Part shown: piece by piece, positions 1-34,598 of the stretch
Position numbering within the stretch: the stretch's first letter is position 1
How the letters are laid out: every line of letters begins with the position of its first letter
From: a virus
Taxonomy: Duplodnaviria > Caudoviricetes
Virus record (IMG/VR): IMGVR_UViG_3300035103_000041
Span: 1-34,598 of that record
Reading direction: 5' to 3' (one strand)
DNA length: 34,598 bases
The notes under the pieces: generated by a model
Seen by the model: only the letters and a program-made list of their open reading frames with translations
Databases searched by the model: none
What the model was told of the DNA's origin: nothing
Program-made: the position numbers and the translations under genes

Positions 1-145
1 AACCAGTCATTTAAGCTGTAGGAGTAAATTAAATAGTCTACAATTTATCAAGATGATTATACTATCAGGCTTTAAGGTTAGCCTGCAAATATAACCTAAT
101 TTAAATATACTAGGATTTATTATAAATTAAATAGGGGGAAAAGGT

Positions 146-766
146 ATGAAATCGAGAAAAGAGATAAAGACAGAAGCAAAAGGTATACTGAGTGCAAACT
201 ACGGACCTATTCTAGGCGAATTTTTACTATGCGGCATCTTGACCGGACTATCCGAAGCAGTGGTTGTAGGGCCAATAGTTGTCGGAGGGCCCTTGTATGT
301 AGGTTTCTATGAAGGCATAAGGATGCTTTGGCAGGGCAAGAAAAAAGACAGGATGTTTACTGGATTCGACTCGGATAAATTCGGACGCTCGATAGTTGGA
401 ACACTGCTTGTAGCTATATTCACATTTTTATGGACGCTCCTTTTTATCGTCCCCGGGATAATTAAGGCATTGGCTTACAGCATGACGCAGTTTATTATTT
501 CTGATTCTAATGGCATTACCGGAAGTCAGGCGCTGGAGATTTCCAAAAAAATCACCAAAGGCTACAAAGGCAAACTTTTCGTATTTTTCTTAAGCTACAT
601 AGGATGGCTGCTGCTATCCGGAATCACCGCAGGTATACTTGCTATATTTTATGTCGGGCCGTATATGTCAACGGCATTAGGCGGATACTATCTCGAGCTT
701 AAAAACAAAGCTTTGGAAGACGGGGTCGTAACAATGGCGGATTTTGGCTATAGCGAAGAAGAATAG
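146..766 (+). CDS. Host integral membrane protein, DUF975-like
   Basis: 206-aa ORF with SD GGGGG, several hydrophobic segments and the motif 'FLWTLLFIVPGIIKALAYSM...ALEISKKITKGYKGKLF' typical of DUF975 proteins. Confidence 0.8.
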   Translation: MKSRKEIKTEAKGILSANYGPILGEFLLCGILTGLSEAVVVGPIVVGGPLYVGFYEGIRMLWQGKKKDRMFTGFDSDKFGRSIVGTLLVAIFTFLWTLLFIVPGIIKALAYSMTQFIISDSNGITGSQALEISKKITKGYKGKLFVFFLSYIGWLLLSGITAGILAIFYVGPYMSTALGGYYLELKNKALEDGVVTMADFGYSEEE

Positions 767-788
767 GTTTAATCAATATAATATGTGC

Positions 789-822
789 AAAGAATTTCCT
801 GCGATGCGGGGGATTCTTTTTT
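789..822 (+). terminator. Intrinsic terminator of the DUF975-like gene
   Basis: AAAGAATTTCCTGC-GAT-GCGGGGGATTCTTT hairpin followed by a T run. Confidence 0.7.
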
Positions 823-861
823 ATGTGCGGGAAAGAAGATGTATTTATGTTTATTTTAACC

Positions 862-890
862 TTGATTTTATTATCCCAAACCAGTATAAT
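862..890 (+). promoter_or_regulatory. SigA-type promoter for tRNA-Pro
   Basis: TTGATT (862-867), 17-bp spacer, TATAAT (885-890), just upstream of the tRNA. Confidence 0.75.
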
Positions 891-908
891 AGTCTAGCAA
901 TTGAATAA

Positions 909-984
909 CTGGGTGTGGCGCAGTTGGTAGCGTGCTTGACTGGGGGTCAAGAGGCCGGAGGTTCAAGTCCTCTCACTCAGACCA
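909..984 (+). tRNA. tRNA-Pro(GGG), intact; presumed attL-side integration target
   Basis: Acceptor CTGGGTG/CACTCAG+ACCA; anticodon arm CTTGA-CTGGGGG-TCAAG; T loop TTCAAGT. Confidence 0.95.
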
Positions 985-987
985 AAG

Positions 988-1023
988 AAAACCCTCTGAA
1001 CAGTGATGTTCGGAGGGTTTTTT
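988..1023. terminator. Bidirectional terminator between tRNA-Pro and the convergent integrase
   Basis: AAAACCCTCTGAACA-GTGA-TGTTCGGAGGGTTTT, with A and T runs on either side. Confidence 0.75.
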
Positions 1024-1042
1024 ATTTTGCCCCAAAATATAT

Positions 1043-1064
1043 TTGTAAGCCACTTGTTAGCCAC
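1043..1064. repeat. Tandem 11-bp direct repeat, candidate integrase arm-type binding sites
   Basis: TTGTAAGCCAC / TTGTTAGCCAC adjacent to the integrase stop, the position expected for att arm sites. Confidence 0.5.
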
Positions 1065-2091
1065 CGATATCTATTTTGTTTATTTCGTCATGTAAAAATT
1101 CATACTCTGCATGGCCGTATGTGGTGACGCTGAAAGCAAAATCTTTATGCCCCATCGTCTTTAATATGGCTGTATCATTGCATCCGGAGTTTATCATAAG
1201 TGATTCTAAGGTGTGGCGACACTTGTGAGGCGTGAGCTTGCGCACTCCCGCGGCTTTTAGTGCATCGTAGTAGAAAGCCTTGCGGAAGTTATCGGCAGTG
1301 TATGCGCCGCCGTCAGGCTTGCACAGCAGCGTTTCACCGTTTAGCGATACAAAGTACTCCAGATATTTGCGGATTGCTTTATGCACAGGGACAGGCCTAT
1401 TAATGCCTGCCTCTGTTTTGCTGCCGCCGCGGATTATCTGATTTTCTATATCATAGTTAAAGCGTGTGAGCTGCAACGCGGCCGATACCCTGAAACCAAG
1501 AAATATCATTATTAGGATTATTTTTGTGACATGATCGGAGTCGTGTTTTATAAGCTTTTGTATCTCAAGGCGTGTAAAGTTTTCTTTTTCGGCTTTGGTT
1601 TCCGTCGGCAGCTCTATAAAATCAGCATAGTTTTTATTGCATATATCCATTTGCATTGCATAGCTATAGAGCATGCTCACAAGCGTGCGCACCTTTTGCA
1701 AGCTCGAATGGCTTAATTCCAGTCCGTCTATTATGGCCTGATAATGGGCCGTCCGCAGGTCGTTGAATTTTTTATTTTGCAGTGGTGAAAGTTTTAAATA
1801 TGCGGCTTTATAATTGTCCGCTGTGGCGGGCGTTATCTTCTTATACTTGGCGGCGCTCCACTCATCGTACAGCTCTTTGAGCTTGATATTAGGCCGCTCT
1901 GTAGGCGCTATATCATACAGCGTGAGCTCTTGGAGTGCTTCCTTCTTAGTGGCATGGGTAGTGACGCGACGGCGGCGTTTGCCGTCCTTGTCGTAGCCCA
2001 GCGTGATAGATGCCGCCCACGGTTTGCGGCGGCGCCCGGATAGTTTATAGACGCTACCTGCATTGTTGGGGCGTTTCATTGGTTTTGTCAT
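1057..2091 (-). CDS. int: Phage tyrosine integrase
   Basis: 344 aa; N-terminal arm-binding-like 'GSVYKLSGRRRKPW'; catalytic R (GFRVS), K (GSKT), HxxR (HKCRH), H (MGH), Y (TTYGH). Confidence 0.95.
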   Translation of the reverse strand: MTKPMKRPNNAGSVYKLSGRRRKPWAASITLGYDKDGKRRRRVTTHATKKEALQELTLYDIAPTERPNIKLKELYDEWSAAKYKKITPATADNYKAAYLKLSPLQNKKFNDLRTAHYQAIIDGLELSHSSLQKVRTLVSMLYSYAMQMDICNKNYADFIELPTETKAEKENFTRLEIQKLIKHDSDHVTKIILIMIFLGFRVSAALQLTRFNYDIENQIIRGGSKTEAGINRPVPVHKAIRKYLEYFVSLNGETLLCKPDGGAYTADNFRKAFYYDALKAAGVRKLTPHKCRHTLESLMINSGCNDTAILKTMGHKDFAFSVTTYGHAEYEFLHDEINKIDIGG

Positions 2092-2125
2092 GATATACTT
2101 TTTTATTGCTATGATAGTTTAAAGG

Positions 2126-2269
2126 CTAAAGCAGCCCACATTCCACTAATATCAGAATGATTATTACGGGACCGACCATGATGAGCCACAGACCTATATT
2201 ATGCTCGAACCACAAAAGTTTTGCCACTTCTTTTAAGCTCTCCCAAAATCCCTGCATTACTTCTTTCAT
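2126..2269 (-). CDS. Possible 47-aa single-TM membrane peptide
   Basis: ATG 5 nt after the stop of the upstream ORF; hydrophobic C-terminus IGLWLIMVGPVIIILILV; no clear SD. Confidence 0.3.
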   Translation of the reverse strand: MKEVMQGFWESLKEVAKLLWFEHNIGLWLIMVGPVIIILILVECGLL

Positions 2270-2274
2270 TGCGC

Positions 2275-2511
2275 TTATACAGCCCAGTGATATCCGCAGC
2301 CCTGGCATACTGCCTCGGAGTGTGTCTTGCTTTGTATTTTCTTACTGCCGAAAAGTTTAAAGAGAAGGGCTGGCAAAGTAAGGAACAGCCATTTGAAGGG
2401 AACCCACCAAAAGCCGATAAATATCCACCACAAAAAGCCATGATGTTTGTTTTTAATTGTTGTCACTGCTTGGATGCTTACGTTTTCGCTTCCGCATTTT
2501 TTACATGTCAT
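2275..2511 (-). CDS. Small zinc-ribbon membrane protein of the lysogeny module
   Basis: CKKC and CQGC pairs flank a Trp/Phe-rich hydrophobic segment; SD GAGGT. Confidence 0.7.
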   Translation of the reverse strand: MTCKKCGSENVSIQAVTTIKNKHHGFLWWIFIGFWWVPFKWLFLTLPALLFKLFGSKKIQSKTHSEAVCQGCGYHWAV

Positions 2512-2535
2512 GATAGTACCTCTTATTATTATTTA

Positions 2536-3477
2536 TTAATCCGTCACCATATCGTAAAAAACGTTTTCCGATATGATAATTAAATCCTGACCTTTTAAAA
2601 TATATTCCTGTGCTTTCTTTTGCTTACTGCTCATGCCACCTTTTATAAGTGGGTTATAATCATTATTGCCCAATACTAAAATATTAGTGCTTTTATTAAC
2701 TCCATTTTGGCAGAGTGCACCGAGGTTCGCGGCGAGCTGCGCGGCTTCTTTTCTTAGCATGCGTTCAAGAACACCAGTAAAAACTATGTTTTGTCCGTAC
2801 AGAGGATGGCTCATATCGAAATCATCAGTGTCGGCGGATATTTCGCGCAGGTCTGCGGCTTTGGAGCGGTATGCAGATGTTGTTTTTTGAAAAACTTCGG
2901 ATAAGTCTAAATTATTACTTATTACATAGCCATTCATATAGTCCAGCAGGTCTTTTGTATACTGGCAGTCCGCGACAGCTCTATGCTGGGTTCGCTCCGG
3001 AAGATTGAATTCATTTATAAGAGACTTCATGCTATGTGAATGCAGGTCTTTAAAAAGCCAGCGGCTTAGTCTAAGCGTACATACAAAATCATTTGAAAGC
3101 GGCAGGTCTAATTGCTTCATCATATTATCATATAGAAAATTTATATCGAAGTTTACATTATGACCGACGATTATTTCGCCGTAGGTAAAATCCATAAAAA
3201 AGGGAATGACTTCACTTATAACAGGTGCGTTTTTCAACTCAAGATTTGTGATGCCTGTAAGCTCTGATATAAAGTCGTCTATAAGTCTTTGAGGATTTAC
3301 CAAAGAGCTGAACTGCTCTGTGATTTTATTATCACGGACTTTTATTGCCCCTATTTCTATTATAGAGTCATATCTTGGGTCTAGCCCGGTTGTTTCAATA
3401 TCGACTAATGTGTAATCTGTGGGGAATTTTAATAAGCTTTTTCCTTTAAGCGGACGTTTGTCTGATTTTGGCATCAT
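2536..3477 (-). CDS. DEDDh 3'-5' exonuclease (DnaQ/epsilon-like) fused to a C-terminal BRCT domain
   Basis: ExoI VDIETTG, ExoII GHNVNFD, ExoIII HRAVAD; BRCT-like 'GQNIVFTGVL..RKEA...LGA....V.KSTNILVLG...SSKQKKA'; SD AGGAGG. Confidence 0.9.
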   Translation of the reverse strand: MMPKSDKRPLKGKSLLKFPTDYTLVDIETTGLDPRYDSIIEIGAIKVRDNKITEQFSSLVNPQRLIDDFISELTGITNLELKNAPVISEVIPFFMDFTYGEIIVGHNVNFDINFLYDNMMKQLDLPLSNDFVCTLRLSRWLFKDLHSHSMKSLINEFNLPERTQHRAVADCQYTKDLLDYMNGYVISNNLDLSEVFQKTTSAYRSKAADLREISADTDDFDMSHPLYGQNIVFTGVLERMLRKEAAQLAANLGALCQNGVNKSTNILVLGNNDYNPLIKGGMSSKQKKAQEYILKGQDLIIISENVFYDMVTD

Positions 3478-3578
3478 TTAACCTCCTGTATATATAAGGA
3501 TATTATATAAAACACTAGTGACTTTTTCCAGTGTTTTACTACAAAAACAAATTATAAATTATAAAATGTACCAAAATA

Positions 3579-3592
3579 AGAACATACGTTTG
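3579..3592. promoter_or_regulatory. Candidate LexA/DinR (SOS) box
   Basis: AGAAC-ATAC-GTTTG fits the Firmicutes GAAC-N4-GTTY consensus; lies between the divergent exonuclease gene and the 39-aa ORF. Confidence 0.65.
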
Positions 3593-3625
3593 CGTAAAAT
3601 GATAATACGAAGTGAGGAAATTGAT

Positions 3626-3745
3626 ATGAAAGATAAAATAATTGAACTTTTAGGTGAATTATCAGATGAAGAATTAGAAAAAATCAATTGCATTATTACG
3701 GGTATAATTATGTCTCATGATCTAAATCAGAAACAATCTTCTTAA
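3626..3745 (+). CDS. 39-aa acidic helical peptide, putative SOS-controlled antirepressor
   Basis: SD GAGGA then ATG 3626; MKDKIIELLGELSDEELEKINCIITGIIMSHDLNQKQSS; overlaps the repressor 3' end convergently by 38 nt. Confidence 0.6.
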   Translation: MKDKIIELLGELSDEELEKINCIITGIIMSHDLNQKQSS

Positions 3746-4076
3746 AAAACTCCATAAATTTTTTTCTATCATCATCGGGCAATAATAGAAAGTTCCTTAT
3801 TACTATCTCGGTTTCTGCGTCCATAGAATTGGATTTATAGCCGAGAAGTGTAAATAAATCAGTAGGCTTTCTAAACATTTCGCCTCTGCCATCACGCAGC
3901 CATTCTTCATTTACGTTAAATTCGTGACACAAAAGCATAATGCTAGCGTCCGACATATTATTTATACCTTTTTCAATTTTAGATACTGCGCTTTTTTTCA
4001 TGCCTATTTTTTTGCCAAACTCTTCTTGACTTAAATGCAGAATCTTTCTGAGGGAATTTATTCTTTCGTTTATCAT
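3708..4076 (-). CDS. CI-like XRE-family HTH repressor (122 aa, no S24 autoprotease domain)
   Basis: HTH_3 motif 'RINSLRKILHLSQEEFGKKIGMKKSAVSKIEKG...FNVNEEWLRDGRGEMF'; SD GAGG favours the ATG at 4076. Confidence 0.9.
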   Translation of the reverse strand: MINERINSLRKILHLSQEEFGKKIGMKKSAVSKIEKGINNMSDASIMLLCHEFNVNEEWLRDGRGEMFRKPTDLFTLLGYKSNSMDAETEIVIRNFLLLPDDDRKKFMEFFKKIVSDLDHET

Positions 4077-4105
4077 ATGTGCCTCTTTCATGAATTTTCA
4101 ATATT

Positions 4106-4133
4106 ATTATAACACAAATGTATATTAAATCAA
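4106..4133 (-). promoter_or_regulatory. Leftward (repressor) promoter
   Basis: Minus strand TTGATT, 16-bp spacer, extended -10 TG-T-TATAAT; overlapped by the inverted repeat AATGT-N11-ACATT (4117-4137), a candidate operator. Confidence 0.65.
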
Positions 4134-4141
4134 CATTTTCA

Positions 4142-4170
4142 TTGACAAAGTGTATTATATATATTATTAT
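4142..4170 (+). promoter_or_regulatory. Rightward early lytic promoter
   Basis: TTGACA (4142-4147), 17-bp spacer, TATTAT (4165-4170), back to back with the repressor promoter. Confidence 0.75.
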
Positions 4171-4212
4171 GTGTATGTAAGAAACAAAAGTGACCGTGAA
4201 AGGAACTAAATT

Positions 4213-4356
4213 ATGCCTGATAAGAATGATGAAAAAAAAGATTCTGAATTTATAAATCAAATGTTTAAAAAACTTTCTCGCGAAAAGAAAGAGCGCGTAC
4301 GCGGCTATCTTGAGGGCATAGCAGCCCACAGCGAGCAGAACAACAAATCAGCTTAA
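4213..4356 (+). CDS. 47-aa peptide in the Cro position, no HTH; resembles the repressor C-terminal helix
   Basis: Not in the ORF track; SD AAAGGA; MPDKNDEKKDSEFINQMFKKLSREKKERVRGYLEGIAAHSEQNNKSA. Confidence 0.7.
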   Translation: MPDKNDEKKDSEFINQMFKKLSREKKERVRGYLEGIAAHSEQNNKSA

Positions 4357-4383
4357 TCATATAGACATATAAAGGAATACATC

Positions 4384-4617
4384 ATGACACAATCACAGCA
4401 TATCAATCATATAAAAATAAGACCCGAAGAGGCAGGCAAAATAATAGGGGAGTCCGCGCAGTGGGTGCGCGTAGCCATGCAGCAGGGCAGGCTTCCTATA
4501 GGCGCATGCATATACCGTAAGCGGTATTCATACAATATACAGATTAATCTTCTCGCGCAGTATCTTGGCATCACGACTGAGGAATGCGCGAGAAGATTGA
4601 AGGAGGTAGCGGGATGA
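4384..4617 (+). CDS. Excisionase-like/MerR-type HTH DNA-binding protein
   Basis: 'IRPEEAGKIIGESAQWVRVAMQQGRLPIG...YNI' pattern; SD AAAGGA. Confidence 0.65.
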   Translation: MTQSQHINHIKIRPEEAGKIIGESAQWVRVAMQQGRLPIGACIYRKRYSYNIQINLLAQYLGITTEECARRLKEVAG

Positions 4618-4988
4618 AAATGCCAAAAATACCTATAAGCATTGGCATAGATGAAGTGGCACAAGACCTCAGCGACAAATTAAATAAATTATCTGATGAC
4701 TTTAAACTCATAGCCAGCGAAGCCGTAAAAAAGTATTCGGAAACAACCCTGAAAGCTGTGAGACGTGTGCAACATAGTATTTCACTTATGGAGCTCATGA
4801 ACACCCTCAATATAAGCGACGATGACCTCACGAGCGGCGAGCCCATACATATGCAGATAAGCCCCGAGGAGCTTTCGGCAATCGGCGAGCTGTACAAGCT
4901 TAGCGGTATCGATAAACTCACAGTGACCGCAGTACTGCGGCTGGGCGAGCCCGAAGTGATAGTGACAGGAGAGGAGCAGGAGCGATGA
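4614..4988 (+). CDS. Phage hypothetical protein
   Basis: SD AGGAGG; ATGA overlap with the upstream stop. Confidence 0.65.
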   Translation: MKMPKIPISIGIDEVAQDLSDKLNKLSDDFKLIASEAVKKYSETTLKAVRRVQHSISLMELMNTLNISDDDLTSGEPIHMQISPEELSAIGELYKLSGIDKLTVTAVLRLGEPEVIVTGEEQER

Positions 4989-5170
4989 AAACATGTCCGC
5001 ACTGCGGCGCCAATCTTGACCCGGGGGAAAGATGCGACTGCATAGAAGCAAAGATAGCCGACGGGCGAGTGATAGCCGGGCTGGATGTAGCCGAAGGCGA
5101 TGGAGATTATACAGCCTATTACGACTACGACACAATGGAGTGGAAAAGGATTAAGAATGAAAGGAGGTAA
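4985..5170 (+). CDS. Small zinc-ribbon protein
   Basis: CPHCGANLDPGERCDC; ATGA-coupled; SD AGGAG. Confidence 0.7.
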   Translation: MKTCPHCGANLDPGERCDCIEAKIADGRVIAGLDVAEGDGDYTAYYDYDTMEWKRIKNERR

Positions 5171-5176
5171 ATTGCA

Positions 5177-5377
5177 ATGGGTGAAAACGTTACACCGAAA
5201 ATGGTAGATGATGCCCGGAGGGCACATGACAAGGCATATTATGAGGCGGAAATGAAAGTGTCGCAAGCGAGGGACAAGTTAACAGATGCGGCAATGAAAG
5301 TTTTGAAAGACAGTGAGTCGTATTCGCCACCTGCGCGCGCAGAGATAATTGAGAGTCTATCGTCAATTGTTAAATAA
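5177..5377 (+). CDS. Phage hypothetical protein
   Basis: SD AAGGAGGT; 66 aa. Confidence 0.7.
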   Translation: MGENVTPKMVDDARRAHDKAYYEAEMKVSQARDKLTDAAMKVLKDSESYSPPARAEIIESLSSIVK

Positions 5378-5415
5378 CATTAGCCACACCCGCGGGCTAT
5401 ATCGCGGGATTATAT

Positions 5416-5584
5416 GGGAGAGTGGCGCAGTGGCAGACGCGGTTAAGAGTGCATTAGCTATCTGTAACATGGTGAGTGCAACAGAGCTGTGTGTCCGGTG
5501 AGCGTTACAGGCAATAGATGCATCCGGTTAAAGGTCAAAAAGACGTAATACACATCACAGGTTCGAATCCTGTCTCTCCCACCG
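5416..5584 (+). ncRNA. tRNA-like RNA with a 115-nt insert in place of the anticodon/variable arms
   Basis: Acceptor GGGAGAG/CTCTCCC+ACCG; D arm GCG-CAGTGGCAGA-CGC; T arm ACAGG-TTCGAAT-CCTGT; insert 5442-5556. Confidence 0.75.
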
Positions 5585-5676
5585 AACGTCCAAAGAAAAA
5601 CGACGATACCTACAAAACCGCCGGTAGCGCAACTGGCAGGGGCAGAGTGGTTAGAGGTTTGACTGCCCCGTTATCT

Positions 5677-5753
5677 GGGAATATAGCTCAGCAGGTCAGA
5701 GCACTTGCCTGATACGCAAGGTGTCCGTGGTTCAAGTCCATGTGTTCCCACCA
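5677..5753 (+). tRNA. Phage-encoded tRNA-Ile(GAT)
   Basis: Acceptor GGGAATA/TGTTCCC+ACCA; D stem GCTC/GAGC; anticodon arm CTTGC-CTGATAC-GCAAG; T arm CGTGG-TTCAAGT-CCATG. Confidence 0.9.
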
Positions 5754-6010
5754 AAGGGCTGGATCCTTAATGCAGCTTTCAGCAGCCCTAATCAAAAAAA
5801 AGTAAGCTGTAGGCGGCTCGGGTAGACGAGTAGGTATTCTTAAGAGATTTGTTGAACCTTGCAATGGCAAAACAAGCTAAAAAGCTCTCCATTGGGGCTA
5901 TGGGTTAAGAGCTCCAGCAGCCCGACAGGGCTCATAAGTTTTTTTTCTTTCATAATGCCCCTCCTCTTAACACAGGCGGAGGAGGGGAACTTTTTAAAAA
6001 GGAGTACACC

Positions 6011-6250
6011 ATGCCAAAACCTATACAAGCAACAATATTCGGGGAGCAGGATATACCCGAGGAGCACCGCGAGGATATGACGGGCTGGGATACGCCGGAG
6101 CAGGCCATGCGATGGCTGCATGACTGGGGTGTGGAGTTTTACCAGGTGGTGGATCTAAACCGCGGCGGCGAGGTTGTGGCAGGTACAATGTGGCCGCAGC
6201 TGTGGTCGGGGTTGATGAGACGCAAGAATCGAGCCGAAAGGGGCGCGTGA
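6011..6250 (+). CDS. Phage hypothetical protein
   Basis: SD AAGGAG; 79 aa. Confidence 0.7.
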   Translation: MPKPIQATIFGEQDIPEEHREDMTGWDTPEQAMRWLHDWGVEFYQVVDLNRGGEVVAGTMWPQLWSGLMRRKNRAERGA

Positions 6251-6252
6251 CA

Positions 6253-6606
6253 ATGATTAATATTACAAAGTATATACCGCACGGCAAAGCAAATGCCATT
6301 TCTAAAGCGGGTATTATCGCCGCCGCTGCGAGGGACGGTGTGAAGCTTGAAGCGAGGACAGTGCGCAAAAGAATATCTGAGGCGCGTATGTCCGGGCAGG
6401 TAATAGTATCAACGTCTGACGCGCGAGGTTACTTTATACCGCTGCCGGAAGAGACCGAGGCAGTACAGCATTATATCAATGAGTCTATAAGCCGCGCCAA
6501 TGTTATTTTGCAGACCACGGCGTCCGCTAAGCAATGGCTTGTGAGCGTACGAGGTCAACAGTCCATGACATTCGATGATAACGGACAGGGAAAGATAGCA
6601 CTTTAA
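6253..6606 (+). CDS. Winged-helix-like DNA-binding protein
   Basis: 'IPHGKANAISK...ARTVRKRISEAR.SG.VIVS....GYFIP' pattern; ATG 6253 follows the upstream stop. Confidence 0.6.
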   Translation: MINITKYIPHGKANAISKAGIIAAAARDGVKLEARTVRKRISEARMSGQVIVSTSDARGYFIPLPEETEAVQHYINESISRANVILQTTASAKQWLVSVRGQQSMTFDDNGQGKIAL

Positions 6607-7115
6607 TGAGCAAGACTAAAATCACAATCAAGCCGCGAAAGCTTAATATAAATACTTATTATAACCGTCTTGAAGCGGAGCTTGCAGATGTAGCAGTCGG
6701 CGCGCGGATAATGAAAATGCGCAGGGATGCAAAGAACGGGCTGCTTATTACTATAGAGCCTTATAAAAAAGAGACGGACAAGCAAATCCGGCGCATGTGG
6801 AAACTATGCGGTGAGATAGCAGAGCTTTTAAGTCCTGTCTCAAAGATGGATGCCCTGCTGGTATACCGCACGGCCATAGAAATTGTAGGCGTATCTCAGA
6901 CTTTAGATGTACCCAACAGCGAACTTAAGCAGCGCGCCCGGATGTGGTCGCAAGCGCATATAGGAAATTTTAGTGTGGATTTATATCCAAAGCCTGATGA
7001 GGGAAAAACGAGAGTGCGTCAGTATTTTGGAGCAAGTACTTATGATTCCAAGCAATTGCAAAGGGTAATTGATTTGCTTGAAGCGGATAAAAAGACCCTG
7101 CTCGAAGAGAAATAA
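6606..7115 (+). CDS. NinB/Orf-like recombination accessory protein
   Basis: 'TDKQIRRMWKLCGEIA' and 'GASTYDSKQLQRVID' resemble the two conserved blocks of NinB-like proteins. Confidence 0.5.
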   Translation: MSKTKITIKPRKLNINTYYNRLEAELADVAVGARIMKMRRDAKNGLLITIEPYKKETDKQIRRMWKLCGEIAELLSPVSKMDALLVYRTAIEIVGVSQTLDVPNSELKQRARMWSQAHIGNFSVDLYPKPDEGKTRVRQYFGASTYDSKQLQRVIDLLEADKKTLLEEK

Positions 7116-7233
7116 CCTAGCCGCGAGGATTGCGCGAGAGTAAACCCGGCTAATAAAGACAGACAAATACACCAAAACGCACGTTAAATAAATTCTGCGG
7201 CAACCGCAGGCGTGGTATGAAAGGATAAAAGTA

Positions 7234-7449
7234 ATGGATAAGGTTAAAAATAGCAAAAAGATGCATTTAACCGTCACTTTGGACGCCGAGGATGCGCTTA
7301 TATTCCGTGTAGTGATGGCTGCGCACCCGCACATCAAGCGAAACTCTGACGTGCTGCGCAAGGGCATATATACATTATATAAGCAGATGAAGATAGCAGA
7401 CCGTGAGGAGCTGGAAGCTCAGATAAGAGCCGATGACGTACTCAGCTAG
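7234..7449 (+). CDS. Small ribbon-helix-helix-like regulator
   Basis: Alternating strand HLTVTL followed by helices ending 'NSDVLRKGI'. Confidence 0.5.
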   Translation: MDKVKNSKKMHLTVTLDAEDALIFRVVMAAHPHIKRNSDVLRKGIYTLYKQMKIADREELEAQIRADDVLS

Positions 7450-7459
7450 GGAGGCACCG

Positions 7460-7606
7460 ATGGCTAATATCATCTTAGACGCAGCATATGAGCAGATACC
7501 GGACAGCTGGGGGCTTATAATCGGCGCTCTTATGGTGGTTGTGCTGGGCGGATGGCTGATAGTGGATTGGATAAGGAGGAATAAGAATGGAAAAGACAGC
7601 AAGTGA
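7460..7606 (+). CDS. 48-aa single-TM peptide
   Basis: Not in the ORF track; SD GGGAGG; MANIILDAAYEQIPDSWGLIIGALMVVVLGGWLIVDWIRRNKNGKDSK. Confidence 0.65.
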   Translation: MANIILDAAYEQIPDSWGLIIGALMVVVLGGWLIVDWIRRNKNGKDSK

Positions 7607-7943
7607 GATGTTTAAAGCGTTGGGATATACGCAGGTTAAAAGATTTTGTGGTGTGGAAGAACATCGCAATAATGGCGAGTTAGTCTATGAAAAAGAATGG
7701 AAACCGCTAGGCAAAGCTGTATCTAATATTTTGACTGTGCGCTTTGATTTAAAAAGAGAATCATATACATATACTGACCTGACAAGAAATGCTCTAATCA
7801 CAAATAAAGAAATGTTTCTTGCTATAAAAGCGCAGTTTATTGAACTCGGCTGGCTAGATGAACCTCAATGCGAACCCAGCACCATCGAATACGCTCCCGA
7901 GTTTGTCCGGGAGTGCGAGAAAAGGGGTGGGGATGTTGAGTAA
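7587..7943 (+). CDS. Phage hypothetical protein
   Basis: SD AAGGAGG; 118 aa. Confidence 0.7.
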   Translation: MEKTASEMFKALGYTQVKRFCGVEEHRNNGELVYEKEWKPLGKAVSNILTVRFDLKRESYTYTDLTRNALITNKEMFLAIKAQFIELGWLDEPQCEPSTIEYAPEFVRECEKRGGDVE

Positions 7944-8112
7944 GCTAAAGAGCGAGTATGAGGGGAAGAAAATATGGAGTTGGTATTGTACCGATTGCGG
8001 ACACCTTATGTATCACGATGAATATGTTAAGAATGAAGGTAGATGCATTTGTTGTGGTGATACGAGCAAGATGAAACCATTCGAATATTGGAACGAGGAG
8101 GAACAGCCATGA
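7933..8112 (+). CDS. Small zinc-ribbon protein
   Basis: CTDC...CICC; G-rich SD before ATG 7933. Confidence 0.6.
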   Translation: MLSKLKSEYEGKKIWSWYCTDCGHLMYHDEYVKNEGRCICCGDTSKMKPFEYWNEEEQP

Positions 8113-8510
8113 AAATGACTAATGCGGAAGCGGTGAAAACGTTCAGGCAAATGCTGTCTACCGACTGCGAGATAAGACTAGAAACTATGGATATAACATT
8201 TACTAAGCGAATGGAAAGAGCATGCAAGAAAGCCATAGCCGCACTATCTCCCGAGCCGTTGAAGTTTCCGAGCTTTGAAGAGTTCCAAAAAGATCCTTTT
8301 GTCCAATTGGAAAGAGGGGACTATGAATTTAGGATATATGACGATCATTCAGGGAAAAAGCTTGTAGTTGAATTTTTCCAATACGGAAGATTTAACCATA
8401 TGAAAAAAACTAAATTACCATGCACCGAAGCCGGCTACAACGCCGCTATAGCACAGCTCAATGCGTGGCTGGTGGAGCTGATTAATGAATTGATGGGGGT
8501 GGCGGAATGA
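8109..8510 (+). CDS. Phage hypothetical protein
   Basis: SD GAGGAGG; ATGA overlap. Confidence 0.65.
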   Translation: MKMTNAEAVKTFRQMLSTDCEIRLETMDITFTKRMERACKKAIAALSPEPLKFPSFEEFQKDPFVQLERGDYEFRIYDDHSGKKLVVEFFQYGRFNHMKKTKLPCTEAGYNAAIAQLNAWLVELINELMGVAE

Positions 8511-8620
8511 AAAAACTCAAATACTATTGGAACATTGTTAAATGGATGTGGCATCACCGATTAGAGCATAACTGCCGCCAGAAGTGGCGCAGAATGTTGC
8601 GTGAGCTAGGCGATTTATAA
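8507..8620 (+). CDS. 37-aa basic Trp-rich peptide
   Basis: ATGA-coupled upstream and TAATG-coupled downstream; MKKLKYYWNIVKWMWHHRLEHNCRQKWRRMLRELGDL. Confidence 0.5.
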   Translation: MKKLKYYWNIVKWMWHHRLEHNCRQKWRRMLRELGDL

Positions 8621-8757
8621 TGGCAGTCACCATATGCCCGCACTGTAAGAAGCACAACGTATCAAGGCATGATTACTTGGCCAGAGAGTATCTGCGCTGT
8701 ACGGACGTTAAATGCTTCAGACGATACAAGAATCCGAACTATAGGGGGAGAAGATGA
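8620..8757 (+). CDS. 45-aa zinc-ribbon peptide
   Basis: CPHC...CTDVKC; translationally coupled on both sides. Confidence 0.5.
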   Translation: MAVTICPHCKKHNVSRHDYLAREYLRCTDVKCFRRYKNPNYRGRR

Positions 8758-9461
8758 AACCAATATATGAACCAAAAGGTAAAGCCAAAGAATACGGCGA
8801 CTACGCTTTAAACATCTATACAGGCTGTCCACATCGCTGCTATTACTGTTTTGCATCCGGAGTACTAAGGCAAGACAAAGAGCAGTTCCATAATAATGTC
8901 CGCGTCCGTGATGGCTTGATACCTGCGCTCGAAAAGCAATTGCGGTCTGGGGCATATGAAGGAAAGCTTATACATCTATGCTTCACCTGTGACCCGTTTC
9001 CAATGGGTGTTGAAACATCACCAACAACAGATGTTATACGGCTTATCAAACAATACGGCGGTCACATTCAGATATTAACCAAAGGGATTATTAATCAAGA
9101 ATCTTTTTATATGTTGGATAATAATGACTGGTTCGGAATAACGTTAACAGGAGCACAAGGATTACAAGAGCGATGCGCAACGCCATCATGTAATAGGGTA
9201 GGCCAGTTAATGGCTTTAAGTGAACGTGGAGTTAAAACATGGATTTCATTTGAGCCTGTTTTAAGGGATGAATATGTTATTTTCAATCTTAACAACGATA
9301 AACTGATGCGGCATACAGACAAAGTGAAAATCGGCAAGCTCAACTATCATCCGTCTGATATCAACTGGAAAGAGTTTGGTAAAAAGTGCGAGGCTATCTG
9401 CATTGAAAATGGCATTGACTACATGATAAAAGACGGGCTTAGAAGGGAAATGGAAAGATGA
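8754..9461 (+). CDS. Radical SAM protein (spore photoproduct lyase-like subgroup)
   Basis: CxxxCxxC in 'LNIYTGCPHRCYYCFA', plus 'TCDPF', 'ILTKG' and 'TWISFEP'. Confidence 0.85.
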   Translation: MKPIYEPKGKAKEYGDYALNIYTGCPHRCYYCFASGVLRQDKEQFHNNVRVRDGLIPALEKQLRSGAYEGKLIHLCFTCDPFPMGVETSPTTDVIRLIKQYGGHIQILTKGIINQESFYMLDNNDWFGITLTGAQGLQERCATPSCNRVGQLMALSERGVKTWISFEPVLRDEYVIFNLNNDKLMRHTDKVKIGKLNYHPSDINWKEFGKKCEAICIENGIDYMIKDGLRREMER

Positions 9462-9820
9462 GCCGAGAAAACATTGAATTTTTTGACGTAGGAAAACAAG
9501 CAATATACGGCGCAAACAGTATGGGCACATATGTAAGGATGCGTAAAGACGGCAGTTATTTATCACTCAGCAAAGAGCTGTGGAATAAGATGGGTCGACC
9601 TGAAGTTGTTGGAATAGGTATAGAGAAAAAGGCTAATATGAAAATCCTTTGCATTGACTTAAAGCCTGAAAGTATAAATAAAATCAAGGTAAGTTCTACA
9701 AACGGTGTCCATATCGGTGGCAGGGGGATATGCCGTTGGCTTGAAGAGAGTGGATATAAGCCCGGGGTAAAGATGAAGTTTATGGAATACAAGGACGGGC
9801 TTTGGTGTGAAGAAAAATAG
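9458..9820 (+). CDS. Phage hypothetical protein
   Basis: 120 aa; ATGA overlap. Confidence 0.6.
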   Translation: MSRENIEFFDVGKQAIYGANSMGTYVRMRKDGSYLSLSKELWNKMGRPEVVGIGIEKKANMKILCIDLKPESINKIKVSSTNGVHIGGRGICRWLEESGYKPGVKMKFMEYKDGLWCEEK

Positions 9821-9831
9821 ACAAGAGCGCA

Positions 9832-10572
9832 GTGAGGAGAGTAATGGAGACCGGATATATAAAACTAAGCCGCAAGCTTACCAATAACTTTCTGTGGCTG
9901 TCAGAGCCTTTCACAAAGGCACAGGCGTGGGTTGATATATTGATGCATGCAAAGTACCGTGACCTGTCCATAGAGCTTGACCGCGGCGAGGTCGTGCATC
10001 TGAACAGAGGGCAGTTTTTCGCCCCTGACGCTTATTGGGAAGAGCGGTGGCAATGGAGCAGAAACAAGGTCAGATCTTATTTTAAGATGCTGGAACAGGA
10101 GCATATGATAACCCGTGAACATAATAAAACTAACCGCCGCCGTATTATCGTGACCGTGCTCAACTATGACAAATATCAAGGCGAAGGTATAACAGAAGGT
10201 ACATCAGAAAGTACATCAGAAGGTATAACAGAAGGTACATCAGAAAGTACATCAGAAAGTACATCAGAAGGTACACAAAAGAAGAAAGATAAGAAAGAAA
10301 AGAACAGTAAAGAAGGAGAAGAAAAAGAAGCAATCAGTACTGATAATCAGCCTCTTACACGCGCGAGCATACCGCAGGATGAGCTTGACCGCTTGAGTAG
10401 AACCTTTGACACGGTGGACAAATACACACAATCTGTGTATTCGGAGCTGAGGGACCAGTACAGTCAAATGGATTTAATTGATGCGCTGATGAGTACACGT
10501 CTAAAAGGCGGCATGACTATAGATTACACGAGAACAATTTTGGATGAGGAATATACGAGGTTGGAAGGATGA
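9832..10572 (+). CDS. Phage replication initiator (start may be ATG 9844)
   Basis: N-terminal 'GYIKLSRKL...AWVDILMHA...LNRGQF...LEQEHMI...IVTVLNYDKYQ' wHTH typical of phage initiators; internal iterons. Confidence 0.8.
   Translation: MRRVMETGYIKLSRKLTNNFLWLSEPFTKAQAWVDILMHAKYRDLSIELDRGEVVHLNRGQFFAPDAYWEERWQWSRNKVRSYFKMLEQEHMITREHNKTNRRRIIVTVLNYDKYQGEGITEGTSESTSEGITEGTSESTSESTSEGTQKKKDKKEKNSKEGEEKEAISTDNQPLTRASIPQDELDRLSRTFDTVDKYTQSVYSELRDQYSQMDLIDALMSTRLKGGMTIDYTRTILDEEYTRLEG
10183..10278 (+). repeat. Eight tandem 12-bp repeats (GAARGTAYAWCA-like), putative origin iterons
   Basis: GAAGGTATAACA, GAAGGTACATCA and GAAAGTACATCA units inside the initiator, followed by an A/G-rich tract. Confidence 0.85.
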
Positions 10573-10898
10573 AAGGAGCACACAAAATGGATGAGCTTAT
10601 AAAAAAAATCAACGACGAGATACAGCAGAACGAGAAAGATGTAAACATCAAAAGGATAGGCGAATACATACTTTCGCTTGTACCAAAGCTCGACGACAAG
10701 ACCATAGCGGAGATGATGGCAGAGGATAAAACCATCAAAGGCAGTATCAAAAAGATGCAGCAGGAAGCGCGCAAAGTGGCTGTTAACGGCTGCGGGATCC
10801 TCACCGATGAGGAAGGATACAAGATTGTAAGAGAATATTTCAGTATAACAGACAAAGCGGCATCTGTGAAGATTATCGACTTGAACGAATATTTGTGA
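10569..10898 (+). CDS. PcfK-like protein (family that includes AcrIIA9-like proteins)
   Basis: 'DKTIKGSIKKMQQEARK....GCGILTDEEGYKIVREYF'; directly upstream of a PcfJ-like gene. Confidence 0.6.
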   Translation: MKGAHKMDELIKKINDEIQQNEKDVNIKRIGEYILSLVPKLDDKTIAEMMAEDKTIKGSIKKMQQEARKVAVNGCGILTDEEGYKIVREYFSITDKAASVKIIDLNEYL

Positions 10899-10905
10899 GG
10901 CACAC

Positions 10906-12447
10906 ATGGATAGAAGTGATGCAAAAATATTACAACATTTTGAAGGTATCATCACCGATAAAGTAGTCCGATACGCAACGGATGTGGTCCTTGAAGAAAG
11001 CAAATATATTTTTATAACCGGCAAGGGCAAATCACGCCGCGGGTACTGCACGCATTGCCGCGAGGAGTACTTTGTGATAGGCGGCAGACATAACGAATAT
11101 ATGTACTGCCCTAAATGCAAAAGCAAGTGTACGGTAAAGCTCGCCGGCTATAGCAGACAATATATGTACGATTACGGAACCATGCTGACATATAAGAAGC
11201 TCAATAAAAATGCAATGCTCGCCGTTTACTGCTATGTCGAGCGCAGCTATAAGCAGAGCTATAAAGATGTGGAGACCAAAGTTAAGGTTCAAGCAAAGTA
11301 TTATTTCGAGATAGACAATGCGGAAATGTATGAGCAGGACTATTGGTCAAAAGAATGGAAGCCGCAGCGAGGGATATACAACTTTTATCACAAAAAGCAG
11401 CATTACGGCGCCTATAGTGAAGATTTGCAAAGCTTGGAAAAGGCATGCAAAAACACAGCTTTCCGGCATATTTATAAATGCTTTATTAATGCAAACGATG
11501 AATCGCACAGTATAGAAAAACTCGCTTTGTACTGCAAATATCCAAAAATCGAATATGTCATAAAGGCCGGATACTATGAGCTGATGGATAAGTATATCAA
11601 AGGCTACAGCACGGGCGGCACTATCAGCTGGAGAAGCAAAACACTGCCTAAGTTTTTAAGGCTGTCACAATCGTCATATAACAAAATCAAAGGCATGAGC
11701 ATCACAGACTTTAAAGAGTTGTTTTATATACAACAGGTTGAAAAATCAGGGCATCCCTGGGATGGCGAGCAGCTCACTGTATTGAAGAACGCATGCCAAA
11801 CATACCAGATGGAAGAACTGAACGAGATAATGGGATATCTGACTATTGAAAAAATCGTGAACTATATAGAAAAGCAGATGCAGAAAAAAGACTGGTGCCA
11901 CAACGGTATGGGTATGGCCGAAAGATATTATTCGAGACATGTGATGTTCAGAGACTGGGTAGACTATCTCGATCAGTGTAAGAGTCTTAAATATGATTTG
12001 CACGATGATGCGATTATGAGGCCGAAGGATTTACAGCTTGCACACACGAAAACTTCAGAGCTTATAGCCTATCAGAAAAACAAGGCTTTAGACGAAAAGA
12101 TTGCCGCGAGGCTCAAGGAGCTAAATGAACAGTACGGCTTCAAATTTGGCAATTTGATAATACGGCCTGCAGCTTCGTCAGGCGAGCTTATAAAAGAAGG
12201 AAGCAAGCTCGGGCATTGTGTGGGCGGGTACGCAAAACGGCACGCGTCAGGAGAAACAACTATCCTTCTTATAAGAAAAATCGATAATCCGGACACACCA
12301 TTTTTTACAGTGGAGGTCCGCGAAAATACATTGATACAGGCAAGGGGATATAAGCAAATAAGCTATGAGAAAGTACCGGCAGTACACGAGTTTATAAAAC
12401 AGTTCAAACAACAAAAGTTGAATGAAAGGATACAAAAAGCATCATGA
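10906..12447 (+). CDS. PcfJ-like domain protein
   Basis: N-terminal CTHC/CPKC zinc finger; C-terminal 'DYLDQC..L..D.....RPKDL..AH...EGSKLGHCVGGY...ILLIRK...PDTPFFTVEV'. Confidence 0.8.
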   Translation: MDRSDAKILQHFEGIITDKVVRYATDVVLEESKYIFITGKGKSRRGYCTHCREEYFVIGGRHNEYMYCPKCKSKCTVKLAGYSRQYMYDYGTMLTYKKLNKNAMLAVYCYVERSYKQSYKDVETKVKVQAKYYFEIDNAEMYEQDYWSKEWKPQRGIYNFYHKKQHYGAYSEDLQSLEKACKNTAFRHIYKCFINANDESHSIEKLALYCKYPKIEYVIKAGYYELMDKYIKGYSTGGTISWRSKTLPKFLRLSQSSYNKIKGMSITDFKELFYIQQVEKSGHPWDGEQLTVLKNACQTYQMEELNEIMGYLTIEKIVNYIEKQMQKKDWCHNGMGMAERYYSRHVMFRDWVDYLDQCKSLKYDLHDDAIMRPKDLQLAHTKTSELIAYQKNKALDEKIAARLKELNEQYGFKFGNLIIRPAASSGELIKEGSKLGHCVGGYAKRHASGETTILLIRKIDNPDTPFFTVEVRENTLIQARGYKQISYEKVPAVHEFIKQFKQQKLNERIQKAS

Positions 12448-13430
12448 ATGAAATGGCAAAACATCTAAACAGCCTCGATACATTGGCGGGCGAGATAAAC
12501 AGCATAAAAAGCCAGACCCGGCAGATGATAATGAGCGCAAGCATAGAGATCGGCCGACGGCTCGTGGACGCAAAGGAGCTGTGCGAGCACGGACAGTGGG
12601 GAAACTGGCTTAAAAACAAAGTCGACTATTCGCAGAGGACGGCTGAAAACCTCATGAAGATATTTGAGGAGTACGGAAACGGTCAGATAAGCCTTTTCGG
12701 CAAAGCAAAATCGCAAGCGCTTGCGGATTTAGGATATACACAGGCAGTGGCGCTGCTCAGTCTCCCGGCAGAGCAAAGAGAAGAGTTTGTCGAGCAGAAT
12801 GATATGGACGCCATGACCACCCGGGAGCTTCAGGAAGCTATAAAGGCAAAGAACGAAGCGGAAAAGGCATTGCAGGAGAAATCCGTGGAACTTGATGAAA
12901 TGCAGTTTGAGATTGACCGCCAAAATGCAATGATAAGTCAGCTGCAGGAGACATCGGAAAACACTGAGCTGGTCGAAGAAAACCAAAGGCTATTAGCCCA
13001 GCTGGAGGAAAAGAAAAAAGACTACGAAGATAGTCAGGAAGAGATAGACCGTCTACTGGATGAAATAAACGAAGCACAGGAAAACGAAATAAGCAGCGAG
13101 GAACTGGAAAAGCTAAAGGCCCAGCTGGCAAAAGAAAAAGAAAATAATAAAAAGCTTGCCGCTGAGCTTAAAAAGCCGAAAGAAAAGGAAATAGTGGAAG
13201 TAGTGCCTGAGGCTATAACAAAGGAGTTGGAACAGCTCAGACAGAAACTGGCTAATGAGGACAGTCCTATAATTGCAAAGTTCAGGCTCCAATTTGAAGG
13301 GATACAGAACGAGTTTACAAGGCTCATGCAAACGACAGATGAGGTCAGCAGCGCGGATGAGGCAACAGGCGCGAAGCTAAGAAGCGCTATAAAGGCTATG
13401 CTCAACAAGATGATAGACGGTATGGAGTAG
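12444..13430 (+). CDS. DUF3102-domain coiled-coil protein
   Basis: 'IEIGRRLVDAKELCEHGQWGNWLKNKVDYSQRTAENLMKIFEEYG' followed by a long acidic coiled coil. Confidence 0.8.
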   Translation: MNEMAKHLNSLDTLAGEINSIKSQTRQMIMSASIEIGRRLVDAKELCEHGQWGNWLKNKVDYSQRTAENLMKIFEEYGNGQISLFGKAKSQALADLGYTQAVALLSLPAEQREEFVEQNDMDAMTTRELQEAIKAKNEAEKALQEKSVELDEMQFEIDRQNAMISQLQETSENTELVEENQRLLAQLEEKKKDYEDSQEEIDRLLDEINEAQENEISSEELEKLKAQLAKEKENNKKLAAELKKPKEKEIVEVVPEAITKELEQLRQKLANEDSPIIAKFRLQFEGIQNEFTRLMQTTDEVSSADEATGAKLRSAIKAMLNKMIDGME

Positions 13431-13435
13431 GGAGT

Positions 13436-13861
13436 ATGGGAGTAACAATATCATCAAGCAAAAGATCATTAGACATGGGATATCACGGCTTTAATCGATT
13501 TAGGGCAAAGGTGGCGGAGCAGTACAGTAATGAGTTTGGAGAGCACTATCATGATTTGGATAAAGGCACATGGCTCTACGGAACTGCACGTGATGAATTT
13601 TTCAAGGCATATGACGAAAAGACGCTAAAACTTTTAAACGAAAACAAAGTACCTATGGAGATAGTTGATTTCTGCTATCAAACAGATTGTGAAGGCAAAA
13701 TTAACAAGAGCCAAGCAAAAATGATTTATGAATTAATCAAAGATTGTGACGATGAAATCATTTATGGTTACTGGGGAAGTGAAGACTGCACGAAAATGAA
13801 GCATATGAAACAACTGTTTAAGGACTGCTATAGCCATAGTAAGCAAATTGTATGGGGATGA
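13436..13861 (+). CDS. Phage hypothetical protein
   Basis: 141 aa, SD GGAG. Confidence 0.7.
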   Translation: MGVTISSSKRSLDMGYHGFNRFRAKVAEQYSNEFGEHYHDLDKGTWLYGTARDEFFKAYDEKTLKLLNENKVPMEIVDFCYQTDCEGKINKSQAKMIYELIKDCDDEIIYGYWGSEDCTKMKHMKQLFKDCYSHSKQIVWG

Positions 13862-13874
13862 AAGGAGCTCGAAC

Positions 13875-14222
13875 ATGAAAAAAGGAACTAAAGTAAAAAT
13901 AGTTAACTGCCTTGAAGCGACACAGCATCCCGCGACAATATGGACTACTACATCAGATTCGTGGAAACTTGGCAGCGGCGAGGAAGTTATAAGGCTTGCA
14001 GGATATCGAGGAGGATTTGATGTCCGCTGTTTACAGGAGGTTGAAGAGCCTCATATCCCGGAAGACGCTATATATTTCGCAGATGGCGAGTGTCCCGTGT
14101 GCGGCTCGTTCTGTGGCAATGGAGGGCATGGCGGATTGAAATGCGAGTGCGGCTGGAAACAGGATGAGAAAGAAGCTGAAAAGAATATGAAGATAGCAAA
14201 AGAGATATTTGATTCACTGTAG
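13875..14222 (+). CDS. Hypothetical protein with a C-terminal zinc ribbon
   Basis: SD AAAGGAG before ATG 13875; CPVC...CECG. Confidence 0.65.
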   Translation: MKKGTKVKIVNCLEATQHPATIWTTTSDSWKLGSGEEVIRLAGYRGGFDVRCLQEVEEPHIPEDAIYFADGECPVCGSFCGNGGHGGLKCECGWKQDEKEAEKNMKIAKEIFDSL

Positions 14223-14239
14223 GAAGGAGAGATTGAAAA

Positions 14240-14554
14240 ATGCCAAAATACATTCATGAAAATAAAATATATGATACCGATACCGCAAAACAGATATTGC
14301 AATATGGCACGCGAAGAAAAGAAACCTTCAAAACAGTCTTTGGTGGCACGTACGAAACTTCATATTTGTATCCAACGCGTCTTTATAAGACAAAAAGCGG
14401 AGCGTGGTTTACTATAGAGTCAAAAAGAATATCGGATGATTGGACTTCGGCAAAGTTCACGCTTATAACAGAAGAGGACGCCAAAAAAATAGTGGAAGAG
14501 TTAAACGACACAGAAGTATATGCAGAACATTTTGGCAAACTTGAGGAAGGCTAA
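14240..14554 (+). CDS. Phage hypothetical protein
   Basis: SD AAGGAG; 'KIYDTDTA...RLYKTKSGAWF' motif common in phage early proteins. Confidence 0.7.
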   Translation: MPKYIHENKIYDTDTAKQILQYGTRRKETFKTVFGGTYETSYLYPTRLYKTKSGAWFTIESKRISDDWTSAKFTLITEEDAKKIVEELNDTEVYAEHFGKLEEG

Positions 14555-14557
14555 CCC

Positions 14558-14935
14558 ATGACACGTTTTTCCACCCTTATCCCGTCAGAGCATGACGAGC
14601 AGGTAGTATTCATGCGGCACATATTTTATACCATGCCGCAGATAGAGCCTTTTCTCTTTGCAATACCAAATGGCGGACTAAGAAATAAAACGATAGCAGG
14701 GCAGCTCAAAGCAGAGGGAGTAAAAGCGGGAGTGCCAGATCTCTTTCTGTCACTGCCCAGCGGTAAATACCACGGACTATATATAGAGATGAAACGCCGC
14801 GAGGGCGGCACAGTGAGCCGTGAACAAAAGAAAATGCTGGAGCGGTTAAGCAGTGCAGGATATATGACGGTAGTAGCAAAGGGCGCTGATGAGGCACTGA
14901 GCGCGGTAAAGGAGTACTTGGAGGTAAGGAAATGA
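14558..14935 (+). CDS. VRR-NUC domain nuclease (Holliday junction resolvase-like)
   Basis: 'SEHDEQ...FAIPNGG.R....LKAEGVKAGVPDL...GLYIEMK...EQK'. Confidence 0.9.
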   Translation: MTRFSTLIPSEHDEQVVFMRHIFYTMPQIEPFLFAIPNGGLRNKTIAGQLKAEGVKAGVPDLFLSLPSGKYHGLYIEMKRREGGTVSREQKKMLERLSSAGYMTVVAKGADEALSAVKEYLEVRK

Positions 14936-15177
14936 ACAAAGAACTCATATTCAACGGTGGTGATGTCTCAATAGGCGGCGGAATAATTACCTTTGAAGGA
15001 GAAAGCCAGAGCCTGCCATATATCGACTTTAAGCGGCTGGATACCAAACACCCAATAGGCGAGGATATCGACTGCTGCGAGGATGCGGATGTGACATTTA
15101 TTTTCCGGAAGAGTGAGAGCATAGATGTGCTGATACGGAGGCTTAACGAGGTTAAGGGGCTGTTTGATGATGGATGA
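14932..15177 (+). CDS. Phage hypothetical protein
   Basis: SD GGAGGT; ATGA overlap. Confidence 0.6.
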   Translation: MNKELIFNGGDVSIGGGIITFEGESQSLPYIDFKRLDTKHPIGEDIDCCEDADVTFIFRKSESIDVLIRRLNEVKGLFDDG

Positions 15178-15436
15178 TTTCAAGATAACAATTAATATGG
15201 ACGGCGATAGGATATATACAGCTAATGTACCTCTTCCGGAAACACTAAAAAAAGCTTTAGAAGAGGGAAAGATAACTGAAGCTCAGGTAATCGAATACTG
15301 CGAGTATATAACCGGTAAGGTTTTTCAAGATACGTATTTTGAGTTTTTGGATGCGTGGATAGAAGAAAGAATGAAAGGTACTGCGACTAAAAAACCAAAG
15401 GGGTTGTGGAGCTCAGCAAAAAATAAGAAAGGATAA
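15164..15436 (+). CDS. Phage hypothetical protein
   Basis: ~90 aa, overlapping the upstream stop. Confidence 0.55.
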   Translation: MMMDDFKITINMDGDRIYTANVPLPETLKKALEEGKITEAQVIEYCEYITGKVFQDTYFEFLDAWIEERMKGTATKKPKGLWSSAKNKKG

Positions 15437-15449
15437 AAAAGGAGTAACA

Positions 15450-15602
15450 ATGAACGCACTGCATTTGATATGGATAATACCTTTAGTATTCGCGGCAGGT
15501 TTTATTTGTTCGAGCATATTAGGGGTCAGCAGAATAAATGATTTATATGATGAAATAACAAGGCTAAAGGGAAAAAAGAGCGATAGCGGCGAGGAACAAT
15601 AA
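15450..15602 (+). CDS. 50-aa single-TM peptide
   Basis: Not in the ORF track; SD AAGGAG; MNALHLIWIIPLVFAAGFICSSILGVSRINDLYDEITRLKGKKSDSGEEQ. Confidence 0.6.
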   Translation: MNALHLIWIIPLVFAAGFICSSILGVSRINDLYDEITRLKGKKSDSGEEQ

Positions 15603-15622
15603 CAAATAATAGGGGGGCAGCG

Positions 15623-16114
15623 ATGGCGGCGATAGAAAGCATTAACAAGTGGCTATATGAGATACGAAAATTATGTGCCCGAAAGAGAGACATTCTCAAT
15701 GATATCGATAATGTGAAACAGGAGCGCGAAACAATTTTTGACGCCGCTAATACTGTGTATGGGAATGTTGGTGGACATACATCTGATATAAATGATCCTA
15801 CATTACAAAAAGCCCAGAAATTGTGTGATAAATATAAAAATAAGCTTGATGGTTTAATATTAGAAATGGAGAACATCATAGACAATATTGACAAGCGACA
15901 TGAAATAATTACTGCTTGTTTTGAAGATGAAGAAGCTGATATGACCGTGCAAGAGTATGAAACTTTATTTTATTACTACTTTGAGGGAATGAGCGCAGAT
16001 GAGGTAGGGACTGCAATATATTACTCTGAAAGAAAGATATATGAATTCAAAAAGGGAGCTATAAATAAGCTCAATATGTATATAAAAAAGCATAAAAATG
16101 AACTTCTGCAGTGA
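15623..16114 (+). CDS. Late transcriptional activator, ArpU/RinA-like
   Basis: Last early gene before the packaging module; C-terminal sigma-R4-like HTH 'YYYFEGMSADEVGTAIYYSERKIYEFKKGAI'. Confidence 0.75.
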   Translation: MAAIESINKWLYEIRKLCARKRDILNDIDNVKQERETIFDAANTVYGNVGGHTSDINDPTLQKAQKLCDKYKNKLDGLILEMENIIDNIDKRHEIITACFEDEEADMTVQEYETLFYYYFEGMSADEVGTAIYYSERKIYEFKKGAINKLNMYIKKHKNELLQ

Positions 16115-16139
16115 ACTGCAGTAAAAAATGAGTTATTAT
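16106..16139 (+). promoter_or_regulatory. Candidate late promoter with activator repeats
   Basis: CTGCAGT repeated at a 10-bp period (16106, 16116) at the activator 3' end, then TATTAT at 16134-16139 without a consensus -35. Confidence 0.5.
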
Positions 16140-16248
16140 GATAGCGTCAGATGTCGGCGTGATGAACCGAAATCGTATAAGTAAAGGAGCTATCTATAAA
16201 AGGATGGCTCTTTTCATTTTCATGAATAACATACGCAGCGAGGGACAT

Positions 16249-16458
16249 ATGCCAGAAAAAAATGAAATGTATGTGCGGATTGATGAAGAGTACGACACTG
16301 TATATTTTGAAATGTCGAAAGATTACGCACGCGAAGTACTGGAGTTCGACGAGAACAACATACAGCTATGGGCACAATTCGGAAAGCTCGTACGTGAAAA
16401 CATACTGAGGAATAACGATGTGGCTGTTTGTATAAAGAGTAAAGGTGCTAGGAACTAA
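16249..16458 (+). CDS. Hypothetical protein (69 aa)
   Basis: SD GAGGGA before ATG 16249. Confidence 0.5.
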   Translation: MPEKNEMYVRIDEEYDTVYFEMSKDYAREVLEFDENNIQLWAQFGKLVRENILRNNDVAVCIKSKGARN

Positions 16459-16475
16459 CACAACGAATCAAGCTT

Positions 16476-16829
16476 ATGATTGATAGATATGACAATGTAG
16501 CGGTAGGACAATGGGTGCGTGAGCTCATCGCTACCGGAGACGTCCATTCGTTTTATATTAGTCAAGTGTGGCTTAATGTACGAGATGAGGTGCTTGATGA
16601 GGATAAGCACGAGTGCCAGTACTGTAAAACTCACGGCAAATACAGTAAAGCTACGATAGGACATCATCAAAAGCATCTAAGGAAGTATCCTGAGCTGGCA
16701 CTGAGCAAGACGTATGAAGAGGACGGAGAGACCAAGCGCAACATCGTTTCTGTGTGCAGGGAATGTCATAAGCTTGCCCATCCACACTCGATAAAAAAAG
16801 CAAAGCCTTTGACAAAGGAGCGGTGGTAG
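16476..16829 (+). CDS. Packaging-associated HNH endonuclease
   Basis: CQYC...GHH...NIVSVCRECHKLAH; immediately before terS. Confidence 0.85.
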   Translation: MIDRYDNVAVGQWVRELIATGDVHSFYISQVWLNVRDEVLDEDKHECQYCKTHGKYSKATIGHHQKHLRKYPELALSKTYEEDGETKRNIVSVCRECHKLAHPHSIKKAKPLTKERW

Positions 16830-16837
16830 AAGAAAGT

Positions 16838-16952
16838 ATACCCCCCCATCAAAAAAGGCGGCTTTTTGCTGCAAACGCCCATACTCGTGTGGGTCCAAGA
16901 CAAAAGAGAAAAGCAAAATCGCTCGCGCGCATGAGGGGGGTGGGGGTAGGGG
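16838..16952. other. Probable cos region
   Basis: Between HNH and terS; C7 tract (16841-16847) and G tracts (16935-16952), as often seen around cos in Gram-positive HK97-like phages; exact cut site not determined. Confidence 0.45.
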
Positions 16953-17308
16953 TGTCAAAAAAACAGACAAAAAAATACAGAGAAATAAAACAAGATCTAC
17001 TCGCACAGCTTGAAAAAAAGTTTATCTCCCGGAAGCATTACGAGGATTTAGTTGAAGACTATATGGCTTTCTGGGTAATAAAGGAGCAATTACAGGAGGA
17101 CATTGACGAGCGCGGAGTTGTAGTTACTTATAATAATGGCGGAGGTCAAAGCGGGTCTAAAAAAAATGATAGCGTTTCAGAAAAGATAAAAGTGACTGTT
17201 CAGATGTCTAAGATTCTTGATGATTTAGGGATAAAGCCAACACAGATAAAAGATGATACGGCGATATCCGATGTGAAAGATAAAGATGAGGACATCGGGG
17301 AATTGTGA
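16931..17308 (+). CDS. terS: Terminase small subunit, P27 family (start ATG 16931 or GTG 16952)
   Basis: 'YEDLVEDYM.FW...L.EDIDERGVVV.Y.NGGGQ.G.KKNDSV....QM.KIL..LG'. Confidence 0.85.
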   Translation: MRGVGVGVSKKQTKKYREIKQDLLAQLEKKFISRKHYEDLVEDYMAFWVIKEQLQEDIDERGVVVTYNNGGGQSGSKKNDSVSEKIKVTVQMSKILDDLGIKPTQIKDDTAISDVKDKDEDIGEL

Positions 17309-18974
17309 GATAAACGGCCATATACTCAGATATATAGAGATGGTCGAAAACCGAGAAATACAGGCATGTAAAGAACAACATCTTTTAGTCGCTTATATAC
17401 GAAAATGTTTTAAAACCGAACCGATATATACTGATGAAACGCAATTGAAAAAATATTTAAATATGGCAAAGTACTTCCCATATGTCGAATTGTTCGAATG
17501 GGAAGTTTTTGTATTAGCGCTACATTGTTGTACATACCGTAAAAAAGATAGACGTCCACGCTGGCCGGATCTCTTTGCATTGATGGGACGCGGAGCAGGC
17601 AAAGATGGCTTTATTGCCTTTGTTGATTTTTGTTTAGCATCACCGCATAACGGTATAAACGCATATAACATAGACATGGTCGCCAACAATGAAAAGCAAG
17701 CAAAGGCACCGTTTGATGATATATATAGCGTTTTAACAAATCCGGATAATACAGAAAAGCTCCGAAAGTTTTTCTATTGGAACAAAGAGGTTATTAAATG
17801 TAGGCAGACTGGTGCGGAGATACAATTTCATACCAATAATCCAAAAGGGAAGGATGGATTACGACCTGGATATATCGTATTTAATGAAATACATCAGTAT
17901 GAAAACTATGATAACATAAATGTTTTTACGACAGCGCTTGGTAAAAAACCGCATCCGAGAAGAGCTTATATAACCACTAACGGTGAGGTGCGTGACGGGC
18001 CGTTGGATCATCTCCTTGAAAGGTGTCTCGGGATACTGGAGAAGGGCGATGCAGACAATGGAATGCTTCCGTTCATATGCCGTCTGGATGAAAAAGAGGA
18101 AGTTCATAACTTTAATATGTGGGAGAAGGCTAATCCCTCATTAAGATATAGGCCTGATCTTAGAGAAGAGATGGAAAAGGAATATAGGGATTGGTTAGTC
18201 AATCCCTTTTTCTTTACCGATTTTATGAAAAAGCGAATGAACATGCCCGGCGGTAAAAAAGAAGAACAGGTAACATCGTGGGAGCTAATAAAGGCTTCGT
18301 GTAGTCCGGTTCCTAAAGAAAGATTGCGCGGAAGGAGCGCAGTTGCGGGCATTGACTATGCCATGATTAGCGACTTTGCCAGTGCGGGAATATTATTGCG
18401 TGAAGGAGATAAGCGTTATTGGATTACTCACTCATGGTTATGTGAGCAGTCGAAAGATATCCCGCGCCTTAAATGCCCTTACAAAGACTGGGCTAGGCAA
18501 GGCTTTTTAACTCTAGTATCGGATGTAGAAATTCATCCGGACTATATAACTGAATGGATAATGAAGCAGGCATTGCAGTTTAATATTACAAAGCTTGCAA
18601 TGGACCATCACAGATTTGCTTTGCTTGCAAAATCTTTGGCGGGGGCAGGATATGACCCGAAGGGAGAAAAAAACCTAAAGCTTGTAAGACCCTCAGACAT
18701 AATGATGGTCGCTCCGGTAATAGACAGCTGCTTTAATAATGAGTTGTTTGCTTGGGGTGATAACCCGGTTATGCGCTGGGCAGTAAATAATACTAAAAAA
18801 ATACGTTCGGGAGTGAGAACAGGAAATGACACGGGTAATTATGTGTACGGAAAAATAGAAGCTAAAAGCAGAAAGACAGACCCGTTTCTTGCGCTTGTAG
18901 CAGCTATGACTATAGAAGGTGAAATTGAAGAGGAGGCGGGAGCTTTTGAAGATATACCAGTTATCACCGCTTAG
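17286..18974 (+). CDS. terL: Terminase large subunit
   Basis: Walker A MGRGAGKD; Walker B IVFNEIH; YITT motif; 'WEKANPSL'; nuclease GIDYA...D and KTDPF. Confidence 0.95.
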   Translation: MRTSGNCEINGHILRYIEMVENREIQACKEQHLLVAYIRKCFKTEPIYTDETQLKKYLNMAKYFPYVELFEWEVFVLALHCCTYRKKDRRPRWPDLFALMGRGAGKDGFIAFVDFCLASPHNGINAYNIDMVANNEKQAKAPFDDIYSVLTNPDNTEKLRKFFYWNKEVIKCRQTGAEIQFHTNNPKGKDGLRPGYIVFNEIHQYENYDNINVFTTALGKKPHPRRAYITTNGEVRDGPLDHLLERCLGILEKGDADNGMLPFICRLDEKEEVHNFNMWEKANPSLRYRPDLREEMEKEYRDWLVNPFFFTDFMKKRMNMPGGKKEEQVTSWELIKASCSPVPKERLRGRSAVAGIDYAMISDFASAGILLREGDKRYWITHSWLCEQSKDIPRLKCPYKDWARQGFLTLVSDVEIHPDYITEWIMKQALQFNITKLAMDHHRFALLAKSLAGAGYDPKGEKNLKLVRPSDIMMVAPVIDSCFNNELFAWGDNPVMRWAVNNTKKIRSGVRTGNDTGNYVYGKIEAKSRKTDPFLALVAAMTIEGEIEEEAGAFEDIPVITA

Positions 18975-18988
18975 AGAGAAGGTGAATC

Positions 18989-20167
18989 ATGAGTCTGGGT
19001 AGTTCTATTATCAGCTGGCTTGCAGACAAGCTCGGCACTCCTGTACCAGTAAGTTATAACGGTGATTTGATAGGAGAATACGAAGAGCTGATAGGAAATA
19101 TTTATATTAGAGAATTAGCATTTTGGAATGCGGTAAATATTTTATCAAATGCAATATCAAAATGTGAGTTTGAAACGTATGTAAATAATAAAAAAGTGAA
19201 AGGACCTGAATACTTTCTATGGAACTATGAACCAAACAAAAACCAAAACTCGAGTGCTTTTATACATAAGCTTATAGCAAAACTTTGCAGAGAAAACGAA
19301 TGCCTGGTAGTAGAGCAGGGCAGCCAGCTACTTATTGCTGATAGCTTTACCAAAGCGGAAAGCACAATTAATGGTGATACTTTCAGTCAAGTCATAGTAG
19401 GTGATTTTACTTTTCAGAGAGACCTCAATCAATCCGAAGTTCTTTATTTTAAGTTGGCAGAACAAAACATAAAAAAGGTAGTGAACGGAATATATGACAG
19501 CTATTCGGAACTAATAACGTATACAGTCAAGTCATATAAGCGGTCAAAAGGAATCAAGGGAATTTTCAAATATAATGCGCTCCCTGTAAAGGGCTCTGAG
19601 GAGCGCAAAGCATTTGATGATTTGATAAATAAAAAAATCAAAGATTGGTTATTATCTGATGCCGCTGCTTTACCTTTGGGTAAAAATGCGGAGTGGAAGG
19701 AGCTTGAATATCAAACAGGCAAGGGAGACTCGACACGGGATATAAGGGCAATGATTGATGATATCTCCGATTTTACAGCCAGAGGGTTTGGCATACCTCC
19801 GGCGCTTATGAAGGGGGATGTGGCAGACACTTCAAAGACAATAGATCAGCTTTTAACATTTAGCGTGGATCCTTTAGCCGATAACATCCAGGAAGAGATT
19901 ACGCGAAAGCGTTACGGCTATAAAGAGTTTTCAAAAGGAAATTATCTGCGGGTAGATACGAAGTCTATAAAACATATTGACCTTTTGAGTGTAGCAACAG
20001 CGATAGACAAACTCATAGGCAGCGGTGCTTTCTGCATAGACGATATATTGGAAGCATTAGGCGAGCAGCCAAAAGGCGAGGACTGGTCACAGCAGCACTT
20101 CATAACTAAGAATTATGAACTTGTTGAGGAGGCATTAAAAAATCTGGAAGGAGGTAATAAGGCTTGA
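18989..20167 (+). CDS. Portal protein, HK97-like
   Basis: 392 aa after terL; 'WNYEPNKNQNSSAF', 'ARGFGIPPALM'. Confidence 0.9.
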   Translation: MSLGSSIISWLADKLGTPVPVSYNGDLIGEYEELIGNIYIRELAFWNAVNILSNAISKCEFETYVNNKKVKGPEYFLWNYEPNKNQNSSAFIHKLIAKLCRENECLVVEQGSQLLIADSFTKAESTINGDTFSQVIVGDFTFQRDLNQSEVLYFKLAEQNIKKVVNGIYDSYSELITYTVKSYKRSKGIKGIFKYNALPVKGSEERKAFDDLINKKIKDWLLSDAAALPLGKNAEWKELEYQTGKGDSTRDIRAMIDDISDFTARGFGIPPALMKGDVADTSKTIDQLLTFSVDPLADNIQEEITRKRYGYKEFSKGNYLRVDTKSIKHIDLLSVATAIDKLIGSGAFCIDDILEALGEQPKGEDWSQQHFITKNYELVEEALKNLEGGNKA

Positions 20168-21015
20168 AACAAAAGATGATGAAGTTTGAGTTTAAGCAGC
20201 AGATGGAGCGCCCGGATACACTTGAGCTATATATTTATAGTGAAGTGATACCTGACAGCTATAACTGGTGGACTGACGAAACTGAAGAAAGCGAAACTTC
20301 AGCTAATTTCTTCAGAAAGAAGCTGGCAGAATATAAGGATGTGAAATACATCAACCTTTATATAAATAGTGAAGGTGGATATGTCAAGGAAGGCTATGGT
20401 ATATATGCACAGCTCAAAAGACATACCGCAGTTAAAACGGTTTATATCGATGGTTTTGCAAATTCTGTTGCTTCTATTATTGCAATGTGCGGAGACAAAA
20501 TTATTATGTGTGTTAATAGTGTAATGGGTATACATAATATGATGGGTTGGTGTTTTGGAAATGCAGCAGAACACAGGCAAGTAGCTGATAACTTAGACAG
20601 TATGATGGAAGGAAACAGACAGCTTTATCTTGAAAGGGCAAACGGGAAAATAACACTTGAAAAGCTTATTGAACTATTGGATAAAGAAACCACATTAACT
20701 GCAACTGAATGTTTGCAATACGGTTTTTGTGATGAAATTGCAGAAACAGTTTCAAATCCAGAGGCAGTAAAACAATCGCTGAAGAATCTAAACGAGACTA
20801 TGGAGGCACAGATAAAATACTTCCAGTCACTGAAGCAAACATTTCATGAAGCTATGCAGTTGGCAAAACCGGCAGTTCAAGAACCACAGCAGCAGAACAC
20901 AAGCGAGCCACTCGAGACAGGCGGAATAGAACCGCAGCAGACAACGGAAGCGGATCCGCCTCCACCGACTGAACCTAAAGTATCAGACTTTTTGATGCAG
21001 ATGTTTAAAAGCTAA
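20164..21015 (+). CDS. ClpP-like prohead maturation protease
   Basis: 'INLYINSEGG', 'YIDGFANSVAS', 'MGIHN', 'ETTLTATECLQYGFCD'; TTG start with SD GGAGGT. Confidence 0.9.
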   Translation: MKQKMMKFEFKQQMERPDTLELYIYSEVIPDSYNWWTDETEESETSANFFRKKLAEYKDVKYINLYINSEGGYVKEGYGIYAQLKRHTAVKTVYIDGFANSVASIIAMCGDKIIMCVNSVMGIHNMMGWCFGNAAEHRQVADNLDSMMEGNRQLYLERANGKITLEKLIELLDKETTLTATECLQYGFCDEIAETVSNPEAVKQSLKNLNETMEAQIKYFQSLKQTFHEAMQLAKPAVQEPQQQNTSEPLETGGIEPQQTTEADPPPPTEPKVSDFLMQMFKS

Positions 21016-21038
21016 CATCAAACAAAAAAATAAAACTT

Positions 21039-21064
21039 AACGGCTACAGGCCGTTTTTATTTTA
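21039..21064 (+). terminator. Terminator-like hairpin before the capsid gene
   Basis: AACGGC-TACAG-GCCGTT followed by TTTATTTT. Confidence 0.5.
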
Positions 21065-21085
21065 CCTAAAAAGGAGATGAAGTAA

Positions 21086-22570
21086 TTGTTAAACCTTGAC
21101 GCAATCAAGCAGAAAAAAGAAGAAATGGCCAACAAAGTATTACAGGCAACCAAAGACAACAATCCCGAAGGATTTGCGGAAGCATTTACCCAGTATACAG
21201 ACCTTCTGCAAGAGATGGTAATGGCAGAAGCAAAAGGATTGATTCAATCTTTTGACAAAGAAGTTTTGATGGGGCGTGGCGTAAGAACGCTTACATCGCA
21301 GGAAACGCAGTATTACGAGAATGTAATAGAGGCGATGAAGTCCGGCAATCCTAAGCAGGCACTTTCCACAATCGACGAGGCTTTGCCTACAACCGTTATA
21401 GATTCCATCATGGAAGATATAGTGGAAGAGCATCCGCTACTAGATGAAATAAGCTTCCAGAACACAGGTATACTGACGGAGATAATAGTATCCACACTGG
21501 ATGGCCGCTTCAAAGGTGTATGGGGAGCGCTTAATTCTGAAATAACGAAAGAGCTTGCTGCGGGGCTTACGAAAATCGAGCTCGCAAAGAAAAAACTTTC
21601 TGCCTTCATACCGATAAGCAAGCCTATGCTTGAAATAGGGCCCGTGTGGATAGACCGCTATGTGCGTGCTATATTGCTCGAAGCCATAAATAATGGATTG
21701 GAAGATAGCATAATAAACGGTACTGGCGTTGACCAGCCAATCGGAATGACTAAAGACCCAAATGGTCTTTTCCATGCGACGGAGGGATATCCTGACCTTA
21801 CTCCAGTACCACTTACAGAAGTTACACCGGCAACATATGGTGCCGTAATAGGTGGTATGGCTGAAGGAAGGAATGGATTATATAGAATTATATCCGAAGT
21901 TCTTCTGATTTGTAACCCGGTGGATTACTATACCAAAGTAATGCCTGCGGTTATGTTTCAAATGGCGGACGGTACCTGGGTAAGCCGCTGGCCTTTCCCA
22001 ACTAAAGTTATACAGTCGGTATATGTTGAGTCCGGAAAAGCTGTAATAGGTATCGGTAAAAGATACTTCTTTGGTCTGGGCACTGCTAAGGAGGGTAAGA
22101 TTGAGTATTCGGATGAGTACGCTTTCCTAGATGATGATAGGTATTATCTCACCAAGCTTTACGGAGAAGGCAAGCCTTTGGATAATACATCATTCAAGGT
22201 GCTGGATATTTCAGCACTTAAACCGGTTGACCTTCGCGTGCTTGTTGCAAACTGGCCGGATGATTCTGACCCGGTGGAAGTAAATAATGTTTCGGATGCA
22301 AGGCTATATTCATTGGCTATCGGCGCATTGACGCTTTCGCCCACATTTGATAGAGATGTAAACTCCTATACTGCGGCGACTACAAACGCAACCAATGCAA
22401 TAAATGTAACGCCTTTGAATGCGGACGCTACTGTCGAGATACTTAACGGAGCTACACCTGTGGCCAACGGCGACCCGGCGACTTGGGCGGAAGGCGAGAA
22501 TACAGTTACTATAACTGTTACAATCAATGGCCAGTCCGAAGTTTACACAGTGGTGGTAACTAAGTCTTAA
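21086..22570 (+). CDS. Major capsid protein, HK97 fold, with a C-terminal cadherin-like beta-sandwich extension
   Basis: 'LPTTVIDSIMEDIVEEHPLL', 'IINGTGVDQPIGM', 'YSDEYAFLDDDRYYLTKLYGEGKP'; tail 'LSPTFDRDVNSYTA...EGENTVTITVT...YTVVVTK'. Confidence 0.9.
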   Translation: MLNLDAIKQKKEEMANKVLQATKDNNPEGFAEAFTQYTDLLQEMVMAEAKGLIQSFDKEVLMGRGVRTLTSQETQYYENVIEAMKSGNPKQALSTIDEALPTTVIDSIMEDIVEEHPLLDEISFQNTGILTEIIVSTLDGRFKGVWGALNSEITKELAAGLTKIELAKKKLSAFIPISKPMLEIGPVWIDRYVRAILLEAINNGLEDSIINGTGVDQPIGMTKDPNGLFHATEGYPDLTPVPLTEVTPATYGAVIGGMAEGRNGLYRIISEVLLICNPVDYYTKVMPAVMFQMADGTWVSRWPFPTKVIQSVYVESGKAVIGIGKRYFFGLGTAKEGKIEYSDEYAFLDDDRYYLTKLYGEGKPLDNTSFKVLDISALKPVDLRVLVANWPDDSDPVEVNNVSDARLYSLAIGALTLSPTFDRDVNSYTAATTNATNAINVTPLNADATVEILNGATPVANGDPATWAEGENTVTITVTINGQSEVYTVVVTKS

Positions 22571-22587
22571 TTAAATAAACAGACATG

Positions 22588-22611
22588 AGGCGCGGAATAC
22601 TCCGCGCCTTT
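22588..22611 (+). terminator. Hairpin/terminator after the capsid gene
   Basis: AGGCGCGGA-ATAC-TCCGCGCCT-TT. Confidence 0.6.
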
Positions 22612-22628
22612 AATAAGTAGGTGAGAAG

Positions 22629-22937
22629 ATGGCTTTACCCGATGGGCTTTTAGATGCAGTAAAAAATTATCTCAATATTACATGGACGGATACGGATACC
22701 GATACAAATCTTGAGGGCATTATCGCCCGTGGAATGTCACGCCTTAACGAGCTGACAGGTAATGATGCGTTGGATTACACAGTTGAGGGGCAGCCCCGGG
22801 CTTTACTTTTTGAATACTGCAGGTATACGCGCTCGGGCGGATTGGCTGACTTTGAGACAAACTACGAGCCGGAAATTACTCACCTGCAAAACATGGAAGA
22901 GGTGAGGGCTTATATCGCAGAAAGTACAGACGTTTAA
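22629..22937 (+). CDS. Head-tail connector (HK97 gp6-like)
   Basis: 'LLDAVKNYLNITW.D...D..L..II','LLFEYCRY......FE.NY'. Confidence 0.8.
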   Translation: MALPDGLLDAVKNYLNITWTDTDTDTNLEGIIARGMSRLNELTGNDALDYTVEGQPRALLFEYCRYTRSGGLADFETNYEPEITHLQNMEEVRAYIAESTDV

Positions 22938-23274
22938 TGACGGCATAGTCAAACTTTATAAAGTAGAAAACACTGCGGCAGATGGCGACATGCCAAAGGA
23001 TGGAATTGTTTTGATATATGAAAATATAAGGTTTCATAAGCGTACTGTCGGCCTGCAAAGGTACTGGACGGCAATGCAGAACAATGTCCAAATAGATAAG
23101 CTTATCCGTATACCGAAAGTCAGTGAGGATATAAGGCCCGGACTTGTAGCTGTAATAAATGGAGACACTGAAAGACAGTACGAGATTAAGCAGGTACAGG
23201 AACCGGAGGAGGTTTATCCATATGTGCTGGATCTATCTCTAGAAAGATTGGAGCATACCTATGGTACTGTCTGA
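22912..23274 (+). CDS. Head closure/adaptor protein; start uncertain (ATA 22912 proposed, first ATG 22990)
   Basis: Position after the connector; frame is open from 22906 and encodes 'QTFNDGIVKLY' upstream of the ATG; 'QYEIKQVQ...LDLSLERL'. Confidence 0.65.
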   Translation: MSQKVQTFNDGIVKLYKVENTAADGDMPKDGIVLIYENIRFHKRTVGLQRYWTAMQNNVQIDKLIRIPKVSEDIRPGLVAVINGDTERQYEIKQVQEPEEVYPYVLDLSLERLEHTYGTV

Positions 23275-23587
23275 TATTAGGGATGCCCTGCTTACAGTAG
23301 GCTGTCCCGTGTTTCATTTTGAATCCGAAGGTGATAACGACAAGTATATTGTTTGGGCGGAGGATAGCGAGGGCGATACACCGTATGCAGACAATCAGCC
23401 TACCAATACAGTATTGGAAGGAACGGTTGATTACTTTACAAAAGAGGAATATGACACAAATAAGGACAAAGTCGTAAAGTCGTTAAGGGGGATAGGTTGC
23501 AGTTGCAGATTGAACTCTATACAACACGAAAACGACACAGAATACATTCACTATGAATGGGTTTGGCAGGCGATAATAAATGGCTAG
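23261..23587 (+). CDS. Tail terminator/completion protein-like
   Basis: 'PVFHF...YIVWAE......ADN......GTVDYFTK.EYD...HE.DT.YIHYEW'. Confidence 0.65.
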   Translation: MVLSDIRDALLTVGCPVFHFESEGDNDKYIVWAEDSEGDTPYADNQPTNTVLEGTVDYFTKEEYDTNKDKVVKSLRGIGCSCRLNSIQHENDTEYIHYEWVWQAIING

Positions 23588-23999
23588 AATGGCATTTAAG
23601 GCGGGAGATGAATATGCGCTGAAGCTTTCAAGGCTAGACTCGGGTTCTGAGAAGATAGCAAAAAAAGCTATATATGAATCCGCTGAGATTTTAGCTGATG
23701 GAATAAGAGCGGCAGCAGATAAAAAACTATCTGATGAAGCGACTGGTCAAATGATGGAGTCTTACGGAATCAGTGAAATTGACATGGACAAGCACGGATA
23801 CTGGAATACTAAGATTGGCTTTGACGGGTATGATGATAAAGGAGTGCCGAACCAATTAAAAGCCAGAGTGTTTGAAAGCGGATCGAGTAAACAAAAGAAA
23901 AGACCTTTTATTCGGCCTACTGTAAATAGGCTAAAAGGGCAGGCACAAAAGCGGATGGAACAAGTGGTGGATGAAGAAATCAAGAAAGTAATGAAATAA
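23580..23999 (+). CDS. HK97 gp10-like neck protein
   Basis: 'AKKAIYESA.I.AD','TGQM..S','ARVFESGSSKQKKRPFIRP'. Confidence 0.8.
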   Translation: MARMAFKAGDEYALKLSRLDSGSEKIAKKAIYESAEILADGIRAAADKKLSDEATGQMMESYGISEIDMDKHGYWNTKIGFDGYDDKGVPNQLKARVFESGSSKQKKRPFIRPTVNRLKGQAQKRMEQVVDEEIKKVMK

Positions 24000-24009
24000 G
24001 GAGATTCAT

Positions 24010-24921
24010 ATGGATGAAAAATATAATGAGTTTATAGGTGTCGATAGTCTATATAGGGCGCGCGTTACAAAAGATGACGAGGATAATTATACCGTCGGTA
24101 CTCCAGAGTTTCTTGCACCTGTGGGAGAAGTAACAGGAGCAGCTACTATGGAGGCTCAGAAAACCTATTATGATAATAAGATTGGCAGCCACCGGGTGTC
24201 GGAAGGAGTAACAGAACTTAATCTAACAGTACCAAATTTACCACCTGATTTTGCTGCTGAATTATCCGGAAAGTATTACAATTCTGCAAATGGAAGGGTT
24301 TACGACTCCGGAAATCCTAACGCACCCGATTATGCATTAGGGTTTAGGTACGACATGGGTGACGGCAACTATAGGTATTTCTGGTACTACAAAGGTAAGT
24401 TTGTACTCGGTTCTGAAGATGCTAAAAGCAGAGAAGAGACCTATGAGTTTAAAACCCAACAAATCAAATTCCTTGCAGTAAGAACTAATCATAAGTGGAT
24501 GATTGACGGAAAGCTGCAACAGCAAAAGCGACACTATGGAGATTCTGTCAATCCTGCGTTTGATGAAACCGGATGGTTTACACAGGTGCAAACTCCTGAT
24601 GTGATCGGTGCGCCGGATGCTTTGTCTATGTCAAGTGTGCTGCCGGCTGATGATGCAACGGATGTGGCCGTAACCGCAGAGCCTAAAGTGACATTCAACA
24701 ACGCGATAAAAGATGAAGCTATCCAGATAGTAAAGGCGTCGGATGGTTCCGTGGTACCTACAATGAAAGTATGGAACACGGCAAAGACAGAAGTAACACT
24801 GCAGCACGCTGTAGAATTCAGTAATGATGAAGTCTATCTGATAGTAATATCAGGCGTAAAGGATGTTTATGGGCAGGCTCTGGCAGCGGATGTGTCTAAC
24901 TTTACAACTATAGCTTTATAA
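24010..24921 (+). CDS. Major tail protein (phi13-like) with a C-terminal Ig-like (Big_5-like) domain
   Basis: 'FIGVDSLY.A...D','YYDN','PDYALGF......YRYFWYYKGKF'; C-terminal 'SVLPADDATDVAV....VTFN...SGVKDVYGQALA..V.NFTT'. Confidence 0.85.
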   Translation: MDEKYNEFIGVDSLYRARVTKDDEDNYTVGTPEFLAPVGEVTGAATMEAQKTYYDNKIGSHRVSEGVTELNLTVPNLPPDFAAELSGKYYNSANGRVYDSGNPNAPDYALGFRYDMGDGNYRYFWYYKGKFVLGSEDAKSREETYEFKTQQIKFLAVRTNHKWMIDGKLQQQKRHYGDSVNPAFDETGWFTQVQTPDVIGAPDALSMSSVLPADDATDVAVTAEPKVTFNNAIKDEAIQIVKASDGSVVPTMKVWNTAKTEVTLQHAVEFSNDEVYLIVISGVKDVYGQALAADVSNFTTIAL

Positions 24922-24936
24922 GTGGATTTAACACAT

Positions 24937-24961
24937 AAGGGCGGATATACCGCCCTTTTTT
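24937..24961 (+). terminator. Terminator after the major tail gene
   Basis: AAGGGCGG-ATATA-CCGCCCTTTTTT. Confidence 0.7.
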
Positions 24962-24973
24962 AAAGGAGAAAAA

Positions 24974-25342
24974 ATGGCAAGTGTATATACGATAGAGATA
25001 AACGACAAGAGGTATACGCAGGTGCGTATACTGGCTTATCTGGCAAGGAGTGCTATAGCACTCAACAGGGAGACACTCGACTTTGCAAAACAAGCACAGG
25101 AAATACAAAAAAGCGATGTTGGGGTGGAGGACGTCGAGCAAATCACGGAAAGGATATCAGAACTAAACGATAGAAAATCCAACTTAGTTTGTGAGGTTTT
25201 CGAGAATAAGTTCACGGTTGATGAACTTGAACGGAATTACAGCGTTGCAGAAATTACGGAGCTTGTACAAAAGATAGTTTCCGGAATAGGCGGAACTTTA
25301 ACAAAAAACTTAAAGGGGGCACAGGAGGAAGTGCCCGAGTAA
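24974..25342 (+). CDS. Tail assembly chaperone (gpG-like)
   Basis: Between the tail tube and tape measure genes; 'VCEVFENKFTVDEL'; slippery site near the 3' end. Confidence 0.8.
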   Translation: MASVYTIEINDKRYTQVRILAYLARSAIALNRETLDFAKQAQEIQKSDVGVEDVEQITERISELNDRKSNLVCEVFENKFTVDELERNYSVAEITELVQKIVSGIGGTLTKNLKGAQEEVPE

Positions 25343-25539
25343 ATCAAACACCGGAAGATTCGATGATGGGACTTTACTCGTCATTAGTTAATAACTTTGG
25401 ATGGAGCCTGCGAGATATCGACAATACTTATCTCGATACACTGATTGACTTTATTTATTACAAAGACAATGACCCAAACACAAAAGTTATAAACGGCAAA
25501 ACATATCACAGAGCAAAGGGTGTACCGTCGTGGCTATGA
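25303..25539 (+). CDS. gpT-like extension read via a -1 frameshift
   Basis: A AAA AAC at 25303-25309; the -1 frame is open to TGA 25537-25539 and encodes 'LYSSLVNNFGWSLRDIDNTYLDTLIDFIYY'. Confidence 0.75.
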   Translation, partial: KKLKGGTGGSARVNQTPEDSMMGLYSSLVNNFGWSLRDIDNTYLDTLIDFIYYKDNDPNTKVINGKTYHRAKGVPSWL

Positions 25540-25700
25540 AGGATATTAAATGCCCTAATTGCGGCAAGCCATTGCTAAAAGCAGAGAATGGGATAGTCGA
25601 AATAAAGTGCCCTAGAAAGGGAAACCGCAAGGGATGCGGTAAAACATTTAGATTTGAAATCACAAACAAGAGCGTAAAGCACACGATGATTCGGGAGTAG
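25536..25700 (+). CDS. Mu Com-like zinc-ribbon translational regulator (54 aa)
   Basis: Not in the ORF track; MKDIKCPNCGKPLLKAENGIVEIKCPRKGNRKGCGKTFRFEITNKSVKHTMIRE; ATGA-coupled to the gpT-like frame. Confidence 0.75.
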   Translation: MKDIKCPNCGKPLLKAENGIVEIKCPRKGNRKGCGKTFRFEITNKSVKHTMIRE

Positions 25701-25734
25701 CGTCACGCCTGTTTTTTAAAGGCGGGTGAATGAC

Positions 25735-28269
25735 GTGGCAGCACGATATGATATAGGTCCTAAAATCGGAATAGACGGCGAGAAGGAATTTAGGGCCGCT
25801 ATAAGAAGCTCATATAATGCTTTGCGTACTCTCGGAACAGAGCTACAGGTAGCAAGTTCCGAGTTTGATAAAAACGACAAAAGCCAAAAGAACCTCACCG
25901 CGCAAAATAAAATACTCAATAAGCAGATTAAACAGCAGGAAGAGTTACTGGTTACCTTAAATAAGGGGCTGGAAGAATCAAAAAACAAGCTTGGAGAAAA
26001 CCACGAACATACCGAGAAGTGGCAGCAGTCTGTAAACAGGCAAACTGCGAAGCTGAATAAGCTTAAGCAGGAAGTAAAAAGTAATAATACTGCCATGTCT
26101 GAAGGAGCATTGGGAGCTCTCGGACTTAAAAAAAATATTGATAAAGTCGGAGATAGTGCAAGCAGTAACGGTGGCAAGCTTAAAGCCTTTGGAAAAGTAG
26201 CGGCGGGAATAGGCAAAGTCGCACTTAAAACTATGGCCGCTATAAAGACTGGGGCCGTGGCTGCGGCTAGAGGTATATTAAGCCTCGTAGAAAATACAAG
26301 AGAATATCGCTCTGATATGTCGAAGCTTGAGCAGAATACGAAAAATGCCAATCAAGACTTCGACAAAATGAAGGGACATGTGCAGAGCATAACCGGGCTT
26401 ACGGGAGAGATGGACAGCTCCATCGAGGCTGTGTCGAACCTTATGGCGACGGGTTTTGATGAAAATGGAATTACAAATGCCGTTGATGCTCTATCGGGCG
26501 CTGTAATCAAATTCCCGGATACTTTGAAAATAGAAGGCCTTGCAGACGGACTGCAGGAAACTCTGGCTACAGGAAAAGCAGTCGGCACGTTTGCGGAACT
26601 TATCGAGCGCATGGGCGGCGACTTGGAAGCATTTGATGCAGAGATGGCCAACGCTACTACGCAAGCGGAAAAGCAGCAGGTCGCTTTAAAATGGCTGGCG
26701 GATAGCGGACTATCGGAAGTCAACGAAGCATATAGAGAAGCTAATAAAGGAATGCTTAACGCGGCCGAGGCACAGCTAAAGCTTGATGATTCTATGGCCA
26801 GCCTTGCTTCTACTTTCGAGCCGGCAGTAGCCACAATCAAAGGCGGCGTTGCTGATGTACTTAGCAGCCTTGTCGGCATGGCTACCGGGGCTGAGGGTTC
26901 CACTGAAGATTTCAAAAAGAATGTTGGAAACTTAGTCCAGGGCATCTTACAGCAGATAGACACGCTTATACCTATGGTGGTAGCTACGGCGGAAGCATTG
27001 ATACCAGCTCTAATAGATGGGATTGTAACAAGTCTGCCACAGCTTATAGAGGCGGCAATATTATTATTAGATACTCTTATAAATTCGATAATAGAAAATT
27101 TGCCTTTGATTATCCAGGCGGCAATTAAGCTAGTCAATATGCTTCTCTTGGGCATTGTACAAAGCCTTCCTTTGATAGTCGACGGAGCGGCTCAAATCAT
27201 AATTGCTCTAGTATCAGGCATTGCCGGCTCGCTGCCTACTTTAATACCTGCGGTAGTAGAAATGGTACTGACAATCGCACGTGGTTTGGTTGATAACTTA
27301 CCGCTTTTGGTGAATGCGGCTGTGGAGCTTATCTCCGGACTGTCTTCTGGCCTTATGGATGCTTTACCATTATTGATGGAGCAAGCTCCAGCAATATTAC
27401 AAAGTTTGGCGGATGGAATAATTCAGGCGCTTCCTATTTTAATTGAAACAGCCTTATCTTTAGTAATGAAACTCGTAGAGTATTTGCTCGACGAGGGCAA
27501 TCTAAAAATGCTCATTGACTCTGCATTGGAGATAGTCACTGAGCTTGCAACTGGAATTTTATCCGCACTGCCTGTACTTATAAAGCAGGCGCCGGTAATC
27601 ATAAAATCGTTGATTTCCGGGATTGTCTCGGCTATACCAATGCTCATTGATACAGCAATTGAGCTAGTGATGTCTTTTATAGATTTCTTACTTGATGGTG
27701 AAAATATAGGCTTATTAGTTCAGTCGGCGATAGAGATAATTTTTGCACTGATAACTGGCCTGATAGGGGCCATACCCGAATTGATACTTGCGATTCCCAA
27801 GATAATTAAAGCCATTATAGATACCTTCTTGGAGACCGACTGGGGAAAGATAGGCTGGGAGATTATCAAGGGTATAGGAGAAGGCATTAAAAATGCAGCG
27901 GTAAACCTTTGGGAAACTGTCAAGGAAGTAGCCAGCAGCATTTTCAAAGGATTCACGGATTTCTTCCAAATCAACTCGCCATCTGTACTTATGCAAAACG
28001 ATGTGGGCAAAATGATAGGGCTTGGCATGGCTGAAGGGATAGAGGATAGCCAAAGAGAAGTAGAGAATGCATGGGGAACGCTTACTAAAAATTTCAACAT
28101 GAATGCCAATGAATACTCGAATACAACACAGCACAATGACTACTCATCTACCGATAACAGCAGAACAAGCCAGATAACTCTGCAGGTAACTGGAAAAGAT
28201 GAAGAGCTTGAGTATGAAAGGAAAGCAAACGAAATGCTCAGACGCGTACAAGCAGCGATGGCTTATTAG
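25735..28269 (+). CDS. Tape measure protein
   Basis: 'YDIGPKIGIDGEKEF' N-terminus, coiled coil, amphipathic Pro-punctuated repeats, C-terminal 'FFQINSPS.LM...VG..IG.G.A.G'; GTG 25735 preferred over 25726 on SD spacing. Confidence 0.9.
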   Translation: MAARYDIGPKIGIDGEKEFRAAIRSSYNALRTLGTELQVASSEFDKNDKSQKNLTAQNKILNKQIKQQEELLVTLNKGLEESKNKLGENHEHTEKWQQSVNRQTAKLNKLKQEVKSNNTAMSEGALGALGLKKNIDKVGDSASSNGGKLKAFGKVAAGIGKVALKTMAAIKTGAVAAARGILSLVENTREYRSDMSKLEQNTKNANQDFDKMKGHVQSITGLTGEMDSSIEAVSNLMATGFDENGITNAVDALSGAVIKFPDTLKIEGLADGLQETLATGKAVGTFAELIERMGGDLEAFDAEMANATTQAEKQQVALKWLADSGLSEVNEAYREANKGMLNAAEAQLKLDDSMASLASTFEPAVATIKGGVADVLSSLVGMATGAEGSTEDFKKNVGNLVQGILQQIDTLIPMVVATAEALIPALIDGIVTSLPQLIEAAILLLDTLINSIIENLPLIIQAAIKLVNMLLLGIVQSLPLIVDGAAQIIIALVSGIAGSLPTLIPAVVEMVLTIARGLVDNLPLLVNAAVELISGLSSGLMDALPLLMEQAPAILQSLADGIIQALPILIETALSLVMKLVEYLLDEGNLKMLIDSALEIVTELATGILSALPVLIKQAPVIIKSLISGIVSAIPMLIDTAIELVMSFIDFLLDGENIGLLVQSAIEIIFALITGLIGAIPELILAIPKIIKAIIDTFLETDWGKIGWEIIKGIGEGIKNAAVNLWETVKEVASSIFKGFTDFFQINSPSVLMQNDVGKMIGLGMAEGIEDSQREVENAWGTLTKNFNMNANEYSNTTQHNDYSSTDNSRTSQITLQVTGKDEELEYERKANEMLRRVQAAMAY

Positions 28270-28278
28270 GATTTTATT

Positions 28279-29142
28279 ATGCAAAAGATAACTTTTACAA
28301 ACTCTGATAATGAATCCATTACAGTAAAAGCAGCACCTCCGTTTATTCTTCAGAACCTAACGGGGATAGGAAAAGTAAACTCAACGATACTGCCAAACCG
28401 TGCATATAACCAAAATGGCACTACTCTTTATGGAGTGGTGCAGGATCCGCGCCCTATAAATTTTAGGGTGTATATAGAAGCAAATGATACTGTCGCGCTT
28501 TTACAATATCGTGATGAAGTATTTAAAGTTTTTAATTCTTTGACAGAATTAGGCGAGCTTATATACGAAAATGAGATAGCTAAGTATCGTATAAACTGTG
28601 TCGTATTTGACGGGCCTCATGAGGTCATAGATATAAGATCGGATTATACGCAGGCATTTGATATTGGGCTATATTGCCCGAAACCTGACTGGCTGTCATA
28701 TGTACCCACTCAAATCAAGATGACGGACTTAATCGGCGGATTGAGATTTCCTATAACGTTTCCAATAAGATTCGCGGAGCGCGGTGACGGTGGGCGTGTG
28801 GAATACACAGGGCAGAACTCGGCACCTGTACTGCTTGACTTTCGTGTGGCAAGCGGCGGCACTACCATGAGCAACCCGAGAATCGTAAATGAACTTGGAG
28901 AGTTTATAGAAATTGAAAAAACTATATCGAGCGGTGAAAAAATATTAGTTAATACGGAGCCTGATATACCATCAATAATGCATGTAGACGCTTTGGGCGT
29001 GGAGACAGATATCTGGGACTTGCAAGTATATGGGTCTAATTTTTTTCAATTACATAAAGGATTAAACATTTTCACTTTCACAGCAGAGGGCGGAAGCCCT
29101 GAAGTTTATTTGACATATAGCGAACATTACGCGGGGGTTTAA
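28279..29142 (+). CDS. Distal tail protein (Dit)
   Basis: Follows the tape measure gene; 'AYNQNGTT...PRPI', 'GGLRFPITFPIRF', 'FFQLHKGLNIF', ends 'HYAGV'. Confidence 0.8.
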   Translation: MQKITFTNSDNESITVKAAPPFILQNLTGIGKVNSTILPNRAYNQNGTTLYGVVQDPRPINFRVYIEANDTVALLQYRDEVFKVFNSLTELGELIYENEIAKYRINCVVFDGPHEVIDIRSDYTQAFDIGLYCPKPDWLSYVPTQIKMTDLIGGLRFPITFPIRFAERGDGGRVEYTGQNSAPVLLDFRVASGGTTMSNPRIVNELGEFIEIEKTISSGEKILVNTEPDIPSIMHVDALGVETDIWDLQVYGSNFFQLHKGLNIFTFTAEGGSPEVYLTYSEHYAGV

Positions 29143-29147
29143 AGAGT

Positions 29148-30161
29148 ATGGAATATAGCGGATTTTATGATGACGTGAATTATGCAAGTGAGATCCACGC
29201 AAAAATGATGGAACTGATAGCAGAAGGAGTAGTACCGAATTACTTAAATGAACTTAAAGTAGCTATCGGTACGGGTTTACAGGTAACTATTGACAGCGGT
29301 GGATGCATACATGAGGGAAGGTATTATATCCAGGAAGAACCTGCAGATGGTGCAAGCCCCAAGACATTGCCTATAGACGCGGCCAGTTCCGGATATTTAA
29401 GGAAAGACAGGACTTATATAGAATGGAATATAAGCACATCAACCGGAGCATTGAAAGTGGAGAAAGGCACGGAAGCGGCGGCCAATCCTACAGCGCCTTC
29501 TTTATCGGAATCGTCATCAATAAGAATTTTTAAGCTCGGTATAGTCAATGTAGACGGTGGTACTATAACCGGTATCGAAGATGAGAGGGTTATAGGTGGC
29601 GCGCGTACTACACAAAGCTATATAACAGGCGAAATAAAGTGTGTGGCGTTTTTGGGAGAAATCGAAGGCTGGCTTGATTGCGATGGTGGTCTGTCTTCAA
29701 GAACTGAAGAGGCAGATTTATTTGCCCGTATAGGAACACTGTATGGAGCAGGGGATGGCTCAACAACATTTGCCCGGCCGGATTTCAGGGAAAGAACACC
29801 AGTAGGATATAAAACAGGTAGCGCAGAGTTTGGAACTCTGGGGGCAACACATGGCGTTAAGAAACACCAACTATCCGAAGCTGAACTTCCGGCACATGTT
29901 CATGACAATAGCCATAACCATAGTTCTGGTGGTTCACATAATCATAATGGTGATATGAGAGCATTCACAGATATTGGGTCTAATAAAACTATTGCTCCTG
30001 GAGGGGACGGAGCAACTCCTGGATATGACGTCGCAAACACTTCTAATCCGGGAGGAGAACATTCGCATAGCTATTCGGGGAATACGGGAAGCGCTGGAAG
30101 TAACGAAGAGCATCAAAACATACAGCCTTCAATTGCTGTGAGATGGATAATCAAAACATAG
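29148..30161 (+). CDS. Baseplate/tail protein with a phage tail-collar domain
   Basis: N-terminal 'EYSGFYD...GLQVTIDSG...EGR...RKDR'; collar motif 'GWLDCDG...LFARIGTLYGAGDGSTTFARPDFRER...LSEAELPAHVH...HQNIQPS'. Confidence 0.8.
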   Translation: MEYSGFYDDVNYASEIHAKMMELIAEGVVPNYLNELKVAIGTGLQVTIDSGGCIHEGRYYIQEEPADGASPKTLPIDAASSGYLRKDRTYIEWNISTSTGALKVEKGTEAAANPTAPSLSESSSIRIFKLGIVNVDGGTITGIEDERVIGGARTTQSYITGEIKCVAFLGEIEGWLDCDGGLSSRTEEADLFARIGTLYGAGDGSTTFARPDFRERTPVGYKTGSAEFGTLGATHGVKKHQLSEAELPAHVHDNSHNHSSGGSHNHNGDMRAFTDIGSNKTIAPGGDGATPGYDVANTSNPGGEHSHSYSGNTGSAGSNEEHQNIQPSIAVRWIIKT

Positions 30162-30173
30162 TCAAGGTAAATC

Positions 30174-32384
30174 ATGAAAAAACCATCCATACAAATACTA
30201 GATACCGACTTATCTAACAGGCATTCGATATCAGGTTATAATTCATTGGAGTTTACCCGTGCTTGGAATTCGCAGGGATATTTTAAACTTGTAATCAATA
30301 AGGCAAATCCTACTGCAAAGTATCTGGCCACTGATAAGATATTATATATAGACGAGAAGAGAATAGGGTATATAAAAAAGCGGAACTTTAGCGAAAAAGA
30401 TAATAAGGCAAACGCTTTAATAATCATCGAAGGCGTGGAGCTTAAAGATGAGCTTGCGAGGATTACGTATCCGGCTGCCGGACAAACTACGGATAGTTAC
30501 GATAACGAATACACCGAAACCATAGTAAAGTCTCTGATTAATAAAAATGCAGGGGCAAGTGCTGCAGATGTTTTAAGGCGCATTCCTAATCTTGAAATAT
30601 CATCAGATAACAACCGTGGTCCACAAGTTTTTTTTTCCACAAGGTATAAGGATCTGATAAGCGAGATATATAAGCTTTTGGTTGCCGCGCTCATGGGTTT
30701 GAGATGCAGTATTGATTTTAACGATTTAAAGATTATATTCGATGTGGCGGAAGGAAACGATAAAAAAGCTGTCCCAGGAGTATCTGCCGGTGTTGTTTTA
30801 TCTGTCGATTTAAAAACGGCAGATGAAGTAGAAGCTATAGAAGATAAATCAGGATATCGAAATGTAGCAATCGCGGCGGGTCTTGGTTCTGGTACTGAAC
30901 GAACAATATCTGAGGTCGGTGATACTGATAAATCCGGATACGGCCGCAGTGAAACTTTTTTGGATGCGCGCGATATTGCATCTGATACTGAGCTTTCCGA
31001 GCGCGGCAATCAAAGGCTAGCCGAAACTAAGATAGTTAAGGGCAAGACAATAAAGTTCAATGAGGTAGGTCCCAGAAAGCTCGATGAAGCATTTACACTT
31101 GGTGATTTTATAACGGCCGAAGTTGAGGGCATATATGAAGATGCACAGGTAATAAAAATAACAGAAGTTTATGCAGGAGTCGCTGCACCTGATGTCAGTC
31201 TTGTTCTCGACTTTGATTATATGGATTCATTGGCTAAAAGCTTCAAAGTCAATAATGAGAATAATAAAAATGTGGTAGCGAGTGACAGTCCTAGCGGCGG
31301 TGGCTCCTCCACCTTCATAGAACAAAGCGATACTCCGGCTACTTATACCGGACAAGCAAAAAAGATACCGCGAGTAAATGCCGCAGTCGATGCACTAGAG
31401 TTTAAAGACTTAGGCGAGATAATAAATGATGCTACAGCAAAGACTATACCAGCGGACGCCGATACTATAGGATTATCTGACAGTGCAGATTCTAATAAAA
31501 TAAAAAAGTTTAGCTGGGCAGATTATTTAGTTGCTACTATGTCATGGCTTAATGAGCGAGGCTTTTGTATATTTGAAACCTTAACCGCTAACCGCACTTA
31601 TTATACAAAGCCGGGAAGCGGACCGGTAACTGGAAGCGGAACCCTTGCAGACCCTTTCACTGGAAGCGATGTAATACAATACGTACTTGATATTATCGGA
31701 GCGTTAAATATTTCTACTTTTAATATAACGGTTGATTTATGGAGTGCTACGGGTACAGGAACGGTAACTTATGTGCTGACAACCGGACATGTTTTAAAAT
31801 CAGCGATAGGCTCTGGAATCATCTATATAATTGGAAATTCCAGCAATCAGGACAGTGTGGTGCTTGATGTTAATGGTAATACTGGTATTAATAACACACC
31901 GTTAGGACAAACATTTGTACTGAAAAATTTCCAAATGTATGACGCCGCGACTACTGAATACGGATTGTTAATGTCCAATTACGGATATATAGAACTGGAC
32001 GGCATACACTTCAATGGTATAAAATACCCGGCAAGGGCGGCCATTAACGGCGCGAGAATAGGAGTATTCAACAGGGACAACGCGACAAAGATAACGGGTT
32101 CTCCGAGCTTTTGCTTTTGGGTCAACCCTCAAGGAGAGTTGTTTATATCAGATGGTACACTAGACACAACGGCATTAATTTCTTTTAATTATTTTTATTT
32201 AGCAGAAAATCTTGGTTTGATAAGAATGTCAAACAGCACTAATTATACAACAACAGCGATACCGGGACAAAAGTGGTATGTATTGGGGAATGCTGTATTA
32301 GATGTAAATGCAAATACCGTTCCAGGCAACACGGCAGGCGTACCGGCAATAGGCACGTCGCCATATGGCGGGCAAGTGAGATAG
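30174..32384 (+). CDS. Tail hub protein (ReqiPepy6 Gp37-like) fused to a putative receptor-binding C-terminal domain
   Basis: 'YNSLEFTRAWNSQGYFKL', 'NVAIAAGLGSGTER', 'GYGRSETFLDARD', 'FTLGDFIT'; then a Gly/Ser linker and a Gly/Asn/Thr-rich beta-type C-terminus. Confidence 0.75.
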   Translation: MKKPSIQILDTDLSNRHSISGYNSLEFTRAWNSQGYFKLVINKANPTAKYLATDKILYIDEKRIGYIKKRNFSEKDNKANALIIIEGVELKDELARITYPAAGQTTDSYDNEYTETIVKSLINKNAGASAADVLRRIPNLEISSDNNRGPQVFFSTRYKDLISEIYKLLVAALMGLRCSIDFNDLKIIFDVAEGNDKKAVPGVSAGVVLSVDLKTADEVEAIEDKSGYRNVAIAAGLGSGTERTISEVGDTDKSGYGRSETFLDARDIASDTELSERGNQRLAETKIVKGKTIKFNEVGPRKLDEAFTLGDFITAEVEGIYEDAQVIKITEVYAGVAAPDVSLVLDFDYMDSLAKSFKVNNENNKNVVASDSPSGGGSSTFIEQSDTPATYTGQAKKIPRVNAAVDALEFKDLGEIINDATAKTIPADADTIGLSDSADSNKIKKFSWADYLVATMSWLNERGFCIFETLTANRTYYTKPGSGPVTGSGTLADPFTGSDVIQYVLDIIGALNISTFNITVDLWSATGTGTVTYVLTTGHVLKSAIGSGIIYIIGNSSNQDSVVLDVNGNTGINNTPLGQTFVLKNFQMYDAATTEYGLLMSNYGYIELDGIHFNGIKYPARAAINGARIGVFNRDNATKITGSPSFCFWVNPQGELFISDGTLDTTALISFNYFYLAENLGLIRMSNSTNYTTTAIPGQKWYVLGNAVLDVNANTVPGNTAGVPAIGTSPYGGQVR

Positions 32385-32397
32385 AAAGGAGTATGGT

Positions 32398-32550
32398 ATG
32401 GGTTTTTACAATGAAGAAATAAGAGTTGCAATGACAAGAATAGGTGAGGCTGCAGACTCGTGGGAGGAAACTCCGGAAGGCATAAGCCGTAGTATAAAGG
32501 ATTGTGAGTTTATTTTAACGGAACTCGAAAAGATAAAGGAGACTTTTTAA
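32398..32550 (+). CDS. 50-aa hypothetical protein
   Basis: SD AAAGGAG; MGFYNEEIRVAMTRIGEAADSWEETPEGISRSIKDCEFILTELEKIKETF; TAATG-coupled to the next gene. Confidence 0.55.
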   Translation: MGFYNEEIRVAMTRIGEAADSWEETPEGISRSIKDCEFILTELEKIKETF

Positions 32551-32801
32551 TGGACTACGGAAACATATTACTTGGGGCAGCGGCGATTATATCAGCATCT
32601 GCAGCATTATTTGCAAATATCAACAAGCGGAAGCAGCAACCGATAGAAAAGCTGTGCAAGGATTTATCAGAGCTTAAAGAGGACATCTGCGTAATAAAAC
32701 AGGCTAGTTTTTTCTCTTTGCAGGCGCATGTGGAGCAAGGCGCGAACGGCGATGTGAAAAAAGCATATGAGAAACTAAAGGGTTCTGTATTTAAGGACTA
32801 A
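32550..32801 (+). CDS. Single-TM lysis-module membrane protein (holin accessory-like)
   Basis: N-terminal TM, short coiled coil, 'GANGDVKKA' end. Confidence 0.6.
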   Translation: MDYGNILLGAAAIISASAALFANINKRKQQPIEKLCKDLSELKEDICVIKQASFFSLQAHVEQGANGDVKKAYEKLKGSVFKD

Positions 32802-32817
32802 TTTGTAAAAACAAACT

Positions 32818-32841
32818 ACAAGCCGCGAGGCTTGTTTTATT
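32818..32841 (+). terminator. Terminator-like hairpin upstream of the holin
   Basis: ACAAGCC-GCGA-GGCTTGT-TTTATT. Confidence 0.65.
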
Positions 32842-32866
32842 ATGCATAAAAAAAAGGAGAATCATT

Positions 32867-33349
32867 ATGGAAAACTTTTTGACACCGGATTTACTGATTG
32901 CCCTGGGCGCGCTCGTGGTGGCGCTTATAGGTGGACTGACTGCATGGATAAAGGTGAAGATGCAGAAGAAAGCCGACCTTGAGATTGCGGCGGCGCAGAC
33001 GGAGGCTGAGATAAAGCAATTAGAGAAGCGAAAGAAGTATATAGGGCTGGCTCGTGAGATGATTGTGGACATCGTACGGAGCCTACAGGAGACAAATGTA
33101 AAGGCCATGAAGGAAGCCAATGGGGGCACTCTTACGCCGCAGGATATAGACAAGTTAAGATTTGAAATGATTAAGACGCTCAAGGTAATGCTGCCTAAAG
33201 AAATATTAAAATTTTTGGAGGAGACATCGGAGGACTTCGAAGGACTTGTGCAAGTACTTGTAGACGGCGCGATATTTTTGCTTAAAAGCGGATTTTTCGT
33301 ATCAGAAGATAATATGAAAGCGGCGGAGATAGCAGCGGAAGGAGAGTGA
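32867..33349 (+). CDS. Putative holin (one N-terminal TM, LL-H-like)
   Basis: TM LLIALGALVVALIGGLTAWI followed by a basic stretch; directly before the endolysin. Confidence 0.6.
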   Translation: MENFLTPDLLIALGALVVALIGGLTAWIKVKMQKKADLEIAAAQTEAEIKQLEKRKKYIGLAREMIVDIVRSLQETNVKAMKEANGGTLTPQDIDKLRFEMIKTLKVMLPKEILKFLEETSEDFEGLVQVLVDGAIFLLKSGFFVSEDNMKAAEIAAEGE

Positions 33350-33353
33350 TCCA

Positions 33354-34142
33354 ATGTCTGTCGTTGATAAGTTCATTGAGTTAGGACTCTCGCATGTGGG
33401 CGGTGGATACGTGTACGGCACGAACGGTGATATTTTAACCGAAGCGTTATTGCAAAACAGGATGCGTCTTTTGGATCCGCTGCAGACAGGTTCATTCCGT
33501 CCTAAATATATGGCCCATATACGCAAAAACTACATGGGTAAATATGTTGCTGACTGCTCCGGGCTTATAGTCAGCATTTGCCGCGATTTGGGTCTTGATA
33601 AAAGTGACTATTCAGCGAGCCGTTTATATTACTATCAGTGCGACCGAAAACCGATATCCGAAATCGAGCGCGGTGACCTGGTATTTAAAAAGAACAGCAC
33701 TTCCGGGAAAGTATATCATGTAGGTATCTACTTGGGAGACAATGAAGTGCTCGAAGCACAGGGCACGATGTACGGCATTCGCGTAAATAAGCTTAGTTCA
33801 TCGTGGACGCTTGCGGGCAGGCTCAAGGTTTTTGGAAATGCTAAGGCAGAGCCGGCCGAGCCTGAAAAGCCATACACGGGGATATACGAGGTCAACATAA
33901 AAGATACGCCTGATAACTACCTGAATATAAGAGATACACCATCCGGACATCTGGTTGCGCGCCTGGCGCCACATGATTTTATAAAGGGGTTGGGGCAGTC
34001 AGAGTATAAAGATGGGCTTATGTGGGTAAAGGTAGAGCCTTACAATCTAGCGGACGCTACAGGCTGGGTCGCAGAAAAATATCTAAAGAGGATTGATGAG
34101 CTCCCGGCGCATGTGGCCGATGCTTTGCGGCAAAATAATTAA
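33354..34142 (+). CDS. Endolysin: NlpC/P60 peptidase plus SH3b-like cell-wall-binding domain
   Basis: 'YVYG', 'ADCSGLI', 'YHVGIYLG', 'LEAQG'; C-terminal 'YLNIRDTP...WVKV...TGWVAEKYL'. Confidence 0.9.
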   Translation: MSVVDKFIELGLSHVGGGYVYGTNGDILTEALLQNRMRLLDPLQTGSFRPKYMAHIRKNYMGKYVADCSGLIVSICRDLGLDKSDYSASRLYYYQCDRKPISEIERGDLVFKKNSTSGKVYHVGIYLGDNEVLEAQGTMYGIRVNKLSSSWTLAGRLKVFGNAKAEPAEPEKPYTGIYEVNIKDTPDNYLNIRDTPSGHLVARLAPHDFIKGLGQSEYKDGLMWVKVEPYNLADATGWVAEKYLKRIDELPAHVADALRQNN

Positions 34143-34292
34143 TAAATGCAACATGCATGCAACACAAGAGAATATAATCGGTTATAATGATACATATATC
34201 AAATAATAAATAAGCTTCTCGGAAGGCTAGTAAACAGTAGAAATTCATTATGTTTTATGTATAGGATTATTGTACTTAATAAAGTGTTATTA

Positions 34293-34350
34293 AGACTCAA
34301 AATCTGATGTCCTTCGGGACGTGTGGGTTCAAGTCCCACCTTCGGCACCA
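34293..34350 (+). pseudogene. 3' half of tRNA-Leu(CAA), attR-like remnant
   Basis: AGA-CTCAAAA-TCTGA anticodon region; variable arm GTCC-TTCG-GGAC; T arm GTGGG-TTCAAGT-CCCAC; CTTCGGC-ACCA; no D arm or 5' acceptor strand upstream. Confidence 0.9.
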
Positions 34351-34354
34351 AGAG

Positions 34355-34382
34355 AAAGCTCAACCGTTAGGTTGGGCTTTTT
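34355..34382 (+). terminator. Terminator after the tRNA-Leu fragment
   Basis: AAAGCTCAACC-GTTA-GGTTGGGCTTTTT. Confidence 0.7.
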
Positions 34383-34452
34383 ACTTGTGCGTGGGACTTG
34401 AACGAAGTCAAATGTTTTGCCTCGCAAAACATGGTGGGGAGCGAAGCGACAA

Positions 34453-34473
34453 CAAGTCCCACCTTCGGCACCA
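34453..34473 (+). repeat. Second copy of the tRNA-Leu 3'-terminal 21 bp
   Basis: CAAGTCCCACCTTCGGCACCA, identical to 34330-34350. Confidence 0.9.
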
Positions 34474-34598
34474 AAATAAAAAGCCGCAAGGCTTTCAGAC
34501 TGTCGAAAAACCCACAATCGTCAATTTGCATGAAGCAAATGTGACTTACGGCGTCGCGCAAAATTGCATATACGCTCATTTACAAAGAGTAAACCACA

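Follow-up and report, generated by a model that had tools for sequence, protein, structure and literature searches.

Two small peptides resembling the predicted dimerisation hook of a short phage repressor: a candidate lysis–lysogeny switch lacking an XRE-type Cro

We have analysed a 34,598-nt stretch of Caudoviricetes DNA (IMG/VR record IMGVR_UViG_3300035103_000041; hereafter the window), the immunity region of which encodes a short repressor and two small peptides, A and B, whose families resemble the two-helix hook predicted to serve as the repressor's dimerisation surface. Our preferred reading, to which we assign a probability of about 0.6, is that the repressor of this Clostridia-type prophage is controlled by these two small copies of its hook, peptide A acting as the SOS trigger and peptide B as a lytic lock that replaces Cro. 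It is built on the observed gene order, domain content and LexA-type box, on the family-level likeness of A, B and the repressor tail, and on their conservation in relatives.

The window is a temperate phage genome, running from a host gene, tRNA-Pro and the integrase through the immunity region and the early genes to those for terminase, portal, capsid and tail. The tRNA-Pro gene (909..984, plus strand) adjoins the tyrosine integrase gene (1057..2091, minus strand; Pfam Phage_integrase, E 1e-14), and from this adjacency it is a candidate integration site. A gene for a DEDDh exonuclease with a BRCT domain (2536..3477, minus strand; Pfam RNase_T and BRCT) is divergent from the LexA-type box and is a rival target of it. 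At least half of the sampled words of the window are contained in 11 oil-field metagenome runs, five of which are possible sources; its DNA was matched at 99% or more in all four runs compared, with no variants listed. Relatives of the repressor come mainly from Lachnospiraceae, Oscillospiraceae and other Clostridia, with some from Lysinibacillus. The search for close relatives of the window's module was negative, the best repressor matches being at about 51-62% identity, and selection was therefore measured on another clade.

The repressor gene (3708-4076, minus strand) starts with ATG behind an AAAGAGG ribosome site and encodes an XRE protein of 122 aa, consisting of a helix-turn-helix (HTH) domain and three C-terminal helices without a peptidase. 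Its only Pfam matches are HTH_3/HTH_19, S24 being absent, in accordance with the original prediction of a 122-aa repressor lacking this domain, the coordinates of which were also right. The same prediction saw no ImmA-like metalloprotease in the module and, indeed, no M78, S24 or AimR-like match exists among the 53 window ORFs scanned. Control of the window by ImmA or by arbitrium was considered and rejected, as such genes were not found in it. The hook (residues 89-115; 3732..3812, minus strand) is the part resembled by A and B, and the structural model places tail helices at residues 87-97 and 101-121. A Foldseek search with this model returned SinR-SinI (1b0n) at rank 2 and phi106 AimC-AimX (9sf2) at rank 4, both with high rmsd and, as far as the model goes, mostly through the HTH. 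The candidate repressor promoter (TTGATT-16-TATAAT with TG; 4106..4133, minus strand) is a consensus match only, and further candidates are located at 4154-4181 and 4072-4101. Palindrome and repeat scans of 4077-4212 gave A/T-rich candidates only, and we claim no operator there. A 13-nt inverted copy (12 of 13 positions agreeing) is common to the exonuclease promoter (3504-3516) and the early lytic promoter (4149-4161), possibly as a shared operator.

Peptide A (39 aa; 3626-3745, plus strand, with a GAGG site) is encoded convergently with the repressor, whose gene it overlaps by 38 nt at the 3' end, and is predicted to be an AimX-like, SOS-triggered antirepressor. A LexA-type box, GAAC-N4-GTTT (3580-3591), is situated 46 nt before its start. 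The motif is the same as that of the published lexA and recA boxes of C. difficile (PMC4234289). The box is the sole GAAC-N4-GTTY of the window at a chance expectation of 1.44, so that by itself it carries no above-chance signal. Scored with a weight matrix derived from 30 boxes found ahead of A genes at other loci, it is nevertheless the best site of the window (17.7 bits, the next reaching 10.2). We give it weight despite its chance-level frequency because of its position, its top matrix score and the enrichment in relatives, where a LexA box adjoins A in 20 of 33 loci but is found in only 4 of 66 loci without A (p 7e-9, kinship ignored); for the other 13 of the 33 A genes, the box is absent within one mismatch. 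The box thus tracks A, whereas the gene beyond it varies widely among loci. The SOS wiring of A is therefore supported, and a 39-aa peptide does lie behind a LexA-type box as originally described. In a plus-strand promoter scan none was found for A with confidence; TAAAAT at 3595-3600 has no good -35 element.

Peptide B (47 aa; 4213-4356, plus strand) occupies the cro position, following a candidate early lytic promoter (TTGACA-17-TATTAT, 11/12; 4142-4170, plus strand) that is a consensus match only. It is an HTH-less helical hairpin and a predicted repressor-titrating lock. Its description as an HTH-less first gene after the rightward promoter proved correct, with zero Pfam matches to the window's B. 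Its model consists of two helices, for which Foldseek gave nothing under E 1 and the ESM Atlas only hypothetical proteins (top score 0.84). Pfam and PHROG scans of 32 B members yielded no named family, and PDB sequence searches with A and B profiles yielded neither a named family nor a SinI match. The B profile search gave 791 clusters at 50% identity, including some false matches (two long top-scoring proteins are unrelated helical repeats); 127 of the 148 matches inspected are of 80 aa or less. In a separate set of matches, the named ones carry the label hypothetical. A protein of phage FP_Epona, AUV56421.1 (L242:1688-1855), is labelled as a DNA-binding-domain protein, and scores 32 bits as a B-family member without an HTH match. 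Locus L091 has two B genes (3001-3144 and 3653-3799), and four proteins (P0149, P0153, P0172 and P0222) contain two tandem B units, an arrangement reminiscent of SlrR with its double hook. Behind B, the next gene (4384-4617, plus strand) encodes a 77-aa excisionase-type HTH protein (HTH_17 at a weak E of 0.054; phrog_6058, E 2e-13), which could carry a Cro-like role. The original term 'Cro-less' hence stands for an XRE-type Cro, but is qualified by this weak excisionase-type DNA-binding HTH.

The likeness of A, B and the repressor tail is clear at the level of families. Comparison of family profiles by hhalign gave E-values of 7.5e-5 for B and tail, 1.4e-3 for A and tail and 1.7e-4 for B and A, and in each case the alignment surpassed all 60 column shuffles as well as reversed targets and the HTH control; with the helical HTH part as the control, nothing aligned. 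Profile-profile comparison against random helices had been named beforehand as the test of the three-way alignment, and its outcome, better than all 60 shuffles, favours the likeness. The profiles align in the register that was first proposed, but the window's own A, taken as a single sequence, is no closer to its own tail than shuffles are (p 0.43). Other single-sequence comparisons gave p 0.001 for B and tail and a modest p 0.012 for A and B. With the window left out of its construction, a tail HMM gave scores of 9.0 bits for A and 8.2 bits for B, each above 50 of 50 shuffles. Sets of A (n=26) and B (n=39) defined by position scored higher than their reversed versions and than other small ORFs (p <=0.013), a conservative test since the small-ORF control set was contaminated by B genes further down the operon. 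No alignment was obtained between A and the full-length repressor profile. At locus L072 the resemblance between A and the peptide in the cro position is plain to see (both with the pattern L...K.NKPK/NPLK.E..KG..[DE]A), which suggests a recent duplication.

Occurrence in relatives was counted over 160 loci, reduced to 110 non-redundant ones, of which 99 had enough flank to be evaluated; the family profiles for this count were iterated on position-filtered matches of the same loci. Of the 99 loci, 81 contain B, which is the first lytic gene in 53 of these, and 33 contain A; the two are found together in 26, leaving 55 (81 minus 26) with B and without A. All but one of 89 B matches are on the lytic strand and upstream of the repressor, and 1 of 1420 reversed decoys passed. 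Small ORFs at both positions in related prophages, the search for which had been proposed as a check, are thus conserved, yet A and B are not an obligatory pair: B is near-universal (81/99), A optional (33/99). The presence of A follows the length of the repressor: it accompanies 32 of 48 short ones (<=135 aa) and 1 of 51 longer, acid-tailed ones. B is found in 46 of these 51 long-repressor loci, one of them with A. Because the profiles had been iterated on the same loci, we froze them before turning to a new set of 80 metagenome loci, of which 29 were non-redundant and 19 could be evaluated; 18 of the 19 contained B (as first gene in 14) and 2 contained A, none out of place. Conversely, a search starting from B led to a divergent family repressor in 75 of 80 loci, and a second one to the same in 42 of 44 evaluable loci (of 48). 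pN/pS, measured in one gut-phage clade on pairs that are not independent, is 0.17 (B), 0.26 (A) and 0.29 (repressor); all three are kept under purifying selection in relatives. Of five cultured phages, Blautia phage Montmirail, Terrisporobacter phage TPDSL_ph2 and phiCD506 combine an A gene with a B-like gene that scores weakly (9-10 bits, below the 11-bit cut); in FP_Epona only B was found, and clearly so, and in Idris, within the stretch examined, only A.

A third family of about 40 aa, tyrosine-rich and probably β-stranded, was identified in 12 of the 110 loci (L003:3558-3680, L046, L055, L170, L174, L184, L201, L202, L212, L216, L234 and L236), each of which has a long acid-tailed repressor and lacks A; 10 of the 12 have it at precisely the site that A would take. 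It is also present in two of the new metagenome loci (L264 and L293). This tyrosine-rich peptide, which has no LexA box, is a candidate for an alternative induction trigger.

To assess the absence of Cro, Pfam was run on 206 ORFs with lengths of 50-140 aa that lie up to 1.3 kb upstream, with 44 B matches left out. An XRE-type Cro gene occurs within this distance in 4 of 110 loci, and an excisionase-type HTH (HTH_17) in 4 of the 206 ORFs, corresponding to 4 loci. Cro-type gene and B are found together in L054, L197, L205 and L230, and a 133-aa gene after B in six loci has a weak HTH_3 match. An M78 protease is the first downstream gene in 1 of 91 relatives. In one gut-phage clade, for which 67 of 75 loci were parsed, 48 loci combine a single tail type and a single B type with five HTH types. 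Whereas a Cro has to change with its operator, B stays constant across HTH types and so appears independent of operator specificity; B as a cryptic Cro is unlikely, being HTH-less and invariant across the five types. One clade includes five loci, among 80, where a different short repressor has taken the place of the cassette and brought its own Cro-type gene (recognised by Pfam as HTH_3 or DUF739 in four of them); B is still present unchanged further down, which means that B can be carried along without its usual partner. Across loci L081-L155, the HTH-operator cassette, flanked by a conserved repressor motif (residues 50-68) on one side and by the B gene on the other, is exchanged, so that one tail occurs with several immunity types.

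Covariation points to the repressor's C-terminal domain as the likely partner of B. Mantel correlations of B with this domain were 0.42 (n=83) and 0.36 (n=89), versus 0.14 and 0.12 with the HTH, and B is closer to the tail of its own repressor than to other tails (p 1e-4; p 0.021 after thinning to n=58). A shared phage backbone, with the HTH cassette being swapped, may produce the covariation, but such ancestry explains the preference of B for its own tail less well. For A, covariation with the tail was 0.26 by pairwise scores (n=36) and 0.04 by alignment columns (n=27), and no preference for its own tail over others was detected (p 0.70 and 0.73). Given the tail, the covariation of A and B is -0.01. 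A role of B as a partner of A only is disfavoured by the 55 of 99 loci that have B without A; nor is A likely to be the main target of B, since 46 of 51 long-repressor loci have B, one of them with A, and no covariation remains once the tail is accounted for.

Complex prediction lends weak support to a contact between the tail and B: the predicted complex scored 0.37 and the best control 0.02, although likeness to the solved SinR-SinI and AimC-AimX complexes may contribute. The mark it passed is also passed by 116 of 157 solved pairs and by 2 of 215 mismatched ones, with 18 solved pairs and both mismatches at or below 0.60. The runs shared at least 94% of contacts with a partner pLDDT of at least 67, at a score level that both passing mismatches also reached.

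The closest known counterpart of the A half is AimX of Bacillus arbitrium phages. In the preprint that describes it (bioRxiv 10.1101/2025.11.23.689978), AimX is a 29-aa ORF directly after a LexA site with a 30-bp antisense overlap; it forms a heterodimer with AimC, as shown by two-hybrid and SEC-MALS, and is likened by its authors to SinI, antisense action of the aimX transcript being unimportant. The AimX-AimC-AimL phages named there are phi106, phiW23 and BMBtp14, with structures 9sf2 and 9iaq. Both systems share a short non-cleavable XRE repressor (80-140 aa by the criterion given there, 122 aa here) and a helical antirepressor (predicted, in the case of A) of 29-80 aa on the opposite strand that overlaps the repressor end, with a LexA site just upstream in phi106; AimX is bound to the C-terminal domain of its repressor, and for the window's A such a contact is predicted. 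The differences are that AimR and AimP are absent here (no TPR/AimR among the 53 ORFs), that the gene upstream of A is the divergent exonuclease, and that the cro position, taken in arbitrium phages by the HTH protein AimL, is occupied in the window by a second, HTH-less tail mimic.

The hook of SinR is mimicked by several small antagonists, SinI and SlrA (PMC3163267, PMC3917956). In this system, slrR is repressed by SinR and SlrR binds SinR, forming a bistable feedback loop; this is, however, a chromosomal biofilm switch of Bacillus subtilis in which SlrR has an HTH and repurposes SinR. The window shares with SinI and SlrA a small protein resembling the two-helix oligomerisation hook of its repressor, with A weak in this respect as a single sequence. 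No SinI homology of A or B was detected in Pfam or PDB, a search whose sensitivity is limited by the short sequences. In TP901-1 and phi13, the first lytic gene encodes the antirepressor Mor instead of Cro, and the lytic state needs direct binding of Mor to CI (PMC11149083). TP901-1 CI, like the window's repressor, has no peptidase domain, and Mor, like B, is the product of the first gene of a lytic operon without Cro; in that account, though, Mor has an HTH fold, binds the N-terminal domain of CI and co-represses DNA, whereas B is a bare hairpin that tracks the C-terminal domain. Both ImmR/ImmA and lambda CI/Cro differ from the window, which has no M78 gene beside the repressor and no S24 in it. 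A resembles, by description only, the antirepressors of Gifsy phages and Tum of coliphage 186, in that an SOS-induced small protein acts against a non-cleavable repressor. Tum is a LexA-controlled small protein for SOS induction of a non-cleavable repressor in a proteobacterial phage. LexA-controlled antirepressors likewise serve for SOS induction of the non-cleavable repressors of the proteobacterial Gifsy phages, as is reported (PMC3121763). The original claim of an undescribed system was consequently too wide, given the published AimX/AimC of phi106 and Mor of TP901-1. In the literature searched, with subscription journals thinly covered, no description of an HTH-less tail mimic in the cro position was found; the A half is already known, and the B family and the Cro-less two-mimic layout are apparently new.

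We propose the following course of events. The repressor would dimerise through helices 87-121, by analogy with SinR and AimC, and shut the 4142-4170 promoter. LexA cleavage would free A which, if it behaves as AimX does, would take the partner's place in the hook and break the repressor dimer. The opened lytic promoter would then yield B, and B would titrate the repressor likewise, a step without direct precedent. With the repressor repressing B and B disabling the repressor, a double-negative loop would arise, and this could be bistable with no competition for operators. During infection, with LexA intact and A silent, B would decide the outcome against the repressor, which fits with the near-universal occurrence of B and with A being replaceable.

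Four rival explanations were weighed. B may bind the tail in the manner of Mor or SlrR, the repressor-B complex repressing the repressor's own promoter, so that B is corepressor and antirepressor at once. Complexes of this kind are formed by TP901-1 CI:Mor (PMC11149083) and SinR:SlrR (PMC3163267), and the linkage and covariation data fit equally; but Mor and SlrR carry an HTH that B lacks, DNA binding is lost in the SinI-SinR and AimX-AimC heterodimers, and B is constant whatever the HTH type, so we consider this unlikely. Alternatively, B could be a stabiliser that binds the tail and strengthens repression, damping leaky lytic expression or aiding lysogeny, or that mops up A. Sequence is silent on the sign of the effect of B, A is slightly closer to its own B than to others (p 0.02, n=27), and a small-residue face is present in B and absent from A and the tail. 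We hold this to be quite improbable: B occurs without A in more than half of the loci, A and B show no covariation beyond the tail, and the published small hook mimics consulted for comparison are antagonists.

The Cro role could instead belong to the excisionase-type HTH gene (4384-4617) or to downstream AntA/Rha-type proteins, with B as a helper or acting in trans on XRE repressors of other prophages or of the host. Cox of P2 and Apl of 186 are excisionase-type HTH proteins in the Cro role, a weak HTH_17 match exists in the window and in four related loci, 5 of 80 loci retain B next to an unrelated repressor, and there are two B genes in L091. This explanation is rather unlikely, as HTH_17 was found in just 4 of the 206 upstream ORFs scanned, and as B heads the lytic genes in 53 of 99 loci and is most like the tail of its own repressor. 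That the likeness is generic to amphipathic helices, the peptides having unrelated jobs and the box controlling the divergent exonuclease gene, would accord with the window's A being no nearer its tail than shuffles and with one box per window being expected by chance. It is very improbable in view of profile alignments that beat reversed, shuffled and HTH controls, the fixed positions of A and B, and a box that goes with A while the gene beyond varies widely.

The titration of the hook by both peptides, if true, lends itself to a wider proposal, which is tentative and in our judgement a little short of even odds. A widespread class of Clostridia prophages would have replaced Cro by the bare tail mimic B, with hook titration deciding between lysis and lysogeny, and would add a plug-in trigger: A with short repressors, another input, perhaps the 40-aa β-rich peptide, with long ones. 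Immunity could then be swapped without re-tuning a Cro. Such a model would account for the choice and maintenance of lysis by many Clostridia prophages, from the gut and the environment, that have neither a cleavable repressor nor a neighbouring ImmA nor a Cro, and would explain easy immunity switching, as only the HTH-operator cassette must change. It would suggest what a large family of 45-65-aa proteins, at present annotated as hypothetical (in FP_Epona, as DNA-binding), probably does, and extend the AimX principle beyond arbitrium phages. The arrangement is carried by cultured phages and is thus testable.

Outside the immunity region, a segment of the window that ARAGORN and Rfam did not call and whose folding z is -1.2 (5417-5583) has tRNA-like ends, with an acceptor stem, a D-arm-like element and a T-arm around an insert of about 110 nt, and lies before the tRNA-Ile gene (5677-5753).
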